49,649 nt of DNA from a candidate division Zixibacteria bacterium SM23_73_3 (GTDB lineage Bacteria > Zixibacteria > MSB-5A5 > SM1-73). The notes under the pieces are model-generated. The model was not told the origin of the DNA. It saw nothing but the letters and a program-made list of their open reading frames with translations, and ran no database searches. How positions within the stretch are numbered: the stretch's first letter is position 1; the number at the start of each line of letters is the position of its first letter. Made by a program: the position numbers and the translations under genes. The stretch spans positions 1 to 49,649 of the forward strand of contig LJUX01000021.1 of assembly GCA_001304155.1 (NCBI GenBank). The letters run 5' to 3'. This document shows positions 1 to 49,649 of this stretch, one piece after another.

Positions 1-108
1 GATCTTTTGAAACTCTTAGAGCAATTCGAAGATATGGAAGATAGAGAAAAAGTTTTGAGGATTGTTTATGAAGAGTTTAGAAGAGAATATTCAAGTGATA
101 TAAAATGA
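1..108 (+). CDS. 3' end of a hypothetical protein (partial, runs off window)
   Basis: Frame 1 is open from base 1 (DLLKLLEQFEDMEDREKVLRIVYEEFRREYSSDIK). Its TGA at 106-108 overlaps the next start (ATGA), typical of translational coupling. Confidence 0.55.
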   Translation, partial: DLLKLLEQFEDMEDREKVLRIVYEEFRREYSSDIK

Positions 109-437
109 TTATTAACATTGAAGGATTCAAGTACGATCTTGAAATTTGCTTAGAAAAAGCAAGGCGTTCTTTTTGTTTTTACATAAGAGCAACATGCAAG
201 TCTAATAGGAGGACTTCTTGCATTAATAACTTAAACGCAATATTGTCCGAACTTAATTTTGATCCTAGAAAACCAAGGTTTGCTGATTCCTCGTGGATAG
301 TTTCGAAGAAGGAAGCAAGTTGTTTTGCAGATGTGGCAAAGGCGGTTCTCTCAGACTCTCAATTTTTGAGTTATCTCGAAAAAAAGTTACATGAAGATAG
401 ATTAGAGGGCGAGTGGGAAAATATCTCACACGTATAA
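105..437 (+). CDS. hypothetical protein (110 aa)
   Basis: ORF coupled to the upstream ORF by an ATGA overlap; no family recognised. Confidence 0.6.
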   Translation: MIINIEGFKYDLEICLEKARRSFCFYIRATCKSNRRTSCINNLNAILSELNFDPRKPRFADSSWIVSKKEASCFADVAKAVLSDSQFLSYLEKKLHEDRLEGEWENISHV

Positions 438-518
438 TGCCTTTGCACTGGAGTTTTGCTTACCTTCATCAGGTAGGTTAGAATAACTCTTGACACTTAT
501 TTTTCGGAGACACAAAAT

Positions 519-1076
519 ATGCCAAAGAAATTGTTAGAACCTCAGACCATGTTGTTTCCGCTTCCGGCGGTGATGGTGAGCTGTCAGAAGAAAGGGGAGA
601 GGCCCAACATCATCACACTTGCCTGGGTGGGGGTGGTTTGTTCTGAGCCGCCCATGGTGGGAATCGCCATAAGAAAGAATCGCTTTTCTTTTGACATCAT
701 CAAAGAGTCAAAAGAATTTGTGCTCAACGTTCCCAGAGGAGGATTGCTCAAGGCAACCGACTGGTGCGGGACCACCTCAGGAAAGGAGGTGGATAAATTT
801 ACCGAGTGTGCGCTTACTCCCATAAAGGGCACAGAAGTAGATGTTCCTTTGATTGAGGAATGTCCGGTGAATCTGGAATGTGCGGTTAAGCAGATACTGG
901 ACCTAGGTTCTCACTGTCTGTTTATTGGTGAAATCGTAGCAACTCATGTAGACTCAGAATACTTGAATAAAAATGATGAGCCGGATGTGGGAAAGATGAG
1001 TCTCTTCTGCTATTGCCCCAAAGCCCATGAGTATCGAGCCGTGTCGGAAGTTTTAGCAGAGTATGGATCTGCTTGA
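519..1076 (+). CDS. flavin reductase-like / flavoredoxin family protein
   Basis: Motifs FPLPAVMVSC, NIITLAW, PLIEECPVNLEC and LGSHCLFIGEIV are typical of FMN-binding split-barrel flavin reductases. Confidence 0.85.
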   Translation: MPKKLLEPQTMLFPLPAVMVSCQKKGERPNIITLAWVGVVCSEPPMVGIAIRKNRFSFDIIKESKEFVLNVPRGGLLKATDWCGTTSGKEVDKFTECALTPIKGTEVDVPLIEECPVNLECAVKQILDLGSHCLFIGEIVATHVDSEYLNKNDEPDVGKMSLFCYCPKAHEYRAVSEVLAEYGSA

Positions 1077-1098
1077 GGACAAGTGAGTTGAACGGGAC

Positions 1099-1360
1099 GT
1101 AGTTGCTCGATTTGTCGAGCTAAAACCGCCCCATGAATGGGGCAACTACAGAGGAAGGGAAGGGATTAGCGGGGCTGAATGCCCTTTCCTTCGACCCCGA
1201 GGTCTCAGGACCGAGGGGCAGGGTGAATCCCTTCAGGATGAACCCGCCCTATAAGTTAGAAACTATTTTTCCCCATAGGGGCGGGAATTTATCCCGCCTG
1301 TAATTCTTGTAGTTACTCGATTCATCGAGCTAAAAACCGCCCCGTGAATGGGCGGGCACA
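1099..1360. repeat. cluster of REP-like palindromes (two imperfect copies of a GTAG-headed double hairpin plus related palindromes)
   Basis: gtagttgctcgatttgtcgagctaaaaccgccccatgaatggggcaactac at 1099-1149 recurs imperfectly from 1309. An inverted ccgccctata / ataggggcgg pair lies between the copies. Confidence 0.75.
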
Positions 1361-1429
1361 GCTTTGTAATGCAGTGACAACCAATGGATTAGCATAATCT
1401 CTTAAAGTCGATAGTTAAGGGCGTTTAAA

Positions 1430-2617
1430 TTGGACAATTTCGAGTTTCGGATAGTAAAAAGGGATAAGAATTCTAAAGCCAGAGTGGGGGTGATAAAGAC
1501 TCCGCACGGAGAGGTGAATACACCAATCTTTATGCCGGTGGGCACTCAGGCTTCGGTAAAAACTCTCTCCTCTGAAGACCTGAAGGAGATTGGAGCAGAG
1601 ATGATTTTGGGCAATACCTACCATCTCTATTTAAGACCAGGTGAGCAACTGGTAGAAAAGGCAGGGGGACTGCACAAGTTCATGAATTGGGACAGACCTA
1701 TCCTCACCGACAGCGGAGGATTTCAGGTATTCAGTTTAAATTCACTCACTAAAACTTCAGAACAAGGGGTGAGGTTTCAATCACATCTGGATGGTTCTTA
1801 TCATTTGTTTACTCCGGAGAAGGTGGTTGAAATTCAGCATGCTTTGGGCGCGGATATAATAATGGTGCTGGATGAACCTGTGTTCTATCCGTGCTCCATG
1901 GAGCAGGCAAAAAGGGCAAATCAGCTAACCTTGAATTGGGCAAAGAGATGTAAGGAGGCGCATAAGGAATTGGAAGATAAAGGTTTCAAACACAAGCAGG
2001 CTTTGTTTGGTATTATTCAAGGTAGTACCTATCCGGAGCTGAGAAAAAACTCGGCTTCAGCTTTAATGAAGCTCGATTTTCCCGGATATGCCATAGGCGG
2101 ACTCTCTTTAGGAGAACCGAAAAGCACCACCTTTGAGATGGTGGATTTGTGCGTTTCATACATTCCGGAACAGAAACCCAGATATCTGATGGGCGTGGGA
2201 ACTCCGGAGGACATGGTGGAGGCGATCTCTCAAGGTATTGATATGTTTGATTGCGTGCTTCCCACCAGAAATGCCAGAAATGCAAGCCTGTTTACCAGAT
2301 TGGGCAAGTTGATCATAAAGAATTCAGAGTATGCGGACGATTTTTCTCCCATCGACTCAGAATGCGGTTGTTCTACTTGTCGAAATTACAGCCGGGCATA
2401 TTTGCGACATCTTTTCAATACTGGCGAGGTGAGCGCACTCAGGCTTGCCACCATCCATAGTCTTTATTTTTATATGGACTTGATGAAGATGGCAAAAGAT
2501 GCTATATTAAAAAATCGGTTTTTGGAGTGGAAGATGGAATTCTTGAAAAAGTATCACTCCAATGAAAAAGATGAAGAAAATAAGATCGGAAACAATCAAA
2601 CCGGAGAGGGGAAATGA
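1430..2617 (+). CDS. tgt: queuine tRNA-ribosyltransferase
   Basis: TPIFMPVGT, ILTDSGGFQVFSL, DCVLPTRNARN and the zinc motif CGCSTC; followed by yajC; TTG start. Confidence 0.97.
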   Translation: MDNFEFRIVKRDKNSKARVGVIKTPHGEVNTPIFMPVGTQASVKTLSSEDLKEIGAEMILGNTYHLYLRPGEQLVEKAGGLHKFMNWDRPILTDSGGFQVFSLNSLTKTSEQGVRFQSHLDGSYHLFTPEKVVEIQHALGADIIMVLDEPVFYPCSMEQAKRANQLTLNWAKRCKEAHKELEDKGFKHKQALFGIIQGSTYPELRKNSASALMKLDFPGYAIGGLSLGEPKSTTFEMVDLCVSYIPEQKPRYLMGVGTPEDMVEAISQGIDMFDCVLPTRNARNASLFTRLGKLIIKNSEYADDFSPIDSECGCSTCRNYSRAYLRHLFNTGEVSALRLATIHSLYFYMDLMKMAKDAILKNRFLEWKMEFLKKYHSNEKDEENKIGNNQTGEGK

Positions 2618-2718
2618 AGAAGTTCAAAAACGCAATTCGGAAGTTGAAGTCATCCAAGAAGACGGATTCGTCTAAAGTTGTTTGCTTTTTTCTGCCACTT
2701 TTAATTTTTGGAGGTGTC

Positions 2719-3039
2719 ATGGTCGAAACTGTTCATGCCATGGGAACAGGCGGTGGCGGTCAACAGGGGGGAGGAATAGCCGCCTTTTTGCCTCTAATCG
2801 CCATAGTGGTGATATTTTATTTTCTTCTGATCAGACCTCAAACGAAAAGACAAAGAGAGCATAAGACTTTGCTCACCACCTTGCGCAAAGGAGATAAGGT
2901 GGTCACCAACAGCGGCATGTTTGGCACCATCGTGGGCATGGATGATAAGGAGAACAAGGTGGTCCTGAAGGTGGCAGAGAACGTGAAGATAGAATTTTTA
3001 AAAAGCTCAATAGCTGGAAGGATAGGGGAGGAACCGTAA
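2719..3039 (+). CDS. yajC: preprotein translocase subunit YajC
   Basis: FYFLLIRPQTKRQ and LRKGDKVVTNSGMFGTI. Start moved from 2614 to the ATG at 2719, which follows a GGAGGT RBS. Confidence 0.92.
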   Translation: MVETVHAMGTGGGGQQGGGIAAFLPLIAIVVIFYFLLIRPQTKRQREHKTLLTTLRKGDKVVTNSGMFGTIVGMDDKENKVVLKVAENVKIEFLKSSIAGRIGEEP

Positions 3040-3108
3040 ACGTTGATCTAACCCCGTCAGATATTTGAATCATTTGGTATTTTTTGTTAGCCTAGGAAAG
3101 AAGCGCAG

Positions 3109-3612
3109 ATGGCGATTTTGCCAATAAGAATATACGGTGAGCCTGTCCTGCGAAAGCGTGCCAAAGAGATCACCTTGATGGATGAAAAGATACAAAGGTT
3201 GGCATCCGAGATGTTGGGCACGCTGAGGAATGCGGGAGGGATCGGATTGTCCGCCAATCAGGTGGGGGAAGAGCTAAGGGTCTTTGTGGTAGATCGTTCT
3301 CTTTTTCAAACAGATGATTCCCCTTTGATCATTATCAATCCAGAGATAGTAGATACACATGGTGAACAGACAGAGGAAGAAGGATGTCTCTCTATACCTG
3401 GCACCTATGCGGACGTCACCCGTCCTTTGGAGTTGACGGTTAAAGGTATAGATCTGAACGAGAAAGAGATAATTGTGGAAGCCAAAGGTCTTTTGAGCCG
3501 CGTGCTTGCGCATGAGATAGATCACTTAAATGGAATTCTGTTCATCGACCATCTCAGCTCCATAAAAAGAAAGCTTTTGTCCAAGAAGCTAAAAAAGCTT
3601 TCAACCAGATAA
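3109..3612 (+). CDS. def: peptide deformylase
   Basis: GIGLSANQVG, EGCLSIP and HEIDHLNG motifs. Confidence 0.97.
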   Translation: MAILPIRIYGEPVLRKRAKEITLMDEKIQRLASEMLGTLRNAGGIGLSANQVGEELRVFVVDRSLFQTDDSPLIIINPEIVDTHGEQTEEEGCLSIPGTYADVTRPLELTVKGIDLNEKEIIVEAKGLLSRVLAHEIDHLNGILFIDHLSSIKRKLLSKKLKKLSTR

Positions 3613-3642
3613 CCATCGTTTAAAGCAGGGTCATAAAAAGTT

Positions 3643-4575
3643 ATGCGACTTGTCTTTATGGGGACTCCAGATTTTTCTATCCCCAGCCTGAAGAAATTGA
3701 TTCAAAGCAGGCACCAAATAGTAGGGGTGGTGACCGCTTTTGACAAACCCAAAGGAAGAGGACGGAAACTTGCAGAGTCTCCGGTAAAGAGGTTTGCCTT
3801 AGAACACAACTTGAAGGTTCTGACTCCAGAGAAACTAAAGAATGAGGATTTTATCAAAGCCCTTAAAGAATTAAGCCCTGATCTGATAGTGGTGGTGGCT
3901 TTTCGCATTCTTCCGGAAGTGGTTTTCTCTTTGCCTCGGCTGGGGACCATAAATCTCCACGCCTCTCTTTTGCCCAGATATCGCGGGGCGGCACCCATCA
4001 ACTGGGCACTGATGAATGGTGAAACCAAGACCGGGCTGACCACGTTTTACATTAGAAAAAAAGTGGACACCGGTGATATGATTCTGCGGAGAGAAACCGA
4101 GATTTATCCGGAAGAGAATTTCGGCGAACTGCATGATCGAATGGCACAACAGGGGGCTGATGTTTTGCTTGAGACTGTGGATCTGATCGAAAGGGGAGAG
4201 GTAAAAACCTTAAAGCAGGATGATACACAGGCTACGCCTGCTCCCAAGATCACACCCGAGCACTGTCGGATAGACTGGTCTCGAAAAGCCACCCAAATAA
4301 AAAATCAGATTCGGGGGTTGGCGCCTTCTCCAGGAGCATTTACCTTTTTTCGGGGAAAAATTCTAAAAATCTACAGGGCGCATATAATCGGAGATGTTTC
4401 ATTTACAGGCGATTTGGGTCAGGTGACAGAGTCGGATGAAAAAGAGAGTCTCTGGGTGAAAACAGGAAGTGGGATCTTGAGCCTGCTTGAAGTTCAGCCA
4501 GAGGGCAAAAGAAGGATGAGCATTGAGGAATTCGTCCGAGGATACCGGGTCCAGCCTGAAGAGAAATTGGGATGA
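3643..4575 (+). CDS. fmt: methionyl-tRNA formyltransferase
   Basis: MRLVFMGTPDF, INLHASLLPRYRGAAPI; follows def. Confidence 0.97.
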   Translation: MRLVFMGTPDFSIPSLKKLIQSRHQIVGVVTAFDKPKGRGRKLAESPVKRFALEHNLKVLTPEKLKNEDFIKALKELSPDLIVVVAFRILPEVVFSLPRLGTINLHASLLPRYRGAAPINWALMNGETKTGLTTFYIRKKVDTGDMILRRETEIYPEENFGELHDRMAQQGADVLLETVDLIERGEVKTLKQDDTQATPAPKITPEHCRIDWSRKATQIKNQIRGLAPSPGAFTFFRGKILKIYRAHIIGDVSFTGDLGQVTESDEKESLWVKTGSGILSLLEVQPEGKRRMSIEEFVRGYRVQPEEKLG

Positions 4576-4722
4576 TCTTTTTGGCAATTAAAATTGAACA
4601 AAATAGTCCAGATTTGGTATAAAAAAGTGGTCGTCCATTTTGGACGCAAATTGTTGAAAATTAACTATAGTTTTTCGCCCCACCAAAGGCGAAACGGCTA
4701 CCATCTTTGAATAAGTGAAATT

Positions 4723-5532
4723 ATGGCTGATTTGGAAAACAGATTAAGGGCAAAGGGTAAATGGACTTTTCTTGCTCTGTCCATTTTAAGTCTGGTGGCA
4801 CTTATCATCCTGAGCTTCTTTTTGTGGTATCTGATCTCACCCCGGGTTAACGCGATGAGCCCCTTTTTGAGCCTGGCGATAAAAATTCTGGGGATACTCT
4901 CTCTGTTTGTCATCTCGGGAGGGTTATTTTTAATTGTGCTATCCTCAGCTTTGGAGAGAGATTTTTTGTTTCCCCATGGAGAGAAACAGATAACTCTGAA
5001 AGTTTTGTTTCCCATCAATCTTTTTTTGGGGAAGCTTTTTGGACTTTCTAAAGATCAGGTTCGAGAGTCATTCGTCCAGGTCAACAACTCACTTTTCAAA
5101 GCCACTGAAAAAAGGATAGAAAAAGATCGGCTTTTGATACTTTTACCTCACTGTCTGCAGAATTTCGATTGTCCCCACAAGATCGTCGCCAATTACAACA
5201 ATTGTCAACGATGCGGAGGATGCTTAATCGGCGACATCATAGAGATGACGGAGAAATACAATATTGATGTCTCCATCGCTACGGGTGGAACTTTAGCCCG
5301 GAAGGTGATGGTGGAGAAAAGGCCGAGCGTAATCGTGGCGGTTGCCTGTGAGCGGGATCTTTGTTCCGGCATTCAGGATGCTTATCCCATTCCGGTATAC
5401 GGCGTACTGAATGAAAGGCCATATGGTCCCTGCATGAACACTAAGGTGAATTTGGAAAATCTGGACCAGGCTGTGCAATACATACTGAATGGAGCCAAAG
5501 ATGCAAAAAGATATAATCATCAACGCGTCTGA
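4723..5532 (+). CDS. DUF116-family membrane-anchored Cys-rich protein
   Basis: Two N-terminal TM helices; LLPHCLQ, CQRCGGC, ATGGTLAR, VAVACERDL and GPCMNT motifs; sits next to fmt. Confidence 0.85.
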   Translation: MADLENRLRAKGKWTFLALSILSLVALIILSFFLWYLISPRVNAMSPFLSLAIKILGILSLFVISGGLFLIVLSSALERDFLFPHGEKQITLKVLFPINLFLGKLFGLSKDQVRESFVQVNNSLFKATEKRIEKDRLLILLPHCLQNFDCPHKIVANYNNCQRCGGCLIGDIIEMTEKYNIDVSIATGGTLARKVMVEKRPSVIVAVACERDLCSGIQDAYPIPVYGVLNERPYGPCMNTKVNLENLDQAVQYILNGAKDAKRYNHQRV

Positions 5533-7057
5533 ACATGAAACTCGATTAGCCATCTTAGAGGATTTAAAACTGGTGGAGCTTTTGGTGGAGCGTCCGGAGG
5601 CAGAGAGGATGGTGGGAGACATTTACAAGGGAATGGTCAAGACCGTCCTGCCCGGAATGCAGGCCGCTTTCCTTGATCTGGGCCTGGAGAAGAGTGCTTT
5701 CCTTCATTTCTCAGATATTGGAGACTCCAAGGCTCAGCTTGATCTTTTGTATGAAGCCGAATTTTTAGAAGAAGAGGAAGAGGCAAAGAAGGCAAAGAAA
5801 GCTAAGAAGGTGCCCGAAAACATTCAGGACGTTCTAAAGGAAGGACAGGAGATTTTGGTACAGGTAACCAAGGAACCAATAGGCACCAAAGGATCCCGGG
5901 TTACCACCCAGCTTTCTTTAGCAGGAAGATACCTGGTTTTAGTTCCTGGGGAAGATCATGTAGGAGTATCACGCAAGATATCCCATTGGGGGGAGAAAAA
6001 AAGGCTGAAAAGGTTAGCTTACGAGATAAAGCCGGATGGATTCGGATGTATCATACGCACTGTGGCAGAGGGAAAACAGAAAAGGGAGCTTAAATCAGAT
6101 ATAAAAAACCTCTCCAGGCTCTGGAAAAAGATAATAAAGCAGGCGGAGAAAGAGAGTGCGCCAGTTCTGCTTCATAAAGACATAGGTTTAATTTATAGCG
6201 TTATGCGGGATGTTTTAACTCCGAATGTGGGAAGTGTGGTGGTCGATTCTAAAAAGGAGTTTAAGAAAATTCTCTCCTACCTGAAAACGGTCGCCAAGGG
6301 CTTACGTTCCAAAGTGAAGCTTTACGAGGGAAAGGTTCCCATCTTTGATGCTTATAATATCGAATTGGAGATAGAAAAGATGCTGGATCGAAAGGTGTGG
6401 GTGAAAAAAGGAGCTTACTTTGTGATCGATCAGACAGAAGCTATGGTTACCATCGATGTCAACACCGGCAGGTTCGTGGGAAAGACCACCCAGGAATCCA
6501 CCGTGCTTAAAACCAATCTGCAAGCAGCCTGGGAGATTGCCCGGCAGATAAGATTGCGAGACATCGGAGGATTGATTATCGTGGATTTCATCGATATGGA
6601 GTCGGCGGAAAACAGAAAGAAGGTTTTCGACGAATTCAAAGCCGCCTTTAGACATGACCGTTCAAAAAACAGCATCCTGCCCATCTCCGATTTCGGCTTA
6701 ATTGAGATGACCCGGGAAAGGATCAGGCCTTCAATACTTCACACCTTAAGTGAAACTTGCCCCTGCTGTGGAGGAATCGGCAGGGTGATCTCCAAAGAAA
6801 CCGTGGCCATGAAGATCGAGAGATGGTTCAAACGAGCCAAGGTGGGTGCCAAATGCAGAAATTATCGACTGATGGTTCATCCGGAGGTAGGGCAGGTTCT
6901 CGGAGACAGAAAAACTGGTCGCATACACAAGCTATGTAAAGAGCTCAAGCTGGATATAGAGCTGGCGAAAGACGAAAACCTATCATCGGATGAGTTCCGT
7001 GTGTTTGATCTGAATCAGGAGTTGGAAGTCACGGATATGTTCAAAGCCGGAAGATAG
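5501..7057 (+). CDS. rng: ribonuclease E/G family (Rne/Rng)
   Basis: GDIYKGMVKTVLPGMQAAF (S1 domain), IDQTEAMVTIDVNTG, RLRDIGGLIIVDFIDM, CPCCGGIG. Start placed at the ATG at 5501, after GGAG. Confidence 0.93.
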   Translation: MQKDIIINASEHETRLAILEDLKLVELLVERPEAERMVGDIYKGMVKTVLPGMQAAFLDLGLEKSAFLHFSDIGDSKAQLDLLYEAEFLEEEEEAKKAKKAKKVPENIQDVLKEGQEILVQVTKEPIGTKGSRVTTQLSLAGRYLVLVPGEDHVGVSRKISHWGEKKRLKRLAYEIKPDGFGCIIRTVAEGKQKRELKSDIKNLSRLWKKIIKQAEKESAPVLLHKDIGLIYSVMRDVLTPNVGSVVVDSKKEFKKILSYLKTVAKGLRSKVKLYEGKVPIFDAYNIELEIEKMLDRKVWVKKGAYFVIDQTEAMVTIDVNTGRFVGKTTQESTVLKTNLQAAWEIARQIRLRDIGGLIIVDFIDMESAENRKKVFDEFKAAFRHDRSKNSILPISDFGLIEMTRERIRPSILHTLSETCPCCGGIGRVISKETVAMKIERWFKRAKVGAKCRNYRLMVHPEVGQVLGDRKTGRIHKLCKELKLDIELAKDENLSSDEFRVFDLNQELEVTDMFKAGR

Positions 7058-7064
7058 TTTTGGC

Positions 7065-7093
7065 TTGACTTGTCATGGTAAAAATGTTAGTAT
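7065..7093 (+). promoter_or_regulatory. sigma70-type promoter for rplU
   Basis: TTGACT-N17-TAGTAT upstream of rplU. Confidence 0.6.
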
Positions 7094-7175
7094 GGTTTTT
7101 GAAGAGATAATGTAAATTATCGTAAAGCTTTAAAAAGATCGTGAGTTATACCAAGAACATCTAAGGAGGGTTCCT

Positions 7176-7490
7176 ATGTATGCCATCTTAGAGACCGGAG
7201 GATTTCAATTCAGCGTCAAGGAGGGGGAGAAAATAAAAATACCAAAACTCCAGGTTCAACCCAAGGAAAAAGTGACCCTAAATAAGGTTCTTTTTATTGG
7301 CGGCGAGAAGACCTTAATTGGAACGCCTTATATAAAAAATGCTAAGGTAAAGGCAGAGGTTTTGGGTTCTGGAAAAGGGGAGAAGGTTACAGTATTCAAG
7401 TTCAAAAGAAGGGTGAAATATAGAAGAAGGAAGGGCCACCGTCAGGAATATACCGAGATTGAAATCGAAAAAATTCTTCGGCCGAAATGA
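7176..7490 (+). CDS. rplU: 50S ribosomal protein L21
   Basis: MYAILETGGFQF...GHRQEYT; AGGAGG RBS. Confidence 0.97.
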   Translation: MYAILETGGFQFSVKEGEKIKIPKLQVQPKEKVTLNKVLFIGGEKTLIGTPYIKNAKVKAEVLGSGKGEKVTVFKFKRRVKYRRRKGHRQEYTEIEIEKILRPK

Positions 7491-7548
7491 AAGCTGAAGT
7501 AACTTGATAGGAAAAATCTAACCACAGGACAAAGGCGTTTTTGCTGAA

Positions 7549-9763
7549 ATGTTGAGAACAATCATAATAGTTTTCGTCTTCGCTACTTTTATTTTTTGTC
7601 AGGTAAGCTCCGCCGCAGTTATCACCCAGATTGAGGTGCTGGGGAATCGAAGCGTAAATCAGTCCCTGATAATTAACATGGCCGGACTGGTGGTGGGTTC
7701 TGAACTCAGACCTGCCACCATACAGGAAGCTATCAAGAGAATCTATGCGATGAATCTGTTCTCTGATATTCAGATCGAGGGCGCTGAGTCAGAGACTGGG
7801 ATAGGGCTCACCATAATAGTCAAAGAATATCCACGGGTTATGGAAATTGAGATTTCAGGAAACAAGAAGATAAAGAAGGAGGATATAGAGGAAAAAATAA
7901 AAATCACTGAAGGTAAAGTGATAAGTCAGGTGGATGTAAGGACGGCGGTAGATCAGATTAAATCACTCTATAATGAGAAGGGATATCTTACTGCCCGGAT
8001 AGGATCTGAGTTGGTCGAAACGGAGGCTCCGGGCGGAGTGATCCTGAAGTTTGAAATCGACGAGGGCAAAAAGGTAAGGATCAAAAAGATCTATGTGGAG
8101 GGAAACGAAGCTTTCAAGGCATCCAAGATAAGAAAGCAGATGAAAAATAAACAGAAAAGCTTCTTTCGTGGTGGCGAGTTCAAGCCCGATCAGTACGAGG
8201 AGGACAAAGAGAAAATCATAGAATTCTACAAGAAAGAAGGTTATCTGGATGCCCAGATAGTCTCTGATTCTATTTGGTATGGACCCGATAAGAAGAATCT
8301 GTTTATTCAGGTTACGGTAAGCGAAGGGGAAAGATACAAGTTTGGAGAGGTGAATTGGGAAGGAAACAAACTTTTTTCCTCAGAGAGGCTAAGCAAACTG
8401 GTGAGATTCAAAGAAGGGGATATCTATTCCCAGAAAAAGTATGAGGAAACATTAGGTGACATTTACTTTCTTTATCAGGAGGATGGTTATCTTTACACCC
8501 AGGTGGAGGACAAGACCACCACGCGGGGGAACGTGGTAAATATTACCTATCATATAACCGAAGGGGTGCCGGCGAACGTCCATTACATAAACATTCAGGG
8601 CAACACCAAGACCAAGGAAAAGGTGATCAGAAGAGAGCTTTCTGTCTTACCCGGGCAGAGATTCCGACGCTCTCGGGGACATTGACTTAATCATTAAGGT
8701 GGAGGAGAAGCCCACCGGACAGATCATGTTTGGTGCAGGATACAGTGCCCGAGACAAGCTGGTAGGAAACATAGGTCTGGGCATTCCCAATTTTCGTGGC
8801 AATGGTCAGAATCTCAAACTTAACTGGGATTTCGGCAAAAGAAGGCAGACCATTGAGCTTTCCTTCACCGAACCCTGGTTCAGAGACACCCCCACTTCAG
8901 TGGGCTTCGACATCTACCAGATCAACCGGAAATGGTATGATGATTTTACTGAGGAGAACAGAGGATTCGGGCTAAGATTGGGCAGAAGACTTTCCTGGCC
9001 GGACAATTATTTCAGGCTATACTGGCGTTATCGATGGGAACAGATCAGATATTATGATTTTGCTCCTCCTTTAGCGGTGGTGGACCCCGCAGGCACAGAC
9101 ACTACTTATATTCCTCATTATCTTTCTGAGGTGGATTGGCCTCGAAATGCTGCCACCACTTCCTTTACAATAGTCAGGGATTCAAGAGATCTTCCTCAAT
9201 TCGCCACCAAAGGTTCCGTCCTTTCGTGGAATACAGAATTGGCGGCAAATTTCTTGGGGGGAGATTTTTACTATCATAAGCATATATTTCAAGCCAGCTA
9301 CTTCTTGACCACCTTCTGGAAATTTGTCCTGGCGGCTCATATGAAGGTGGGGGTTATAGATGGAAGGGACAAAGACCTGCCGGAGGTATACGGGGAACGT
9401 TTCTCACCAGGAGGTACAGATCCGGATGGGATGATTCGCGGGTACTCAGATGCTTCCATCGGACCAGCCAACAGGGGTAGGAGCGTCTTAGTTTACAATT
9501 TCGAATTGCAATACCCTCTGATGGAACAACAGATGTATTTCCTCTTTTTTGCTGATGCAGGAAATGCCTGGCCAAGTGGCAAAAAGATAAGACCGTTCGC
9601 GTTCCGGCACACATCGGATCAAGCCCTTTTCAGGTCAGCAGGCCTGGGGGTAAGACTTATAATCCCCGGAATGGGAATAATCGGGTTTGATTTCGGTCAT
9701 GCTTTTGATGGTGAAGAAAGAGGAGAGTGGAGACCTCACTTTCAATTCGGGACAACATTCTAA
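7549..9763 (+). CDS. bamA: outer membrane protein assembly factor BamA, split by an apparent internal deletion/frameshift near 8673
   Basis: ORF 7549-8685 has a signal peptide and POTRA repeats ending GNTKTKEKVIRRELSVLPGQRFRRS. A second frame resumes GDIDLIIKVEEKPTG and encodes the barrel, ending FQFGTTF. Followed by skp and lpxD. Confidence 0.9.
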
Positions 9764-9835
9764 GTGTTGCTGGAGTCAAGCAAAAAAGCTGAGTGAAAAT
9801 ATATCAGTTCCACGCAATTTTTTAGGAGGAAAAAA

Positions 9836-10381
9836 GTGGAAAGGAAAATCATTCTACCCTCCACCATCCTGTTTTTTCTGATCGGAGCATTTCTTCTTTT
9901 CTGGGCGAGCGAGAGTTCCTCTCAGGAGGGAAAAATCGGTTACGTGGATTCCATAAGGCTCCGCACGGAGTTTGGTGAATTTGCTGATGCGCAAGCCAAG
10001 TTTGATCAGGATGTACAAGCATGGGAGGAAGAGATAGCGGAGTTGAAACACGTGGTCGATAGCCTAAAGCAGGATCTGGAAGAAAGAAAGTTGGTGTTAC
10101 TCGAACCTACAAGGAATGAAAAAGAAAAAAATCTGGAAGCCAAAGAGCTGGAATATAGCAGACTTACCAATGATATCTATGGTCCCGGAGGAAGGGCGGA
10201 GCGAAGGAATGCGGAGCTGACCAAGCCCATTCTGGATAAGATCAACCAGGTTTTAGAAAAGATCGCCACCGAGGAAAATTATATAATGATCTTCGATTCG
10301 GTGAATGCCAACATCGCCTATGCCAAAAAGAATCTGGATCTCACGGATCAGGTTTTAGAAGAGCTTAAAAAACTGGAGTAG
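9836..10381 (+). CDS. skp: OmpH/Skp periplasmic chaperone
   Basis: Signal peptide, KIGYVD, a long coiled coil and a DLTDQVL C-terminus; bamA-skp-lpxD synteny. Confidence 0.92.
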
Positions 10382-10416
10382 GATTCTTAGTTCTGAAGAT
10401 TCTACTTTTATCCCGG

Positions 10417-11472
10417 ATGAATAAATCTAAAAAGGAAGAAAGACGCTTAGGCGAAATCGCTGAGCATGTAGAAGGGGTGTTGGTGGGGGACCCTTCCATT
10501 AAAATAAAGGGGGTAGCTGGAATCGAAGATGCTCAAACGGGCGATCTGACCTTTTTGGCTAATCCTAAATATGCGGGTTTTCTGGAAACCTCCTCTGCAT
10601 CAGCAGTGATTGTGGGAAGGGAAACAAAAACAGAGGGAATCAAAATATCTCTAATCAAACACCCTAATCCCTACTTAGCCTTCGCTAAAGCGGTAGAGCT
10701 TTTTTTTGAAACCAAAAGGACCTATCCTGAGGCTGTTCATCCCACTGCAGTCTTAGGGGAAGAGGTGAGGGTAGAACGGGGAGTGTATGTAGGACCTAAT
10801 GCAGTAGTAGAAAAAGGGGCCTGGTTGAAGCGCGGCTCAACTATCCTGGCAGGCAGTTTTATCGGAACCAATTCCACCGTAGGAGAAAACTCGTTTCTCT
10901 ATCCTAACGTCACCATAAGGGAAGACGTAGAGATAGGGAATGATGTGATAATCCATTCTGGTACGGTGATCGGATCAGATGGATTCGGCTATGCCAAAGA
11001 GAAAGGAGTTCATCATAAGATTCCGCAGGTGGGAGGGGTGAGGATAGAGGAGGGTGTGGAAATCGGTGCGAATGTGACTATAGATCGTGCCGTATTAGGC
11101 GTTACTCGAATAGGAAGAGGAACCAAAATCGATAATCTGGTTCAGATCGGGCACAACGTGGACATCGGTGAAAACTGTATCATCGTGGCGCAAGTGGGAA
11201 TAGGAGGGAGCACCAAGGTGGGCAATGATTCGATTCTGGCAGGTCAGGTGGGATTGGTGGGACATATCAAAATCGGCAATCGGGTGGTGATTGGTGCTCA
11301 ATCGGGCGTCACCAAAGATATTCCCGATGATTCTACCGTCTTCGGTTATCCGGCACGTGAGATTCATAAGACCAAAAGAATCGAAGCCCATCTCTCCCGT
11401 ATGGATCTTTATGTAGAGCGATTGAAAGAACTGGAAAAGATGTTGAAAGAAATGAAAAACCCTTCACATTGA
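10417..11472 (+). CDS. lpxD: UDP-3-O-(3-hydroxymyristoyl)glucosamine N-acyltransferase
   Basis: [10 protein letters not shown], hexapeptide repeats, [21 protein letters not shown]. Confidence 0.97.
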
Positions 11473-11495
11473 ATTACAAACCTTTGGAGGTAAAA

Positions 11496-11822
11496 ATGAG
11501 TGAGTTGGTTGAGGTCAACGATAGCAATTTTGAAAATGAGGTTTTAAAGTGTGATAAACCCTGCCTGGTTGATTTCTGGGCGGAGTGGTGTGGACCCTGT
11601 TTAATGGTGCATCCTATCCTGGAGGAGATCGCCAACGAGTATGAGGGAAAGTTGAAGGTAGGAAAGCTGAACGTGGATCAAAACAGCCAGACCGCCGCCA
11701 AATATGGGATTATGAGCATCCCCAGTCTTCTTATCTTCAATGGGGGAAAGGTGGTGGATCAGATCGTAGGTGCGGTGCCAAAGAAACAGTTTGTCGAAAG
11801 AATTGAGAAGATCATCAAATAG
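11496..11822 (+). CDS. trxA: thioredoxin
   Basis: LVDFWAEWCGPC active site. Start moved to the ATG at 11496, after GGAGGT. Confidence 0.95.
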   Translation: MSELVEVNDSNFENEVLKCDKPCLVDFWAEWCGPCLMVHPILEEIANEYEGKLKVGKLNVDQNSQTAAKYGIMSIPSLLIFNGGKVVDQIVGAVPKKQFVERIEKIIK

Positions 11823-11833
11823 AAACTCTACTT

Positions 11834-12262
11834 ATGAGCAATTCTCAACAGCATACCAATCCTGCAGATGAACAGATAAAACAGATTTTGCAGAAATACA
11901 AAAAAGTGGCGGTGGTGGGGCTCTCTCCTGATTCAAGCAGACCTTCCAATGGAGTGGCTCGATATTTACAAAGTAAAGGATTCACGATAATCCCAGTCAA
12001 TCCTGAGGAGACACAGATCTTAGGAGAAAAAGCTTATCCCGATCTGAGCTCTATACCGGAGAAAGTGGAGATCGTGGATATTTTTCGCCGACCTGAGTAT
12101 GTGCCCCCCATAGTGAATGAAGCCATCAAAATTGGCGCTAAGGTTATCTGGATGCAGAAGGGTGTGATAAATTATCCTGCCGCACTTAAAGCCTCCCAAA
12201 ACGGCATCATGGTGGTCATGGACAGATGCATGTTTAAAGATTGTAGGGTCTTGTGTGAATGA
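11834..12262 (+). CDS. CoA-binding protein (YccU-like)
   Basis: KKVAVVGLSP, IIPVNP, VDIFRRPE, IWMQKG, VVMDRC. Confidence 0.9.
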   Translation: MSNSQQHTNPADEQIKQILQKYKKVAVVGLSPDSSRPSNGVARYLQSKGFTIIPVNPEETQILGEKAYPDLSSIPEKVEIVDIFRRPEYVPPIVNEAIKIGAKVIWMQKGVINYPAALKASQNGIMVVMDRCMFKDCRVLCE

Positions 12263-12458
12263 TAAAATCTTGGATAAAGATCGGAAAGTTGCGAAAGATG
12301 GATCAAGCTGCCCTGTTAGACAGACTTCTGAGCAGACTATCGAAATTCTCGTGAAAGGACAGGAATGCCCCTTTTGCCATTTCGCCAAGCTAAAAAGGGA
12401 AGGTGACGAGATAGTATGTCCCATCTGTGGATATGGACACAGACCCTCAACCTGATAG
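12255..12458 (+). CDS. small zinc-ribbon protein, candidate C-terminal selenoprotein (...CPICGYGHRPST-U-stop)
   Basis: CPFC-x13-CPIC motif. TGA at 12453-12455 is followed by TAG and a SECIS-like hairpin. Without recoding the CDS ends at 12455. Confidence 0.7.
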
Positions 12459-12492
12459 AAACCTGTAAGGGAGGAGTTTCCTCTTTTTTTTA
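12456..12492 (+). promoter_or_regulatory. hairpin after the zinc-ribbon TGA: candidate SECIS and/or intrinsic terminator
   Basis: Stem AGGGAGGA/TCCTCTTT (12468-12475 / 12479-12486) closes a GTT loop whose G is the 21st nt after the TGA; followed by a T run. Confidence 0.55.
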
Positions 12493-12559
12493 GCGAATGA
12501 CTTTGCCCCAAACAGAAGAGGCATTTGAGGGTTTCTTCGCAATTTGAGAAGGAGAGACA

Positions 12560-12976
12560 ATGTTTATCAATATGTCATGGAAGGGGAACTTGGCTTTTGA
12601 AGCGGAAACCGAGTCTTGGCATCGAATCTTGCTTGATGCTAAGCGAGAGGTAGGCGGGGAAGACAAAGGTCCCCGACCCATGGAGGTTTTGCTGGTCTCC
12701 CTGGCTGGATGCACCGCGATGGATGTTGCCTCCATTTTGAAAAAGAAAAGAGTGAATCTGCAAGACATGACCGTCAAGATTGACGCAAAACAAGCACTCC
12801 AGCATCCAAAATACTTCACCAAAATAGATGTGGAGTTCAATTTTGTGGGGAAAGATATCAAGGAGGAGGATGTTAAACAAGCCATAGAGCTCTCCAAGGA
12901 TAAATACTGTTCGGTTTCAGTTATGTTAAAAGAGAAGGCTGAAATCTCATATCGATGGAATATTGTGAATCTGTAG
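12560..12976 (+). CDS. OsmC/YhfA family protein
   Basis: GPRPMEVLLVSLAGCTAMDV and SKDKYCSVS, carrying the two conserved Cys. Confidence 0.92.
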   Translation: MFINMSWKGNLAFEAETESWHRILLDAKREVGGEDKGPRPMEVLLVSLAGCTAMDVASILKKKRVNLQDMTVKIDAKQALQHPKYFTKIDVEFNFVGKDIKEEDVKQAIELSKDKYCSVSVMLKEKAEISYRWNIVNL

Positions 12977-13000
12977 TGACCCTCTTTCCCTGACCAGAAC

Positions 13001-15352
13001 ATGAGACGTCCCGCCTTTTATGCCTTACTTCTTTTTGTCGCAGGCATTCTTTTAGGCAATTTTTTTGACCTTCCTGTCGTTTTGCTCTTTTCGATTTTTT
13101 CACTGACGCTTCTCTTCTGCCTTATTTTCCTCCTGCGCAAAGAAAGACAAAGCGCCACCCCGTTTTTAATCCTATCAATCATACTGGCAGGTTTCTTCAG
13201 ATATGAACTTATAACACGAAATTTTTCCCCCAATCACATAATCAATTTCTTGAATTTGAATTCCAAGGTAACCGTAGCCGGGAAAATAGTGGACGAACCC
13301 GATGTAAGAAAAAACAAAACATTCATAACTCTTGATACCGAAAAAATAACTATTGGCGAAAGAACTTATTCAACCACTGGTCAGGTAATTCTCAAAATAA
13401 AAAAGCCCACCTTTAAGTTTGACTATGCCGATAACATTGAATTCGAAGGATACTTAAATGAGCCCACTTCCAAACGAAACCCGGGAGCATTCGATTATAA
13501 AAGATATCTCAACCGGAAAAAAATCTATGGGATTGTCAATCTGTCTCATGTGGATCAGGTGAAAATCTTAAAACAGGGTGAAGCGAACATCTTCTCTTCC
13601 CAGATTGTGATTCCGTTGAGAAGATGGATTTTAGGGGTTTTCGACAGAACATTATCAGGAAATCACAAAGCCCTTCTCGCCGGGTTTCTCTTAGGGGAGA
13701 CCAGGGAGATTCCCAAACAAGTTTATACCATGTTCAGAGATACCGGCACGGTCCATCTTCTGGCAGTCTCCGGCTCCAATGTATGGTTGGTTATCGGGGT
13801 AATTTTTGGGGCTTTAAGTTTGCTTCGAGTTCCCAAGCTTTTTGCCACTTTTGTGACTCTGATTTGTATTTTTATATTCGCTAATCTGGTGCATAATGAT
13901 CCCCCGGTGGTAAGAGCAGGAATTATGGCATCGGTGATATTGGTGGGCGTCCTTTTATATAAGGATGTGAATTTAGTAAATGTGGTCTCGTTTGCCGGCT
14001 TGGTTATTCTGTTTTTTTCTCCTCTCTTTCTTTTTGATGTGGGATTTCAGCTTTCTTTTGCATCTGTTTTTGGAATTCTTTTCCTATATCCACAACTGAG
14101 TAGGTTGGTATCAAAATATATTAGCAGATCTCATAAGAAGTTGTGGAAATGGGTGATAATGCCTGCTCTGATCTCCGTGTCTGTAGAGTTGGTTCTTTTC
14201 CCCATCTTAGCCTATTATTTTAACATGATTCCTCTTATAATTGTGGTAGCTAATTTATTCATAGTTCCTTTAGCTGGTTTGTCGGTGGTGCTGGCTTGTT
14301 TCACTCTGTTTTCTACCATCTTCAGTGCACTTTTGGCGGGCATTTTTTCCGCTTTCAACTGGGTATGTCTGAGTTTGACCTTAAGGTTGACCGAATTCTT
14401 TGCCACCTTGCCAGTGGCAAAACTTTTTGTCTCCGCCCCCTCAGCTTTCAGTTTCATAAGCTACTACTTTTTTCTCTGGCTTTTAGTCAGTTCCATTGTC
14501 TCAAAGAAAAAAATTCTTCTTTTCTCGTTTCTGATAATTGCCAATGTGTTCATCTGGAGGGAGGGTCTGTCACGCAGCGATAGATCTTTGAAGGTAACTT
14601 TTCTGGACGTTAGTCAGGGAAGTTCTGCCGTTGTTGATCTTCCCAACAAAGAGGCTTTTTTGATAAATGCAGGGGAGAAGGGGATGAATTTTGATGCCGG
14701 CGAGTATATTGTGGTTCCATTTTTAAATCATAAGGGTATGATTAAAATTGACAAGTTGATCCTTACGGATACTAACCCCCTGAATGTAAATTCAGCTCGC
14801 TCGATTGCAGAAGATAGGCAGGTCGAAAAGATATTCCTCCCCCTTCCCCTCAACCTGGTGGATAGAATCTATGGAAATTTGTTGAAAGGACTTTCCAGTA
14901 GACTCTTTTCCCTAGATTCTGTTGACGCCATCATGGATGAGCAAAGCGAGTTTGCGATTCAGTTACTTAATTACACGAAAGTGGACAAATCGGGATCGAT
15001 CCACAGGAAACTTTTGGTCAAGCTCGTGCATAAGGAGATTACTTTTGGCATTTTTGATGGAATTAAAAAGGTTTGTTTTGATCCAGAATTTGATTGGGAT
15101 GAGTTGAAAAATTGCTCGGTTCTGGTTCTGCCTGAACTGGGGGATGAGGATGAAATTGTCAAAATTATCTCTGCGGTCAGACCTAAAAAGATCATCTTCA
15201 CCCGTCATTATTTTCGCTACGAGAGGAATAAAATCCCCACTCTGATGCAAATAAATTTTCCCGAAATTGAATATTATCGCACAGCAGAAAACGGAGCCAT
15301 AACTTGCGAAACCGATGGTGAAAAATTGTGGTTTGATCTTACACTTAAGTGA
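13001..15352 (+). CDS. comEC: DNA internalization competence protein ComEC/Rec2
   Basis: N-terminal TM and OB (DUF4131-like) region with RNPGAFDYKRYL; competence domain GTVHLLAVSGSNV, VVRAGIM, LFDVGFQLSF; C-terminal beta-lactamase-like domain. Confidence 0.93.
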   Translation: MRRPAFYALLLFVAGILLGNFFDLPVVLLFSIFSLTLLFCLIFLLRKERQSATPFLILSIILAGFFRYELITRNFSPNHIINFLNLNSKVTVAGKIVDEPDVRKNKTFITLDTEKITIGERTYSTTGQVILKIKKPTFKFDYADNIEFEGYLNEPTSKRNPGAFDYKRYLNRKKIYGIVNLSHVDQVKILKQGEANIFSSQIVIPLRRWILGVFDRTLSGNHKALLAGFLLGETREIPKQVYTMFRDTGTVHLLAVSGSNVWLVIGVIFGALSLLRVPKLFATFVTLICIFIFANLVHNDPPVVRAGIMASVILVGVLLYKDVNLVNVVSFAGLVILFFSPLFLFDVGFQLSFASVFGILFLYPQLSRLVSKYISRSHKKLWKWVIMPALISVSVELVLFPILAYYFNMIPLIIVVANLFIVPLAGLSVVLACFTLFSTIFSALLAGIFSAFNWVCLSLTLRLTEFFATLPVAKLFVSAPSAFSFISYYFFLWLLVSSIVSKKKILLFSFLIIANVFIWREGLSRSDRSLKVTFLDVSQGSSAVVDLPNKEAFLINAGEKGMNFDAGEYIVVPFLNHKGMIKIDKLILTDTNPLNVNSARSIAEDRQVEKIFLPLPLNLVDRIYGNLLKGLSSRLFSLDSVDAIMDEQSEFAIQLLNYTKVDKSGSIHRKLLVKLVHKEITFGIFDGIKKVCFDPEFDWDELKNCSVLVLPELGDEDEIVKIISAVRPKKIIFTRHYFRYERNKIPTLMQINFPEIEYYRTAENGAITCETDGEKLWFDLTLK

Positions 15353-15380
15353 ACTTAAAGCTACGGTTGAAGGATAGAGA

Positions 15381-15444
15381 AGTTGTGGCGGGGTACCCTT
15401 ACTCCGCCGCCTGAAGGTCGAGGGTAAGGTACCCTCGACCAACT
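15381..15444. repeat. inverted REP-like doublet
   Basis: AGTTG...CAACT ends enclose gcggggta-ccct-tactccgc and the perfect 11-bp stem ggtcgagggta-agg-taccctcgacc. Confidence 0.65.
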
Positions 15445-15462
15445 AGTGAACTAATGTCTTAA

Positions 15463-16197
15463 TTGCTTATGACAGCAACAGAGACAGTTTTGCTGGCTGG
15501 TTTCATTGTTTTGATTGGTCATTTCATCAAAGGAGTCTCCGGGTTTGCCGGTGCCCTGTTTGCAATTCCACTTTTAGCATTATTCTTAGATATCAAATTT
15601 GTCGTCCCCGTATTTTTGTTGTTCGATTTCATTTCCGGGATAATTCTGGCCATACAAAATCGAAGGTTTATTGATAGAAGAAGTACCCTTTTGATTCTTT
15701 CTGGGTTGGTGATCGGAACAGCAATTGGTACATGCTTTTTAGTCTCTTTTGGAAACGAAGCGTTGAAAAAGGTTTTTGGTGTGGTGGTGATTCTGTTTGG
15801 GCTGAAGATACTAATCTGGGACAACCAGGAGACGAAAAGACACATCAGCAAAGTCTGGGCGCCATTCTCTGGACTTGCCGGTGGGTGCACTGGCGCAATG
15901 TTTGGTCTGAATGGTCCACCACTTGTGCTTTATCTTGCCCGTCAACTTCATGACAAGCAAATCTTCAGAGCCACGCTTTACGGCATATTCTTTGTGGATG
16001 CCTGCTACAGACTGATCCTTTATTCATTCAATAAACTTATTACCATGGAAGTGATTAAATTCGCTCTATATCTGACACCGTTTCTGTTGATCGGCCTTCT
16101 TCTCGGATCGAAACTGCACACAAGAATCAACGAGACTGTTTTCAAAAAAGTCATTGCTCTGATTCTGGTGATGACCGGGATATTCTTGGCTATCTAA
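15463..16197 (+). CDS. sulfite exporter TauE/SafE family membrane protein
   Basis: KGVSGFAGALFAIP and GAMFGLNGPP repeats; about 8 TM helices. Confidence 0.88.
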   Translation: MLMTATETVLLAGFIVLIGHFIKGVSGFAGALFAIPLLALFLDIKFVVPVFLLFDFISGIILAIQNRRFIDRRSTLLILSGLVIGTAIGTCFLVSFGNEALKKVFGVVVILFGLKILIWDNQETKRHISKVWAPFSGLAGGCTGAMFGLNGPPLVLYLARQLHDKQIFRATLYGIFFVDACYRLILYSFNKLITMEVIKFALYLTPFLLIGLLLGSKLHTRINETVFKKVIALILVMTGIFLAI

Positions 16198-16405
16198 AGA
16201 CCGTATGTCGGATTGCGAGCCGTCTGACGAGCTAACCGACACCTGTGTTTTGTCCATTCATGATAAGTTCCTCATGTTGTATTCTGCAACGAAGGGGGTA
16301 ATCTGCCTTGAAAACAGATGTTCAAAAATTAGGCAGAAGGAAATTGTTACAATCTAAAGCTCTAAAGGGCACAGTGTTGTAAAAGAGCTAAGGTATAATA
16401 AAACA

Positions 16406-16422
16406 TCGGTATGTCTTTTGCA
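16406..16422 (+). promoter_or_regulatory. sigma54 (-24/-12) promoter for the pilin
   Basis: TCGGTATGTCTTTTGCA: GG at 16408-09, N10, GC at 16420-21 in a TTGCA context, about 65 nt before the pilin start. Confidence 0.55.
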
Positions 16423-16485
16423 CTACTCAGAGTGGATAAAACTATTTGAAGATAATGTATAAACAAAGGAAAGGGGTGATAGTTT

Positions 16486-16911
16486 ATGTTGAGCACCTTT
16501 CACAGAGACTCGAAAGGTTTCACCCTGATCGAGTTGATGATCGTGGTGGTCATTATTGGCATCTTAGCCGCAATGGCCATCCCTCGCTTTATGCGAACCA
16601 CCACCAAAGCCAAACAGTCTGAGGCCAAACAGATTCTGAAGCAGATCTATACCATGCAGAGGGCTTACCGACAGCAGTATGATACTTATGCTTGCAATGG
16701 TAAAACTATGTGCTCGGCTTGACCGAATAGCTTTGTGGTCCTCGGGGTGGAATATATGCCAAGTGCCAGATATACCTATCGCATAACCGCTGGCGCCACC
16801 ACATTCACTGCAACGGCAACCTCTGATCTGGATGATGACGCTACTCAGGATATCTGGCAGATCGATCAAGAGGGCAAACTTGTCTGTACCTCCGACGACG
16901 CAACCAGCTAA
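16486..16911 (+). CDS. type IV pilin (141 codons) interrupted by an in-frame TGA at 16720-16722
   Basis: Prepilin site KG/FTLIELMIVVVIIGILAAMAIPRF. The same frame continues after the TGA with pilin-like PNSFVVLGVEYMPSARYTY...DIWQIDQEGKLVCTSDDATS to TAA at 16909-16911. Confidence 0.85.
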
Positions 16912-16935
16912 GTTTAGCTGGGAAATGAAAAGCCA

Positions 16936-16965
16936 AAAATGGGGATTTGAGAGAATCCCCATTTT
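16936..16965 (+). terminator. intrinsic terminator (potentially bidirectional) after the pilin
   Basis: Perfect 12-bp inverted repeat aaaatggggatt/aatccccatttt. Confidence 0.75.
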
Positions 16966-17281
16966 CTGTTAAGAAAGATTTTGAATGGCTTGTTGGTAAT
17001 GGATATTGCGCTTGTTACAAGGTTCCTCAATGCAATAGAAAAGACGTCCGTTCCCGGCAAGTCTTCCTTTGGACTGAAGTCAGGACGAGTCCACAGTAAA
17101 CAGGGGAGGGGCTTTCAAACTATCGGGTAGCATGATGTAAAATATCCCAAAGCAGGAAACTTAAAAAATTTTTGGAAAAACCTTGACTTTTATAGAACAA
17201 TAGCGTAGAAATAATTAAAGTCAAGGTTGACAACGCGGTTGTATCAGCTTGGTTTGAAAAAAAGAGATAAGGAAGAAAAAA

Positions 17282-17461
17282 ATGGGATTGTTGGATAAAA
17301 TATTTCATCGTCCCCCGAAATCCGCAATGCACCTTAGTCGTAATGCTCCATGTTGGTGTGGGAGTGGCAAGAAATACAAGAAGTGCCATTACGAATCGGA
17401 TCAGAAATACTTCTCCAGTATTGTTGCCAAAACTTGCAAAACTTCCTCCTGACGAAGATAA
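17282..17461 (+). CDS. small SEC-C motif (zinc-binding) protein absent from the ORF track; candidate selenoprotein (...TCKTSS-U-RR)
   Basis: ATG at 17282 after AAGGAAG; MGLLDKIFHRPPKSAMHLSRNAPCWCGSGKKYKKCHYESDQKYFSSIVAKTCKTSS, then TGA at 17450-17452, CGA AGA, TAA. Without recoding it is 56 aa ending at 17452. Confidence 0.85.
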
Positions 17462-17493
17462 ACGAGGTGAGTTTCACCTCATAAGAAAGCTTC
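17454..17493 (+). promoter_or_regulatory. candidate SECIS after the SEC-C protein TGA
   Basis: Perfect 7-bp stem GAGGTGA/TCACCTC (17464-17470 / 17474-17480) with a GTT loop whose G is the 19th nt after the TGA. Possible lower GAAG/CTTC helix; no T run follows. Confidence 0.55.
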
Positions 17494-17627
17494 TGGTCAG
17501 TAACTCACAACGAATGGCTAATAGCCATCTTGTCTTTGAGTGATTTAGGAGATCAAACAATTACACGTATTGTAGTTGTTCAATTTATTGAGCTAAAGAA
17601 GCGTCATGAATGGGGCAACTACAGATC

Positions 17628-18866
17628 TTATTCAAAAACAGGTTCCACGATTTTTCCGATAAAGAGTATGGTTTGAGACTGATTTTCCCGAACCATAAAC
17701 ACAAATGGCCGATCAACCCGAAAACCAGAATGGGGGTTTACTGAGCAATACATCTGAACAGAAGTAACCGCCGCTGCTTCAGTCCCTTCTTCATTCACTT
17801 CTATAAATGTTTTGTGCTTTACCTCATTAATCCACACCTCACCATTTTTATACATTTTCGTAAAGTCAGCTAACCAGGGATCGAAGGCAACGCCCATTCC
17901 TAATGCCTGCAGTGCGTCATTCAACTTCAGCTCATATTCAAGTGTGAACTTTGGAAAGTAGATATCAAAAGAATCGCTTGGGAAAGATAAACAACTAACC
18001 CAGTAATTGAAGCTTTCATGATCAAATTTCGCAATCAGGGAATCGATGTCCCTTTGTGGATGAGGGAGAAAAATTGTCATGCTAAAGCTCCCATCACCAT
18101 ATGGTAAATCAACAGCTTGAAAGTCGTCATTTGAGAAATACCTGTATAGCCCTCTCTGTTCCATCATTTTGCACGGCTTTCTTGAACTGTCGGGCAGAAT
18201 GAACCAATCATCTTTCGTCGACTCTTTGTCAAACTGATAGGTCCAGGTACCTTTGAAATAGATGGCATTAATCAAAAACATAATGGTCATAGGGTCAATC
18301 GGGTTATCCACAATTTCTGTGATCTTTCCATTGGTATTTTCATCAACCCATGCATTGATTATTTTTGCGGCATTCGGGTCGCTAAAATTCAACCCGCTGA
18401 CTAACGCATAGAAGTATTCCTTGCATAGATTGATGAATTCCTCTTCAGGGGTTAAACCCTGATAGTACCATATCGAATTCGCAATCTGAAATTGCACTTT
18501 GGGATCAAGCTGAGTAAGCAACTTTATCAGATTTTTGTAGGACTCGTTCACCTCTTGAATGGTCAAATCAGAAAGTCCAAGAACTTCTTGCATTGCCTCT
18601 TGGGTTCTTCCGTTGGTACCATTATAAGTCATTCCCAATGCCATGGAAACGCTCAAAGGAGAAATGAAAACGTTTTTGTCTTTTTCCTCTTTGATTATCT
18701 CCTGGAAAAGTCTGAGTCCGAATTTGTTGTCCGATTCGACCAAACTTTTGGCAAACCAAGTTGATCCAGGAGGAATTTCATCCTCAGTTGAAACGGGATT
18801 CTTTGAACATTGCAACAAGGCAATGCCCAATAAGAGCACGAGGAAAAGGTTCAGTTTTTTAAACAT
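17628..18866 (-). CDS. serpin (serine protease inhibitor), predicted lipoprotein
   Basis: Lipoprotein-type signal LLLGIALLQC; NVFISPLSVSMALGM, LINAIYFKGTW, hinge NEEGTEAAAVT, FRVDRPFVF. Confidence 0.95.
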   Translation of the reverse strand: MFKKLNLFLVLLLGIALLQCSKNPVSTEDEIPPGSTWFAKSLVESDNKFGLRLFQEIIKEEKDKNVFISPLSVSMALGMTYNGTNGRTQEAMQEVLGLSDLTIQEVNESYKNLIKLLTQLDPKVQFQIANSIWYYQGLTPEEEFINLCKEYFYALVSGLNFSDPNAAKIINAWVDENTNGKITEIVDNPIDPMTIMFLINAIYFKGTWTYQFDKESTKDDWFILPDSSRKPCKMMEQRGLYRYFSNDDFQAVDLPYGDGSFSMTIFLPHPQRDIDSLIAKFDHESFNYWVSCLSFPSDSFDIYFPKFTLEYELKLNDALQALGMGVAFDPWLADFTKMYKNGEVWINEVKHKTFIEVNEEGTEAAAVTSVQMYCSVNPHSGFRVDRPFVFMVRENQSQTILFIGKIVEPVFE

Positions 18867-19616
18867 GATATACTCCTTCTTTAATTGTGGTGGCTAGTTG
18901 GATTCCTATTCCTTTGTAAAAACTACGCCGAACCTCGGATTTGAATTTGAGGTTTGTCTCGAGATTTTAACCTGCTTGATTTTGGGGATTTTGTTTTTTG
19001 TCAAATCTCTCTTTTCTCCCTCCAAAAAAATTCCCCAAAATGTTCTCGGTGAGTTGTCTTTTTCATTTCCATTTACATACTAATTCCTTACCCAAGGTCA
19101 AAAGCTGTGGCCACAATGTTCAAAAAAATAACCACTTTATTTTCTAATCAAACATTGTGCCAGGTTTTTTCTCGCATGATTAATTTTGTAAATAGTTATG
19201 AAACAAAAGAATATGGCTAATAACTTCTTCTATCATCTGTATAATTTGAGATCTAACTCGCCAATTTTAGCGAAGTTAAGAATCCGAAACGATTCTCAAT
19301 TTGTGTTAGGTATAAAAACATAATTAGGTTACATTGGTTCGTTGAAAACTGCGACTGCAGACAAAAAACACGGGAGCTCCTCCTCTTGGTAACGAACGCC
19401 TCGTGCTTTACCAGTTTCCTCAACGTCACGCAAGTTGTGGCAGGGTATATTTTAGGAGGAATCCCTTAGGGCAGGCACTACACGCCACCTTTATGCTGAG
19501 TGTGTCGAACCATAAAAGGTCGAAGAAGATGATACTCCCGACTAACAGGCCAGAAGGAAAAAAGCTGCTGCTCGGTAGTCAAAACCACGACATAAAAAGC
19601 AGCCTGTATTTTTTTC

Positions 19617-19645
19617 TTGACAAGACGTAATTGGAAACATAAATT
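19617..19645 (+). promoter_or_regulatory. sigma70-type promoter for the formate dehydrogenase locus
   Basis: TTGACA-N17-TAAATT about 70 nt upstream of fdhE. Confidence 0.6.
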
Positions 19646-19713
19646 TAGACGAATTATGTATGATTTCATGCTTTGACGCTGAAAAGTGAGGGAAATCAAA
19701 AGGATTTTAATTT

Positions 19714-20571
19714 ATGACCGCTCCAGCGGAGAGTAAGTTATATCTTGGTCTTTGCCAGCAGATAGCCGAAGTCAGGTCCGCTTTCAAAACCAGGCACCTG
19801 AAGGATACAAAAACTCCAGATGAGCAGATTCAAGAACAGGCAGAGGGAAAAAAGCCCCTCCTGGACATGCAAAAGCTGAAGATAGGAAAAAAACTTCCAG
19901 ACGAGTTTTTCAACGATTTGCTTTCTGTTTTGAAGAGCAACGAATTCTTCAGCCGCATGGAAATTGACAGGCTCCTTGCCAATAAAGAAAAAATCAATTT
20001 ACTTAAACTAATCCGACTAGTTCTTGATAGAGATTTCCCAAGACTAATATCTTTTTCTTCCCAACTCGAGATTGAGACAGATCTAGTTCTATTTATCGGT
20101 CTGAACTTAAGTCAGGCTGTGTTGGAACTCTATGCCGACACAATTAAAGACAAAGTGGATCAGGAGAACTGGCTCAAGGGAAATTGTCCGGTTTGTGGAA
20201 GTTACCCGGGTATTGAAAAACTGAGAAGGGATGATGGCAAGAGGATACTGCGGTGCAGTTTCTGCGGAACAGAGTGGTATTTCAAAAGGATCATGTGCCC
20301 ATTCTGCGACAATGAAGACCATAACAGCTTAAGATATTTCTTCATAGAGGAGGATTCCCCAACAGAGAAAGCCGCTTTCCGGGTGGACGTATGCGACAAG
20401 TGTAAAAGTTATATTAAAACGGTCGACGAGAGAAAGCTGCCTGAATCTGAAAAACCTGATTTATACCTGGAGAATTTCAATACCATATACTTAGATGTTC
20501 TGGCTCAAAAGGATGGCTACCAAAGCCCCACTTACTGGATGGTAGCGCCATCTGAGGATTTATTGGTTTGA
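19714..20571 (+). CDS. fdhE: formate dehydrogenase maturation protein FdhE
   Basis: CPVCGS, RILRCSFCGTEW, CPFC, RVDVCDKCKSYIKTVD, LDVLAQKDGY; upstream of the FDH genes. Confidence 0.93.
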   Translation: MTAPAESKLYLGLCQQIAEVRSAFKTRHLKDTKTPDEQIQEQAEGKKPLLDMQKLKIGKKLPDEFFNDLLSVLKSNEFFSRMEIDRLLANKEKINLLKLIRLVLDRDFPRLISFSSQLEIETDLVLFIGLNLSQAVLELYADTIKDKVDQENWLKGNCPVCGSYPGIEKLRRDDGKRILRCSFCGTEWYFKRIMCPFCDNEDHNSLRYFFIEEDSPTEKAAFRVDVCDKCKSYIKTVDERKLPESEKPDLYLENFNTIYLDVLAQKDGYQSPTYWMVAPSEDLLV

Positions 20572-20639
20572 GAACTCATGTGAAAGAAATCACAAAATAT
20601 AAACTTTTTAAACAAAATCTCGGAGGGAGGTGAGATTTT

Positions 20640-21143
20640 ATGAAAGGACTAAGGCTAATCGCCATATTTTCGGTGATTCTACTGCTGGTATTTGTATGGG
20701 CGTTTGCGCAGACATCTAAGAAGGAAGTTTCAAAAAAGGAAGAACCCACTGCTTTTCAGACCAGATGCGCTATCTGCCATTCCCTGGAAGAGGTTAGAAC
20801 TGGTATGGAGAAAATGATCATCGACATGCACGGTAAAGCGGGAATAAAGATCGGCGAGGAGTCCTTGAAGGCAATTGAGAAGAGCTTCACTCTGTTGCCG
20901 GTGGAGGATCCGCACAAGGGGCTCTTCCAGGAGAAGTGCGTTAAATGCCATTCCATGGACTTGGTGGTCAAGGCCCATCAAACCCTGGATGAGAAGGAGA
21001 TGAAAGAGATCATCGAGAAGATGGCAAAGAAGGAGAAATCCGGAATCTCAACAGAGGAAATAGAGAAGATTCACCAGTCTATGATGATATTAAATGAGAT
21101 CTATGAACCGGATGTAGAATTGAAAAAAGAAGAGAAAAAATAA
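20640..21143 (+). CDS. exported diheme c-type cytochrome
   Basis: Signal peptide ending AFA; two CxxCH motifs (CAICH, CVKCH) in two similar repeats, each with downstream Met residues. Confidence 0.8.
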   Translation: MKGLRLIAIFSVILLLVFVWAFAQTSKKEVSKKEEPTAFQTRCAICHSLEEVRTGMEKMIIDMHGKAGIKIGEESLKAIEKSFTLLPVEDPHKGLFQEKCVKCHSMDLVVKAHQTLDEKEMKEIIEKMAKKEKSGISTEEIEKIHQSMMILNEIYEPDVELKKEEKK

Positions 21144-21176
21144 AACAAAAAACCGTTAAGGAGGTGAAGAAAGCAC

Positions 21177-24155
21177 ATGAAAATCTCAAGAAGAGGTTTT
21201 CTAAAGATCTCCGGAGGAGTGACGACTGGAGCGGTCCTGGGCACCTTCGGAGTTCACCTGAAAAGCTCGCAGGCACATGCTCAAACGCTGAAAACCAAAT
21301 ACGCCAAGGAAACCACCACCATCTGTCCATATTGCGGAGTGGGATGCAGTGAGATCGTGTCGGTGAGCAATGACAGGGTGATAAACATCGAGGGCGACCC
21401 GGATCATCCCATCAATCAAGGTTCACTCTGCAGTAAGGGAGAGGCTCTTATTCAAGTGGCAAATAACGAAAGAAGAATGACCAAGATCCTATATAGAGCA
21501 CCTTATAGCGAGAAGTGGGAGGAGAAGAGCTGGGATTGGGCAATACCGGAGATCGCCAAAAGAATTAAGAAGACCAGGGACGAGAGCTGGATGGCGAAGG
21601 ATGGAAAGGGACGGGTAGTCAATCGCACAGAAGCCCTGGCTGGATTGGGCGGAGCCGCTTTGGATAATGAGGAATGTTATCTTTGGTCCAAGCTGGCCCG
21701 AGCCCTGGGTATAGTCTATTTAGAACACCAGGCGCGTATATGACACTCTGCCACAGTCGCCAGTTTGGCGGAAACTTACGGCAGAGGCGCTATGACCAAT
21801 CACTGGATCGATATCAAGAATGCTGACTGCATTATGATCATCGGTTCCAACGCAGCAGAAAATCACCCCATATCCTTCAGATGGGTTAACAAGGCGATGG
21901 AGAATGGCGCCAAGCTCATCAGCGTCGACCCCCGCTTCACCCGCACCTCATCCAGAGCAGATATCTATGCCCCCATAAGGTCGGGAAGCGATATCGCCTT
22001 CGTCGACGGGGTGATGAACTACATCGTGCAGAATAACCTTTTCAACCAGGAATATCTGGTAGATCACACTAACGCCAGCTTCCTGGTCAACACGCAGTTC
22101 GGATTCTCGGACGGTCTCTTCACTGGGTACGACGGGTCGAAAAGAATGTATAAGAAGGATACCTGGCAATATCAACTGGATGAAAGCGGAAATCCGAAAA
22201 AGGACCCAACTCTTCAAGATCCTAATTGCGTATTTCAGCTTTTAAAGAAGCATCTTTCCCGTTACACGCTCGAGAAGGTATCCAGCATCACCGGATGTCC
22301 TGCAGAATTGATTGTGGAGGTGGCGAAAACTTATGGAGCAACCGGAGCCAAGGATAAATCCGCAACCATCATGTATGCCATGGGCACCACTCAGCATACC
22401 GTGGGAACACAGAACGTGCGCACTTACGCCATGCTTCAGCTTCTGTTGGGAAACGTAGGAGTGGCTGGAGGCGGAATCAATGCACTGAGAGGGGAGTCCA
22501 ACGTGCAGGGTTCCACTGATATGGCCATCCTGTTTCACATTCTTCCGGGTTATCTCAAAACTCCAAGGGTAGAGAACCAGACTTTGGCTGAGTATCTGGA
22601 AATGTGGACGCCCAAGTCAAATGACCCTAAGAGCGCTAATTGGTGGCAGCATACCCCTAAATATACGGTGAGTCTGCTGAAGGCTTTCTGGGGAGATCAC
22701 GCCACGAAAGACAACGAATTCGCCTATCAGTATCTTCCCAAGGTGAGCGCAAATTACTCCCACATCTCAATGTTTGAGGCCATGTACGACGGCGTGATCA
22801 AAGGTCTCATATGCATGGGGCAGAATCCAGCCGTGGGTGGTCCTAATGTCCTAAAGGAAAGAAAGGCTCTGGAAAAGCTGGATTGGCTGGTTGCGGTAGA
22901 TCTCTGGGAGACCGAGACTGCAGCTTTCTGGAGTGCTCCTGGAGTTGATCCCAAGAAGATAGGAACCGAGGTTTTTATGCTGCCCGCGGCGGCTTCCATG
23001 GAGAAAGAGGGAAGCATTACCAACAGCGGTCGATGGAGCCAATGGAGATATACGGCGGTTCATCCTCCGGGCGATGCCAAATCCGATCTGTGGATTTTAG
23101 ATCAGATCGGCAAGGAGCTGAAGAAGCTGTACCAAGCCGATACCGGACCCTTCCCTGGCCCCATAGTGCATCTCAACTGGAACTACGGGCCGGGAAGAGA
23201 GGAGCCGGACGTGCATCTGGTGGCTAAGGAGATCAATGGATATGATCTGACCACCGGCAAGCTGATGGCATCCTTCGGAGCGCTCAAGGATGACGGCACC
23301 ACCTCTTCCGGTAACTGGCTGTACTGCGCCAGCTACACCGAGGCCGGTAACATGGCTGCCCGCAGAGATCCCACAGATGCACCCAATAAAATTGGACTTT
23401 ATCCCAAGTGGTCCTGGTGTTGGCCGGTAAATAGAAGGATTATCTATAACCGTGCCTCATGCGATCTTCAGGGCAATCCATATGCTCCTCATAAGTGGGT
23501 GGTCAAGTGGACAGGTCCTGAGACAAAATGGGCCGGTGACGTGCCCGACGGCGGTTGGCCTCCAGGAGATAAATACTCCTTCATCATGAAGCCTGAGGGT
23601 CATGCTCGACTCTTTGGTTTCGGCCTAGCAGATGGTCCCTTCCCCGAACACTACGAGCCTCTGGAGGCGCCGGTGAAGAATGCCATGTCCGCTCAACAGC
23701 TCAATCCGGTTGTCAAAATCTGGTCTGGGGAAATGGATGATGTGGGGACCGTGGAAAAGTATCCCGTCATCGCCACCACCTACCGGGTCACGGAGCACTG
23801 GCAGGCGGGTCAGATGACCAGAAACAATTCCTGGTTGGTGGAGCTCATGCCCGACATGTTCGTGGAGATGAGTAAAACTCTGGCCCAAGCCAAGGGTGTC
23901 AAGAACGGAGACAGGGTAAGAATAAAAACCGCGCGTGGAGAGATAAGTGCGTATGCGGTGGTAACCGCTCGATTTAAGCCATTCAAGCTGAACGGAAAAT
24001 CCTGCGAGCAGATTGGATTGCCATGGCATTACGGTTATAAGGGTCTAGCCACGGGGCACAGCGCAAACTCTTTGACCCCGCATGTGGGTGATGCCAACAC
24101 CATGATACCTGAATACAAGGCGTTCCTCTGCAACGTCGAAAAGGAGGTGGGTTAA
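21177..24155 (+). CDS. fdhA: formate dehydrogenase alpha subunit, selenocysteine-containing (992 aa, Sec at TGA 21741-21743), Tat-exported
   Basis: Twin-Arg signal SRRGFLK; CPYCGVGC Fe-S motif. The two track ORFs are in frame and join as HQARI-U-HSATVASLAETYGRGAMTNHW, the FdnG/FdhA active-site motif. Confidence 0.96.
21746..21786 (+). promoter_or_regulatory. bacterial SECIS element of fdhA
   Basis: Lower stem CTCTGCC/GGCAGAG and apical stem CGCCA/TGGCG with a GTT loop; loop G is the 20th nt after the TGA. Confidence 0.88.
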
Positions 24156-24156
24156 T

Positions 24157-24960
24157 ATGGCAGAAAAAGCGATTCTTCTGGATATGGAGAAATGCATAGC
24201 CTGCCGCGCATGTCAGGTGGCTTGCAAACAATGGAATGAGCTTCCAGCCGAAAAAACCACCTTTTTTGCGGCCGCAGGCGGCTACCAGAATCCGATAGGC
24301 CTTTCTCCTAAAACTTACACCCTGGTGAAGTTCTATGAGCACGAAGAGCAGGAGAAATTAAAATGGCTTTTCCGAGTGCACCGGTGTATGCAGTGCGTTG
24401 ATCCGGCCTGTGTGAAAGCCTGTCCGGTAACCCCGGTAAAAGCCATGACTTTTGATAAAAACACTGGGGCAACGCATGTAAACCGGGAACTCTGCATAGG
24501 CTGTGGAGCCTGTCGGGAATATTGTCCTTTTACCATCCCGGTCATTGATACAGAAGCTGGCAAATCCACCAAATGCACTTTTTGTTTTGATCGTTTGGGC
24601 GATGGAATTGAACCAGCCTGTGCCAAAGCCTGTCCCACCGACTGCCTGGTTTTCGGCGAACGGGATCAGATACTCCAGATGGCTCATCAGGCAAAAGAGA
24701 ACTTGGAGAAGAAGGGAAGACATCCGGTAATATATGGAGAGACGGAGCTTGGCACCGGCACCAAAAAGATCTATGTGCTTCCCGAACCTCTGGACTACTA
24801 TCCGGATGTTGTCAAGAGCCCCAAGGTATCAGAAGATCTAGGCTTCTTCCACCAAATGCTGAAACCTTTTGGGACTTTGACCTTAACTGCTTCCTTGGTG
24901 GGGATGGTGCTAGCCAAGATGAAAGAGGTAAAAGAAAAAGACAAAGTCAAGCCTTCTTGA
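24157..24960 (+). CDS. fdhB: formate dehydrogenase beta (4Fe-4S) subunit with C-terminal membrane anchor
   Basis: CIACRACQVACK, CMQCVDPACVKACP, CIGCGACREYCP, KCTFC...PACAKACPT; hydrophobic C-terminal segment. Confidence 0.92.
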   Translation: MAEKAILLDMEKCIACRACQVACKQWNELPAEKTTFFAAAGGYQNPIGLSPKTYTLVKFYEHEEQEKLKWLFRVHRCMQCVDPACVKACPVTPVKAMTFDKNTGATHVNRELCIGCGACREYCPFTIPVIDTEAGKSTKCTFCFDRLGDGIEPACAKACPTDCLVFGERDQILQMAHQAKENLEKKGRHPVIYGETELGTGTKKIYVLPEPLDYYPDVVKSPKVSEDLGFFHQMLKPFGTLTLTASLVGMVLAKMKEVKEKDKVKPS

Positions 24961-24999
24961 CATTCACAGATTAATCCTTATGGATAAAAAGGAGATGTT

Positions 25000-25638
25000 A
25001 TGATAGACAAAAGGAAGCTGATTTTAGGCATAATCCTTTTCGGATCGATCTGGGGAGGCTTGGAGGCTTTGGGAATCAGGGCGATGAGAGGGGTAGAATT
25101 TTTTCCCACGTCTCCGATCTTGGCTTTGGTTGCCATCCTAATCCTATCTGCCTCCCGTATGATCCTTAAACGTCCGGGAACTACCTTAGCCTGTGGTATT
25201 GTGGCAGCGGGTTTTAAGGGACTGTGTTTGCCATCGATATTCTTCTGTCAGGTTACCGCAGTCCTTCTCACGGCTGCCATTATAGACTTAGCATTTACCT
25301 GGGCTGAGAGCAGAAAACTGTCCAGTTGGATATCCTGGGGGTTTGTTGGCTTAGGAGCCTCTTACCTGAATTATGCTGTATTTGGCCTGGTCAACACTTA
25401 CCTGCTGAGAAATATCTACTGGTTGGAGCGCGTCCACACAATTCCGAATTATGTGCTGGTAAGCGGAACCTACGCCGCCCTTTTGAGCTTCCTGGGAATA
25501 CTTCTGGGAAGAGAGCTGGGCAGGCGAAGCGAGCCTTTATTTAGCCGGATGGAGCAGATCAAGGCGAAGGCCTTCAGCGGCGGGATTATCCTGACCTCAC
25601 TGGGTTTCTGGCTTCTGGGAGTTTTTCTTTACAGATAA
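25000..25638 (+). CDS. uncharacterised integral membrane protein (about 6 TM)
   Basis: Hydrophobic throughout, LFGSIWGGLE start, AGGAG RBS. No heme-b His pattern of an FdnI/FdhC cytochrome b. Confidence 0.75.
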   Translation: MIDKRKLILGIILFGSIWGGLEALGIRAMRGVEFFPTSPILALVAILILSASRMILKRPGTTLACGIVAAGFKGLCLPSIFFCQVTAVLLTAAIIDLAFTWAESRKLSSWISWGFVGLGASYLNYAVFGLVNTYLLRNIYWLERVHTIPNYVLVSGTYAALLSFLGILLGRELGRRSEPLFSRMEQIKAKAFSGGIILTSLGFWLLGVFLYR

Positions 25639-25667
25639 TTTCCTCACCCTTCGGCTGAATAGATTCG

Positions 25668-25729
25668 TGGCAGGGGGAGAAGAGAACTGGTGGTGAAATT
25701 CCCTTTTCCTCCTGCCATTTTATTTTTTT
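25668..25729 (+). terminator. intrinsic terminator closing the fdh operon
   Basis: 19-bp stem (25668-25686 / 25699-25717) with two G-U pairs and one mismatch, then a T-rich tail. Confidence 0.75.
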
Positions 25730-25808
25730 AAAGGATGGGAATTAAGGAATATCGTTATCCAAGATCGCTGATTATTCAATTCCCAGGCAAAGAATGAATT
25801 GAATTTAA

Positions 25809-25861
25809 TGTAACGGAAAGCTTTAGCTTTCCATTGTGGAAACCTGAAGGTTTCCGCTACA
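25809..25861. repeat. inverted REP-like doublet
   Basis: GTAA-CGGAAAGC-TTTA-GCTTTCC on + faces GTAG-CGGAAACC-TTCA-GGTTTCC on -. Confidence 0.7.
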
Positions 25862-25878
25862 TTTACAAAGAGAGACGC

Positions 25879-26661
25879 ATGAAAGGCAAAGTTAAAATCT
25901 ATAACGCTACCAGAATCGAAAAAGACAAGCGTAAAGAACTAAGCGAGAAAGTTGCAGAAGAAGCTGTCCTACGCATCTTTTTGAATGAGCAAGAAATAGT
26001 TGTCCTTTCCTGTACTCCATATGATCAAACCTATCTTGCCGTAGGTTTTTTGATTTCTGATGGATTTTTAAAAAGTAAGGAGGAGATCAGAAACATAAAT
26101 ACCTCAGAAGACAGAGTAACCGTTTATACTGACTCCTCCTATAAGATACCAGAAACCTCCCAACTGCAAGGCATCCTCACCTCGGGATGCGGAAAAGGAA
26201 AGAGTTTTGCAAACTGGGAGGAGATAGATCCGCTGGAAGATGTTCTTATCGATCTGGATTTCAGCTTGAGCCCTGATCAAATCCTTGAGGTTATGTCCCA
26301 ATTTGAAAAAAGATCGGAGCTTTTCAGAGAGACCGCTGGCGTTCACAGTGCTGCGCTGGCAAAAAAAGATGGCATTATTCTGTTCAACGAAGACATCGGG
26401 AGGCACAATGCCGTGGATAAGGTTTTGGGGGAAAGCTTACTTAAAGGGATTAAGTTAAAAGACAAGTTTCTGGTGATAAGCGGGAGAGTATCCTCCGATA
26501 TCGTGTCCAAGCTGAAACACTCTGGCTTGAGCACGGTAGTTTCCCGAACCGCACCCACCGGCCTGGCAGTCAGGATGGCTCAAAAGTTAGGCATAACTTT
26601 GGTTGGATTTGTGCGCGGAAGTAGGATGACGGTATATAGCTTTCCGGTGAGAATACAATGA
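25879..26661 (+). CDS. fdhD: formate dehydrogenase accessory sulfurtransferase FdhD
   Basis: LAVGFLISDG, TSGCG, TAGVHSAAL, EDIGRHNAVDKVLG, TLVGFVRG. Start moved to the ATG at 25879 because the track start at 25834 lies inside a REP. Confidence 0.95.
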   Translation: MKGKVKIYNATRIEKDKRKELSEKVAEEAVLRIFLNEQEIVVLSCTPYDQTYLAVGFLISDGFLKSKEEIRNINTSEDRVTVYTDSSYKIPETSQLQGILTSGCGKGKSFANWEEIDPLEDVLIDLDFSLSPDQILEVMSQFEKRSELFRETAGVHSAALAKKDGIILFNEDIGRHNAVDKVLGESLLKGIKLKDKFLVISGRVSSDIVSKLKHSGLSTVVSRTAPTGLAVRMAQKLGITLVGFVRGSRMTVYSFPVRIQ

Positions 26662-26760
26662 TGGAGCGTACCTCGGGCGGAACTTCGATCGAAAAAGATA
26701 CCCCAAGGTGAAGTCAGATAAACTCTTAAATTATATCCTCAAGTGCTTCCCCCTAATCTT

Positions 26761-27267
26761 CTACTGTCCTTTTGAAAGTTTGCTTTCTATATGATCTGTC
26801 AGTTCTCTGATTTGATTCGTGGAAAAAACCGGAACCGAAACATCAACTCTCCCATCACAAACTACAGCCAACAGGTTATCCTGAGGCGTGCAGAGGGGGA
26901 CTTGATCATGGGAAGAATCCATCACCTCGATTTTGGAATAAGGGGAATCTTTGAATCCCTCTCCTATGATTAAATCATACCCTTTAAAAAGAAATCTTAG
27001 AAGCTCCTCTGAATTTCTTCCAAGCAAGTAATTGGAGAAAAAAGCAATTTTATGCGGGGACAAAATCAAAGTACTCTCTGCTCCGGCCTGGCCATGCCTG
27101 TATGAGTCCTTTCCCGGAACATCGAAGATATGGTCGCCGGTGGTATATTTTATGCTTCCCACCTTGTATCCCCGGTTTTTGAATTCGGGGATAAGTTTCT
27201 CCACCAGGGTGGTTTTCCCTCTTTTTTTTCTTCCTACCACCAGAATGATTCTCATTCCGTCACGCAC
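26761..27267 (-). CDS. mobB: molybdopterin-guanine dinucleotide biosynthesis protein B
   Basis: P-loop GRKKRGKTTLVEKL, DVPGKDSYRHGQAGA, DLIIGEGFK; start may be the second Met. Confidence 0.92.
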   Translation of the reverse strand: MRDGMRIILVVGRKKRGKTTLVEKLIPEFKNRGYKVGSIKYTTGDHIFDVPGKDSYRHGQAGAESTLILSPHKIAFFSNYLLGRNSEELLRFLFKGYDLIIGEGFKDSPYSKIEVMDSSHDQVPLCTPQDNLLAVVCDGRVDVSVPVFSTNQIRELTDHIESKLSKGQ

Positions 27268-27581
27268 CCTTTTTAAATTCCTTTAGGAAATGTAGATCAA
27301 ATTTCCTGATTAGGCAAGAACTATTTAACTTGTGGAGATCTGGCGAATAAGGAATATAAAAAGGCAACCGTGAGAGATCTGTATCTAAATCAGGGTAGGC
27401 ACTGATCTTTTGGTCTATTGATACTCAAAAAACATCCTCCAGGTAGTGCTTTCGCAAAAAATGGCGACAAGCTGAGATATAAACTTGGTATGGTTGAGCC
27501 CCCATCTGGGTTGAGAAGATTAAAACAAGCTTGTCCTTGCGCATTTAAAGAAAAAAAGAAAAATATTCTTGCAAAATCTGC

Positions 27582-27610
27582 TTGACAATGAATTGGAAAA
27601 CCAATATAAT
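27582..27610 (+). promoter_or_regulatory. perfect-consensus sigma70 promoter
   Basis: TTGACA-N17-TATAAT upstream of the outer-membrane barrel gene. Confidence 0.8.
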
Positions 27611-27696
27611 TTACCCTCGATTGTGGTTGTTCCATCTTAAATGAGATGGATCAGAGAAAAGCTGGAAAACTAACTCTAACCAAGGAGTAATACAAA

Positions 27697-29322
27697 ATGA
27701 AGTTAAAGCTTTCAGGTTTAATCATGCTGGTTTTTCTGTTGAGTTCAGTTTCAGCCTCAGCCGGGCAAATGTTCGGTCCGGAGGTGGAGGCGGATACCAC
27801 CGAGTATTTCACCTTACAGAATTATCTCTTTTCTCCGTTTCCACTGACCGATTATAATTTTCTGGGTGGTGGAGCTAAAGCCAGAGGGATGGGGGGTGCG
27901 TTTTTTGCCGTATCGGATGATCCCACTGCCGCTTCGTGGAATCCTGCCGGACTTGCCCAGTTGGACAAACCACAGATGAGCTTGAGTTTCAGTTCCTGCA
28001 TGTACAGAAGGGAGTTTTCCTCCACCTTGGATTCGCCCGATTGGAACTTAAGCTTCGATGACGAGCTAAAGTCTGATGTCAATGCCATTTCATTTGCGAG
28101 TGTGGCCATCCCGTTTACCATCCAGGACCGGGAACTGGTAGGGGGGGTGCTTTACCAGAGAGTGGCGGATATCTATCAGGAGAACAGGCATGCTATGATA
28201 TTAGACAGTGTGGTCTACGTGGACACCACGGTTAAAAACTATGTGCTTCCTCCGATAGATGAGAAAGTGTCAGGTAAATTAAATGTAGTCAGTATCTCCC
28301 TGGGGGGAAAACTTTTTGAGTCTCTTTCTTTAGGGGCGGGCGTTAACATCTATGCCGGAAAATTTACCAGTGATGTCGATTTCTTTGCCTCCACTGACCC
28401 TACAGGGCTCAATGGAATCAGGTTTCATCCCAACATAGTCAGCGACTATTCTGGATTCAATTTCAACTTCGGCGTTATGTACAAGTTAGATAAACTTCGC
28501 CTGGCAGGTGTGGTGAAAACTCCATTTACTTTAAAAGAGGAAAACGATGTAAAACTATTTGCTGATGTCATCGAATTGGGGATGTTTCTTGGACCCCAGT
28601 CCGTTTTCTTATCACCTTTTTTCAAAACCGACAGAAAGTGGAAGATGCCCACCATGCTCGGGTTCGGCACCTCCTATCAGATAAATTCCCTGACACTTGC
28701 CGCAGACGTGGAATTCAGAAATTACTCTAAGACCGAGGTTACCTATCGGAGAAACATCGCCGACCCTTCAGACCTGGAGGTAACCACAGGCGATTATTTG
28801 ACGGATAAATGGTGGGGAAGTGAGGGGAATACGCCGCCGTTCGTGCCCAGCCTGGAGTGGAGGGATCTGACCCAGTTTCGTATCGGGGGTGAATACAATA
28901 TCAACACCAAATTTGGAAGTATTCCCCTAAGAGTTGGCTACAGAAATGATCCCAAACTTTTCAAAACTCAGCTCAACTCCAGCCTGGTGTATCTTCGAAT
29001 GGATATGTATATCAACCCCCAAACCCTCGATACGCTTTATCAAGCTACTTTTCTGCAATCCGATCGCGGCATTGAGAACGGCTCATGGGTAAATGGCAAT
29101 GTCTTCTCCTTTGGAACCGGGATAGCCTGGAGCCAGATAAAGTTTGATATCACCTATGAATATGCCACATACGATGACGTTAATAAAGAAATCCACACCG
29201 GCTTAATACCTTTTGACCGGGGGAATAAGGTGCTCCGTGATCCATTGGAAATGCATAAGTTTAATAAAAAGGAAAGCGAAAAATACAGCCGCATAATGAT
29301 AAGTTTCACGGGATTCTTCTAA
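27697..29322 (+). CDS. FadL/OmpP1/TodX-like outer membrane beta-barrel
   Basis: Signal peptide; GGGAKARGMGGAFFAVSDDPTAASWNPAGL; amphipathic strands; C-terminal Phe. Confidence 0.8.
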   Translation: MKLKLSGLIMLVFLLSSVSASAGQMFGPEVEADTTEYFTLQNYLFSPFPLTDYNFLGGGAKARGMGGAFFAVSDDPTAASWNPAGLAQLDKPQMSLSFSSCMYRREFSSTLDSPDWNLSFDDELKSDVNAISFASVAIPFTIQDRELVGGVLYQRVADIYQENRHAMILDSVVYVDTTVKNYVLPPIDEKVSGKLNVVSISLGGKLFESLSLGAGVNIYAGKFTSDVDFFASTDPTGLNGIRFHPNIVSDYSGFNFNFGVMYKLDKLRLAGVVKTPFTLKEENDVKLFADVIELGMFLGPQSVFLSPFFKTDRKWKMPTMLGFGTSYQINSLTLAADVEFRNYSKTEVTYRRNIADPSDLEVTTGDYLTDKWWGSEGNTPPFVPSLEWRDLTQFRIGGEYNINTKFGSIPLRVGYRNDPKLFKTQLNSSLVYLRMDMYINPQTLDTLYQATFLQSDRGIENGSWVNGNVFSFGTGIAWSQIKFDITYEYATYDDVNKEIHTGLIPFDRGNKVLRDPLEMHKFNKKESEKYSRIMISFTGFF

Positions 29323-29341
29323 AAAAAGAGTGCAAGTAAAT

Positions 29342-29391
29342 AAAAAGCGAAGCCTGCCCTTAAAAAGAAGGGAAAAGGCTTCGCTTTTTTT
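29342..29391 (+). terminator. intrinsic terminator
   Basis: 14-bp arms aaaaagcgaagcct/aggcttcgcttttt with a nested ccctt/aaggg hairpin; T run. Confidence 0.85.
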
Positions 29392-29772
29392 ATGTGGAAC
29401 AACCATAGAAAAATATTGGCTAAAAAAGCATGGAAGTTGATCGCAGAATTCATATCAAAGGGGAGAGCATCTCTAAGAGACAAGGGATTTGATCCTGTTA
29501 ATGGTGAAAGCAGGAAAATTTTTGAAGATTGAAGTTGTGGGATAAAAATTAAACTTTGCCATCTTTTTTCTCAATTTGATCGAGGAAAAAGAGCTTTGGC
29601 TTAGGTCAGTCCAGAAAAGCAGAATTTTAAAAAATGCTTGCTTTGATGAGATTTTCTCTTAAATTCTTAAACTTAGAGTTATAAAGCTCAAAGAAAGATA
29701 GCGAAAGAGGTGTACTTTTTTGGAGCACTTCTTTTAAACCTGAGTTTGTCGGCTTAAAATAAGGAGATATGT

Positions 29773-30438
29773 ATGAGTCCTCACCGGATTACCAAAAAGG
29801 AGATGAAGCAGGACAAGTTTGTCACCTACTCTCTGAAGGTAAGTGAATGGATACAGAAACACTTAAATGAGGTGCTTATGGGGACGGGAGGTGTGATTCT
29901 GGTTGGGGTAATACTGTTCTTCATTTTCTCCTCCCAGGCTAAAAGGGAGCAAAAGGCAGCTGATCTTCTGGGAAAGGCAAATCTGGAGCTTCAGGGGGGG
30001 AACATTGGAGAAGCGATGGGGAGCCTACAAACGCTGATGAACAAATATGGCAGCACCAAAAGCGCAGGACGAGCATCGTTTCTCTTGGCTTCTGCCCATT
30101 TTTATGCTAAGGATTATGTGCAGGCACAGTCCTTGTTTGAGGAATATCTTGAAAAACACAAAGAGGACATTTTGCTTGCCGCATCAGCTCAGGCGGGAAT
30201 CGCAGAATGTCACATGCAGAGGGAAAACTTTATCCCGGCTGGCGAAAACTTTGTCAAAGCGGCTTCTTTAAGCCCTCAAAGTTTTTTGGCACCTCAATAT
30301 CTTCTCCAGGCAGCTTTGGCTTATCTTAAAGCGGATCAAAAGGAGAAGGCCAGAGAGGTTTTAAAAAGATTGATATCCGAGTATCCTGATTCCCGGGAGG
30401 TCCACCAGGCCAAGCTACAGCTGGCAGAAAACTTTTGA
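29773..30438 (+). CDS. membrane-anchored tetratricopeptide repeat protein (YfgM-like)
   Basis: One N-terminal TM helix followed by TPR-like helical repeats ending LISEYPDS. Confidence 0.85.
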   Translation: MSPHRITKKEMKQDKFVTYSLKVSEWIQKHLNEVLMGTGGVILVGVILFFIFSSQAKREQKAADLLGKANLELQGGNIGEAMGSLQTLMNKYGSTKSAGRASFLLASAHFYAKDYVQAQSLFEEYLEKHKEDILLAASAQAGIAECHMQRENFIPAGENFVKAASLSPQSFLAPQYLLQAALAYLKADQKEKAREVLKRLISEYPDSREVHQAKLQLAENF

Positions 30439-30449
30439 TGTAAATCTGT

Positions 30450-32702
30450 ATGACCGCAAAACAGGAAGTGTCTTCTAAAGTATCCAAGTCGCAAAAGGGT
30501 GGTAACTCTTCTGTACTTTCCATAGCTTTTCTGTGGCACATGCACCAACCATATTACAAGGATGCGAAGACCGGACAATATCAAATGCCCTGGGTGAGGT
30601 TGCACGGACTCAAAGACTACTACGATATGGTGGCGGTGTTAGACCGTTTTCCTCAAATTCGTATGACCTTCAATCTGGTTCCCTCTCTAATTGAACAGAT
30701 CCAGGATTATGCCCAAAACGAAGCCTATGATGAGCATCTCCTTCTCACTGAAAAACCAGCCAAGGATCTGACCGATGCGGAGAGGGAGCAGATACTTTCT
30801 GGCTTCTTCTGCTGTAATTCCCAAACCATGATCTTTCCTCATCCTCGATTCTATCAGCTCTTGGAGAAAAGGGGAGAGGACCCCAAAAATTTAAAATCAA
30901 AAGCCCGTGAATTTGATGTGCAGGATTTCCTGGATCTGCAAGTCTGGTCAAATTTCGTTTGGATAGATCCCATCTTCAAAGAAGACCCTTTTGTCTCTCA
31001 TTTGCTCAAGAAAGGCAGAAATTTCACCGAAGAGGAAAAAAACGAGCTGACCGGGAAGCAAAGAGAGATTCTGGGAAAGATCCTTCCTAAATATAAAGAA
31101 TTGCAAGATGAAGGACAGATCGAGATAGCTTTTTCGCCATATTTTCATCCCATTTTGCCTCTTATCTGTGATACAAACATGGCAAAATTTGCCCTTCCTC
31201 ATATTCAACTGCCTGAAACAAGATTTTCCCACCCGGAAGATGCGGAAGCTCAAATTGATGAAGGAATAAAGCTGTATGAACACGCCTTTGGCAGAAAACC
31301 CAAAGGCATGTGGCCTTCAGAGGGCAGCGTAAGTGAACAAATCATTCCCCTGGTAGCAAAGTTTGGAGTGAAATGGATAGCCACCGATGAGGAGATATTA
31401 TTCCACAGTATTAGGATGAGGAATAGAGGTGAGCCCAGAACCTATTCAAAAGAATCCGCTCTTCTTCTTTACAAACCATATAAGATAGCTGCAGAGAATG
31501 GCGAACTTTTCATAATATTTCGCGATCATACGCTATCCGATCTTATAGGATTCGTTTACTCCAGCTGGGACGCAGAAGAAGCCGCCGAGGATTTTGTTCA
31601 ACGTTTGCACAGAATAAGGAAAGCCATTCCTGAAGGTAATCTGTCTAACAGTGTTGTCCCAATCATACTGGATGGAGAGAATTGCTGGGAATACTACAAA
31701 AACGATGGACACGATTTTCTGTCCGAGCTTTACTCCAGACTATCGAAGGACAAATTGCTTTGCACCACCACCATAAGCGACTTTCTGCAAAAATCGGACG
31801 AACCCCAAAGGCTTGCTCATCTATTTGCCGGATCCTGGATAAACCACAATTTTAGAATATGGATCGGTCATCCAGAGGATAACTTAGCCTGGGACCTTTT
31901 GAAGAAAACCCGGGATGCTTTGGTCGAATTTGAAAGGAGAACAGAGAAAAACTCAAAGACAGAGGAAATCCTTAAAAAAGCCTGGAAGGAAATTTACATA
32001 GCTGAGGGTAGTGATTGGAATTGGTGGTATGGGGATGAACACCAGGGTGCGGGCACAGAGAAGTTTGATAGAATCTTCAGATCACACCTGCTGTACGTTT
32101 ATGAGCTGATCAGTCAAGAGCCTCCGGAGGAGCTTTACCAGCCTATCAAATCCAAATTCGTCTCCACCTATTTTCTACCGCCCACCGGATACCTGAGCCC
32201 GACAATAGATGGGGAGAAGACTCACTTTTATGAATGGCAACAGGCAGGATTTTTTGATCCTTTGAAGGCAGGTGGAACAATGCATCAGGTCTCCTCTTTG
32301 GTCTCGGCCATTTACTTCGGCTCAGATGAGAGTAAAATTTATTTCAGAGTTGATACCACCATTTCAAGGGAAGAATTTGACCGGGAAGGATACGAGTTTG
32401 TTCTGGAGCTTTTGGAACCCTCCAGATACAAAATCTCTATTAAAGAGGGGACAGCCATTTTTCTTAAGCGAACAAAAGAGAAAGAATGGAGAATAATTTC
32501 CTCTGATTTGGAGTTTGCCTTCGTAAAAACATTGGAGTTGGCAATTCCCATGACGCTTTTGGAGTTTGTGAAAAAAAAGGAGATATGGTTTCGAGTGATA
32601 GGGGAGAGGCAGAAAAAAGAGATAGGGAGATGGCCAGGTGTGGATGTGATCAGATTCGACCTGCCCAGCCAAAAGGGAGAACCGATATTTTGGGAAGTTT
32701 AA
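30450..32702 (+). CDS. glycoside hydrolase family 57 (amylopullulanase/alpha-amylase-like)
   Basis: LWHMHQPYY, FHPILPL, GMWPSEG (nucleophile Glu), ILDGENCWE (acid/base Asp), AEGSDWNWW. Confidence 0.93.
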   Translation: MTAKQEVSSKVSKSQKGGNSSVLSIAFLWHMHQPYYKDAKTGQYQMPWVRLHGLKDYYDMVAVLDRFPQIRMTFNLVPSLIEQIQDYAQNEAYDEHLLLTEKPAKDLTDAEREQILSGFFCCNSQTMIFPHPRFYQLLEKRGEDPKNLKSKAREFDVQDFLDLQVWSNFVWIDPIFKEDPFVSHLLKKGRNFTEEEKNELTGKQREILGKILPKYKELQDEGQIEIAFSPYFHPILPLICDTNMAKFALPHIQLPETRFSHPEDAEAQIDEGIKLYEHAFGRKPKGMWPSEGSVSEQIIPLVAKFGVKWIATDEEILFHSIRMRNRGEPRTYSKESALLLYKPYKIAAENGELFIIFRDHTLSDLIGFVYSSWDAEEAAEDFVQRLHRIRKAIPEGNLSNSVVPIILDGENCWEYYKNDGHDFLSELYSRLSKDKLLCTTTISDFLQKSDEPQRLAHLFAGSWINHNFRIWIGHPEDNLAWDLLKKTRDALVEFERRTEKNSKTEEILKKAWKEIYIAEGSDWNWWYGDEHQGAGTEKFDRIFRSHLLYVYELISQEPPEELYQPIKSKFVSTYFLPPTGYLSPTIDGEKTHFYEWQQAGFFDPLKAGGTMHQVSSLVSAIYFGSDESKIYFRVDTTISREEFDREGYEFVLELLEPSRYKISIKEGTAIFLKRTKEKEWRIISSDLEFAFVKTLELAIPMTLLEFVKKKEIWFRVIGERQKKEIGRWPGVDVIRFDLPSQKGEPIFWEV

Positions 32703-32737
32703 ACTCATAAAGAAAAGAAAAAATATTATAAGGAGGG

Positions 32738-33130
32738 GTGATGTCAGAACAGATTTTCGGAACAAATGAGGGTGAAGAAAAAGCCAAAGAGATCGGTCAG
32801 CAAAAGATGGACGAGGAGACGAAAAAGAAGATGATAGAGGAGGGTAAAGCTGCGGCTATGCTGGGTTACGTTCCGTTTATGTGCTTTGTGCCATTGATAA
32901 AGATGAAGGACAATCCGTTTGCCTTCCGACACGGGAAACAGGGGTTGATCCTGTTTTTGATCGAGATTGTAGCGGTGATATTCCTTCTTCCTAAAATAAG
33001 CGATCTGCTCTGGACCGTAGTGTTAGTGCTTTGTTTAGCCTCCGCTGTGGCAGGAATAATCTTTGCACTTCAAGGACAGGACTGGAAGATTCCTTTCATC
33101 GGCGATTTAGCGGACAAGATAAAGATCTGA
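32738..33130 (+). CDS. DUF4870-like small membrane protein
   Basis: AAMLGYVPF, FAFRHGKQGLILF, WKIPFIGDLA. Confidence 0.75.
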   Translation: MMSEQIFGTNEGEEKAKEIGQQKMDEETKKKMIEEGKAAAMLGYVPFMCFVPLIKMKDNPFAFRHGKQGLILFLIEIVAVIFLLPKISDLLWTVVLVLCLASAVAGIIFALQGQDWKIPFIGDLADKIKI

Positions 33131-33162
33131 GACTTGAGTCTTGAGACCGGAGAGTTATGTTA

Positions 33163-33458
33163 CATCGGGATTTTGTCCTAACAGATCTTTAGATAGTCCC
33201 GATGCACAATGATAAGGAACCTGTCTCCAGGTAGGCTGGGCATCCTGCCCAGCGAATTTAAAATAATTAAGTTAGAACCTCTACTCCTAGCGCAACACAA
33301 AATAGATTATTTTTAATGCGGGGCGAGACGCCCCGGCTACCAACTCGTAGGCATCCTCTAAGATGTTTGCCCTGCGAAACTGGTATTTCTGGCATTACTG
33401 GCCTTTGTTTTTGTTTTTTTTCAGACATCCTACAGAGGATGGGGGAGGCTCCGCCTAC
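33163..33458. repeat. cluster of GTAG-headed REP-like palindromes in inverted pairs
   Basis: GTAG-GCTGGGCA-TCC-TGCCCAGC (33231-33253); inverted GTAG-C-CGGGGCG-TCT-CGCCCCG (33340-33319); further GTAG at 33347 and inverted at 33458; catcggga/tcccgatg at 33163-33204. Confidence 0.7.
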
Positions 33459-33577
33459 ACTCCTCCATAAATGGCAGAGGTATTCTTTTTACCATTGGGG
33501 TTATGGTGATTTTGGGAAGTATCTTGTGATGGAGGTGAGGAGAGCTAAATGAAGGAAAGTTGGTTTACAGGTTGATA

Positions 33578-33605
33578 ATGTCCCATAATATATATTATGT
33601 AAACT
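33578..33605 (+). other. chromosomal dif site (XerC/XerD recombination site)
   Basis: ATGTCCCATAA-TATATA-TTATGTAAACT has 11-6-11 architecture. Core and XerD arm match the Bacillus subtilis dif as I recall it. Intergenic, where gene orientation flips. Confidence 0.88.
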
Positions 33606-33653
33606 TGACCATTATAGCTTACCCCATCACTTCAACCCATGCCTCCCCCTTTT

Positions 33654-36094
33654 TCACTTTACTACAAGGTTGATCAGCTTGTTCTGCACGAAAATGCTTT
33701 TTATTAGATTCTTGCCTTCGAGGAATTGCTCAAGGCCAGTTCTTTGGCTTCCATCTCGGACGTGCCAAACGGAAGGCTCATGCTGGCTCTGAGCCTGCCG
33801 TTCACCTGAACCACAAAGGTGATTTCTTCCTCTTGGATGGCATCCTGGTCATAAGAAGGCCACTGGGACTTAAAGACGCTCTTCTTTTGTCCTATAATTG
33901 ACCAGACTTCCTCGGACAGATGCGGCGCAAATGGGCTTAAGATCTGAGCTAATTTCTCCACGCAAAACCCTAAAACCTTCGACTCTTTCGCGTCTAGGTC
34001 GTCCATCACGTTCAGAAGTTCCATCATAGAGGCGATGGCAGTATTGAGTTGCAGCGTGCCAATATCTTCGTCTACTTTCTTTATGGTCTGATTTAGCTTT
34101 CGGTATGCCTTTAAATCAGTTGAACTTAGGTCTTCAGTTTTTATCTTTTTCTTCAAGGTTTGGTTCCCGGCAACCTGGGCAAATTTATATATTCTGTTTA
34201 GAAACCTACTCGCCCCTACTATCCCCTCCTCACTCCATAAAATCTCCCTCTCAGAAGGCGCGGCAAAGTACATGGCTATCCTCGCGGTGTCCGCACCATG
34301 TTTATCGATTATGTCCGCCGGTGAGACCACATTTCCTACAGATTTGGACATAACCTGACCCTCCTTATCCAGCACCATTCCGTGATTGAATAGCTCAGTT
34401 GCAGGCTCATCCACATCCAGCCATCCAATATCATGCAAAAATTTGGTAAAGAATCTGAAATATATTAGATGCCCGCAAGCGTGCTCTATACCACCAATAT
34501 ATTTATCCACCGGCAGCCACTCTTTAGCCTTTGATTCGGAGAATGGCTGGGTGGGATTATGTGCATCAGTGTATCTTAAGAAATACCAGGATGAGCAGAC
34601 GAAAGTGTCCATGGTATCGGGGTCTCTGCTTGCCTTTTTTCCGCATTTAGGACAATTTATATCCATAAACTCCTTTGAATCAGCCAGAGGAGAACGCCCT
34701 TTGGGAGTGAAATCGATTTCTCTCTCCGGTAGCAAAAGTGGCAGATCTGATTCGTTGACCGGCACCATGCCGCAGTTTTCGCAGTGGATCATAGGGATAG
34801 GTGCACCCCAGTATCTCTGGCGGGATATGAGCCAGTCTCTCAGCTTGTAATTGGTTTTCATCCTCCCCAAGCCTTTTTCCACCACATATTGATTCACCTT
34901 GTTTATTCCCTCTGTGGAAAAAAGGCCGTCGAAAATATCGGAGTTACCCATTGTTCCCGGATCAACATAGGCCTCTTCCATATTCTCTGACAATAACTTA
35001 CGATCTGGAGGTTGAATTACCACTTTAAGTGGAATTCCGTATTTCTTACAGAACTCAAAATCCCTCTGATCGTGAGCCGGCACCCCCATGACTATTCCGG
35101 TGCCATAAGTAGCCAGCACGTAGTCTGCCACCCATAGTTGGACCTTTTCTCCGGAAAGAGGATTTACAGCATGTACTCCGGTGAATACACCATCCTTCTC
35201 CCCTACTGCTGTTCGATCGATCTCTGATTTTTTGCTCGCTTTCTTAATGTACCCATCCACTGCATTCTTGTGTTCCGGGTCAATTTTGAGCGTTCTGATC
35301 AATTTGTTTTCCGGGGCGATGGCCATGAAGGTAACACCGTAGATGGTGTCCGGCCTGGTGGTGAAGACGGAGATCTTCTCATCCGTCCCCTCGATGGTGA
35401 AATCTATCTCCACTCCCTGGCTTTTTCCGATCCAGTTTCTCTGCAACGTCTTTAAATTCTCGGGCCAACCCTCCAGCTTATCGAGGCCCTCTAGCAGCCT
35501 CTCGGCATAGTTGGTGATTCGGAAGAACCACTGTGTCAGTTCCTTTTCTTCGACTTTGGATTCGCATTTCCAGCATCTCCCCTGCTCCACCTGCTCATTT
35601 GCCAGGACGGTTTTGCAGTCGGGACACCAGTTCACGAAGGCGGTGTCCTGATAGGCTAAATCATGCTCAAAGAGCTTCAAAAACATCCACTGAGTCCATT
35701 TGTAATAGTCAGGTAAACAGGTGATGACTTCACGGTTCCAATCGTAACTTATCCCACATCTCTTCAAAGTCGCATCCGAGACTTTTATGTTCTCCAGGGT
35801 CCATTCTTTGGGATGAATTTTTCTTTTGATCGCAGCTATCTCCGCCGGCAAACCAAAGGCATCCCAGCCGAATGGGTGCAATACCTGATATCCGTGCATC
35901 ATCTTGTATCTCGCCACTGTATCTCCGATGATGAAGTTACGGAAGTGCCCTATGTGAATGTCGCCGGATGGATAGGCATACATCACCAGTAGATAGTATT
36001 TATTCTGAGGATGATCCGGAGCCTGGTATATCTTACTTTTTTCCCATTTTTTTTGCCACTTGGACTCGATGTCTTTGAATGGGTATGCTTTCAC
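33654..36094 (-). CDS. leuS: leucine--tRNA ligase with a frameshift about 25 codons from the end
   Basis: YPSGDIHIGH, DWLISRQRYWG, GGIEHA, VMSKS. The track ORF stops at 33704, but FLEGKNLIKSIFVQNKLINLVVK continues in another frame to the TGA at 33654-33656. Confidence 0.95.
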
Positions 36095-36171
36095 TTGTTA
36101 CCTCTGCTGAAACTGATTAAAGTTGAAGTCGTCAATTGGCTGAGTTCCGGGCGCAGGTCGCCAAAAGGAAA

Positions 36172-37467
36172 TCAGGGATAAAGCCTGTATATGGTTCGCG
36201 GGAACGGGATGGATTCCCTTATATGAGATAAACCGCAGATCCAAACGACTGTCCTTTCCACTCCCAGACCGAAGCCAGAATGAGGAACCGAGCCATATTT
36301 TCTTAAGTCCAGATACCACCGGTAAGCGTCCTTAGGCAAGTTCTCCTCCTCAATTCTCTTTTTCAAACTTTCATAATCATCGTTTCTCTGCGATCCTCCA
36401 ATGATCTCCCCATAGCCTTCAGGTGCCAGAAGATCTGCACATAAGACCACACCTTCTCTCTCTGGATGTGGTTTCATATAAAACGCTCTGCACACTTTAG
36501 GATAGTCATAAACAAAGACCGGACGCTCAAACATTTTGGTCAGAATGGTCTCATCTGTACCACCAAAATCTGACCCCCACTGAATGTCACTTCCCGCTTT
36601 TTGCAGCTTCTCCACTGCCTCATCGTAGGAGATACGAGGAAAGGGCTTTTGAACCTTTTCCAAAGCGGAGATGTCTCTCTCCAACTCTTTAAGTTCCTTC
36701 TGACATTTTTCCAAAATCCAGTCTACGAAGTATACTACCAGATCCTCCTGCAAATCCATATTCTCTTCGTTGTCGTAAAAAGCTTCTTCTGCCTCCACCA
36801 TCCAGAATTCTGTTAAGTGCCTTCTGGTTTTGGATTTTTCGGCTCTAAAGGTGGGACCAAAACAAAAAACTTTGCCGAATGACGCTATGGCGGCTTCCAA
36901 ATACAACTGCCCGGTCTGAGCCAAATAAGCCGTTCCCTCATTTAAATACTCGGTTTCAAACAGGGTGGTGGTGGTCTCTCCCACCGCACCAGTCAAAATG
37001 GGAGTATCGATCAAAACAAAATTGTTCTTATAAAAGTAGCTCCTTATCGCCCAAATAAGTTCGTCTCTCACCTTTAAAACTGCACGTGGTCGCTTCGATC
37101 TTAAATAGAGATGGCGATGATCGAACAAAAAAGTGGATCCATGAGATTTGGGCGTTATGGGATAATCTTGGGCAATCTGAACTATCTTGACATCAGAAAG
37201 ATTCAACTCATATCCACCTGGTGCTCTCTGATCTTTTCTTACGATCCCAGTCACTTCAAGAGAAGACTCCTGGGTCAGCTGATCATACAGTTCAAACACC
37301 TCATCGGACACCTCCCCCTTGACCATCACTCCCTGGATGATGCCGGTACCGTCACGTATCCAGAGGAACTGGATTTTACCTTTGGAACTTTTGTTTTGAA
37401 GCCAGCCCTTGATGGTTGTCCTCTCCCCTTCTAACTTTACTATGTCCTCAATATAGTGAAAGTCCAT
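36172..37467 (-). CDS. asnS: asparagine--tRNA ligase
   Basis: [68 protein letters not shown]. Confidence 0.95.
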
Positions 37468-37521
37468 ATTCAGTATGCCGTTTACAGTTAAAATCTACAT
37501 TTTCACTTGAAGCGCTGAACT

Positions 37522-37902
37522 TCAACCCTGCTTTTTTACATAATGTATGGTTACTTTTGGCTCTTTGTGAATCAAAATATTTATCAAAGCGTTTACAATG
37601 CTAATTAAAAGGGCCGCCCAGAATGCTTTCCAGAAACTGGTGATCTCAAAACCTGATACTAATCCAGAGACCGCATATAGCAGAAAAGCATTGATGATTA
37701 GAGTAAAAAGCCCCAGGCTAAAGATGTTTATAGGTAAAGTCAAAAGCAAAAGAAATGGTCTTAAAAAAGCGTTCAGAATACCCAACACCAGTGCGGCTAA
37801 GATCAGAACCTGCAAATTTTCGATATAGATCAAATTAAATATGTTAGCCACTATGAAGATCGAAATCGCAGTGACAAACCATTTTAACAGAAAAGCTTTC
37901 AT
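37522..37902 (-). CDS. 4-TM phage-holin-superfamily membrane protein (YvlD/DUF360-like)
   Basis: ALVLGILNAFLRPFLLLLTLPINIFSLGLFTLIINA, GFEITSFWKAFWAALLISIV. Confidence 0.85.
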   Translation of the reverse strand: MKAFLLKWFVTAISIFIVANIFNLIYIENLQVLILAALVLGILNAFLRPFLLLLTLPINIFSLGLFTLIINAFLLYAVSGLVSGFEITSFWKAFWAALLISIVNALINILIHKEPKVTIHYVKKQG

Positions 37903-37939
37903 CTTATCTTTATCATCCTTCGGTAAATATCTAAGCGAT

Positions 37940-38758
37940 CTAAGATTTGGTGTCCATCTTGTCGTAATTCGGCAAACCCTTTAAAATTATGGTCCAGCCC
38001 GGAAATCGATTGATGATCCTCGCCTTCATATCTTCGATCCAAGACAGTCTACTCTGGTTGAGTTTTATCTTCAAGGTCAAAGGAGAATCCAAAAGATAAA
38101 CTCCCCATCTCTTCTGAGAAAATGGATTAAATCCATTCTCCTTTGAATTTGAACATAATGTATAAGCTCCTTTATAACCCAACCTTTCTGTCTCTTTCTG
38201 AACATATCGGTTATATCGTCCGAAAGGATAAGACAAAAAGTCCACCGTCTGACCCAATTTGTCTTCCAGGATTTCCTTTGATCTTTTCAGTTCATACTCC
38301 ACGAATTGCTTTGGGATTTTAGTCAGATCGGGATGGTGGACGGTGTGAGACCCAATGTCAAATCCGGCATCAGCCATCTCCTTTATCTGTTCCCAGCTCA
38401 AATGCTTTTTTCTATTTCTTCCCCAGTTATAGTCCCACTCGTTGTATCTTCCTACGTATCCGGTAATGACAAATATACAGGCGATAAAGCCGAGCTTTTG
38501 TAGAACAGGAAATGCATTCAGGTAAATGTCCTGATAAGCGTCATCGAATGTGAGAGCTACCTTCTTTTCGTCTTGGTTTTCATCTGTACTGAGAATTTCC
38601 TCCAGCCTAACCGCTTTGTACCCCTGCTCATGAAGAAACCTTATTCCCCTTTCGAACTGACTGATCTTCTGTCGGGTGATGCTCAGGTCGAATCTATCAC
38701 TCACCTGATGATAGGTTAGGATGGGCACTGCTTCCTGGGAAAGCTTTTTTAATTTCAT
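37940..38758 (-). CDS. polysaccharide deacetylase family protein
   Basis: PILTYHQV, ALTFDDAY, DIGSHTVHHPDL, SYPFGRY. Confidence 0.92.
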   Translation of the reverse strand: MKLKKLSQEAVPILTYHQVSDRFDLSITRQKISQFERGIRFLHEQGYKAVRLEEILSTDENQDEKKVALTFDDAYQDIYLNAFPVLQKLGFIACIFVITGYVGRYNEWDYNWGRNRKKHLSWEQIKEMADAGFDIGSHTVHHPDLTKIPKQFVEYELKRSKEILEDKLGQTVDFLSYPFGRYNRYVQKETERLGYKGAYTLCSNSKENGFNPFSQKRWGVYLLDSPLTLKIKLNQSRLSWIEDMKARIINRFPGWTIILKGLPNYDKMDTKS

Positions 38759-38875
38759 GTTTCATAGAATATAAAATAAAAACCATGCTGTTGTTGCTGA
38801 GCTCACCACCCATATAAGCCAGAACATGGTTACAGGCAAAGAAGCAATTGGCTTTTTTTAGAAACCATCAGTTTT

Positions 38876-40147
38876 TTAAAGCTTACCCCAGTCCAGCCGG
38901 TTTAGAGCATATTTTCCAACTGGACCAAGTATTACCGCTGACAGTTTATCAAAGCTAAGAAGTTCGCCCGCCACATCGATCACATCTTTGGCTTTTATCC
39001 TATTGATGGAATTTATGGTTTGATCCAGACTCACATAATCATGCAGAAACAGCTCATATCGAGCCAATCGGTTCATTCGGTTGAAGGTGCTTTCCAGGGT
39101 CAGCAAAAGATTTCCCTTCAACTGGTATTTAGCATGGGAAAGCTCTTTGGAGGTGAGACTGCCCTTCTTTAACTTTATGATCTCCTTAAAAACCAACTCT
39201 ATTACCCGAATTGCATTCTTTTTGTGAGTTCCCATATAGATTCCGAAAACCCCGGCATCCTCAAAGAAATCAATAAAAGTATACACGCTGTATACCAATC
39301 CCTTCTTTTCTCTTATAGTCTGAAAAAGACGGGAGCTCATTCCCCCACCCAGGATATTGCTTAATACCAGTGCTGCATACCTCCTGGTGTTCCGATAAGG
39401 AAAAGTGGGAACGCCTAAGCTTATGTGAGTTTGTGCGGTTTTTCTCTGTGTCACCATCCGATTAAGTTTTGCTTGGGGAAGCGTTTGTTTTTCCCGGGGA
39501 GGATGGGAGCCTGAGCTAAATTTGAACTTCTTTCTCATTTTGTCTACCAACTCTCCATGTTTGAAGTTACCACAGGCGGCAATCACTATCCGGGGAGAGG
39601 TATAGTTTTTTTTCATGAAATCGACTAAATTTTTTCTGGTCAACTTCTGCACGCTTTCAGTGCTTCCTATGATCGGTCTTCCCAGGGGATCTTCTTTCCA
39701 CATGGCATTCATCAAAAAGTCGTGTACCAGATCTGCCGGCGAATCTTCCAGGTCCTTTATCTCAGAGATTATCACCTCTCTTTCTTTCTCCAGATGAGAG
39801 GGGTTGAAAAGAGGGTTTTTGAGAATGTCGGACAAAACGTCTAAGGCTATATCAATATGCTCGTCCAGCACCCGGGCAAAATAACAGGTATGTTCTCGGC
39901 CGGTAAATGCGTTCAAAGAACCACCCACAGATTCCAAAGAGGAGGCGATCTCTCGAGCAGTTCTTCTCCTGGTTCCTTTGAATAGCATATGCTCGATGAA
40001 ATGGGAGGTGCCCATCTCGTCGTTTTTCTCGTCCCGCGAGCCCACATCTATCCAAACTCCAATGCTTATAGAGCGAACATAATCGATTCTTTCGGTGACC
40101 ACCCGTATGCCGTTTTCTAAGACCGTTTTTTTATATATCTCTTTCAA
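38876..40147 (-). CDS. M16 family (pitrilysin-like) zinc peptidase
   Basis: HFIEHMLFKGT (HxxEH), LNAFTGRE, GGGMSSRLFQ; downstream of pnp, as is common. Confidence 0.95.
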   Translation of the reverse strand: MKEIYKKTVLENGIRVVTERIDYVRSISIGVWIDVGSRDEKNDEMGTSHFIEHMLFKGTRRRTAREIASSLESVGGSLNAFTGREHTCYFARVLDEHIDIALDVLSDILKNPLFNPSHLEKEREVIISEIKDLEDSPADLVHDFLMNAMWKEDPLGRPIIGSTESVQKLTRKNLVDFMKKNYTSPRIVIAACGNFKHGELVDKMRKKFKFSSGSHPPREKQTLPQAKLNRMVTQRKTAQTHISLGVPTFPYRNTRRYAALVLSNILGGGMSSRLFQTIREKKGLVYSVYTFIDFFEDAGVFGIYMGTHKKNAIRVIELVFKEIIKLKKGSLTSKELSHAKYQLKGNLLLTLESTFNRMNRLARYELFLHDYVSLDQTINSINRIKAKDVIDVAGELLSFDKLSAVILGPVGKYALNRLDWGKL

Positions 40148-40248
40148 GTTGCTTTTTCCTTCCTTTAAAAGATAATTAAAATATCCGAAAGGAGATCTCC
40201 ACCCTCCCTGGCCAGTATCAGGAAATTGAATAGATTGGGGAGCGAAGA

Positions 40249-42342
40249 CTACCTTGCCTTGGTTTTTGAGGAAAGACAGGCTTTTCTGGACAGTCTGATT
40301 TTCCCTTCTGCGTCTATCCCTATTATCTTAACTCTTATCTCATCTCCCACGCTCAAAACATCCTCCACCTTGTTGACCCTTCGGGTATCCAATTCCGAGA
40401 TATGAACAAGCCCATCCTGCCCGGGAAGTATCTCCACGAAAGCGCCGAAAGGGGTAATCCTCTTCACCTTGCCTGAGTATTCTTTGCCGATCTCCGGTTC
40501 CTCGATTAATTTCAAAATCAGCTCTTGGGCTAACTCTCCCGCCTTCTGATCCACGGAGGCAATGAAGACGGAGCCGTCATCCTCGATATCGATTTTGGCT
40601 CCGCTCTGCTCGATTATGCTTCTGATCATCTTCCCACCTGGACCGATGATTTCACCAATTTTTTCCGGTTTTACCTTGAGGATGATGATGCGGGGAGCGT
40701 ATGCGGAAAGCTCCGGTCTGGGTTGGGCTAAGGTCTGTTGCATGACATCCAGTATAAAAAGCCTTGCCTCCTTAGCCCTTGTTAAAGCCTCCTTAAGAAG
40801 GGACAAATCAACTCCAGAGATCTTAACGTCCATCTGAAAAGCGGTGATGCCCTGGCGGGTTCCGGTCACCTTGAAGTCCATATCTCCCAGATGATCCTCC
40901 AACCCCAGGATGTCGGTTAAGACGGCATGTTTATCCTCCTCCTTAATAAGCCCCATGGCAATCCCTGCCACTGGAGCCTTTATGGGCACTCCGGCATCCA
41001 TCAGGCAAAGGGTTCCGGCACAGACGGTAGCCATAGAGGAGGAGCCATTTGATTCCAAAATATCCGAGACTATCCGAACGGTATAAGGAAAAACCTCCTC
41101 GCCGGGGATCACCGACTGGATGGCTCTTTCCGCCAGCGCTCCATGTCCAATCTCCCTTCTTCCCGGTCCCCGGATAAATCTCACCTCTCCCACGCTAAAA
41201 GGGGGAAAATTATAATGAAGCATGTAACTTTTGGTGGATTCTCCCTCCAGATCATCTACTCTTTGCTCATCTATCTTTGTCCCCAGAGTAGCAACTGACA
41301 AAGATTGAGTTTGTCCCCGGGTGAAAAGAGCCGATCCATGGGTGCGAGGAAGAATGCCCACCTCGCAGGTTATGGGTCTAATCTGATCTATGTCTCTCCC
41401 GTCTGTTCTTTTCCCTTCATTTAAGATCATCTGGCGCATATCCTTCTTTTCCAATTCCTGCAGGATGGATTTGATCTTCCTTTCGCTTTCCGGGAATTTT
41501 TCCAAAAGCTCTAAAGTAACCGAATCCAAAAGGCCGTCCAGTCTTTTCGCTCTTTCCAGCTTGTCAGCGGTTCGGTTCGCTTCCTTAATCTTCTCCAGCC
41601 CCAGAGCAGTGACTGCCTCCACCAGTTCGGAATTTCTGAGAGGAGGTTCTACCTTGGTTTTGGGCTTGCCGGCTTTTGCTCGGAGTTCCTCCTGTAACCC
41701 AACTATCAGCTTGATCTTCTCATGTCCAAAATTCAGGGCAGAGAGAAGGTCACCTTCTGAAACTTCCCGGCACTCCCCTTCCACCATGTTAACAAAATCC
41801 TTGGTTCCAGCCACCACCAGATCTATATCGCTATTCTCCAGTTCTGAGAAGGTAGGGTTGATCACAAATTCTCCGTTCAACCTCCCCACCCGCACCGCAC
41901 CGACTGGCTGATAAAATGGTATCTCCGAGATGCTTAAAGCGGTGGAGGCACCTATAAGTCCCGGCACATCCGCATCATTTTCCTGATCAGAGGAGAGGAC
42001 CATAACCATTATCTGTACTTCTTCAAAATATCCTTCCGGAAATAGGGGACGTAAAGTTCGGTCGATCAGTCGCGCGCTCACCGTCTCCTTTTCGCTGGGT
42101 CGACCCTCCCTTTTGAAAAAACCTCCCGGGATTTTGCCGGCCGCATAAGCTTTCTCCCGATAGTCCACCATCAGAGGGAAGAAGTCTTTCTCTTCATCAA
42201 TCTGTTTTGCCTCCACTGCGGTGGCTAAAATCACCGTATCTCCTAAACGTACGATAGCAGACCCATGAGCCTGTTTGGCAACCTTTCCCGTTTCCACCAT
42301 CAGTGTTTTGCCCCCCAACTCTATCTGTAATCTTGATTCCAT
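40249..42342 (-). CDS. pnp: polyribonucleotide nucleotidyltransferase
   Basis: GKIPGGFFKREGRP, HGSALFTRGQTQ, RREIGHGALA, ESNGSSSMA, KH and S1 domains. Confidence 0.98.
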   Translation of the reverse strand: MESRLQIELGGKTLMVETGKVAKQAHGSAIVRLGDTVILATAVEAKQIDEEKDFFPLMVDYREKAYAAGKIPGGFFKREGRPSEKETVSARLIDRTLRPLFPEGYFEEVQIMVMVLSSDQENDADVPGLIGASTALSISEIPFYQPVGAVRVGRLNGEFVINPTFSELENSDIDLVVAGTKDFVNMVEGECREVSEGDLLSALNFGHEKIKLIVGLQEELRAKAGKPKTKVEPPLRNSELVEAVTALGLEKIKEANRTADKLERAKRLDGLLDSVTLELLEKFPESERKIKSILQELEKKDMRQMILNEGKRTDGRDIDQIRPITCEVGILPRTHGSALFTRGQTQSLSVATLGTKIDEQRVDDLEGESTKSYMLHYNFPPFSVGEVRFIRGPGRREIGHGALAERAIQSVIPGEEVFPYTVRIVSDILESNGSSSMATVCAGTLCLMDAGVPIKAPVAGIAMGLIKEEDKHAVLTDILGLEDHLGDMDFKVTGTRQGITAFQMDVKISGVDLSLLKEALTRAKEARLFILDVMQQTLAQPRPELSAYAPRIIILKVKPEKIGEIIGPGGKMIRSIIEQSGAKIDIEDDGSVFIASVDQKAGELAQELILKLIEEPEIGKEYSGKVKRITPFGAFVEILPGQDGLVHISELDTRRVNKVEDVLSVGDEIRVKIIGIDAEGKIRLSRKACLSSKTKAR

Positions 42343-42422
42343 CCAAAACTCCTATCTTGGCCAAAAGCTGTAATCACCGTATTCAAAGAAGAGTCCAACT
42401 TTCAGCCTGTGTCGCAAATGTT

Positions 42423-42692
42423 TTATTTCCTTAACCCTAATTCTTTCACTAATTTTCGATAATCATCCAGATCCGTGTCCTTCAAATAATCTAAAAGCCT
42501 CCTTCTCTTTCCCACCAATTTCAAAAGTCCCCTTCTGGAACTGAAATCCTTGGTATGTTTCTTTAGATGCTCTGTTAGATGGTTGATCCTCTCAGTGAGA
42601 AGTGCTATCTGGATCTCAGGTGAACCAGTATCATCATCGTGCATCCGATATTCTCTTATCAATCTCTCTTTTTTGTCCCGGCCAAGTGTCAA
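42423..42692 (-). CDS. rpsO: 30S ribosomal protein S15
   Basis: [31 protein letters not shown]; TTG start after GGAGG. Confidence 0.97.
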
Positions 42693-42720
42693 GACTCCCT
42701 CCTTTGCATATCTCTTTGAT

Positions 42721-43662
42721 TCAGTTCGAGTGATCTATTCGAAACATCTCTTTGATCTTCTTTTCATCTGACTTTAACTGATCCTTCAGATGTTGTGAAT
42801 CAGCAAACTTTTTAGGTTCCCTAACCCAGCTCTCCACTAGAAGCTTTACTTTAATGTCGCCGACTTCCTTTTCTAACCCGAATACGTGGACCTCCACGGA
42901 ACGGGTGTAGTCCCCAAAGGTGGGTTTAGGTCCGACATACATCATGCCTACGTATGTTTTGCCTTCAAGTTGCACTCTGACGCTGTAAACCCCATCCTGT
43001 GGCAGAAGTTTCCCCGAAGGAATTTCCAAGTTCAGGGTGGGATAACCTACCCCTTTTCCTCTTCCCTTTCCTCTGATTACCGTGCCAGAGAGGTGATAAC
43101 TATGGCCTAACATGGCTATTGCTTTAGCAAATTCTCCAGCTTCAAGTTTCTTTCTGATCCGGGTGCTGCTTACTCTTATTCCTTCCACGTACAGCGCAGG
43201 AATAACCTCCAGATCGAAATTATACACCGAAGCCTCCTCTTTCAACAACTCGATTTTGCCAGCTCTGTTTTTTCCAAAAGCATGATCATATCCAACTACC
43301 AGATCTCCAATGTTCAGTTTTCCAAGTAGAATCTTCTCCACAAACTCCTCTGCTGAATATTCACTCAGCCGGTGGTCAAAGTTCATAACCAGCGTCTCTT
43401 CCACCCCCAACTCCTCCAAAAGCGCAAGCTTCTCCTCCAGGGTGGTCAAAAGATTTGGGGCATCATGGGGAGCTACCACACTCTGGGGGTGGGGTTCGTA
43501 GGTGACCACTACTCCCTTCCTTTTCTTTTCCTTAGATTTCTCAAGTAACCTTTTAATTATAGCCTGATGACCCAGATGAACTCCATCAAAGCTTCCCAGG
43601 GTCAACACCGGTCTTTCAAATGCTTTAAAATCAACCTTTCTTATATCGAAACAAACGTGCAT
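42721..43662 (-). CDS. ribF: bifunctional riboflavin kinase/FAD synthetase
   Basis: [37 protein letters not shown]. Confidence 0.96.
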
Positions 43663-43706
43663 GAGATTGGCTTAATTCAACTTTTGAACTCTTGAACTTT
43701 ATATGA

Positions 43707-44639
43707 CTATATCACCCGAATGTAGTCAATGAGCCTATTTTTGTAATTAATATCCTGAAAATTCTTCGCCGGGCTTAACGCTTTTCCAATGGCGAGGATG
43801 TTTTTTCGATCATCTTTTATCGAAACAGTTTGGTTTCTATTAAAATCCCCTTCTGTGGATAGTACGGATGAGGGAATCAGAGGCACGCCATGCCTTACTT
43901 TTTCCGTAAAGTTTTCCTTCACCACCACCGAAGGAAGATGAGCCAAAGCTTGTTCTATGGGAATGAGAATATCCGGGATTTTCCCTTCGCTTCGAACATC
44001 GGAGATATCTTCTAGGCTTAACGCATCCGGGAGCTTGAATGGACCAATCCGAGTGCGTAGCAGGGAGAAAAGATATGCTCCGCATCCCAATTTCTGCCCC
44101 ACATCAAAAGCCAAGCTTCGGACATAGGTGCCCTTGGAACAACTGATTCTCAACTTAACGTATGGTTCGTTGATGTTCAATACCTCAAGATCTTTTATCT
44201 CCACCTCCCTTTTTCTTCTTTCTACCTTCTTCTTTGCCCTGGCATATTGATAAAGTCTTTTGCCCTTGTATTTTATGGCAGAATGTAATGGAGGAATTTG
44301 CCAGATCTTTCCCTTGAATGAATCTATCACCTTTCTTATTTGGCCGGGGCCTGTTTTAAAATCCTCCTTTATCCCTGTGATTTTTCCTTCACCATCATAT
44401 GTGTCGGTGGTGATTCCCAACCTGATCACCGCTTCATATGTCTTGTCATATTCGGCTAAAAATTGCACCACCTTGGTAGCCCTGCCCACACAGGCTAAGA
44501 GAACTCCGCTGGCATCAGGATCCAAGGTTCCGGTGTGTCCAATTCTTTTGGTATACAGAATTTGTCTCAGTTTCTGTATCACATCATGCGAGGTCATCCC
44601 GGCTGGTTTATCAACTGGTAAAACTCCCGACAGATTCAT
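43707..44639 (-). CDS. truB: tRNA pseudouridine(55) synthase
   Basis: DKPAGMTSHD, GHTGTLDP, CSKGTYVRSL. Confidence 0.97.
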   Translation of the reverse strand: MNLSGVLPVDKPAGMTSHDVIQKLRQILYTKRIGHTGTLDPDASGVLLACVGRATKVVQFLAEYDKTYEAVIRLGITTDTYDGEGKITGIKEDFKTGPGQIRKVIDSFKGKIWQIPPLHSAIKYKGKRLYQYARAKKKVERRKREVEIKDLEVLNINEPYVKLRISCSKGTYVRSLAFDVGQKLGCGAYLFSLLRTRIGPFKLPDALSLEDISDVRSEGKIPDILIPIEQALAHLPSVVVKENFTEKVRHGVPLIPSSVLSTEGDFNRNQTVSIKDDRKNILAIGKALSPAKNFQDINYKNRLIDYIRVI

Positions 44640-45636
44640 TCTTCAGGATTTTTTGAATTCGTTCCAAGATAATCCTCTTAGCAGGTTCTAAGCCATGATT
44701 AAGGATACAGCCAGCTGCATTTCTGTGTCCTCCCCCCCCGAAAGCCTTTGCCACCTTTGATACGTCAAATTCATTTTGTGATCTTAAGTTCACTTTGGTT
44801 TTCCCATTTTCTTTTTCCGTGAAAAGAAGCCCTATCTCCACTCCCTTCAGAAAGAGGGAATAGTCTACCACCCCCTCTACCTCTTTTGGATCAACTCTTA
44901 GATCAGCCAGAAGGTCCTGCTTGAGGATCATGGTGCAAATTTTTCCTTCATCCAGAGTCTGAGGATTGCTAAGAATTGATCCCAGAAGTCTCAAGAAAGG
45001 GAGAGAATGGTTAAAATAAACCTGGTTGGTGATATGTTTGGGATCGGCCCCTGATTTTATCAGCTCGGCACATACCTTCAGACAACGGGGAGAGGTGTTG
45101 GAGAATTTGAATCTACCGGTATCGGTCAGGATAGCAGCATAAAGCTGGGTAGATACTGCAGTAGTAATGAAAAAACCGGAAATCTTGAGCAAGGAGAAAA
45201 TTATCTCCCCTACAGCTGAAGCATCCACATCTACGTAGTCGAAGTTGCCAAATTCTTCATTATCTGGATGGTGGTCTATATTTATTAATGTAGCTGAAGC
45301 AGGGATCAACTTCTCTACCTCTCCTACACGGCTCATAGAAGTGCAGTCTAACACCAAAACCAGATCCGGAATCGCCCCAACGTCCTTCCGGCCTTTTACC
45401 ATATCCACATTCTCAATTTTTCCCTGAGGGTCCAAAAACATGTACCTGTATGGCAAATCACCCTGGTTGATGATCCGACAACTCTTCCCCTCGCTTTTCA
45501 CGAGTTCAGCCAGAGCCAGTTGAGATCCGATCGAATCCCCATCCGGATCGCGATGGGAGGTGATCAAAACCGCCTGACTTTTCTTTATGAGTTCTAAAAT
45601 CTTTTTTAATTTAGTATTTATCTTCTGCATCTTCAT
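44611..45636 (-). CDS. nrnA: DHH-family bifunctional oligoribonuclease/PAP phosphatase NrnA
   Basis: SHRDPDGDSIGS, NIDHH, ILTDTGRF, GGGGHRNAAG. Confidence 0.9.
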   Translation of the reverse strand: MKMQKINTKLKKILELIKKSQAVLITSHRDPDGDSIGSQLALAELVKSEGKSCRIINQGDLPYRYMFLDPQGKIENVDMVKGRKDVGAIPDLVLVLDCTSMSRVGEVEKLIPASATLINIDHHPDNEEFGNFDYVDVDASAVGEIIFSLLKISGFFITTAVSTQLYAAILTDTGRFKFSNTSPRCLKVCAELIKSGADPKHITNQVYFNHSLPFLRLLGSILSNPQTLDEGKICTMILKQDLLADLRVDPKEVEGVVDYSLFLKGVEIGLLFTEKENGKTKVNLRSQNEFDVSKVAKAFGGGGHRNAAGCILNHGLEPAKRIILERIQKILKNESVGSFTS

Positions 45637-46039
45637 TTAAAGCGGAGTCATCCTGAGAAGGTTCGCCATGATCAAGTTCGTTTTGATGTGGCCCTTCATT
45701 TGCATGAATCTTCTGGATCAACTCCTCAATATGCGCGCCATATTCCACTGACCCATCAAACTGAAAGAAAATCTCTGGGGTGTATCTTAACTTCAGCTTT
45801 TTCCCTATCTCATGCTGGATGAACCCGGAGGCTCTTTTTAAGGCAGAAGAGCTTTCCCTTTTGGAGTCTTCGTCGCCCAGCACGCTATAGAAAACCTTGG
45901 CACGTTTTAGATCGACTGAGACCTCTACTGCCGTGATGGTTACAAAACCAATTCCCGGATCCTTGAGTTCACGTTGGATTATGTGAGCGATCTCTCTTTT
46001 TATTAAATCGCCCACCCGATCTTTCCTCTGGTACTTCAT
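45611..46039 (-). CDS. rbfA: ribosome-binding factor A
   Basis: DPGIGFVTIT, DLKRAKVF, LRYTPEIFF; acidic tail. Confidence 0.95.
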   Translation of the reverse strand: MKYQRKDRVGDLIKREIAHIIQRELKDPGIGFVTITAVEVSVDLKRAKVFYSVLGDEDSKRESSSALKRASGFIQHEIGKKLKLRYTPEIFFQFDGSVEYGAHIEELIQKIHANEGPHQNELDHGEPSQDDSALNEDAEDKY

Positions 46040-46115
46040 ACTTAACCTTTTATTTGATTCCCGCAGGGCACCACCGGAAGGTGAATGTCATATCATTTGG
46101 CCATACGATTTGATT

Positions 46116-46397
46116 TTACAACAGCTCTATGGAATAGTCCAGTATCTGAACCCCATTTTCCTTACCTATGAAATCCACCACACCAGAGAGGATTTGATTG
46201 GCAAACTGTTTCTGATTAGTCACCACTGAGATTCCCAGGGTGGTTCTCTGCCACAAATCGTTGTGGTCCACCTCGGCGATGGAAACATTAAATCTGTTTT
46301 TTACCCTATCCTTTATCCCCTTTAGAAAGTGCCTCTTGCTTTTTAAGGACCCACTTTCCGGAATATGAATGTCAACGCTTGCTATACCAACCACCAT
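46116..46397 (-). CDS. DUF503 (YlxP-like) protein
   Basis: SLKSKR, RFNVSIAEVDHNDLWQR; lies between infB and rbfA. Confidence 0.9.
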   Translation of the reverse strand: MVVGIASVDIHIPESGSLKSKRHFLKGIKDRVKNRFNVSIAEVDHNDLWQRTTLGISVVTNQKQFANQILSGVVDFIGKENGVQILDYSIELL

Positions 46398-46446
46398 TGT
46401 ATCTGAAGATGTAAATAATTAAGTTTTGGTCTCACTTACTTAAAAC

Positions 46447-48687
46447 CTACTCTAATTTTCGGGCTAACTCCTTTACCTGGTAGGCTTCTAAGGTATCGCC
46501 CACCTTCACGTCGTTGTAGTCTTCTATTTTTATTCCACATTCTAGTCCGCTGGCGACTTCTTTCACATCATCCTTAAATCTCTTCAAGGATGAAATTATT
46601 CCCTGGTAGATCACCACCCCGTCACGAATCATTCGAACCTTATCGCCTCTTTTCATGAACCCTTCCAGAATAAAGCATCCTGCCACCTGCCCCACTTCTG
46701 AGACTTTGAAGACGTCCTTAACCTCGGCTGTACCAGAGATGGTTTCAGTGACTTCAGGCTCCAGAAGCCCTTCTAAAGCCTTCCTGATGTCAGATTCGAT
46801 TTCATAGATCACCTCATAAAGTCTTATGTCCACATTCTCTTTTAAGGCAAGCTCTCTGGCTCTTAAATCCGGGCGGACGTGAAAACCGATGATGATTGCA
46901 TCGGAAGCTGCTCCCAGAAGCACGTCGCTTCCTATGATGGAACCCACCCCTCGATGGATCACCTTAACCCTTACCTCTTTGGTCGAGATCTTTTCTAAGG
47001 TGTCAGATAATGCTTCCACTGATCCTCCCACATCTCCTTTGAGGATCAAATTCAGCTCCTTGATTTTCCCCTCCTCGATTTGTTCATATACCTCAGATAA
47101 AGAGATTCTTTTTACCTGTCTTAAGTCCTGCTCTCTTTTCAATCTCATTCTCTTTGTCGAAATTTGGCGGGCTCCTGTTTCGTCTTCAGTTTCTATAAAG
47201 GTGTCCCCAGCCTGAGGGACCCCGGATGCACCCAAAACCTGTACTGGGACAGATGGTCCTGCCTCCTTCACCGGGTTTCCTCTTTCATTGAAGAGGGCTC
47301 TTATTTTCCCATGATAGGGTCCGGTCACAAAAGGAATCCCCAATTTAAGCGTCCCTTTTTGCACTAAAACGGTGACAATTACCCCTCTTCCTTTACTTAG
47401 CTCAGATTCTATCACCACACCAGAAGCTCGACGATCAGGGTTTGCTTTCAACTCCATCATCTCCGCCTGGAGCAAAATCATCTCCAAGAGCCTGTCTATT
47501 CCCATGCCGGTTTTGGCAGATATTTCAACCATAATGGTTGATCCTCCCCATTCCTCCGGAACTAAATTATGCTTAGCCAACTCCTGTTTGATCGGTTCGC
47601 TTTTGGCTTGGGGAAGATCCATTTTGTTGAAGGCAACGATGATGGGGACACCTGCCGCCCGGGCGTGATCAATGGCCTCGATTGTCTGAGGCATCACGCT
47701 ATCGTCTGCCGCTACCACCAACACCACGATGTCTGTAAACTTTGCTCCTCGAGCCCTCATAGCGGTGAAAGCTTCATGCCCCGGAGTGTCTAAGAAGGTT
47801 ATGTTTCCGCCGGGCACCTCTACCTCATATGCCCCGATATGTTGGGTAATACCACCTGATTCCCCTGCTATTATATTGCTTTTTCTTATGAAGTCCAGAA
47901 GCGATGTTTTTCCGTGATCCACATGCCCCATGATGGTGATTACCGGAGATCGTGGCCTCAAATTCTCCTCTATTTCCGCCTCTTCCTCTTCTTCCAACCC
48001 GATCTCCTTAACCGGCTCCACGTTGAATCCGAATTCCAGCGCTACGGTCTCGATGCTATCCATATCCAATCTTTGATTGATGGTAGCCACAAAACCCAAC
48101 TCCAGGCATTTGGAGATCACCTCTGCCGGCTTCACCCCCATCAGATTAGCCAACTCTGCCACTGAGATGTATTCGCTAACCCGGATGAGGTTGGCTGGCT
48201 CAATTTCCTTTTCAACTCGCTCTGAATGCAATTTCCCCCTATGTCTTTTTACTCTGTGGACAGCCTCTATGGAAGCCAAGGTTTTCTTTACGCTTTGCTC
48301 AATTGTGGTTTTGTCTATCTTTCTTTCCTGTTTCCCTTTTAAAAATGGAGTTTTTCTCTTTTTGGCTTCCTGCCTTTTTTTCTCCAGTCTTCTTAAATGC
48401 TCCTTGCGTCGAAGTTTGATCTCCTGGGCTCTGGTACTGGGTTGGGAAGAGGCGGCTTGCTCTTCTTTTTTTTCTCGCTCCTTCAGCTTCTTTTTTTTCT
48501 GAGCATATTCTTCCTTAACCGCCTCCCTTTCCTTCCGGAATTTTTCCTCGATGGCGGAGGCCATCTTTTCGTCCACCGCACTCATATGACTTTTTACTCT
48601 AAACCCCAGCTCTTTGATGATGGAAAGCATTGCCTCGCTGGAGATCTTATAATCTCTGGCTAACTGATATACTCTCTTCTTCGCCAA
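46447..48687 (-). CDS. infB: translation initiation factor IF-2
   Basis: [43 protein letters not shown]. Start placed at the TTG at 48687, after GAGGT. Confidence 0.97.
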
Positions 48688-48831
48688 AACCAATACCTCT
48701 GTGCTAAAGTAATGCTTCGCCTTAAACACTCATTATTTATGTACATACTCAAATTCTTCCAGCTCATTCATCGATCTCATTTTCCTTCGTAGAGGAAAAA
48801 GTTTGGACTTTTTCCCTTTCCGAGAAACAGA

Positions 48832-49649
48832 TTATTCCTCAGTCTTGGAAGGGCTAAGATAGTCATTTGCCTTCTCAATTAAAGATGCCGCCCTTTTTGC
48901 GCCCACCCCTTCAATCTCTACCAGATCATCCACTCCACACTTAGCCAAATCCTGAATGGTTTCGATTCCATGTGCGGCCAGTTTTTCTCTCAGCTTCTTA
49001 CCCACCCCGGGTAATTCGGTAACGTATATCTTAAGTTGTTCCTCCAGCTTCTTCTGGTCTTTGTATTCGGTTTCGCTTAAGATATTGATTTTCCATCCGG
49101 TGAGCTTCGCTGCTAACCTGGCATTTTGTCCCGCCCTACCAATGGCCAAGGAAAGTCGGTCATCCTCCACCACAATGGTCATGCTGTTGTCGTCATGATA
49201 AGTATCTATGTGTACCACCTTGGCCGGTGCTAAGGCTCTAGTGGCGAAAGTTTCTGAATCCGGGCTCCAGGGCACTATATCAATCCTCTCACTGGAGAGT
49301 TCTCTGACGATGCTTTGCACTCGGGAGCCTTTTACCCCAACACAGGCGCCCACCGGATCCACCCGATCATCGATAGAGCTTACTGCAATTTTGGACCTCT
49401 CTCCCGGCTGTCGAGCCACAGCTTTGATTTCAATTATCTTTTCATAAATCTCCGGAACCTCCAGCTCAAAAAGCCTCTTTAAGAAATTGGGGTGCGCCCG
49501 GGAAAGGACGATTTGGGGTCCTTTGGCAGTTTTTTGCACGTCCACGATCAATGCTCGGATTCTGTCTCCCTGACGGTATCTCTCTTTGGGGATCTGTTCT
49601 CTGGGGGGGATTACCCCTTCCCCCCTTCCCATATTTACTATGATATGAC
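48832..49649 (-). CDS. nusA: transcription termination factor NusA (5' truncated by the window edge)
   Basis: LFELEVPEI, DPVGACVGVKGSRVQ, LAIGRAGQNARLA, C-terminal HhH domain; frame is open to the window end. Confidence 0.96.
   Translation of the reverse strand, partial: HIIVNMGRGEGVIPPREQIPKERYRQGDRIRALIVDVQKTAKGPQIVLSRAHPNFLKRLFELEVPEIYEKIIEIKAVARQPGERSKIAVSSIDDRVDPVGACVGVKGSRVQSIVRELSSERIDIVPWSPDSETFATRALAPAKVVHIDTYHDDNSMTIVVEDDRLSLAIGRAGQNARLAAKLTGWKINILSETEYKDQKKLEEQLKIYVTELPGVGKKLREKLAAHGIETIQDLAKCGVDDLVEIEGVGAKRAASLIEKANDYLSPSKTEE

What the first reader, a model, noticed from the sequence alone, without database searches (positions are those of the whole stretch)
12255..12492. Candidate new selenoprotein 1: zinc-ribbon protein with C-terminal Sec in a trxA-yccU-osmC cluster
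Seen: the 66-aa ORF (CPFC-x13-CPIC plus an extra Cys) ends ...GYGHRPST TGA TAG. An 8-bp stem with an A-GTT-T apex follows; its loop G is the 21st nt after the TGA, versus the 20th in the fdhA SECIS of this window. A possible lower helix pairs 12456-61 with 12487-92. Established: bacterial SECIS elements lie just 3' of the UGA with a G(U) in the apical loop, and fdhA shows this organism decodes Sec. Inference: the protein ends in Sec then TAG, giving an exposed redox or metal-binding tail. Neighbours thioredoxin and OsmC fit a redox role. Caveat: the hairpin has a T run and could be only a terminator.
Basis: partly seen in the sequence, partly recalled or inferred. Interest (0 to 1): 0.8.

Follow-up and report, generated by a model that had tools for sequence, protein, structure and literature searches.

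The report
New selenoprotein ending in selenocysteine
A 66-codon zinc-ribbon gene of a Zixibacteria genome almost certainly reads its "stop" UGA as selenocysteine, giving a protein whose very last residue is Sec, and it founds a selenoprotein family that is in none of the family libraries or papers searched here.

Summary
The ORF 12255-12455 encodes a zinc ribbon (CPFC-x13-CPIC) and ends Thr-TGA-TAG. A hairpin with a GTT loop follows.

I read the DNA of 63 homologous genes:
- The codon after the last Thr/Gly is TGA in 61.
- The next codon is a stop in 62.
- Neighbouring genes in the same loci use all three stop codons, and the Thr codon before the TGA uses all four synonyms.

A SECIS-like hairpin (G in the loop, 16-27 nt after the UGA) follows 58 of 60 TGA genes. 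It follows 0 of 118 neighbour-gene stops and 2% of long ORFs in this genome. The stem sequences are unrelated between subfamilies.

The one TAA variant has a weakened hairpin. One variant has Gly (GGA) at the TGA position and ends at the second stop.

The lineage decodes Sec: this genome has a Sec-containing fdhA and tRNA-Sec, and a same-genus genome has selD, selA and selB. SelB is found in 189 of 201 genomes of the phylum.

No NCBIfam or Pfam selenoprotein model matches. No Cys-ended homologue exists.

The function is inferred only: a redox or metal-binding Sec tail, probably working with the adjacent thioredoxin and OsmC. No labelling or proteomic proof exists.

The parts
12255..12458 (+). 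Gene for the zinc-ribbon selenoprotein candidate: GTG start, 66 sense codons, UGA (Sec, codon 67), UAG stop
   Evidence: ORF list. 31 protein homologues of the same length and end. The start is supported by the 79%-identical P0002 of equal length.
12453..12455 (+). UGA read as selenocysteine (last residue)
   Evidence: TGA at the aligned position in 61 of 63 homologous genes. Neighbour genes vary in stop codon, and the preceding Thr codon uses ACC/ACG/ACT/ACA.
12456..12458 (+). True stop codon (UAG)
   Evidence: A stop (TAG, TAA, once TGA) follows directly in 62 of 63 genes. In this genome's long ORFs only 16 of 255 TGA stops are followed by TAG or TAA (20 of 255 by any stop).
12467..12487 (+). 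SECIS-like hairpin in the 3' untranslated region; loop GUU at 12476-12478
   Evidence: Core pairs are 100% paired in 31 distinct orthologues, with GC<->AU covariation at two pairs. Loop G and U are invariant. The same architecture occurs with unrelated stems in distant members. Control rates are 0/118 and 16/746. The apex A-GUU-U is the same as in the fdhA SECIS.
12484..12491 (+). Run of 8 T that overlaps the 3' arm; may make this copy of the hairpin also act as an intrinsic terminator
   Evidence: Sequence. No comparable T run is seen in the other 30 orthologues, so termination is not the conserved role.
11469..11822 (+). Thioredoxin gene, conserved upstream neighbour
   Evidence: PF00085 1e-31. 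Synteny in 25+ loci.
11834..12262 (+). CoA-binding protein (YccU/YneT type); its stop overlaps the start of the zinc-ribbon gene
   Evidence: PF13380 1e-40. Synteny.
12560..12976 (+). OsmC-family peroxiredoxin gene, conserved downstream neighbour
   Evidence: PF02566 and NF008009. It is adjacent in the BamA-Skp-LpxD-Trx context and also in an unrelated ABC-transporter/CsoR-like context.
21177..24155 (+). fdhA with in-frame UGA (21741-21743) and SECIS (stem-loop 21758-21770): internal positive control for Sec decoding
   Evidence: TIGR01553 at 1398 bits over the full length only when TGA is read as Sec. Motif QARI-U-HSATVA.

Best explanation
The gene encodes a 67-residue selenoprotein.

Decoding (inferred, with strong comparative support). 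The ribosome reaches UGA at 12453-55. SelB carrying Sec-tRNA(Sec) is held by the hairpin that begins 11 nt further on, with loop GUU and loop G 21 nt after the UGA. SelB inserts selenocysteine, and the UAG that follows ends the chain. The SECIS therefore lies wholly in the 3' untranslated region, and Sec is the C-terminal residue.

The protein. A four-Cys zinc-ribbon (or rubredoxin-like) knuckle core sits between a disordered N-terminal arm and a flexible C-terminal tail. The arm carries one semi-conserved Cys. The tail reads G-[H/R/Y]-x-x-[C/S/V]-T-Sec.

Function (inferred, weaker). The exposed selenol tail acts as a redox shuttle or metal or peroxide ligand. In most members it would form a selenenylsulfide with the Cys two residues before it. 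In this window's protein, which has Ser there, the partner would be the N-arm Cys. The tail most likely passes electrons between the thioredoxin encoded upstream and the OsmC-type hydroperoxide reductase encoded downstream.
For: Stop codon and second stop:
1. TGA is kept in 61/63 homologous genes. In the same loci TrxA uses 10 TAA and 15 TAG, OsmC 6/13/6 and LpxD 14/1/7 (TAA/TAG/TGA). The preceding Thr codon uses all four synonyms.
2. A stop follows directly in 62/63. In this genome's long ORFs only 16 of 255 TGA stops are followed by TAG or TAA, 20 of 255 by any stop.

Hairpin:
3. A SECIS-like hairpin follows 58/60 TGA genes. It follows 0/118 neighbour-gene stops and 16/746 genome ORFs.
4. 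There is covariation inside the orthologues, and the stems are completely different in distant subfamilies.
5. A genome-wide scan for TGA + 19-23 nt + stem with an A-GTT-T apex gives 5 hits against about 1 in shuffles. The top hits include the proven Sec gene fdhA and this gene.

Exceptions that fit the Sec reading:
6. L051 has TAA and a mismatch in the stem, compared with its 77%-identical TGA relative L055. L061 has GGA (Gly) at the position and terminates at the second stop.

Sec machinery:
7. tRNA-Sec is present in this genome, and fdhA contains Sec. The selD-selA-selB cluster is present in same-genus genome G101. This assembly breaks inside prmC, the gene downstream of that cluster in G101. 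SelB is present in 189/201 genomes of the phylum.

Precedent and context:
8. SaoC ends UGA-UAG plus a 7-bp stem with a GGU loop, and KCU-star also ends in Sec (bioRxiv 10.1101/2022.07.06.499078).
9. Trx and OsmC adjacency occurs in two unrelated gene neighbourhoods. A second candidate Sec mini-protein lies in the same operon in about 20 loci. AF2 gives a confident ribbon and floppy tails.
Against: - No Cys-ended homologue was found in 1.84 billion representative proteins or at the syntenic site of relatives. The classical Sec/Cys criterion is therefore not met.
- In the window itself the hairpin is followed by 8 T and could terminate transcription.
- Single-sequence folding is not significant.
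- The Cys at position -2 is Ser in this protein, so the C-x-U redox pair is not universal.
- Two natural variants lack Sec, so Sec is dispensable in some lineages.
- One distant N-extended member (L088) has TGA without a second stop or a hairpin.
- This assembly (82% complete) lacks selA, selB and selD.
- There is no labelling, proteomic or transcript evidence.
- The link to OsmC does not hold for the distant subfamily, whose neighbours are DUF4139 and a CDP-alcohol phosphatidyltransferase.
Confidence: 0.82

Rival explanations
1. UGA is an ordinary stop. The tandem stop and the hairpin form a conserved transcription terminator, or a regulatory or mRNA-stabilising element for the trx-osmC operon. 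The protein ends at Thr66.
For: The window copy has a T8 run after the stem. No Cys homologue exists. L051 ends in TAA with no replacement residue. Tandem stops do occur by chance (20/255 counting any stop).
Against: TGA is fixed in 61/63 genes while neighbouring genes vary in stop codon. No T run is present in the other 30 orthologues. The hairpin keeps a G-containing loop at a fixed distance from the UGA through complete turnover of stem sequence. No such hairpin follows 118 neighbour-gene stops. The GGA variant uses the second stop.
Confidence: 0.12
2. UGA is recoded, but not by SelB. It could be leaky read-through by a near-cognate tRNA (Trp or Cys) stimulated by the downstream hairpin, adding one ordinary residue to part of the molecules.
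For: A stem-loop after a stop can stimulate read-through in other systems (own knowledge). No direct proof of Se exists.
Against: The hairpin matches the bacterial SECIS rules and the fdhA SECIS apex of the same genome. All carriers belong to a Sec-decoding phylum. A one-residue extension by Trp has no evident selective value, and no Trp or Cys codon is ever seen at the site.
Confidence: 0.04
3. The ORF is not a real gene. The conserved element is only an RNA.
For: It is a short ORF with no Pfam family above cut-off.
Against: Protein-level conservation with invariant Cys, Pro and Gly positions and synonymous variation, across about 110 proteins down to about 30% identity. AF2 predicts a zinc ribbon with pLDDT about 80.
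Confidence: 0.02

Closest known systems
SaoC (Cys-Cys-COOH selenoprotein, NF040734), Sec-terminated members
   Same: The gene ends UGA-UAG and is followed by a short perfect stem with a G-containing loop. Sec is the last residue. Annotation pipelines truncate it.
   Different: An unrelated protein of about 158 aa, part of the SAO organometallic system. Most SaoC members have Cys at the site, whereas here no Cys form exists. No HMM match.
KCU-star family selenoprotein (NF033934, Campylobacter/Helicobacter)
   Same: A family defined by a C-terminal Sec directly before the stop, with a Cys close by.
   Different: It has a CU dipeptide; here the motif is C/S/V-T-U. A different fold (DUF466) and different taxa. 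No HMM match.
Dual CXXC motif small (seleno)protein, NF041197 (CxxC_Se_CxxC; OS_HP3 / 'hypothetical protein DW')
   Same: A small protein with two CXXC motifs and one Sec.
   Different: By the model's name, Sec lies between the two CXXC motifs, and the family has Cys homologues. The model does not match 11 members at E<=1. Its best six-frame hit in this genome is 11.9 bits, at another locus.
C-terminal Gly-Cys-Sec-Gly tail of mammalian thioredoxin reductase
   Same: A flexible C-terminal tail with Cys and Sec close together that shuttles electrons as a selenenylsulfide. It can be made in E. coli with a SECIS placed after the stop codon (own knowledge).
   Different: It is a tail of a large flavoenzyme and uses a eukaryotic SECIS. 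Here the tail sits on a 67-aa zinc ribbon, and the nearby Cys is not universal.
E. coli fdhF-type bacterial SECIS
   Same: A stem-loop just 3' of the UGA, with G (and U) in the apical loop about 20 nt after the UGA (own knowledge). The window's fdhA shows the same apex A-GUU-U.
   Different: It lies entirely in untranslated RNA after a stop codon rather than in the coding sequence. No bulged U is evident.

Membership tests
Bacterial selenoprotein gene (Sec-UGA with bacterial SECIS) | UGA conserved at the same codon position across homologues | tested here: met
   61 of 63 genes. Controls vary.
Bacterial selenoprotein gene (Sec-UGA with bacterial SECIS) | Stem-loop shortly 3' of the UGA with G in the apical loop, conserved as a structure | tested here: met
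   58/60 against 0/118 and 16/746. Covariation and complete stem turnover. Rfam found no match in the window.
Bacterial selenoprotein gene (Sec-UGA with bacterial SECIS) | Organism has tRNA-Sec, SelA, SelB and SelD | tested here: inconclusive
   This genome has tRNA-Sec (68.9 bits) and a Sec-fdhA. selA, selB and selD are absent from the 82%-complete assembly. The cluster is present in same-genus G101, and this assembly breaks inside the downstream prmC. SelB is in 189/201 genomes of the phylum.
Bacterial selenoprotein gene (Sec-UGA with bacterial SECIS) | Cys-containing homologues align with the Sec position | tested here: not met
   None among 47 representative hits, 63 close homologues, or the syntenic sites of relatives that lack the gene. 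One Gly variant exists.
Bacterial selenoprotein gene (Sec-UGA with bacterial SECIS) | Selenium physically present in the protein | not testable with these tools
   Needs 75Se labelling or mass spectrometry.
Terminal-Sec ('U-star') selenoproteins: SaoC NF040734, KCU-star NF033934 | UGA directly followed by a stop codon and a hairpin | tested here: met
   Precedent described.
Terminal-Sec ('U-star') selenoproteins: SaoC NF040734, KCU-star NF033934 | Sequence matches the family HMM | tested here: not met
   No NCBIfam selenoprotein model hit at E<=1 for 11 members.
NF041197 dual CXXC motif small (seleno)protein | HMM score at or above 40 bits | tested here: not met
   No hit at E<=1. The six-frame search of this genome finds nothing at this locus.
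Zinc ribbon / rubredoxin-like metal knuckles | Two CPxC knuckles on beta hairpins binding one metal | tested here: inconclusive
   The motifs are invariant. The AF2 core has pLDDT about 80 with two short strands. Only sub-threshold matches were found: Prok-RING_1 at 21.6 bits against a 29.1 cut-off, L37ae at E 1.5e-4, and the rubredoxin knuckle at E 0.004. Foldseek gave E>0.1. The metal is unknown.
Rho-independent terminator | G+C-rich stem followed by a T run, conserved among orthologues | tested here: not met
   A T8 run is present only in the window copy. The scan did not call it.

The most novel reading that the evidence does not exclude
This is a Sec-obligate family with no Cys counterpart anywhere, whose free C-terminal selenocysteine is the working group of a new selenium-dependent peroxide-detoxification relay. 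The relay would run thioredoxin -> zinc-ribbon-Sec (plus, in many genomes, a second, membrane-anchored mini-selenoprotein with a U-x4-C motif) -> OsmC. That would supply the long-sought physiological reductant of an OsmC-type peroxidase.
Probability: 0.25. Interest if true: 0.8.

Novelty: new member of a known kind. Interest (0 to 1): 0.68.

Why it matters
- It adds a selenoprotein family, and probably a second one next door, from a candidate phylum known only from metagenomes.
- It exposes a blind spot. When Sec is the last residue there is no downstream coding conservation, and here there is no Cys homologue either. Homology-based pipelines miss such genes, and NCBI's PGAP was reported unable to predict a C-terminal Sec.
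- The signature that worked here can be searched genome-wide: fixed UGA, an immediate second stop, and a distance-locked hairpin with a G loop.
- The conserved pairing with thioredoxin and OsmC gives a testable lead on how OsmC peroxidases are recycled in anaerobes.

Tried and rejected
- Rfam, at gathering and permissive thresholds, found nothing relevant.
- The simple terminator scan did not flag the hairpin, and the single-sequence MFE was not significant.
- Pfam and NCBIfam gave only sub-threshold zinc-finger hits.
- Foldseek against the PDB gave no significant match.
- Correlating the gene with SelB presence was uninformative, because nearly every genome of the phylum has SelB.
- OsmC presence was equally uninformative (182/201). 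Only adjacency carries information.
- I looked for a hidden Cys form at the syntenic site of 7 relatives lacking the gene and found none.
- The PF03841 hit in this genome (19.8 bits) is not SelA. The best TIGR00475 hit lies in a 760-aa ORF that I take to be IF-2, and the TIGR00476 hits are below cut-off.
- I rejected the idea that the GGAGGA arm acts as a Shine-Dalgarno site. Distant members have unrelated G+C-rich stems, and the next start codon is too far away.

Full report
**Observation.** The window holds, at 12255-12455 (+), a 66-codon ORF: MNDK...ECPFCHFAKLKREGDEIVCPICGYGHRPST. It is followed by TGA (12453-55) and directly by TAG (12456-58). Eleven bases later a hairpin starts: AAGGGAGGA / GTT / TCCTCTTTT, at 12467-12487. 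Its loop G is the 21st base after the TGA. An 8-T run overlaps the 3' arm. The flanking genes are thioredoxin, a CoA-binding protein (PF13380) and OsmC. On its own the hairpin is unremarkable: the folding z-score is -0.9, the terminator scan does not call it, and Rfam finds nothing. Its significance comes only from comparison with relatives.

**The stop codon is frozen.** A protein search found 31 homologues that all end at the same Thr. I fetched the DNA of relatives from genome and metagenome collections. This gave 31 distinct orthologous loci, the window included, all with the gene order BamA-Skp-LpxD-TrxA-CoA-binding-zinc ribbon-OsmC-ComEC.
- In every one the gene ends TGA, followed at once by TAG (28) or TAA (3).
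- In the same loci TrxA ends in TAA 10 times and TAG 15 times, OsmC uses TAA/TAG/TGA 6/13/6 times, and LpxD 14/1/7 times.
- In this genome TGA makes up 34% of the stops of long ORFs. Only 16 of 255 TGA stops are followed in frame by TAG or TAA, 20 of 255 by any stop.
- The Thr codon before the TGA uses ACC, ACG, ACT and ACA. The site is therefore free to mutate, yet the TGA never changes.

**The family is wider and always ends at the same place.** A profile search of 1.84 billion representative proteins found further small zinc ribbons down to about 30% identity. Nearly all of them stop at the same aligned column...CG[YFW]G-x3-4-[C/Y/V]-[T/G]. I read the DNA for 11 of these from other contexts. 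I also read 20 from distant families of the same phylum.
- Over all 63 genes, the codon after the last residue is TGA in 61, and the next codon is a stop in 62.
- L051 has TAA-TAA. Compared with its 77%-identical relative L055 (TGA-TGA), its downstream stem carries an A.C mismatch.
- L061 has GGA (Gly) at the position and terminates at the former second stop.
- One weakly related N-extended gene (L088) has TGA with neither a second stop nor a hairpin.
- No member has a Cys codon at the site.

**The hairpin behaves like a SECIS, not like a terminator.**
- Within the 31 orthologues, five core pairs are paired in every sequence. Two pairs switch between G-C and A-U (7 and 5 sequences). The loop G and U are invariant.
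- The loop G lies 18-23 nt after the TGA, and 21-22 nt in 25 of 31.
- Only the window copy has a T run.
- In distant members the stems are unrelated in sequence (AGAGAG/CUCUCU, CCGCC/GGCGG, GAGGGGC/GCCCCUC and others). A G-containing loop (GUU, GGU, GGC, GGUC, GUA) still sits 16-27 nt after the UGA.
- I applied one fixed definition: at least 5 contiguous pairs, at least 3 G-C, a loop of 3-5 nt with G in its first two positions, and that G 16-27 nt after the stop. Such a hairpin follows 58 of 60 TGA genes. It follows 0 of 118 stops of the six neighbour genes in the same loci and 16 of 746 long ORFs of this genome.
- The window's fdhA matches TIGR01553 at 1398 bits only when its TGA is read as Sec, with the motif QARI-U-HSATVA. 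Its SECIS is CGCCA-GUU-UGGCG, with the loop G 20 nt after the UGA. That is the same A-GUU-U apex as here.
- A whole-genome scan for that signature gives 5 hits against about 1 in shuffles. The hits include fdhA, this gene and a third small ORF in the window.

**Sec decoding in the lineage.**
- This assembly is 82% complete. It has tRNA-Sec at the very end of contig C25 but no selA, selB or selD above cut-off.
- A genome of the same genus (G101) carries selD-selA-...-selB, followed downstream by prmC. In this assembly prmC is cut at the first base of contig C90, and the genes before it are missing. The cluster therefore most likely fell into an assembly gap.
- SelB is over cut-off in 189 of 201 genomes of the phylum.
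- Two of the three other carriers that lack selB in their assemblies do have selA and tRNA-Sec.

**The protein.** AlphaFold2 with 54 sequences gives a small zinc-ribbon core (residues about 30-60, pLDDT about 80). The N-terminal arm and the C-terminal tail are of low confidence. Foldseek finds only generic zinc ribbons at E>0.1. By sequence the nearest solved proteins are L37ae (E 1.5e-4) and the CPxCG knuckle of rubredoxin (E about 0.004). The metal could therefore be Zn or Fe. Invariant or nearly invariant positions are E-x-L, E-C-P-x-C-x-F-A, C-P-x-C-G-Y-G, and the final Thr (Gly in some distant members) before the UGA. Most members have Cys two residues before Sec (C-T-U). The window's protein has Ser there, and others have Val or Tyr. 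Almost all members carry one Cys in the variable N-arm.

**Context and likely function.** Adjacency to OsmC recurs in the Zixibacteria locus. It also recurs in an unrelated neighbourhood: ABC transporter, CsoR-like repressor, zinc ribbon, OsmC (L053, L054). Other members lie after one or two thioredoxins, or before a thioredoxin-like protein. A distant subfamily instead sits between DUF4139 and a CDP-alcohol phosphatidyltransferase. OsmC as such is present in most genomes of the phylum. Relatives without the zinc ribbon have no substitute at the site. I therefore commit, with modest confidence, to a redox-shuttle role of the Sec tail between thioredoxin and OsmC. This is analogous in logic to the Cys-Sec tail of mammalian thioredoxin reductase (own knowledge). 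Metal or peroxide binding by the selenol is the alternative.

**Comparison with what is known.** A 2026 review lists 119 prokaryotic selenoprotein families (PMC13188914).
- Families with Sec at or next to the C-terminus exist: KCU-star, the UXX-star families and SaoC.
- For SaoC, Haft and Gwadz describe exactly this gene end, UGA-UAG and then a 7-bp stem with a GGU loop. They also note that PGAP cannot predict a C-terminal Sec.
- The kind is therefore known, but the family is not. No NCBIfam or Pfam selenoprotein model matches 11 members.
- This includes NF041197, the "dual CXXC motif small selenoprotein". It has Cys homologues, and its model name places Sec between the CXXC motifs.
- Public names for these proteins are "hypothetical", "L37AE/L43A", "UPF0148" or "autoantigen p27 domain".
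- Literature searches for Zixibacteria selenoproteins found nothing relevant.

**Verdict.** This is a new selenoprotein family with Sec as the last residue. The evidence is strong comparative genetics, but there is no physical proof of selenium and no Sec/Cys pair. My confidence that the UGA is decoded as Sec is about 0.8. My confidence in the proposed thioredoxin-OsmC relay is about 0.3.

Noticed in passing
L002:345-515 (also L003, L005, L007, L008, L010-L013, L016, L021, L022, L028-L030, L033-L035, L039); absent from the window: Between the zinc-ribbon gene and osmC, about 20 orthologous loci carry a gene for a ~55-aa single-pass membrane peptide: M(E/D)LKSILIPILIVGGWLVLYG.ILP.LGI(S/N)T-TGA-LK(R/K)SCPVPGEQ.KIE... 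It has a conserved in-frame TGA and conserved peptide on both sides (U-x4-C motif). A hairpin follows in L002 (CTGTTCC-GGA-GGAACAG). This is probably a second unrecognised selenoprotein. There is no Pfam hit.
   Followed up: partly
window 17450 (TGA) and following hairpin: The genome-wide scan for TGA + 19-23 nt + stem with an A-GTT-T apex also hits a small ORF ending TGA CGA AGA TAA, with stem GGTGA-GTT-TCACC.
   Followed up: no
own genome contigs C25:15-108 and C90:1-588: tRNA-Sec sits at the extreme end of contig C25. prmC is cut at the start of C90. In same-genus genome G101, selD-selA-...-selB lie upstream of prmC. The Sec-machinery cluster of this MAG seems to lie in an assembly gap.
   Followed up: yes
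L016:3001-4146: One metagenome locus carries two copies of the zinc-ribbon gene separated by a thioredoxin fragment. Both end TGA TAG plus a hairpin.
   Followed up: partly
L051:999-1190, L061:640-831: Two natural variants lack the Sec codon. L051 ends TAA TAA and has a weakened hairpin. L061 has GGA (Gly) and then TAA, with the hairpin kept.
   Followed up: partly
P0061, P0070, P0077, P0087, P0093, P0099, P0102; L057, L062, L088: A subfamily of 123-139 aa has a long N-terminal extension with a conserved WPGK...HWNPTGFGPGMGP motif before the same zinc ribbon. L057 and L062 end TGA TAG. L088 ends TGA with no second stop.
   Followed up: no
window 12260-12262 and orthologues: The stop of the upstream CoA-binding gene is TGA in 23 of 24 loci, probably because it overlaps the start region of the zinc-ribbon gene (GTGAATGA). 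It has no hairpin by the SECIS test.
   Followed up: partly
L053:3590-3856, L054:3622-3888: In a high-G+C lineage the zinc-ribbon-OsmC pair is preceded by a CsoR/RcnR/CstR-type metal- or persulfide-sensing repressor (PF02583). This hints at stress-regulated expression.
   Followed up: no

What the first reader, a model, noticed from the sequence alone, without database searches (positions are those of the whole stretch)
12453..21786. One shared SECIS signature (UGA, about 20 nt, stem with A-GUU-U apex) links three unrelated genes
Seen: CGCCA-GTT-TGGCG (fdhA), GAGGTGA-GTT-TCACCTC (SEC-C protein) and AGGGAGGA-GTT-TCCTCTTT (zinc ribbon). Stems differ, but the AGTTT apex is identical and spacing is 20/19/21 nt. 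By eye, no such hairpin follows the TGA stops of the flavin reductase, fmt, rplU, yccU, comEC, fdhE, fdhB or fdhD. Inference: a lineage-specific SelB recognition motif and a small-selenoprotein repertoire that standard annotation misses. Caveats: a related AGTT-loop hairpin sits at the pilin TAA (16904-16921) with no nearby TGA, and selABCD are not in this window.
Basis: partly seen in the sequence, partly recalled or inferred. Interest (0 to 1): 0.78.

Follow-up and report, generated by a model that had tools for sequence, protein, structure and literature searches.

The report
Two hidden C-terminal selenoprotein genes
The three hairpins behind TGA codons are ordinary bacterial selenocysteine-insertion signals, and two of them expose tiny metal-binding proteins ending in selenocysteine that gene annotation and current selenoprotein catalogues miss.

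Summary

The fdhA element is a standard two-stem SECIS.

**The two small ORFs look like real selenoprotein genes.**
- **Zinc-ribbon family:** 30 of 31 genes examined end ...T-TGA, followed at once by a second stop (TAG, TAA or TGA). One distant member has TAA-TAA.
- **SEC-C mini-protein family:** 35 of 35 genes, from at least four phyla, end C-x3/4-TGA, then 0-5 codons, then a stop.
- In both families a hairpin starts about 11 nt after the TGA. Its stems show compensatory changes and its loops read GUU, GUC, GGU, GGC or GGUC.
- Unrelated small SEC-C proteins from the same scan use TGA in only 13 of 41 cases and have no hairpin.
- SelB is present across the lineage.

**What is not supported.** The A-GUU-U apex is not lineage-specific. 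It is the published bacterial SECIS consensus (N1-G-[G/U]-N-N2). HdrA in this same genome uses a GGUC loop 28 nt after its TGA.

**Status.** Neither family matches any NCBIfam selenoprotein model or appears in a 2026 list of 119 families. No Cys-containing homologue was found. I class this as new members of a known kind. Selenium incorporation itself is untested.

The parts
12255..12458 (+). Zinc-ribbon mini-protein gene (CPFC...CPIC). It is called as 66 aa ending ...GYGHRPST. I read it as 67 aa with Sec (TGA 12453-12455) as the last residue, followed directly by TAG 12456-12458.
   Evidence: In 23/23 order-level orthologues and 7/8 distant members the gene ends T/G-TGA plus an immediate second stop. 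The synteny LpxD-TrxA-(YccU)-this gene-OsmC is conserved.
12467..12487 (+). SECIS of the zinc-ribbon gene: stem AAGGGAGGA/TCCTCTTTT with loop GUU, loop G at 12476 (21st nt after UGA). It lies wholly in the 3' UTR. In this genome it runs into a T8 tract (to 12491) and so probably also acts as an intrinsic terminator.
   Evidence: In alignment A3, 7 of 9 pairs show changes on both sides. The covariation score is 0.443 against 0.278 for shuffles (0/500 as high) and at most 0.28 for slid partners.
17282..17461 (+). SEC-C motif mini-protein gene. It is called as 56 aa ending ...TCKTSS. I read it as 59 aa ending ...C-K-T-S-S-U-R-R, with Sec at TGA 17450-17452 and the true stop at TAA 17459-17461.
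   Evidence: All 35 family genes examined have TGA 3-4 codons after the conserved Cys, then 0-5 codons and a stop.
17464..17480 (+). SECIS of the SEC-C gene: GAGGUGA-GUU-UCACCUC, 11 nt after the UGA, loop G at 17471 (19th nt). It lies wholly in the 3' UTR.
   Evidence: Among the 32 family hairpins tabulated there are 22 distinct stems, with compensatory variants such as GGCGUGA/UCACGCC, AGAGAUGA/UCAUCUCU, GGUGCC/GGCACC and GGGAUGA/UCAUCC. The loop G lies at +18 to +21 in 31 of 32.
21177..24155 (+). fdhA: Tat-signal formate dehydrogenase alpha subunit of 992 aa with Sec189 (TGA 21741-21743) in the motif R-I-U-H-S-A-T-V-A.
   Evidence: TGA is present in 21 relatives.
21746..21786 (+). fdhA SECIS with two stems. 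The lower stem pairs 21746-21752 with 21780-21786. The upper stem-loop UCGCCA-GUU-UGGCGG spans 21757-21771, with the loop G at 21763 (20th nt).
   Evidence: -19.6 kcal/mol. There is a sub-threshold Rfam SECIS_3 match at 21738-21796 (32.6 bits, E 3e-4). The lower stem covaries in relatives (CUCUCCC/GGGAGAG), and the apex switches to G-GUC-U in other genera.

Best explanation
The three hairpins are canonical bacterial SECIS elements, read by SelB-GTP-Sec-tRNA(Sec). The apical G-U sits about 20 nt after a UGA, so SelB is held at the mRNA entrance of a ribosome that has the UGA in its A site.

One element serves fdhA, a known selenoprotein gene. The other two serve small metal-binding proteins in which Sec is the last residue or the third from last:
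- the zinc ribbon, ending ...(C/S/V)-T-U-stop;
- the SEC-C mini-protein, ending ...C-x3/4-U-x-x-stop.

Because the true stop follows 0-5 codons after the UGA, both SECIS elements lie entirely in the 3' UTR. In this genome the zinc-ribbon SECIS also carries a U-tract and probably doubles as the transcription terminator.

The shared A-GUU-U apex is the generic SelB-binding consensus, not a lineage-specific signature.

Shown here: conservation of the TGA, of the second stop and of a covarying hairpin, and presence of the Sec machinery in the lineage.

Inferred: actual Sec insertion, and the proteins' chemistry. I suggest a selenolate acting as a redox or metal ligand. For the zinc ribbon the conserved TrxA-YccU-OsmC neighbourhood points to thiol or peroxide metabolism.
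For: **Zinc-ribbon family**
- 23/23 orthologues across the order end in TGA directly followed by a stop. That second stop varies in identity: TAG 18, TAA 4, TGA 1.
- 7/8 distant members from other, GC-rich organisms do the same, with GGUC, CGUGA or CGUGC loops.
- The hairpin covaries. A T-tract follows it in only a few genomes, so it is not simply a terminator.

**SEC-C family**
- 35/35 genes have TGA. They come from Zixibacteria, Planctomycetota, Nitrospirota, Desulfobacterales and metagenomes.
- The extension after TGA is 2 codons in 27 genes, 5 in 5, 3 in 2 and 0 in 1.
- Control: other small SEC-C proteins from the same scan end TAA 16, TAG 12, TGA 13 and have no hairpin. Fisher P = 4e-11.
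- The stop-codon background in this genome is 36% TGA, and a tandem stop follows 7% of TGA stops.

**Sec machinery**
- tRNA-Sec is present in this genome.
- SelB scores over its cut-off in 54/61 relatives.
- SelB is present in 8/9 genomes of other phyla that carry the SEC-C gene.

**Fit to known SECIS**
- All three elements fit the published bSECIS model.
- A bacterial SECIS placed in a 3' UTR is experimentally known to work for near-C-terminal Sec, as in TrxR expressed in E. coli (PMC10778597).
Against: - No Cys-containing homologue was found for either family. The searches covered 5.8 billion proteins and an HMM search of 1.84 billion representatives. The classic Sec/Cys pair criterion is therefore not met.
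- selA, selB and selD were not found in this MAG, which is 82% complete.
- The zinc-ribbon hairpin in this genome looks like a textbook terminator (T8). The SEC-C hairpin scores as a weak terminator on the minus strand, facing the convergent serpin gene.
- One distant zinc-ribbon member has TAA-TAA instead (L236).
- Raw genome-wide counts of the motif after TGA versus TAA/TAG are not different.
- There is no proteomic or selenium-labelling evidence.
Confidence: 0.85

Rival explanations
1. The two small ORFs end at ordinary TGA stops, and the hairpins are intrinsic terminators or mRNA-stabilising 3' hairpins. Only fdhA carries a SECIS.
For: The zinc-ribbon hairpin is followed by T8. The SEC-C hairpin lies between convergent genes and scores as terminator-like on the minus strand. 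No Cys homologues exist. The motif is not enriched after TGA genome-wide.
Against: - An ordinary stop would drift among TAA, TAG and TGA, as it does in non-family SEC-C proteins (13/41 TGA). Here it is TGA in 65 of 66 genes.
- The next in-frame stop, which would be free to drift, is always present within 0-5 codons while its identity varies.
- Most orthologous hairpins have no U-tract.
- Loops keep G-[G/U] at +18 to +21 while stems covary.
Confidence: 0.06
2. The hairpins bind SelB, but mainly as regulatory or dual-output elements. The UGA mostly terminates, and Sec insertion is rare or conditional, so the cell makes chiefly the truncated protein. The site then acts as a selenium-responsive switch or SelB sink rather than a dedicated Sec codon.
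For: From general knowledge: bacterial UGA-Sec decoding competes with RF2, and a SECIS-like element without Sec insertion regulates selAB in E. coli. Here truncation removes only 1-3 residues, so both products should be stable. One family member has replaced TGA by TAA and kept the rest.
Against: Strict conservation of the downstream stop, and of basic residues after U in the SEC-C family (S/R/G then R/K/G), implies that the extension is translated and selected. This rival is a matter of degree, not an alternative to Sec decoding.
Confidence: 0.07
3. One reading: the A-GUU-U apex about 20 nt from the UGA is a lineage-specific SelB recognition code shared by all Sec codons of this organism.
For: All three elements in the window share it. 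Within the genus, the fdhA, zinc-ribbon and SEC-C elements nearly all keep GUU.
Against: - HdrA in the same genome has a GGUC loop 28 nt after its UGA, and the Trx-like gene has a GGA loop.
- Sister genera use G-GUC-U in fdhA.
- Planctomycetota carry the identical GAGGUGA-GUU-UCACCUC hairpin.
- The pattern equals the general consensus N1-G-[G|U]-N-N2.
Confidence: 0.05

Closest known systems
Bacterial SECIS element (type example E. coli fdhF; consensus model of Zhang and Gladyshev 2005 as summarised in PMC13188914)
   Same: A hairpin immediately downstream of the UGA, a small apical loop with G followed by G/U, the loop 16-37 nt from the UGA, and energy at or below -7.5 kcal/mol. From my own recall, the loop G at about +20 matches G23 of fdhF.
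   Different: In the two small genes the whole element lies beyond the true stop codon, in the 3' UTR, instead of inside the reading frame. In this genome one of them also carries a terminator U-tract.
'UXX-star' selenoprotein families (NF041114, NF041211) and the 'KCU-star' family (DUF466, NF033934), listed in PMC13188914 Table 1
   Same: The architecture: Sec as the last residue (KCU-star) or followed by two residues and a stop (UXX-star), in small proteins, with proposed metal-binding or redox roles.
   Different: The protein families are unrelated. No member of either family here matches those NCBIfam models, even at E up to 10. The folds here are a zinc ribbon and a SEC-C metal-binding motif.
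Engineered 3'-UTR bacterial SECIS used to express mammalian thioredoxin reductase (...G-C-U-G-stop) in E. coli (PMC10778597)
   Same: A near-C-terminal Sec decoded with a bacterial SECIS placed after the stop codon. This shows the arrangement works mechanistically.
   Different: That construct is artificial. Here the arrangement is natural and conserved across phyla.
Small Cys-rich predicted selenoproteins: the dual CXXC motif small protein (NF041197), the FmdB-family zinc ribbon (TIGR02605, UxxU) and the zinc-ribbon (seleno)protein DG (NF049953)
   Same: Tiny proteins with two CXXC pairs and a predicted Sec.
   Different: No HMM match to any of them. In the present family Sec lies outside the CXXC pairs, as the very last residue after a conserved Thr/Gly.

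Membership tests
Bacterial SECIS (bSECIS consensus model) | Apical loop of 3-9 nt on an upper stem of 4-16 bp | tested here: met
   The loop is 3 nt. Stems are 9, 7 and 5-6 bp.
Bacterial SECIS (bSECIS consensus model) | G in one of the first two loop positions, followed by G or U (N1-G-[G|U]-N-N2) | tested here: met
   A-GUU-U in all three window elements. Family-wide the loops are GUU, GUC, GGU, GGC, GGUC, AGUU and CGUGC.
Bacterial SECIS (bSECIS consensus model) | 16-37 nt between the UGA and the apical loop | tested here: met
   The loop G is the 21st, 19th and 20th nt after the UGA. In the SEC-C family it is at +18 to +21 in 31 of 32 tabulated genes.
Bacterial SECIS (bSECIS consensus model) | Folding energy at or below -7.5 kcal/mol | tested here: met
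   -8.5, -10.1 and -19.6 kcal/mol.
Bacterial SECIS (bSECIS consensus model) | Binds SelB and directs Sec insertion at the upstream UGA | not testable with these tools
   This needs SelB binding assays, 75Se labelling or mass spectrometry.
Selenoprotein gene (field criteria) | The in-frame TGA is conserved in orthologues of other Sec-using organisms | tested here: met
   Zinc ribbon 30/31, SEC-C 35/35, fdhA 21 relatives.
Selenoprotein gene (field criteria) | Homologues exist with Cys aligned to the Sec position | tested here: not met
   None was found among the hits of the 5.8-billion-protein searches or among the 38 hits of the profile search of 1.84 billion representatives. Family members stop at the same position.
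Selenoprotein gene (field criteria) | [quoted passage not shown] | tested here: inconclusive
   tRNA-Sec was found at a contig edge. selA, selB and selD are not in this 82%-complete MAG. SelB is present in 54/61 relatives and in 8/9 carriers from other phyla.
UXX-star / KCU-star / dual-CXXC / DG selenoprotein families (NCBIfam NF041114, NF041211, NF033934, NF041197, NF049953) | Match to the family HMM | tested here: not met
   No hit for any of the 28 zinc-ribbon or 41 SEC-C members at E up to 10.
Intrinsic (Rho-independent) terminator | A GC-rich hairpin directly followed by a U-tract, conserved as such | tested here: inconclusive
   The zinc-ribbon hairpin in this genome has T8, but most of the 23 orthologues lack a T-run. 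The SEC-C hairpin has no T-run on the + strand and only a weak one on the - strand.

The most novel reading that the evidence does not exclude
The zinc-ribbon and SEC-C mini-proteins are obligate-selenocysteine families: no Cys form was found in the protein collections searched here. Their only Sec is the last or third-from-last residue, and it is decoded from a SECIS lying wholly in the 3' UTR.

The window's type IV pilin also carries a genus-conserved CxxU-forming TGA. Together these point to a hidden layer of selenoproteins with terminal Sec. Both standard discovery strategies (Sec/Cys pairing, and a reading frame that continues past the TGA) are structurally blind to such genes. In them, selenium supply would decide between two near-identical protein isoforms.
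Probability: 0.45. Interest if true: 0.72.

Novelty: new member of a known kind. Interest (0 to 1): 0.6.

Why it matters
If confirmed, this adds two widespread selenoprotein families to the prokaryotic selenoproteome, and possibly a selenopilin. One family (SEC-C) spans at least four phyla.

It also shows why they were missed.
- The reading frame stops 0-5 codons after the UGA.
- No Cys homologue exists.
- So both the Sec/Cys-pair searches and the "truncated ORF with an extension" searches fail.

A comparative rule would recover such genes systematically: an invariant TGA, a conserved nearby second stop, and a covarying hairpin about 11 nt downstream.

The finding also gives natural examples of a bacterial SECIS working from the 3' UTR. 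In one case the SECIS is fused to a terminator. Finally, it links a C-terminal selenol to zinc-ribbon and SEC-C metal sites, next to thioredoxin and OsmC genes.

Tried and rejected
A-GTT-T or GTT-loop hairpins 8-17 nt after TGA versus TAA/TAG gave 4 vs 3 vs 1-2 (strict apex) and 14 vs 10 vs 6 (any GTT loop). A looser bSECIS-like pattern gave 102, 90 and 51. None is informative, because short hairpins are common and true sites are few.
- **A scan for further "TGA + stop within 5 codons + hairpin" genes in this genome.** It gave one tempting hit (C31:3609...RRCC-TGA-KE-stop). Its frame looks non-coding, so I dropped it.
- **The terminator reading of the zinc-ribbon hairpin.** I favoured it at first because of the T8 tract. 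I demoted it after seeing that most orthologues lack a T-run yet keep the TGA, the second stop and the hairpin.
- **Search for Cys homologues.** None was found in two word-indexed searches and one full HMM search.
- **NCBIfam and literature checks for prior description.** No selenoprotein model matched. No paper holds both "selenoprotein" and "SEC-C motif". The 2026 inventory of 119 families lists neither family. Haft and Tolstoy 2025 (PMC12013261) could not be read.
- **AlphaFold model of the zinc ribbon.** The core has pLDDT above 90, but the fold search gave only generic, non-significant zinc-ribbon similarities.
- **Rfam.** Only the fdhA element gives a match, sub-threshold, to SECIS_3.
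Full report
**1. Observation**

Each follows a TGA, at 12453, 17450 and 21741. The loop G is the 21st, 19th and 20th nt after the TGA, exactly as stated.

The genome is a 1.88-Mb, 82%-complete MAG. A 90%-identical OsmC assigns it to candidate division Zixibacteria. It holds 137 A-GTT-T hairpins of at least 5 bp, so the motif by itself is common. Three of them in 9.3 kb of one strand, against 0.34 expected, is unusual (P about 0.005).

I scanned stop codons closing open frames of at least 100 codons in the window, plus the two small ORFs. None of the real genes ending in TGA carries a hairpin that fits the SECIS model.

**2. fdhA**

Reading TGA 21741 as Sec gives a 992-aa Tat-signal formate dehydrogenase alpha subunit with the motif R-I-U-H-S.

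- The element has two stems, lower 21746-52 with 21780-86 and upper 21757-71. It folds at -19.6 kcal/mol.
- It gives a sub-threshold match to Rfam SECIS_3.
- In 21 relatives the lower stem covaries (CUCUGCC/GGCAGAG to CUCUCCC/GGGAGAG). The apex is A-GUU-U in this genus and G-GUC-U in others.

**3. The SEC-C mini-protein (17282-17461)**

Pfam finds a SEC-C motif. After TGA come CGA AGA TAA, and then the hairpin 11 nt after the TGA.

*Close relatives.* In the nine genes of the genus and family (this one included):
- the TGA is invariant;
- two codons follow (R/S/G, then R/K);
- a stop follows that varies between TAA and TAG;
- the hairpin is nearly invariant, while synonymous sites in the gene vary.

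*Protein database.* A search of 5.8 billion proteins returned more than 70 small proteins that all end three or four residues after a conserved Cys (CKTSS, CKGPV, NCGPT). This is what truncation at a Sec codon would produce.

*DNA of further members.* I examined 26 more genes. They come from Planctomycetota, Nitrospirota and Desulfobacterales genomes (9), metagenome contigs (14) and the CGPT subfamily (3).
- All 26 have TGA.
- The extension is 0-5 codons, then a stop.
- A hairpin begins 8-13 nt after the TGA, with compensatory stems and loops GUU, AGUU, GGU, GGC, GGGC or CGUGC.

The total is 35 of 35.

*Internal control.* Unrelated small SEC-C proteins picked up by the same scan end TAA 16, TAG 12 and TGA 13, with no hairpin (Fisher P = 4e-11).

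*Sec machinery.* SelB is present in 8 of 9 genomes of other phyla that carry the gene.

**4. The zinc-ribbon protein (12255-12458)**

TGA is followed at once by TAG, and the hairpin runs into T8, so at first I read it as a terminator. Comparison changed that view.

- In 23 of 23 orthologues across the order, the gene ends (C/S/V)-T-TGA, followed immediately by a second stop. That stop's identity varies (TAG 18, TAA 4, TGA 1).
- The spacer after it is unalignable, yet the hairpin persists with loops GUU or GUC. Most orthologues have no T-run.
- The helix shows double-sided changes at 7 of 9 pairs. The covariation score is 0.443, against 0.278 for shuffles (0 of 500 as high) and at most 0.28 for slid partners.
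- A profile search of 1.84 billion representatives found 38 relatives. Nearly all stop at the same position.
- Of eight distant members whose DNA I fetched, seven have TGA plus an immediate TAG or TAA and a hairpin with GGUC, CGUGA or CGUGC loops. One has TAA-TAA.

For background, this genome uses TGA for 36% of long-ORF stops, and a tandem stop follows only 7% of those.

The gene order LpxD-TrxA-(YccU)-zinc ribbon-OsmC is conserved in the order-level loci; OsmC was found downstream in 23 of 25. Distant members again sit next to CoA-binding, OsmC or thioredoxin-like genes.

**5. Argument for Sec**

An ordinary stop codon drifts among the three stop codons, and the codon behind it is free to change. 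Here the first stop is TGA in 65 of 66 genes. The next stop is always present within 0-5 codons, although its identity varies.

That pattern is expected only if the TGA is decoded and translation must then be ended. The covarying hairpin at SECIS geometry, the tRNA-Sec in this genome and SelB in 54 of 61 relatives complete the case.

A bacterial SECIS placed in a 3' UTR is experimentally known to serve near-C-terminal Sec codons (PMC10778597). Natural families with terminal Sec ("KCU-star", "UXX-star") are already catalogued (PMC13188914).

**6.

- The A-GUU-U apex is an instance of the published consensus N1-G-[G|U]-N-N2, 16-37 nt from the UGA.
- In this same genome HdrA (C13...DCSIUILGP...) has a GGUC loop 28 nt after its UGA. 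A thioredoxin-like/TPR protein (C85, FWSDGUKWCK) has a GGA loop.

There is therefore no lineage-specific code, only the generic one.

**7. Weak points**

- No Cys homologue exists for either family.
- selA, selB and selD are missing from this incomplete MAG.
- Nothing here shows selenium in the proteins.
- The protein functions are inferred only from motifs and neighbours.

**8. Prior description**

- No NCBIfam selenoprotein model matches any of the 69 family members tested (release of June 2026).
- The 2026 inventory of 119 prokaryotic selenoprotein families lists neither family.
- No paper in the library pairs "selenoprotein" with "SEC-C motif".
- I could not read Haft and Tolstoy 2025.

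I therefore class this as new members of a known kind.

**9. Verdict**

Noticed in passing
window 16486-16911 (TGA at 16720-16722): The type IV pilin gene has an in-frame TGA that is conserved in all 6 genus members examined, plus one metagenome contig whose gene caller read it as Trp under code 4.
- The downstream 62 codons are conserved as protein, and the Pfam ComP_DUS match spans the TGA.
- The TGA clade also gained a Cys, giving T-M-C-S-A-U (CxxU), where other Zixibacteria pilins have ...TAS-AAA (Ala, Gly or Asn at that column, never Cys).
- Relatives have a hairpin GUACUC-GGUGUC-GAGUAC 15 nt after the TGA. It is weak in this genome.

This is a candidate selenopilin.
   Followed up: partly
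window 16903-16921: The hairpin CCAGCUA-AGUU-UAGCUGG spans the pilin TAA stop. It is identical in 5 of 6 genus members and degenerate in the sixth, which has a TGA stop there. It lies about 180 nt from the pilin's internal TGA, too far to act as a bacterial SECIS for it. A separate strong terminator follows at 16935-16966. Its function is unexplained.
   Followed up: partly
genome contig C13, minus strand, TGA at reverse-strand position 3778: An HdrA-like gene with Sec in ...KTYPTMDCSIUILGPK.... Its SECIS has an apical GGUC loop (stem GGAUGUC/GACAUCC) 28 nt after the UGA, plus a lower stem. This is a bona fide Sec codon without the A-GUU-U apex.
   Followed up: yes
genome contig C85, minus strand, TGA at reverse-strand position 8890: A thioredoxin-like/TPR protein with a UxxC motif (AEFWSDGUKWCKRLEDS). 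A 10-bp hairpin with loop GGA follows 10 nt after the UGA. It is probably a member of the known thiol:disulfide-interchange type of selenoproteins.
   Followed up: partly
genome contig C70, plus strand, TGA at position 1572: A 645-codon frame for a secreted repeat/rhodanese/dockerin-like protein is interrupted by one TGA in the context ...FSCPGG-TGA-GATSCG.... It could be Sec, a sequencing error or two genes. I did not examine it further.
   Followed up: no
genome contig C25:13-109, minus strand: tRNA-Sec (anticodon UCA) sits at the very edge of a contig. The missing selA/selB genes may lie just beyond the assembly break.
   Followed up: no
window 17453-17470: The 5' arm of the SEC-C hairpin contains an in-frame TGA (ACG AGG TGA) three codons after the TAA. 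In family members with a 5-codon extension (S-L-P-K-R, R-A-P-K-R) this same TGA inside the hairpin is the real stop. That may explain why GAGGUGA is conserved across phyla.
   Followed up: partly
locus L236 (Logan SRR15359041 contig), gene end at 489: This is the one zinc-ribbon family member with TAA-TAA instead of TGA-stop. It keeps an imperfect hairpin and sits next to a thioredoxin-like gene. It may be a lineage that gave up the terminal Sec.
   Followed up: no

Follow-up and report, generated by a model that had tools for sequence, protein, structure and literature searches.

The locus considered here raises the question of whether a TGA codon that closes a very small open reading frame marks the end of the encoded protein, or is instead a site of selenocysteine (Sec) insertion lying two codons before its actual end. 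The frame in question lies on the forward strand of a stretch of 49,649 nucleotides of Zixibacteria DNA, hereafter termed the window. As annotated, it begins with an ATG at position 17282, runs for 56 codons that end in ...TCKTSS, and is closed by a TGA at 17450-17452 (ORF at 17282-17452). An earlier note on this DNA had proposed that the TGA is decoded, yielding a 59-residue protein in which a zinc-binding SEC-C motif is combined with a terminal C-x4-U pair. The elements from which that proposal was built, namely the ORF, its ribosome-binding site, the terminal succession TGA CGA AGA TAA and a hairpin downstream of it, are indeed all present, at the coordinates given below.

The gene and the architecture of its product

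A Shine-Dalgarno-like element, AAGGAAG, can be read from the sequence at 17269..17275 (+), 6 nt 5' of the ATG, and the region of the start codon and ribosome-binding site is alignable across the congeners. With the TGA read through, the coding sequence comprises 59 codons and a stop (MGLLDKIFHRPPKSAMHLSRNAPCWCGSGKKYKKCHYESDQKYFSSIVAKTCKTSS-U-RR) and extends over 17282..17461 (+), as delineated by the ORF, the alignments of orthologues and dN/dS. The two codons after the TGA, CGA (17453-17455) and AGA (17456-17458), would specify Arg-Arg (17453..17458, +), and the TAA that follows them in frame at 17459-17461 (+) would be the true stop. Pairwise dN/dS is approximately 0.12 over the region from the SEC-C motif to the tail, with dS being near-saturated. 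Purifying selection acts on the mini-ORF, which is a genuine gene; this dN/dS value and the conservation of the metal ligands and of Cys52 together rule out a secA fragment in decay and render a pure leader-peptide role unlikely. A pseudogene remnant of the 3' end of secA was considered as a separate candidate and was ruled out by the dN/dS of 0.12 and by the presence of a start and a ribosome-binding site of its own. Further downstream, a consensus scan picked out, by pattern match only, a terminator-like hairpin (ATGGCTA-AT-AGCCAT followed by CTTGTCTTTG) at 17514..17538 (+), and this site is the probable end of the transcript.

The predicted product is composed of an amphipathic N-terminal motif (MGLLDKIF), a complete SEC-C knuckle (CWCGSGKKYKKCH) and a flexible tail of the form C52-x4-U57-R-R, with U57 being the putative Sec. 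The Pfam SEC-C model (PF02810) recovers residues 20-37 (17339..17392, +) with 43.7 bits, above its gathering cut-off of 20.4 bits (E=2.5e-11), and so upholds the earlier assignment of a SEC-C, or SecA-type metal-binding, motif. The full ligand set of the CxCxSGx5CH pattern is present along with the conserved Ser and Tyr: C24, C26, C35 and H36 vary hardly or not at all across the family, and S28 and Y32 are also conserved. Cys52 (17435..17437, +), the partner of the putative Sec57, is retained in at least 90% of the family sequences, and the proposed C-x4-U pair is real at the level of the sequence.

The extreme N-terminus, M-G-L-L-D-K-I-F-H (17282..17308, +), matches the N-terminal amphipathic motif of SecA in comparisons with a 7-residue position-specific matrix. 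This matrix was derived from family positions 2-8 (the GLLDKIF type, with the Met excluded) and run against 19 complete SecA proteins. In 12 of the 19, the best match in the entire chain of about 1000 residues came immediately behind the initiator Met, as against the same N-terminal placement in 2 of 273 control long ORFs of this genome; examples of the SecA N-termini are M-LNFFKKFF, M-SFLTKLF, M-AFLSKFF and MAGNIITKIF. The conserved stretch that follows the knuckle is predicted, with low confidence, to form a helix; AlphaFold2, run on a 38-sequence alignment of read-through products, returned an unusable model (pLDDT 52, pTM 0.24). Hence, as judged from its sequence, the protein is an assembly of the SecA N-terminal tip, the SecA metal-binding domain, a weakly predicted helix and a C-x4-U-basic tail. 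As to membership of SecA proper, the protein has 59 residues and is devoid of the DEAD motor, preprotein cross-linking and helical scaffold domains.

The terminal TGA and the downstream hairpin across the family

Members of the family were gathered from four independent sources: 1) aligned relatives of this genome; 2) the whole phylum, represented by 285 species genomes; 3) 185,579 species genomes searched with a DNA pattern that encodes only KCHYxxDxKYF and is therefore blind to the tail; and 4) exact look-ups of divergent members drawn from a collection of 5.8 billion proteins. After pooling and de-duplication these gave 60 distinct loci, with 54 in the main pool and five divergent loci and one Nitrospirae locus (L225) added later; 35 of the 60 came via the DNA pattern that is blind to the stop codon. 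A related-locus search with the family alignment was dominated by generic SEC-C matches and retrieved just 2 family loci. The carriers belong to at least six phyla, and include Zixibacteria, Planctomycetota/Phycisphaerae, Myxococcota, Desulfobacterota, Krumholzibacteria and Nitrospirota, as well as unclassified MAGs. The family as a whole comprises about 120 word-indexed clusters, and an exhaustive profile search brings up many more representatives of 55-65 residues.

In all 60 distinct loci the terminal codon is TGA, corresponding in the window to the codon at 17450..17452 (+) that would be read as Sec at residue 57. As controls, TGA ends 24 of 73 other ORFs that carry the identical CWCGSGKKYKKCH motif (from SecA and Met-aminopeptidase), and the long ORFs of this genome end in TGA in 35%, TAA in 41% and TAG in 24% of the cases. 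The identity of the stop codon, which the earlier note had proposed to examine among homologues, is thus constant in the family against both backgrounds. The same control indicates that TGA is an ordinary stop in this organism and that its genetic code is not reassigned; a genome-wide reassignment of TGA was accordingly ruled out as a candidate. Two variant sequences were also encountered: one (P0043) has a TAG stop instead of TGA and has lost the partner Cys too, and the other (P0054), a Zixibacteria protein of 39 residues, is devoid of the whole tail and ends in ...KKCCGR, like SecA.

The called products of the family all stop 2-6 residues past a Cys, as in ...TCKTSS, ...ACKGPV, ...CSLNCGPT and ...SACKTYT, which is what one would expect if they were systematically cut short at a C-x(2-5)-U site. 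No homologue with Cys in place of the Sec was found in the 120 word-indexed matches or in the best 150 of the exhaustive profile search, and the family appears to be Sec-only. The contrast anticipated earlier, of TGA in Sec-positive genomes and Cys in others, is consequently absent, there being no Cys forms and nearly all carrier lineages being Sec-positive. The lack of Cys forms is unusual for bacterial selenoproteins, for which such forms commonly serve as a criterion, though not as a requirement.

The in-frame extension beyond the TGA is uniformly short. Among the 54 pooled loci it measures two codons in 45, three in five, five in three and zero in one, and in the five divergent loci added later (L225 being left out) it measures 2, 2, 2, 3 and 5 codons; it is always closed by a true in-frame stop (TAA, TGA or TAG). 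Its consensus is [K/R/S/G][R/K]: codon +1 specifies K, S, R or G in the 54 pooled loci, and of the 53 loci with an extension 44 encode R or K at codon +2, with AGA, AGG, CGG, CGT, CGA, AAA and AAG all being used. Since a switch between the AGR and CGN codons of Arg requires at least two base changes, this pattern points to selection on the amino acid rather than on the RNA, and conservation at the amino-acid level is thus seen 3' of the UGA. The translated extension being only two residues long, the downstream coding signal is small. In the loci listed the base directly after the TGA is never T, and hence UGA-U, the context in which termination is strongest, is avoided.

Beyond the second stop lies the candidate SECIS element, delineated by folding and covariation at 17464..17480 (+). 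It is a perfect 7-bp stem, GAGGTGA (17464-17470) and TCACCTC (17474-17480), around the loop GTT (17471-17473), and can alternatively be drawn with 6 bp and an AGUUU loop. Counting from the TGA, the hairpin begins at a distance of 11 nt and nucleotide 19 is the loop G (17471), with 18 nt separating the UGA from the loop. The fold has an energy of -10.1 kcal/mol (z=-4.6), and none of 200 shuffled sequences was as stable. Across the family, 48 of 54 loci place the loop G between +18 and +21, and 32 have it exactly at +19. Covariation was assessed in an alignment of 41 sequences anchored on the loop, the fdhA SECIS of the window included. In this alignment every sequence has the loop G and 90% have U directly after it, 96% of the cells are paired, and all seven pairs display compensatory double changes, a degree of covariation matched by 0 of 500 shuffles or slid registers. 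The stem variants include GAGATGA/TCATCTC, GGCGTGA/TCACGTC, GAGGTGG/CCACCTC and GAGCTGC/GCAGCTC. A conserved hairpin at a fixed distance downstream had been among the expectations of the earlier note, and it is found here, with the loop G 18-21 nt past the TGA, both conserved and covarying. Moreover, the whole layout of TGA, short basic extension, second stop and spaced hairpin recurs in every one of the 60 loci, which is more than can be ascribed to chance.

The published consensus model of the bacterial SECIS (bSECIS), due to Zhang and Gladyshev, stipulates a loop of 3-9 nt, a stem of 4-16 bp, a distance of 16-37 nt from UGA to loop and a minimum free energy of -7.5 kcal/mol or lower, with a G within the first two positions of the loop that is usually followed by G or U (PMC13188914). 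With its GUU loop, 7 bp, 18 nt and -10.1 kcal/mol, the hairpin falls within all four of the published constraints; no match to it was recovered in Rfam. A lower helix of GAAG (17454-17457) with CUUC (17490-17493) might extend around the hairpin (17454..17493, +), but the signal is weak: it appears in the minimum free energy folds of the window and the congeners only, and is absent from the other lineages. The earlier view that the hairpin would be a poor terminator also stands, as no T run follows it on the + strand, where the tail is CATAAGAAAG and does not conform to an intrinsic terminator. The sole strand flagged as terminator-like is the - strand, where the hairpin with TTATCTTCGT could serve a convergent serpin gene. 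A genome-wide scan for a stop followed by a hairpin with an AGTYT apex yielded 4 cases with TGA, 3 with TAA and 2 with TAG, numbers that are too small to demonstrate enrichment. Those with TGA comprise the mini-ORF, fdhA, a zinc-ribbon ORF at 12453 and one match that probably arose by chance.

Decoding of the UGA

The window contains its own reference for Sec decoding in the form of fdhA, whose TGA at 21741-21743 (+), when read as U, restores the canonical formate-dehydrogenase site ...HQARIUHSATV.... It is followed by a SECIS with the apex CGCCA-GTT-TGGCG at 21758-21770, and the entire feature (21741..21770, +) was delineated by translation, Rfam and folding. This element is a weak match to the Rfam SECIS_3 model (32.6 bits, E=4e-4), possesses the same A-GUU-U apex as the hairpin of the mini-ORF, and has its loop G at +20. 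The fdhA site and its SECIS therefore indicate that the organism decodes UGA as Sec by means of an A-GUU-U apex at the same distance. A tRNA-Sec is present in the genome at a contig edge (ARAGORN; Rfam RF01852, 68.9 bits). No selA, selB or selD was found in this 82%-complete MAG, and neither was SecA, the absence of which shows the incompleteness of the MAG. At scores above the curated cut-off, selB is present in 13 of 13 congeners and in 257 of the 285 genomes of the phylum, and among the 19 carriers that belong to other phyla 17 have it; with so many selB-positive genomes, co-occurrence with selB within the phylum cannot discriminate. The presence of selA, selB and selD in the host is inferred from the congeners, the tRNA-Sec and fdhA.

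In light of the above, we consider it very probable that the UGA is decoded as Sec and that the product of 17282-17461 is a selenoprotein of 59 residues. When a ribosome reaches the UGA at 17450-17452, the SECIS hairpin at 17464-17480, 11 nt downstream, would recruit SelB charged with Sec-tRNA(Sec). Sec would then be inserted, followed by two basic residues, and translation would terminate at the TAA at 17459-17461, which would leave the SECIS entirely within the 3' UTR.

Other readings of the codon have to be weighed against Sec decoding. One that we regard as highly improbable holds that the UGA is recoded without selenium, with the hairpin promoting the insertion of a standard amino acid (Trp, Cys, Arg or Gly) through a suppressor or near-cognate tRNA to give a product that would likewise have 59 residues. 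The identity of an inserted residue is indistinguishable from sequence alone, and the avoidance of T after the UGA in the loci listed would suit recoding of any kind. However, the hairpin fits every bSECIS criterion and copies the apex seen in the SECIS of fdhA in this genome; in addition, the carriers are almost all selB-positive, and the family conserves a Cys 3-4 residues upstream, the customary partner of a Sec that functions in redox chemistry or as a ligand. The use of TGA as a normal stop in 35% of the long ORFs also speaks against any decoding of the codon that extends to the entire genome.

Slightly less probable still, although the main rival in kind, is the view that the TGA is an ordinary stop of a 56-residue product, with the TAA acting as a back-up and the hairpin as a 3' stabiliser or a terminator, perhaps of the convergent gene. 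The genomic context lends this some colour: the hairpin and its T-rich tail are terminator-like on the - strand, and the downstream neighbour is convergent in all five of the loci examined that had called downstream genes. The failure to find a Cys homologue and an extension of just two amino acids are also as this view would have it. Nevertheless, it offers no account of TGA in 60 of 60 loci over a baseline of 33-35%, or of the conservation of a loop G followed by U and of the 11-nt spacing, which are needless in a terminator. Furthermore, GC-rich orthologues (TGA GGC CGG TAA and TGA GGC ACG CGC TGA) are without a T-rich tail on either strand, Arg at +2 survives the AGR/CGN codon switches, and the genuine SECIS of fdhA, elsewhere in the window, shares its apex with the hairpin. 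The neighbouring genes, moreover, vary among the lineages: a DUF89-like ORF (identified by eye) follows in six loci and a NifX-like ORF in four, and no neighbour gene conserved across phyla was found, for which reason the operon context provides no functional clue.

The least credible alternative, that the mini-ORF is a regulatory leader in which translation through the UGA and SECIS senses the supply of selenium or Sec-tRNA and controls a neighbour while the peptide itself is unimportant, would suit a short ORF that ends in UGA and a SECIS, but is at odds with a complete, conserved metal-binding domain with invariant ligands under purifying selection (dN/dS 0.12), with downstream genes that are not conserved and are often convergent, and with the separate terminator-like site that follows in the window.

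Relationships to known systems and possible functions

Among known selenoproteins, the nearest architecture is that of the UXX-star class, with which the family would share the Sec-x-x-stop arrangement but not the sequence. UXX-star families 1 and 2 (NCBIfam NF041114 and NF041211) and KCU-star (NF033934) are listed in the 2026 inventory (PMC13188914). Like the products described here, these are small bacterial proteins with Sec near the C-terminus, whose database entries are truncated at the UGA. In UXX-star, as its family name implies, Sec is followed by two residues and a stop; the mini-ORF has U-R-R-stop, and two such residues are seen in 45 of the 54 pooled loci. In both UXX-star and KCU-star the Sec is so close to the stop that the SECIS must follow the true stop, and a metal-ligand or redox role has been suggested for the terminal Sec. 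The present family differs from both in possessing a SEC-C domain, a C-x4-U or C-x3-U spacing and a basic dipeptide, and in that no Cys forms were found. A scan of the read-through protein against NCBIfam release 20, with E-values up to 1, gave only generic models containing SEC-C and no match to UXX-star or KCU-star, and this release includes no model of the family.

The metal-binding domains of SecA, YecA and YchJ share the full ligand set with the mini-protein, which also copies the N-terminal motif of SecA. In contrast to these proteins, it has 59 residues and lacks a motor, a UPF0149 domain or an NTF2-like domain, and its metal-binding domain precedes a predicted helix and a Cys-Sec tail, both of which are absent from SecA, YecA and YchJ; the SecA proteins of the congeners end in ...KKCCGA directly after the SEC-C motif. 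The JGI annotation calls several members of the family 'YecA (UPF0149 family)'; this name and 'hypothetical protein', the source names encountered, are in every case attached to truncated products.

The minimal SECIS of E. coli is reported (Liu et al., 1998) to be a 17-nt upper stem-loop located 11 nt from the UGA. The hairpin of the mini-ORF resembles this fdhF-type element in its 17 nt, in its position 11 nt after the UGA and in its apical G-U. It differs from the fdhF-type and consensus bSECIS in being out of frame and in the 3' UTR, and in being without a bulged U or an obligatory lower helix.

Eukaryotic thioredoxin reductase (GCUG) and SELENOO (CxxU-SS) carry their Sec C-terminally on a flexible tail, and in the former the pair serves as a mobile redox arm. 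The mini-protein is comparable to them in having a Cys-Sec pair among the last few residues of the chain, but the folds are unrelated, the SECIS machinery is bacterial and not eukaryotic, the spacing is C-x4-U and the terminal dipeptide is basic.

An entry for SEC-C/PF02810 is missing from the May-2026 inventory, which covers 119 prokaryotic selenoprotein families (PMC13188914), and the family is not mentioned in the main text on BSepDB, in deep-Sep, in the Haft 2022 preprint or in the 2026 review. Among the papers searched, none joins selenoproteins or selenocysteine to SEC-C. We class the mini-ORF and its relatives as a candidate new selenoprotein family, with a putative SECIS that is bacterial, canonical, minimal and fully within the 3' UTR, with no Cys forms, and with ends that appear to be derived from SecA. 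Such a family would extend the 119 prokaryotic families listed in 2026. It also exposes a blind spot of both standard methods of selenoprotein discovery: lacking Cys forms, it cannot be found by searches for Sec/Cys pairs, and with only two extra codons, searches based on ORF extension are nearly blind to it. Its members occur widely among lineages of anaerobic sediments, and every database record examined cuts the protein off at the UGA.

The function of the protein is far less certain than the decoding of Sec, and is most likely that of a small metal-binding or redox protein. The Cys-Sec pair could undergo selenenylsulfide cycling or provide soft ligands for a metal. The redox or metal sensor or adaptor suggested in the earlier note is likewise a tentative assignment. 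The termini of SecA dock at the membrane, at the ribosome exit region and on SecB-type partners, and the two seemingly SecA-derived ends might bring the mini-protein to the same places. A more specific proposal, which we put forward as speculative and think unlikely, is that of an obligately Sec-containing 'mini-SecA', in which the N-terminal helix of SecA, which contacts the membrane and the ribosome, is joined directly to its metal-binding domain, which contacts SecB and the ribosome, and to the Cys-Sec tail to form a selenium-dependent redox or metal switch acting where the SecA termini dock.

Irrespective of the exact function, the combination of a SecA-type Zn/Fe knuckle, the SecA N-terminal motif and a terminal Cys-Sec pair would offer a small and easily expressed model for three questions, namely the behaviour of Sec beside a metal site, the operation of a bacterial SECIS located fully in the 3' UTR, and the deployment of SecA fragments as independent regulators. 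If the mini-SecA proposal were true, selenium, metal or redox status would be linked to protein export in anaerobic sediment bacteria, and the family would include the first selenoprotein to be tied to the Sec translocation machinery.

Selenocysteine signals in the window and its genome

The internal control for the SEC-C mini-gene is the formate dehydrogenase gene fdhA of the same window (21177-24158, plus strand), which encodes a protein with a Tat signal, carries its Sec codon at 21741-43 within HQARIUHS and has a SECIS apex of CGCCA-GTT-TGGCG. An annotation-style ORF list breaks this gene at the Sec codon into pieces of 188 and 796 aa. A zinc-ribbon mini-ORF (12255-12455, plus strand), ending in ...CPICGYGHRPST with a TGA at 12453-12455 that is directly followed by TAG, is a possible second unannotated selenoprotein in the window. 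Its 3' hairpin, AAGGGAGGA-GTT-TCCTCTTTT, has 9 bp with the loop G at +21, and shares the GUU loop and the spacing with those of the SEC-C mini-gene and fdhA; the read-through product matched no family in an NCBIfam scan.

The genome containing the window has a tRNA-Sec (contig C25:13-109, locus L008, minus strand; Rfam, 68.9 bits), situated at the extreme edge of its contig. No selA, selB or selD was found in this 1.88-Mb, 82% complete MAG, nor did tblastn with a congener's SecA as query yield a match there; gene absences in this assembly carry little weight.

Flanks and neighbours of the mini-gene

On its upstream side the mini-gene adjoins a type IV pilin-like ORF (FTLIELMIVVVIIG..., in the region 16486-16922, plus strand), which stops at a TGA at 16720-22. 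Downstream, the SECIS hairpin together with TTATCTTCGT (17462-17482) matches an intrinsic-terminator pattern on the minus strand, facing the convergent serpin gene (17628-18866, minus strand). The hairpin may have a double role within this genus, as SECIS and as minus-strand terminator.

In six loci (L039, L174, L178, L179, L182 and L185), spanning at least three lineages, a DUF89/ARMT1-like ORF some 300 aa long lies downstream of the mini-gene on the same strand, the likeness being judged by eye from the motifs DNAGE and KGxxNYE. A small NifX/NifB-like ORF lies downstream in four loci; neither kind of neighbour is universal.

Relatives and mobility of the SEC-C knuckle

Two relatives of the mini-protein are tail-less or degenerate. 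P0054 (39 aa, 'candidate division Zixibacteria') comprises the N-motif and SEC-C only, its C-terminus, ...KKCCGR, being a SecA-like ending. In P0043 (L189:1501-1674) the partner Cys is missing and TAG stands as the stop codon, the TGA having been lost as well, despite the presence of selB in its genome.

Among loci L195-L274, the exact 13-residue motif CWCGSGKKYKKCH also occurs at the SecA C-terminus in Solirubrobacterales, Acidobacteriota and others, and N-terminally in ORFs of about 290 aa from Collinsella, Selenomonas and clostridia, which the source annotation names methionyl aminopeptidase. Its presence in both settings illustrates the mobility of the knuckle.
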